Shown: piece by piece, positions 1 through 816 of the stretch
How positions within the stretch are numbered: the stretch's first letter is position 1
Layout of the letters: every line of letters begins with the position of its first letter
NCBI RefSeq assembly: GCF_003334785.1
Contig: NZ_QOWV01000071.1
Length of the DNA: 816 nucleotides
Source: Escherichia coli
Lineage (GTDB): Bacteria > Pseudomonadota > Gammaproteobacteria > Enterobacterales > Enterobacteriaceae
Reading direction: 5' to 3' (one strand)
Program-made: the position numbers and the translations under genes
The notes under the pieces: generated by a model
The model's input: the letters and a program-made list of their open reading frames with translations, nothing else
What the model was told of the DNA's origin: nothing
Databases searched by the model: none

Positions 1-17
1 CTCCTTCTAAATTAGAC

Positions 18-21
18 GGAG
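18..21 (+). promoter_or_regulatory. Putative Shine-Dalgarno (GGAG) for tnpA
   Basis: GGAG at 18-21 lies 8 nt upstream of ATG at 30 and 5 nt upstream of the alternative TTG at 27. Confidence 0.45.
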
Positions 22-29
22 TTCTATTG

Positions 30-464
30 ATGGATAAACCTACAGACTGGCGCTCCGGAACCCGCCGGATATTTTCTAATGAATTTAAACTTCATATGGT
101 TGAACTGGCTTCGAAACCAAATGCCAATGTTGCACAACTGGCCCGGGAACATGGCGTTGATAACAACCTGATTTTTAAATGGCTACGCCTCTGGCAAAGA
201 GAAGGACGTATTTCTCGTAGAATGCCTCCAACTATTGTAGGCCCTACAGTATCACAATCTTTTCCGGCCTCTCCGACTCTGGTTCCAGTGGAACTTATCG
301 ACACCCCGCGCTGTGCTACAGATGCTCCTGCTCCGGGGGCATTATCAGTTGCTTGTGCAGCTTCCTGCCATGTGGAATTCCATTACGGTAAAATGATGCT
401 GGAAAATCCTTCACCAGAGCTGCTCACGGTGTTGATCCGTGAGCTGACCGGGAGGGGACGATGA
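30..464 (+). CDS. tnpA: IS66-family accessory protein OrfA/TnpA, a small helix-turn-helix protein
   Basis: ORF track gives 27..464 from a TTG; I prefer the ATG at 30 because of its spacing from GGAG at 18-21. A predicted HTH segment (NVAQLAREHGVDNNLIFKWLRLW, about nt 123-190) resembles transposase-type HTH domains. The gene sits immediately upstream of, and overlaps, the IS66 Orf2-like gene, and its size (~145 aa) fits IS66 orfA. The reading frame stays open back to base 3, so a start upstream of the window cannot be excluded. Confidence 0.8.
   Translation: MDKPTDWRSGTRRIFSNEFKLHMVELASKPNANVAQLAREHGVDNNLIFKWLRLWQREGRISRRMPPTIVGPTVSQSFPASPTLVPVELIDTPRCATDAPAPGALSVACAASCHVEFHYGKMMLENPSPELLTVLIRELTGRGR
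450..457 (+). promoter_or_regulatory. Shine-Dalgarno (GGGAGGGG) for tnpB, embedded in the 3' end of tnpA
   Basis: Purine-rich GGGAGGGG at 450-457 lies 3-5 nt upstream of the tnpB ATG at 461. The tnpA stop TGA (462-464) overlaps that ATG as ATGA, the classic arrangement for translational coupling. Confidence 0.6.
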
Positions 465-811
465 TTTCACTCCCATCAGGTACCCGTATCTGGCTCGTTG
501 CCGGCGTTACTGATATGCGTAAATCCTTCAATGGTCTGGGGGAGCAGATACAGCATGTGCTGGATGATAACCCCTTCTCCGGTCACCTGTTTATCTTCCG
601 TGGCCGACGGGGAGACACGATTAAAATCCTGTGGGCTGATGCTGATGGTCTGTGCCTGTTCACCAAACGCCTTGAGGAAGGTCAGTTTATCTGGCCTGCG
701 GTGCGTGACGGTAAGATATCCATTACCCGCTCGCAACTGGCAATGCTCCTCGATAAGCTGGACTGGCGTCAGCCAAAAACATCCCGCCTTAACGCACTGA
801 CAATGTTGTAA
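461..811 (+). CDS. tnpB: IS66-family accessory protein OrfB/TnpB (IS66 Orf2-like; unrelated to the IS200/IS605 RNA-guided TnpB)
   Basis: Complete 116-aa ORF with ATG at 461 and TAA at 809-811. Motifs characteristic of IS66 Orf2-like proteins are recognised from memory: N-terminal IWLVAGVTDMRKSFNGL, central GHLFIFRGRRGDTIKILWADADGLCLFTKRLEEGQF, and C-terminal SITRSQLAMLLDKLDW. A strong SD precedes it and it overlaps the upstream gene by 4 bp. Confidence 0.9.
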   Translation: MISLPSGTRIWLVAGVTDMRKSFNGLGEQIQHVLDDNPFSGHLFIFRGRRGDTIKILWADADGLCLFTKRLEEGQFIWPAVRDGKISITRSQLAMLLDKLDWRQPKTSRLNALTML

Positions 812-816
812 AAAAC

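Follow-up and report, generated by a model that had tools for sequence, protein, structure and literature searches.

The window, that is, the whole 816-base stretch of DNA analyzed here, contains the end of a leader, a complete tnpA gene, and a complete tnpB gene. On the basis of identical copies, it corresponds to positions 57-872, or the front third, of a 2541-bp IS66-family element. The left inverted repeat (IRL) begins 56 bp upstream of the window, and tnpC lies wholly outside it. The features, from left to right, are as follows:

1..26, plus strand: the 3′ 26 nt of the leader palindrome, part of a 31-nt imperfect palindrome that begins 5 nt upstream of the window
30..464, plus strand: tnpA, encoding an IS66-family accessory protein of 144 aa; annotated in identical copies as the CDS WP_001421699.1
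355..385, approximate, no strand (element ~411-441): mosaic junction inside tnpA, placed by the starts of megablast matches and by sliding identity
461..464, plus strand: ATGA in which the stop of tnpA and the start of tnpB overlap by 4 nt, read from the sequence
461..811, plus strand: tnpB, encoding an IS66-family accessory protein of 116 aa, identical to WP_000624688.1
812..816, plus strand: first 5 nt of the 30-nt spacer before tnpC, the ATG of which falls at window coordinate 842 in identical copies

Identity of the window and of its parent element

In a megablast search of 5,426 complete E. coli genomes, many chromosomes and plasmids contain all 816 bases of the window at 100% identity. 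The same search returns 323 records with at least 99% identity to the window, and a place covering at least 80% of it is present in 488 genomes. There are 1 to 43 window-matching places per genome, with copy number and sites that differ between strains, and identical copies sit at many different chromosomal and plasmid sites, which is indirect evidence of transposition. The window belongs to an already known, common, and already named E. coli insertion sequence, and nothing in it is novel. With very little doubt, it is part of an IS66-family insertion sequence of the ISEc47 type that would transpose as a three-gene element. Membership in the IS66 family, as proposed in the initial annotation, is borne out by the domain matches of TnpB and by the 100%-identical annotated copies. 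The same copies show the gene order tnpA-tnpB-tnpC, in agreement with the proposal that the two open reading frames (ORFs) are the first two genes of that operon.

The assignment of the name ISEc47 to the window is putative and derives from the NCBI (PGAP) labeling of the adjacent TnpC, WP_000080164.1, which in 100%-identical copies is named “IS66-like element ISEc47 family transposase”. The element so labeled is 2541 bp long, has GTAAGCG ends and an 8-bp duplication, and is 100% identical to the window in its tnpA-tnpB part. No difference between the window and ISEc47-labeled copies is detectable, the comparison being with the NCBI-labeled copies. The usual rule for isoforms asks for DNA that is at least 95% identical to the reference along the entire element; of the 2541 bp, 816 lie inside the window. 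ISEc47 is in use as an insertion sequence name (PMC12137328).

A copy in strain ATCC 25922 illustrates how a nearly perfect match in this stretch can be accompanied by a differently named transposase. It is 99.8% identical in the window (about 2 positions differ) and shares the left 1.4 kb with ISEc47, yet its frameshifted TnpC is labeled as ISEc43 family, and the 3′ half of its tnpC diverges, with 65-88% identity at element positions of about 1700-2250, so that the sequence of the window by itself does not fully tell the two siblings apart. Judged from such comparisons, mosaicism is evidently common in this group of elements. Derivation of the window from a sibling or hybrid IS66-family element of this kind, e.g., the ISEc43-labeled ATCC 25922 variant, and not from ISEc47 proper is nevertheless unlikely. 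The neighboring tnpC is labeled ISEc47 in all eight of the eight 100%-identical copies where it is seen, and even the ISEc43-type copy departs from the window at those few positions.

In annotated copies, tnpC starts 31 nt past the last base of tnpB, leaving the 30-nt spacer. The TnpC of identical copies matches the Pfam family PF03050 (DDE_Tnp_IS66) with an E value of 3.1e-97, in addition to zf-IS66, LZ_Tnp_IS66, and IS66_C, and scores 450.5 bits against NCBIfam NF033517, the cut-off of which is 180. Extension outward from the window, a check suggested in the initial annotation and made here on identical copies, places the left end 56 bp upstream of the window and yields the 2541-bp element. 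The element ends, GTAAGCG...CGCTTAC, are imperfect inverted repeats. The left end, GTAAGCGTAAAGCC..., and the right end, ...GTTGACGCTTAC, are common to five loci, and the terminal 25 bp contain the common core GTAAGCGTnAA...CCGTnT in all ends compared.

Among five near-identical copies, three independent ones are flanked by perfect 8-bp target-site duplications. These are (i) the copy in the chromosome of E. coli ST540 (L001), flanked by the repeat CTTTCAAT, (ii) the copy in plasmid pWP7-S17-ESBL-04_2 (L002), which occupies positions 5945-8485 (2541 bp), interrupts a umuC-like gene, and carries CCCGATGG on both flanks, and (iii) the copy in strain AST240 (L008), located in the tail region of a prophage and flanked by the repeat TCGCACAA. 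Of the remaining two, the ATCC 25922 copy (L006) is 2540 bp long with an imperfect duplication and the frameshifted tnpC, and the copy in plasmid pNMBU-W12E19_01 (L007, 3945-6485) is nested among three other IS66-family elements without matching 8-bp flanks. The latter arrangement suggests recombination between copies after insertion. The tnpABC organization, TnpC as the transposase, and an 8-bp duplication are hallmarks of IS66 (PMC6778807, citing Machida 1984, Han 2001, Gourbeyre 2010).

Outside the window, the right terminus of the element also contains a perfect 10-bp inverted repeat with a 12-nt spacer, made up of TAAGCGTCAA (L002:8453-8462) and TTGACGCTTA (8475-8484). The inner arm of this repeat opens with the stop codon of tnpC and contains a further copy of the terminal TAAGCGT motif; the right end therefore bears the end motif twice, in opposite orientations.

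The initial annotation described the window as a fragment. This description is apt for the cut of the window but not for the element: the five near-identical copies examined all run from end to end. Decayed relatives do occur, including a 91.5%-identical copy (L005) that stops inside tnpB and has a frameshifted tnpA, as well as an O157:H7 locus with a partial tnpA, and neither element end is inside the window. However, substitutions or frameshifts are normal in decayed copies, whereas the tnpA and tnpB ORFs of the window are intact and its sequence is 100% identical to complete 2541-bp copies bearing target duplications. It is therefore quite unlikely that the window is part of a truncated, dead remnant with tnpC or the ends missing, i.e., a scar rather than a mobile unit.

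tnpA, tnpB, and their products

The upstream ORF extends over 27/30..464 (145/144 aa), and the start annotated by NCBI is the ATG at position 30. Both tnpA and tnpB are far longer than expected by chance. In identical records, the product name of WP_001421699.1 is “transposase”. TnpA matches Pfam PF01527 (HTH_Tnp_1) over residues 11-60 with an E value of 2.7e-10. It also matches two NCBIfam IS66 TnpA models with E values of 2.3e-18 and 5.7e-17, in both cases with scores below the curated cut-offs (66.8 versus 74 and 61.9 versus 150, respectively). No match to TnpA below an E value of 0.1 is found among PDB sequences.

TnpA has a helix-turn-helix (HTH; residues about 10-60) near its N terminus, followed by a variable linker and, at the C terminus, a conserved module with the sequence SCxVEFxxGxMxLENPSPELLTVLIRELTG. 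In the alignment, TnpA is 62% identical to the TnpA of ISEc23 and 67% identical to that of ISKox1. Two further, more distant IS66 TnpA proteins also align with it, and the C-terminal module is common to them. From the mosaic structure of the element, the HTH of TnpA probably co-varies with the subterminal left end and putatively binds left-end DNA. The C-terminal module, for its part, probably travels with tnpB and tnpC and putatively contacts their products.

The start of tnpB overlaps the end of tnpA in the ATGA at 461..464, which is preceded by GGGAGGGG (447-454). The overlap and the preceding motif probably reflect translational coupling of tnpB to tnpA. In identical records, WP_000624688.1 is annotated as [quoted passage not shown]. 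TnpB matches Pfam PF05717 (TnpB_IS66, “IS66 Orf2 like protein”) over residues 9-106, nearly the whole model, with an E value of 3.5e-36; the presence of this domain in the 461..811 product had been anticipated in the initial annotation. Against NCBIfam NF033819 (IS66_TnpB), TnpB scores 119.1 bits with a cut-off of 50. The family is large, with 12,961 clusters at 50% identity and E ≤ 1e-3. The IS66 TnpB has no relationship to the RNA-guided protein of the same name in IS200/IS605.

An AlphaFold2 model of TnpB, built from a 46-sequence alignment, has a pLDDT of 70.4, corresponding to moderate confidence. In the predicted structure, one helix packs against a beta-meander, and a second helix is also present. 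A search of PDB sequences with TnpB gives no match below an E value of 0.1, and a Foldseek search of the model against the PDB gives nothing at E ≤ 0.001, the top matches being SH2 domains. There is a weak lead toward a PUA-like (YTH/ASCH) fold, but no fold is assigned to TnpB because two structure-comparison methods disagree. A literature search for recent mechanistic work on the TnpA and TnpB proteins of IS66 elements found nothing specific.

Recruitment of the tnpA-tnpB pair to a host or defense function, for which no direct support was found and which could appeal only to TnpB_IS66 having no convincing solved structural relative and no assigned biochemical role, is exceedingly improbable, as every examined locus with an intact copy has the pair within inverted repeats and adjoining an IS66 DDE transposase, at sites and in copy numbers that vary between strains (1 to 43 places per genome).

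The leader palindrome and the proposed mechanism

The statement in the initial annotation that nothing in the window is left unexplained is nearly correct, the exception being bases 1-26, which belong to a conserved palindrome over the ribosome-binding site. This palindrome occupies element positions 52-82 (L002:5996-6026) and has the sequence TAGAGCTCC-T-TCTA-AAT-TAGA-C-GGAGTTCTA. The Shine-Dalgarno sequence GGAG is found inside it, at window positions 18-21, and the palindrome ends 3 nt before the ATG of tnpA.

As RNA, the complete leader forms a hairpin with a 13-pair stem. Compared with shuffled sequences, the leader fold has a z score of -3.1 in ISEc47, -2.3 in ISKox1, and -0.06 in ISEc23, and the piece of leader contained in the window folds no better than its shuffles (z -0.76). 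In a comparison of 7 diverged left ends from the IS66 family, pairing is present in 95.6% of cells, versus 26-48% when the partners are slid. A covariation test of the hairpin on the same 7 left ends gives only 1 compensatory pair, which is not significant and does not convincingly exceed the shuffle control. Several stem variants across the left ends are G-U pairs, which an RNA hairpin of the sense strand would tolerate and a palindrome in DNA would not. Because of these variants, the palindrome is weakly favored to be an RNA hairpin that would hide the ribosome-binding site rather than a protein operator. Two more distant IS66 elements in the pNMBU-W12E19_01 locus (L007) have short palindromes directly upstream of the tnpA start.

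Other searches for regulatory or coding features were negative. Rfam (E ≤ 1) identifies no RNA family in the window. Predicted promoters and terminators along the whole element are no more numerous than in shuffled sequences, and no promoter-like site is found in the leader. The overlapping or antisense ORFs of 70-100 aa (479-736 on the minus strand, 498-797 on the plus strand, and 95-304 on the minus strand) have no NCBIfam match.

In the account with the best support, which is the usual one for IS66 elements, a single transcript entering from the left end gives rise to TnpA, TnpB, and TnpC. TnpA is a small helix-turn-helix DNA-binding protein, the accessory TnpB (116 aa) is probably made by a coupled restart at the ATGA, and TnpC, encoded 30 nt further on, is the DDE transposase, with zinc-finger and leucine-zipper regions. 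TnpC would recognize the imperfect terminal inverted repeats (GTAAGCGTnAA...CCGT) and cut the target with an 8-bp stagger, which would produce the 8-bp direct repeats. TnpA may bind subterminal left-end DNA via its HTH and contact TnpB and/or TnpC via its C-terminal module. TnpB could be a non-catalytic assembly or regulatory subunit, and the palindrome over the ribosome-binding site may damp the translation of tnpA. Transposition of IS679 is said, after work by Han et al. in 2001, to need all three genes. The mechanism of the IS66 family has been described as insufficiently characterized (PMC12898284).

Genomic context and comparison with related elements

The suggestion that the element marks accessory DNA agrees with the surroundings of the copies examined, which are carried by plasmids, have other insertion sequences or sat/iha as neighbors, or fall in the tail region of a prophage. 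Next to the ST540 copy (L001), downstream of the fec operon, are IS3, IS30, and IS1 elements and a repB gene of plasmid type. The copy in AST240 is in the tail-fiber region of the prophage, the ATCC 25922 copy sits between the virulence genes sat and iha, and further copies are carried by F-type plasmids and by plasmids of other kinds. Matches in the plasmid collection are mainly from Escherichia and Klebsiella, with fewer from Salmonella, Shigella, Enterobacter, and Citrobacter. The practical value of the element is probably that of a flag for accessory DNA around the window. It can cause assembly breaks and rearrangements. It is annotated automatically in hundreds of genomes and is of little importance in itself.

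Several observations concern the neighborhoods of these copies and of their relatives. Directly downstream of the ST540 copy, the segment L001:8482-12816 holds IS30, IS1, the remains of a relE/parE toxin gene, a tyrosine recombinase, and a plasmid replication initiator of the RepB family, beside fecABCDE, and looks like an integrated plasmid remnant. ISEc23-like tnpA-tnpB sequences (92% identical to window 355-816) are found inside several lambda-like Escherichia phages (LR595861.1, NC_049946.1, and others, at ~21,200-21,900). ISEc47 (flank L002:5729-5944) and the 78%-identical ISKox1 (L004:2651-2945) both lie in the 3′ part, i.e., the DUF4113 region, of plasmid umuC/impB-like genes, and a regional target preference for this 3′ part is possible. 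A shared insertion site of the two elements is ruled out: their flanks are homologous, but the insertion points are ~78 nt apart, so the insertions are independent and neither orthologous nor site-specific. On a Klebsiella-type virulence plasmid fusion, ISKox1 carries a tandem duplicate of its 59-bp right end (L004:5412-5529), with two CGCTTAC termini at 5470 and 5529.

The window itself spans a mosaic junction. Thousands of megablast matches begin at query position 355 or 385, and ISEc23, a much more widespread relative, is about 92% identical to window 355-816. The sliding identity of ISEc47 versus ISEc23 (L002:5945-8485 versus L009:3100-5631) is 35-70% from the left terminus of the element to position ~410 (window 1-354). 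Starting at window position 355, it is about 92% within the window, and 60-nt windows give 85-100%, mostly 90-98%, up to the right end. The junction lies between the variable linker and the conserved C-terminal module of TnpA. The left end and the N-terminal module of TnpA vary independently of tnpB, tnpC, and the right end, a pattern that fits with TnpA reading the left end.

In a tentative reading, which is possible but less probable than not, ISEc47 would have been made by the swap of a left module (left end, leader, and HTH half of TnpA) onto an ISEc23-like backbone (tnpB-tnpC-right end). In such an element, the HTH would read the left end, the C-terminal 35 residues would dock TnpB and/or TnpC, and the hairpin would throttle tnpA translation. 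If true, the swap would imply a testable division of labor between the accessory proteins TnpA and TnpB of IS66 elements. For specialists in insertion sequences, small points of interest are the mosaic left module, the palindrome that covers the ribosome-binding site, and the structure of TnpB.

Of the differently named elements compared, ISEc23 comes closest over window 355-816, with a TnpB that is 94% identical. It shares with ISEc47 the tnpA-tnpB-tnpC layout, the right end, and the 8-bp duplication (its own being GCTTGAGC). The DNA of its left end, its leader, and its tnpA up to codon ~110 is only 35-70% identical, and its TnpA is 62% identical overall. The two elements differ by a putatively swapped left module. 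ISKox1, found on Klebsiella plasmids, has the same layout and the same palindrome over the ribosome-binding site as ISEc47, and in the left module it comes closest to ISEc47, with 70-88% identity in the leader and the 5′ half of tnpA and a TnpA identity of 67%. However, it is about 78% identical overall and is a separate element. ISEc8, IS679, and IS66 share the three-gene organization, the TnpB_IS66 domain, the DDE TnpC, and the 8-bp duplication (PMC6778807) but are far more distant, and a DNA match at the megablast level exists only within the ISEc23-like part. ISEc8, ISEc22, and IS682 had been given as examples of an expected top match to the window; the TnpB of ISEc8 is only 64% identical, and ISEc47-type is the better name.

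What the first reader, a model, noticed from the sequence alone, without database searches (positions are those of the whole stretch)
450..464. Translational coupling between tnpA and tnpB through an ATGA overlap
The tnpA stop (TGA, 462-464) overlaps the tnpB start (ATG, 461-463), and a strong GGGAGGGG Shine-Dalgarno lies inside the tnpA coding sequence. This implies tightly coupled, roughly stoichiometric expression of the two accessory proteins, as expected for IS66.
Basis: seen in the sequence. Interest (0 to 1): 0.25.

Follow-up and report, generated by a model that had tools for sequence, protein, structure and literature searches.

The report
IS66 tnpA–tnpB ATGA stop/start overlap
The two small accessory genes of a common E. 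coli IS66-family insertion sequence share a four-base stop/start overlap (ATGA) preceded by a ribosome-binding site; this is real, is kept across the family, and was already described for it, so the finding is correct but ordinary.

Summary
ATG 461-463 (tnpB) overlaps TGA 462-464 (tnpA), and GGGAGGGG lies at 450-457, with GGAGG 5 nt before the ATG.

The window is the left part of an IS66-family element (PGAP: ISEc47 family). It is 100% identical to E. coli chromosomes and plasmids, and related sequence occurs in 3106 of 5426 complete E. coli genomes.

- **Overlap:** 75 keep an NTGA overlap (54 ATGA, 18 GTGA, 3 TTGA). Two more are cut by contig ends and three look decayed. The tnpB-tnpC spacing in the same elements varies from 19 to 216 nt, so the overlap is specifically maintained.
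- **Purine tract:** it is not conserved family-wide. A strong anti-SD match occurs in only 8 of 75, mostly the enterobacterial clade.

The best explanation is termination-reinitiation coupling. In this clade the SD probably helps retain the ribosome, and a predicted hairpin that buries the SD may limit independent initiation. Coupling itself is inferred, and "stoichiometric" expression does not follow from it.

To my knowledge Han et al. 2001 already described the overlap for IS66 elements. Interest is low.

The parts
18..21 (+). GGAG, probable Shine-Dalgarno of tnpA, 8 nt before ATG30
   Evidence: Read directly from the sequence. PGAP starts tnpA at the position equal to window 30.
30..464 (+). 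tnpA, an IS66-family accessory protein of 144 aa with an N-terminal helix-turn-helix; stop TGA at 462-464
   Evidence: ORF. Annotated CDS 3030-3464 of L001. PF01527, 2.7e-10. IS66 TnpA NCBIfam hits below cut-off. 73 of 75 upstream ORFs at related loci are homologous by phmmer.
450..457 (+). GGGAGGGG Shine-Dalgarno for tnpB, inside the tnpA coding sequence (GGAGG at 451-455, 5 nt before the ATG)
   Evidence: Anti-SD duplex -10.8 kcal/mol, with 0 of 57 control windows as strong. Conserved only in the enterobacterial clade.
461..464 (+). ATGA stop/start overlap (tnpB ATG 461-463, tnpA TGA 462-464)
   Evidence: An NTGA overlap is conserved in 75 of 80 related junctions.
461..811 (+). tnpB, the IS66 family accessory protein TnpB (116 aa)
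   Evidence: PF05717, 3.5e-36. NF033819, 119 bits. Annotated tnpB in L001.
444..479 (+). Predicted mRNA hairpin. The SD arm 450-458 pairs with 465-474 (tnpB codons 2-5), with an outer stem 444-447/476-479. AUGA sits in the 6-nt loop.
   Evidence: MFE -13.5 kcal/mol, z = -2.0, 6 of 200 shuffles as stable. SD bases are paired with P >= 0.9 in contexts of 121 to 816 nt. On 15 enterobacterial junctions 82% of cells are paired, against 46-58% when partners are slid. This is prediction only.

Best explanation
The window is the left part of an IS66-family insertion sequence (tnpA-tnpB-tnpC). tnpA and tnpB are translated from one mRNA.

A ribosome finishing tnpA at UGA 462-464 already covers the tnpB AUG (461-463). 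After peptide release it, or its 30S subunit, most likely re-initiates on that AUG one base back (termination-reinitiation). tnpB output therefore depends on tnpA translation.

In this enterobacterial clade the GGGAGGGG tract 5 nt upstream probably helps by pairing with the 16S 3' end and holding the post-termination ribosome in place. A predicted hairpin pairs the same tract with tnpB codons 2-5, which would suppress independent initiation when tnpA is not being translated.

Shown here: the anatomy, the gene identities, and the family-wide conservation of the overlap. Inferred: coupling itself, the SD's role, and the hairpin's role. The tnpA:tnpB protein ratio is not determined by this arrangement.
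For: - **Anatomy:**
- **Identity as an IS66 element:**. The full element in L001 has terminal inverted repeats starting GTAAGCG, an 8-bp target duplication CTTTCAAT, and a downstream IS66 DDE transposase gene.
- **Conservation of the overlap:** 80 distinct junctions from Enterobacterales, alpha-, beta- and gammaproteobacteria, Acidobacteria, cyanobacteria and a planctomycete, with TnpB 54-93% identical. Of these, 75 have an NTGA overlap with an upstream ORF of at least 70 aa (54 ATGA, 18 GTGA, 3 TTGA). Two more have ATGA with the upstream ORF cut by the contig end. 73 of 75 upstream ORFs are TnpA homologues, although their open frames range from 105 to 226 codons.
- **Internal control:** tnpB-tnpC spacing in 63 of these loci ranges from 19 to 216 nt and never overlaps.
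- **A second variant:** two enterobacterial elements use the other canonical coupling arrangement, TGATG.
- **Experimental precedent:** 4 of 5 native E. coli 4-nt-overlap pairs were coupled, and removing the SD reduced reinitiation by 60-100% in those 4 (PMC6728339).
- **Mechanistic argument:** with such tight spacing, a new ribosome cannot load until the terminating one leaves. This favours reinitiation over pure RNA unfolding (PMC12548453).
- **Hairpin:**
Against: - There are no expression data for this element.
- The SD is strong and well spaced, so de novo initiation could supply much of TnpB. bioBF in E. coli is an ATGA pair with no coupling.
- The A at position +4 is also the first base of the conserved Ile2 codon of TnpB, so part of the ATGA conservation could be a protein-level constraint.
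- The hairpin arms are themselves constrained: the SD on one side, and the Leu-Pro codons CTC CCN on the other (Pro5 is invariant).
- Family-wide, folding energy at the junction is barely below that of control windows (mean z = -0.29).
- The 80 loci are relatives, not independent samples.
Confidence: 0.75

Rival explanations
1. Independent initiation. tnpB is translated mainly by ribosomes that bind de novo at the strong GGGAGGGG site. The 4-nt overlap is only genome compaction or a by-product of the Met-Ile start of TnpB, and has no regulatory consequence.
For: The SD is very strong (-10.8 kcal/mol) and optimally spaced. One of five native E. coli ATGA pairs (bioBF) showed no coupling, and menDH showed about 40% de novo initiation. 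Overlaps are common: about 24-30% of unidirectional E. coli gene pairs are positioned for coupling.
Against: Most family members keep the overlap without any detectable SD. That is hard to reconcile with SD-driven independent initiation as the general mode. The overlap is fixed while the neighbouring tnpB-tnpC junction drifts. The SD is predicted to be base-paired with P >= 0.9.
Confidence: 0.18
2. Coupling purely by RNA unfolding. The hairpin 450-458/465-474 blocks the tnpB ribosome-binding site. Ribosomes translating tnpA melt it, and a different ribosome then initiates.
For: The hairpin prediction. 82% of cells are paired across 15 enterobacterial junctions, with some double changes. The RNA-unfolding model is documented for other gene pairs.
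Against: With a 4-nt overlap, the terminating ribosome itself covers the SD and the AUG, so a second ribosome cannot bind until it leaves and the RNA can refold (the argument in PMC12548453). There is no consistent junction structure across the family (mean z = -0.29). The structure tested was derived from one of the aligned sequences.
Confidence: 0.05
3. Programmed -1 ribosomal frameshifting near the overlap yields a TnpA-TnpB fusion protein, as in IS3-family orfA-orfB.
For: tnpB is in the -1 frame relative to tnpA. An internal SD-like tract can stimulate frameshifting in other genes (established knowledge, e.g. dnaX). A few database ORFs are TnpA-TnpB fusions.
Against: The tnpB frame is open only from 443 (TGA at 440-442), and 443-461 contains no X XXY YYZ slippery heptamer. 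In relatives, the stop in the tnpB frame can lie one codon before the ATG (L005). The fused ORFs examined arise from a frameshift about 15 codons upstream. They still carry ATGA, they are rare, and some sit in decayed copies.
Confidence: 0.02

Closest known systems
IS66-family insertion sequences (IS66, IS679, ISEc8, ISEc47 and relatives): the tnpA-tnpB-tnpC organisation
   Same: Same three-gene order, and same domains: HTH TnpA, PF05717 TnpB, and a DDE TnpC downstream in L001. Terminal repeats start GTAAGCG, with an 8-bp target duplication. tnpB is in the -1 frame with an ATGA overlap. To my own knowledge Han et al. 2001 (J Bacteriol 183:4296; not held in the library) already stated that the tnpB start codon overlaps the TGA of tnpA in most IS66-family elements and proposed translational coupling. 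PMC6778807 confirms the tnpABC description.
   Different: Nothing essential. The strong GGGAGGGG tract and the predicted SD-occluding hairpin are features of the enterobacterial sub-clade, not of the family as sampled here.
Termination-reinitiation coupling at 4-nt (ATGA) overlaps in E. coli operons (hyfHI, astDB, ydbH/ynbE, menDH; Huber et al. 2019, PMC6728339)
   Same: Same -4 geometry, with an intragenic SD in the upstream gene, and the same host organism.
   Different: Those pairs were tested with reporters. This pair has not been tested. Here the pair belongs to a mobile element, and most relatives lack an SD.
IS3-family orfA/orfB with programmed -1 frameshifting
   Same: A small HTH protein gene is followed by a gene in the -1 frame. 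TnpA even gives a weak hit to the IS3 transposase N-terminus (NF033516, E = 1e-4).
   Different: There is no slippery heptamer and no long overlap. The downstream gene has its own start codon at the stop. The DDE transposase is a third, separate gene.

Membership tests
IS66 family insertion sequence | TnpB accessory protein of the PF05717 / NF033819 family | tested here: met
   PF05717, E = 3.5e-36, covering model positions 2-100 of 101. NF033819, 119.1 bits against a cut-off of 50.
IS66 family insertion sequence | TnpA accessory protein with an HTH, immediately upstream of tnpB | tested here: inconclusive
   HTH_Tnp_1 PF01527, 2.7e-10. The IS66 TnpA NCBIfam equivalogs hit at E = 2e-18 and 6e-17, but below their curated cut-offs (66.8 < 74; 61.9 < 150). 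73 of 75 upstream ORFs of related IS66 loci are homologous to it. I read this as a divergent TnpA subfamily rather than a non-member.
IS66 family insertion sequence | DDE transposase TnpC (PF03050) downstream of tnpB | tested here: met
   It lies outside the window. In the 100%-identical genomic copy L001, a CDS starting 30 nt after tnpB is annotated 'IS66-like element ISEc47 family transposase'. This rests on annotation only; I did not run Pfam on it.
IS66 family insertion sequence | Terminal inverted repeats starting GTAAGCG and an 8-bp target-site duplication | tested here: met
   In L001 the left end is GTAAGCGTAAAGCC at 2945 and the right end is ...GACGCTTAC at 5485, giving an element of 2541 bp. 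It is flanked on both sides by CTTTCAAT. That these are the family's characteristic ends is from my own knowledge.
Translationally coupled gene pair (termination-reinitiation) | Stop and start codons overlap (-4 or -1) on the same strand | tested here: met
   ATGA at 461-464. Conserved in 75 of 80 relatives.
Translationally coupled gene pair (termination-reinitiation) | Both genes are on one transcript, with no terminator or strong promoter between them | tested here: inconclusive
   No terminator-like site lies between 152 and 816 on the + strand. One weak promoter-like match (9 of 12) lies at 365-394 inside tnpA. The scan found 2 promoter-like sites in all, against 0.8 expected.
Translationally coupled gene pair (termination-reinitiation) | Translation of the downstream gene depends on ribosomes reaching the upstream stop codon | not testable with these tools
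   This needs a reporter fusion with and without a premature stop in tnpA, with mRNA quantified, as done in PMC6728339.

The most novel reading that the evidence does not exclude
The IS66 family may be a natural, phylum-spanning case of SD-independent termination-reinitiation: about 90% of sampled junctions keep NTGA without a usable SD, and 28% of the overlaps use GTG or TTG. The enterobacterial clade would then have added a strong SD that is locked in a hairpin presenting AUGA in its loop. That would make tnpB translation strictly conditional on tnpA-terminating ribosomes, acting as a built-in safeguard on transposition.
Probability: 0.3. Interest if true: 0.25.

Novelty: already known. Interest (0 to 1): 0.1.

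Why it matters
It matters little beyond annotation quality. The finding confirms that both small genes of this widespread E. coli insertion sequence are intact and arranged in the family's canonical coupled layout. All three IS66 genes are reported to be needed for transposition (Han et al. 2001, from my own knowledge), so an intact junction is one criterion for a potentially active copy.

The comparative survey adds one modest point. The overlap is the conserved feature, and the Shine-Dalgarno tract is not. That makes IS66 junctions a convenient natural series for studying SD-dependent versus SD-independent reinitiation.

Tried and rejected
- **Prior description:** Han et al. 2001 (PMC95320) and the Siguier 2014 review could not be read. 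Five full-text searches found no held paper that states the IS66 ATGA overlap. The 'already known' verdict therefore rests on my own knowledge plus the PGAP annotation.
- **Rfam:** no RNA family matches the window at E <= 1.
- **Reaching more distant family members:** tblastn of TnpB against plasmids saturated at 5000 enterobacterial records. The representative search listed only proteins at least 49% identical. Members below about 50% TnpB identity, such as those of Firmicutes and Bacteroidota, were therefore not sampled.
- **Family-wide junction structure:** the mean z of a 36-nt MFE against control windows was only -0.29. I rejected a conserved family-wide hairpin.
- **Frameshift fusion:** rejected. 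There is no slippery site, and the fused ORFs in databases come from upstream frameshift mutations.

Full report
**1. What is in the window**

The sequence reads ...CTGACC GGGAGGGG ACG ATGA TTTCACTCCC...

The ORF list shows two + strand ORFs. One ends at 464 (145 aa from TTG27; RefSeq starts it at ATG30). The other runs 461..811 (116 aa). They overlap by 4 nt, and the second is in the -1 frame.

The second protein is an IS66 TnpB: Pfam PF05717, E = 3.5e-36, and NCBIfam NF033819, 119 bits against a cut-off of 50.

The first protein has an N-terminal HTH_Tnp_1 domain. It hits both IS66 TnpA NCBIfam models clearly, but below their curated cut-offs.

**2. Where it comes from**

The whole window is 100% identical to E. 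coli chromosomes and plasmids. Related sequence occurs in 3106 of 5426 complete E. coli genomes, with up to 43 places per genome.

In NZ_CP007391 (L001), RefSeq annotates 'transposase' (3030-3464) and 'tnpB' (3461-3811). After a 30-nt gap comes an 'IS66-like element ISEc47 family transposase'.

The element spans L001 2945-5485 (2541 bp). Its terminal repeats begin GTAAGCG, and an 8-bp direct repeat CTTTCAAT lies on both flanks. The window therefore starts 56 nt inside the left end of an intact IS66-family insertion sequence.

**3. Is the junction more than chance?**

GGAGG occurs once on the + strand of the window. About 1.9 matches would be expected on both strands together, so the motif's presence alone is unremarkable. 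Its position is what counts: 5 nt before the ATG.

The predicted duplex of the -20..-3 region with the 16S 3' end is -10.8 kcal/mol. The mean for 57 codon-phased control windows inside the same tnpA is -2.1, and none is as strong.

**4.

I searched TnpB against 1.84 billion representative proteins. This gave 12,961 clusters at E <= 0.001. I aligned 20 full-length representatives at 46-65% identity (A1) and used the alignment to fetch 80 loci from GTDB species genomes. These come from Enterobacterales, Rhodobacterales, Burkholderiales, other gammaproteobacteria, Acidobacteria, cyanobacteria and a planctomycete, with TnpB 54-93% identical to the query.

The 82 tblastn hits collapsed to 80 distinct junctions:
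- 75 have an NTGA stop/start overlap with an upstream open frame of at least 70 codons (54 ATGA, 18 GTGA, 3 TTGA).
- 2 more have ATGA with the upstream frame cut by the contig end.
- 3 look decayed (CTGA, ATGC, GTAA).

This count includes cases where tblastn had placed the start one to five codons too far downstream (L070/71, L073/74).

73 of the 75 upstream ORFs are homologous to the window's TnpA by phmmer, although their open frames range from 105 to 226 codons.

As an internal control I measured the next junction in 63 of the same loci. The distance from the tnpB stop to the first ATG of the tnpC frame ranges from 19 to 216 nt, with a mode of 29-30, and the two genes never overlap. The overlap is therefore specifically maintained at tnpA/tnpB.

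Ten further enterobacterial plasmid copies gave the same picture. Two of them (L087, L089) use the other canonical coupling geometry, TGATG (-1 overlap).

**5. The purine tract is not a family feature**

Only 8 of 75 junctions have an anti-SD duplex of -8 kcal/mol or stronger, against 2.8% of control windows. These are mostly the enterobacterial clade (L001-3, L005, L006, L013).

The family median is -3.5 against -3.0 for controls. Many junctions, for example L018, L022, L032, L064 and L077, have no recognisable SD at all.

Within Enterobacterales the tract is kept as GGGAGGGG, GGGAGGA, GGGAGAA or GGGAGC in the close relatives. It is weak in the ISEc8-like group (ACAGGAAC).

**6. Mechanism**

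With a -4 overlap, a ribosome terminating at UGA 462-464 already covers the SD and the AUG. A fresh 30S subunit cannot load until it leaves. As the 2025 review argues (PMC12548453), this favours reinitiation by the same ribosome or its 30S subunit.

In native E. coli ATGA pairs, 4 of 5 were coupled. In those four, removing the SD lowered reinitiation by 60-100%. One pair (bioBF) was not coupled at all (PMC6728339).

I therefore take termination-reinitiation, assisted here by the SD, as the best explanation (confidence about 0.75).

'Roughly stoichiometric' does not follow from coupling. Reinitiation efficiencies vary from pair to pair, and a strong SD could add coupling-independent initiation.

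**7.

The SD tract 450-458 is predicted to pair with 465-474 (tnpB codons 2-5: ...UUUC-ACUCCC). This leaves CGAUGA in the loop, and an outer stem forms at 444-447/476-479.
- Stability: -13.5 kcal/mol, z = -2.0, with 6 of 200 shuffles as stable.
- SD bases are paired with P >= 0.9 whether 121 or 816 nt are folded, while AUGA is unpaired with P >= 0.73.
- On 15 enterobacterial junctions (A2), 82% of cells are paired, against 46-58% when partners are slid. Four pairs show changes on both sides, and the covariation score is 0.227 against 0.175 in shuffles (2 of 500 reach it).

This fits an arrangement that silences tnpB unless tnpA is translated, but the evidence is weak:
- The structure was derived from one of the aligned sequences.
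- The arms are independently constrained, by the SD on one side and by Leu-Pro codons on the other (Pro5 is invariant).
- Across the family the junction is barely more structured than control windows (mean z = -0.29).

**8. Rivals**

- **Independent initiation** as the main route (0.18). It is favoured by the strong SD. It is disfavoured by the SD-less majority of relatives, the fixed overlap and the predicted SD occlusion.
- **Pure RNA unfolding** (0.05). It is disfavoured by the steric argument above.
- **Programmed -1 frameshifting to a TnpAB fusion** (0.02). The tnpB frame is closed by TGA 440-442, there is no slippery heptamer in 443-461, and in L005 the stop in the tnpB frame lies one codon before the ATG.

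A few TnpA-TnpB fused ORFs exist among the cluster representatives. They are mostly singletons. The lineage I examined (L092, L093) still has ATGA and the ancestral TnpA C-terminus in the +1 frame, so the fusion comes from a frameshift about 15 codons upstream. L093 also has a disrupted tnpC. Decay or long-read indel error is the likely cause.

**9. Comparison with what is known, and novelty**

This is the canonical IS66-family layout. To my own knowledge, Han et al. 2001 (J Bacteriol 183:4296) already reported that in most IS66-family elements tnpB lies in the -1 frame with its start codon overlapping the TGA of tnpA, and suggested translational coupling. That paper is not in the held library, and no held paper repeats the statement. 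PMC6778807 confirms the tnpABC description. RefSeq annotates the overlap routinely.

Verdict: a correct observation and a mostly correct, textbook interpretation that is already known. Interest is 0.1.

The only mildly new points are these:
- The overlap, not the SD, is what the family conserves.
- 28% of the overlaps use GTG or TTG.
- This clade may lock its SD in a hairpin.

Noticed in passing
window 444-479: A predicted mRNA hairpin pairs the tnpB Shine-Dalgarno (450-458) with tnpB codons 2-5 (465-474) and leaves AUGA in the loop. The SD is paired with P >= 0.9 in every context size tried. Pairing is kept in 82% of cells across 15 enterobacterial relatives.
   Followed up: partly
L087:690-710 and L089:690-710: Two enterobacterial IS66-family elements with a long (~217 aa) TnpA use a TGATG (-1) overlap (CACTGATGATATC) instead of ATGA. 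This is the other canonical coupling geometry.
   Followed up: partly
L002-L081 (80 loci), tnpA/tnpB junctions: 21 of 75 overlaps use a non-ATG start (18 GTGA, 3 TTGA), and most junctions outside Enterobacterales have no detectable SD. This suggests SD-independent reinitiation in much of the family.
   Followed up: partly
L092:2501-3244 and L093:2501-3247 (proteins P0226, P0270); also P0167, P0180: Rare single ORFs fuse a TnpA-like HTH N-terminus to TnpB. The ATGA and the ancestral TnpA C-terminus are still visible in the +1 frame, so an upstream frameshift made the fusion. The contigs may be long-read assemblies (a guess from the 'contig_NNNNN' record names, not verified), so indel error is not excluded.
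   Followed up: partly
L001:2000-6816: The element sits in an IS-rich spot next to fecE. It is inserted beside a truncated IS3-family transposase gene and is followed directly by IS30-family and IS1-family transposase genes. It is flanked by the 8-bp duplication CTTTCAAT.
   Followed up: partly
window 734-751 (TnpB residues 92-97, QLAMLL): This is the most conserved C-terminal motif of TnpB (family consensus AQLSMLLEGIDW; Q92, L96 and W102 are invariant). It resembles the beta-sliding-clamp binding motif (QLxLF type). PMC3971601 reports such motifs in TnpB of IS66 elements.
   Followed up: no
window 365-394 (+ strand): A weak sigma-70-like match (CTGCCA, 18 nt, TAAAAT; 9 of 12) lies inside tnpA, about 70 nt upstream of tnpB. 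If active, it would give a tnpB transcript lacking the start of tnpA. The scan as a whole found 2 promoter-like sites against 0.8 expected.
   Followed up: no
L003 (JAJXBQ010000270.1, 3880 bp): A copy with TnpB 93% identical to the E. coli element lies on a short contig binned as a Segatella copri (Bacteroidota) MAG. This is most likely a binning error rather than cross-phylum transfer.
   Followed up: no
window 27-32: The mechanical ORF starts at TTG27, whereas RefSeq uses ATG30. GGAG at 18-21 fits ATG30 better (8-nt spacing).
   Followed up: no
L001:3812-3841 and 63 related loci: The tnpB-tnpC spacer is short but variable (19-216 nt, mode 29-30) and never overlaps. In L001 it shows no strong SD (AAAACGGCC before the ATG), so how tnpC translation starts is unclear.
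   Followed up: partly

Follow-up and report, generated by a model that had tools for sequence, protein, structure and literature searches.

The flagged edge of an 816-nt Escherichia coli sequence is the tnpB 3′ end of an ISEc47-type IS66-family element

Introduction

For IS679 of E. coli pB171, the IS66 member that has been studied experimentally, all three genes are reportedly needed for transposition. In IS679 the DDE transposase is TnpC, and the accessory proteins are TnpA and TnpB. Translational coupling yields the three proteins in IS66 elements as a group, with translation of a distal ORF depending on prior translation of the proximal one, as described in a passage of PMC3469429 that cites Han et al. 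2001 (J Bacteriol 183:4296).

Here, an 816-nt stretch of E. coli DNA (the window) was analysed, whose last positions, 790–816, had been flagged in an initial annotation as stopping just before the expected tnpC gene of an IS66-family element. By description, the locus resembles IS679 in the order of its three genes (tnpA-tnpB-tnpC), in its 8-bp target duplication and in the translational coupling proposed for it; the three-gene requirement for transposition was reported for IS679. If ISEc47 behaves like IS679 and other IS66 members, its genes would be carried on one transcript and translated by coupling, with TnpC acting as the catalytic transposase and TnpA and TnpB as accessory proteins.

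Elements that match the window at 100% identity across their tnpA-tnpB part have a tnpC with the annotation 'IS66-like element ISEc47 family transposase', which is the PGAP product name of WP_000080164.1. No difference from ISEc47, as named by PGAP, was detected. The element is, by annotation, ISEc47, and represents already known biology.

Results

The window closes in the tnpB-tnpC spacer

The features of the window are listed in Table 1. On the plus strand, positions 801–816 read caatgttgTAAaaaac, in which the TAA at 809–811 is followed by AAAAC (812–816) and then by the end of the window. The initial annotation had described exactly this, a tnpB stop with only 5 nt left, and both the sequence and the ORF at 461..811 bear it out. 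The interval 790–816 holds the six sense codons with which tnpB closes, its stop codon and the opening 5 nt of the spacer between tnpB and tnpC. No further feature was found inside this interval, and none of the bases of the window belong to tnpC.

Table 1. Coordinates of the features in the 816-nt window
Feature	Position	Strand	Evidence
tnpA, small HTH accessory protein, 144 aa	30..464	+	ORF; PGAP CDS WP_001421699.1, same coordinates in identical copies; Pfam HTH_Tnp_1 2.7e-10
ATGA, tnpA stop/tnpB start overlap, coupling signature of IS66 elements	461..464	+	sequence gacgATGAtt; ORF coordinates
tnpB, IS66 accessory protein, 116 aa	461..811	+	Pfam TnpB_IS66 3.5e-36; NCBIfam IS66_TnpB; PGAP WP_000624688.1 in identical copies
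tnpB final codons (...L N A L T M L)	790..808	+	translation
tnpB stop TAA	809..811	+	sequence; ORF
AAAAC, first 5 nt of the 30-nt tnpB-tnpC spacer; A815-C816 open the predicted spacer stem	812..816	+	identical copies
Left part specific to the ISEc47/ISEc43 lineage	1..354	+	ISEc23-like relatives match only from window 355 on (megablast)

The TnpB protein matched the profiles that mark an IS66 tnpB (an IS66 Orf2-like accessory protein; PF05717 / NF033819), namely NCBIfam IS66_TnpB at 119.1 bits (cut-off, 50) and Pfam TnpB_IS66 at E=3.5e-36, indicating that the TAA is the end of a real tnpB and no chance codon. For TnpA, the scores fell below both NCBIfam cut-offs for IS66 TnpA (IS66_ISRel24_TnpA, 66.8 bits vs 74; IS66_access_TnpA, 61.9 vs 150), which accounts for its PGAP label of just 'transposase'; the only Pfam match was to the generic HTH_Tnp_1. 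The two genes have the layout of IS66 elements: a small tnpA comes first, and its stop codon shares the ATGA at 461–464 with the start codon of tnpB. This overlap fits tnpA-tnpB translational coupling. A sequence search for relatives of TnpB with a solved structure returned none (best E=0.8), and a literature search on the mechanism of IS66 TnpB returned genome surveys and no mechanism papers.

In a megablast search of complete E. coli genomes, the window was 100% identical over its 816 nt to 14 records, comprising chromosomes and plasmids, and 323 records matched at 99% identity or above. Plasmid matches were also observed in Salmonella, Klebsiella, Shigella and others. The ten 100%-identical copies that were opened represent one per distinct strain among the 14 records, and these are referred to below as the identical copies.

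These results indicate, with high confidence, that 790–816 is the tnpB 3′ end, the TAA and the spacer start of an ISEc47-type IS66-family element, that the window is an arbitrary cut covering IS positions 57–872 of 2,541 bp, and that the copy very probably runs on into tnpC at 842. The flagged edge is a window-edge effect on an ordinary known element and no biological oddity.

A different reading, in which the window end is a real sequence boundary (for example, a contig or region that was ended at a gene boundary, or an assembly broken within a repeat) and the source record has nothing downstream, is less likely. The window is only 816 nt long, begins 29 nt before the tnpA ATG and stops 5 nt past the tnpB stop. 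In addition, four IMG/VR provirus contigs (L028, L034, L077 and L086) end precisely where the tnpB stop codon does, indicating that cuts at gene boundaries occur in public data. However, the sequence itself carries no boundary mark, and its final bases carry on the normal spacer.

The complete element in the identical copies

The element that surrounds the window in the identical copies begins 56 nt before it and continues for 1,669 nt beyond it, and has the length (2,541 bp), the 8-bp duplications and the GTAAGCG ends of ISEc47. The order of its parts is the left inverted repeat (GTAAGCGT...), tnpA, tnpB, the 30-nt spacer, tnpC and the right inverted repeat (...ACGCTTAC), the last of which the initial annotation had proposed to locate downstream. 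The two terminal repeats begin GTAAGCG, have the stretch GTAAGCGT in common and are alike at 17 of 30 positions. They were missed by the automated repeat search (only 8 terminal bases are perfect) and were read instead from the flanks of an insertion into an impB/umuC-like gene, with confirmation by script.

This insertion is on plasmid NZ_AP022179.1, where the impB/umuC-like gene is interrupted by the element; at one junction ...CCCGATGG is followed by GTAAGCGTAAAGCC..., and at the other ...GTTGACGCTTAC is followed by CCCGATGG.... Perfect 8-bp target duplications were observed at eight insertions and were different at each (CTTTCAAT, CCCGATGG, AGATATGC, GCTTATCC, ACTTATTT, AATAAGAC, TTTACTAC and AACAGGAT). 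Four of the 2,541-bp copies, located at different sites, are base-for-base identical, and two more differ by 1–2 nt. The presence of identical full copies at different sites points to recent transposition, and the occurrence of identical copies at many sites with fresh 8-bp duplications suggests that ISEc47 is probably still mobile.

Whether passenger genes are carried, a question that had been raised for the window, could be answered in the identical copies: the 2,541 bp hold only tnpA, tnpB and tnpC, and no passenger genes. When the whole element was scanned for promoters and terminators, the counts did not exceed those of shuffles (2 vs 1.9 and 2 vs 2.3); in the same scan, the promoter calls of which are not trustworthy, no terminator was found between tnpB and tnpC. 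No Rfam family matched anywhere in the element.

tnpC follows tnpB and is intact in most identical copies

The expectation that tnpC begins a short way after tnpB held in all ten identical copies, and the gene has the full IS66 transposase domain set. Its ATG lies 30 nt after the TAA, at window-equivalent 842; past position 816 these copies read TCCTGACCGCATTATAAAAACGGCC and then the tnpC ATG, and the source copy would read TCCTGACCGCATTATAAAAACGGCCATGAGTCAG... after the same position. The gene spans 1,614 nt and encodes 537 aa, in agreement with the initial prediction of an ORF of ~500 aa with an IS66 transposase domain (DDE_Tnp_IS66, 3e-97, in the identical copies). The Pfam domains found were LZ_Tnp_IS66, zf-IS66, DDE_Tnp_IS66 (PF03050; 3.1e-97, full length) and DDE_Tnp_IS66_C, and NCBIfam transpos_IS66 (NF033517) scored 450.5 bits against a cut-off of 180. 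Seven full-length elements were translated, six of which match the window exactly, and in all seven the reading frame was stop-free through 537 aa; the complete 537-aa WP_000080164.1 is listed by PGAP in nine of the ten identical copies.

The predicted start signal, in contrast, did not hold. A Shine-Dalgarno sequence and an ATG had been anticipated within ~10–25 nt of the tnpB stop, whereas the spacing is 30 nt and no canonical Shine-Dalgarno sequence was found before the tnpC ATG (…AAAAACGGCCATG).

Judged from sequence identity to these copies, the start of tnpC very probably follows the window, and the tnpC of the source copy is probably, although not certainly, intact. Nine of the ten identical copies have an intact tnpC, two of which (L003 and L101) share an insertion site in different strains and are not independent. 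The remaining copy, from isolate AF58, is interrupted by the IS110-family element ISEc45 at IS position ~2323, late in tnpC. Among the 99.6–99.8% identical set, one copy has an intact, ISEc43-type tnpC, and one 99.6% copy carries ISEc45 in tnpC at the same position as in AF58.

For the 99.8% copy on plasmid NZ_CP054233.1 (L005 3812–3813), an IS26 end, GGCACTGTTGCAAA, was observed one base past the tnpB TAA (TAAA followed by GGCACTGTTGCAAA). This IS26 removes the spacer and all of tnpC, and a TEM-1 region adjoins it. In addition, a second copy in NZ_AP022179.1 has IS1203 inside tnpB. The initial caution that a copy may be intact, truncated or interrupted was thus justified by the ISEc45 insertions in the 100% and 99.6% copies and by the IS26-cut 99.8% copy.

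That the source copy is itself decayed, with tnpC truncated or interrupted by another mobile element after 816 to leave a non-autonomous IS, is nevertheless improbable. Such copies exist, as the ISEc45, IS26 and IS1203 insertions demonstrate, but nine of the ten 100%-identical copies are intact. The IS26 junction (TAAAGGCA) is excluded for this window, the last bases of which (TAAAAAAC; 813–816, AAAC) match the intact spacer.

Several observations were made on other interrupted or partial copies. ISEc45 occupies one and the same position of tnpC in an ISEc43-type copy (L007 ~5267) and an ISEc47-type copy (L103 ~4267), with the junction GAAAGAAAAATT followed by CTTATGACC, and further megablast matches break at IS 2323 (H71 and H84), as if an IS110-family element were targeting a specific site in IS66 tnpC. 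In L065, 24 nt past the tnpB stop, a sequence starting with GTAAGCGGCTCG replaces the 3′ part of the spacer and resembles the terminal repeat of another IS66-family element, suggesting that one IS66 element has inserted into the spacer loop of another. The chromosomes of BL21, HB101 and other B or laboratory strains hold a 159-nt right-end remnant of this IS type (IS 2383–2541; H85–H95) at 98.7% identity, annotated as 'transposase domain-containing protein'; yoeF adjoins it in the sole listed record with a named neighbour (H90). As for the four provirus contigs that end at the tnpB stop, their ends are most likely provirus boundaries placed where genes end, and the window edge may have arisen through the same type of artefact.

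ISEc47 is related to ISEc43 and ISEc23-like elements in a mosaic manner

For ISEc43, another IS66-family element, identity is at least 99.6% over the left 1,400 nt, a stretch that takes in the whole window region, and the length and gene layout are the same; one copy (L006) has two differences from the window within the window region. In contrast, the 3′ half of tnpC is only 84–91% identical, indicating that ISEc47 and ISEc43 are recombinant or mosaic relatives.

For the ISEc23/ISEc8-like elements, found on E. coli plasmids and O157 chromosomes, identity is 93–96% from tnpB through the spacer to tnpC, with the same spacer length of 30 nt and a tnpC of 537 aa, whereas the left end and most of tnpA (IS 1–410) are only ~60% identical. 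The ISEc23-like matches start at window 355 or IS position 411, and by segment the identity is ~60% over IS 1–410 and 86–96% over the rest. The TnpA proteins also differ in annotation, that of the ISEc23-like elements being labelled 'IS66-like element accessory protein TnpA' in PGAP, whereas the window TnpA lies below the NCBIfam cut-off. By these comparisons of sequence, ISEc47 is a mosaic relative of the ISEc23-like elements also, and the mosaic pattern (L011 and L006) suggests recombination between IS66 family members.

A predicted hairpin in the spacer contains the tnpC start codon

The 30-nt spacer is kept in length and is in frame with both genes in ISEc47, ISEc43, ISEc23, ISKox1, ISEsp1 and others; in all clade members (L002 4461–6455; L011, L012 and L013–L019), tnpB and tnpC share a frame and are parted by the TAA and 10 sense codons. 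A more distant relative (L020) has a 29-nt spacer, which is out of frame. For the clade whose TnpB is 69% identical (ISEc8-like), the spacer is different and shorter (~20 nt) and has its own GAGG Shine-Dalgarno sequence.

A conserved stem-loop was predicted in the 30-nt spacer (L002 4815–4847, window-equivalent 815–847), with the tnpC ATG in its 3′ arm, and lies almost entirely outside the window. Examples of its arms are TCATAACCGC and GCGGTTATGA in ISKox1 and CATGGCCG and CGGCCATG in L031. When 13 distinct spacers were aligned, 87.4% of cells paired, compared with 17–43% when the partner was slid by 1–3 columns. The covariation score exceeded all 500 shuffles, resting mainly on one pair (AU 5, GC 4, GU 2, CG 1), and RNAalifold recovered the same helix. 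Single-sequence folds in the relatives gave -12.6 to -16.3 kcal/mol (z -2.9 to -4.9), whereas the ISEc47 spacer gave only -7.5 kcal/mol (z -1.56), the weak z being due to an A.C mismatch. This mismatch may loosen the hairpin control in ISEc47. The sample of spacers is small and closely related, and the hairpin is regarded as a lead, not a result. A hairpin at the tnpC start of the 69% clade, plausible by eye, was rejected because it was no better than shuffles (z -0.6 to -1.3).

As a tentative model, the spacer hairpin of the ISEc23/ISEc47/ISKox1 clade would pair the tnpC start codon, which has no Shine-Dalgarno sequence, and translation of tnpC would then depend on the stem being melted by a ribosome at the end of tnpB. 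The predicted stem (5′ arm from 815) begins three nt past the UAA, close enough for a ribosome that terminates there to open it.

TnpB and TnpC might alternatively be fused by read-through of the TAA, as the same frame and the lack of any other stop in the 30-nt spacer of ISEc47, ISEc43, ISEc23, ISKox1, ISEsp1 and others would permit, but this is hardly credible: TAA terminates translation efficiently in E. coli, the L020 spacer of 29 nt is out of frame, the 69% clade has a different spacer of ~20 nt with a GAGG Shine-Dalgarno sequence, and the hairpin explains the conserved length equally well. That tnpB and tnpC share a frame probably follows from the conserved length of the hairpin and does not point to read-through.

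Discussion

For annotation, the tnpA-tnpB pair in the window is to be read as part of the 2.5-kb ISEc47 and not as a stand-alone gene pair. This assignment has little wider importance, ISEc47 being a common annotated IS on the plasmids and chromosomes of E. coli, Salmonella, Klebsiella and their relatives.

The spacer hairpin, if the model proposed for it is true, would explain in concrete structural terms the translational coupling that has been proposed in IS66 elements, and offers a small lead on how these elements may limit transposase synthesis.
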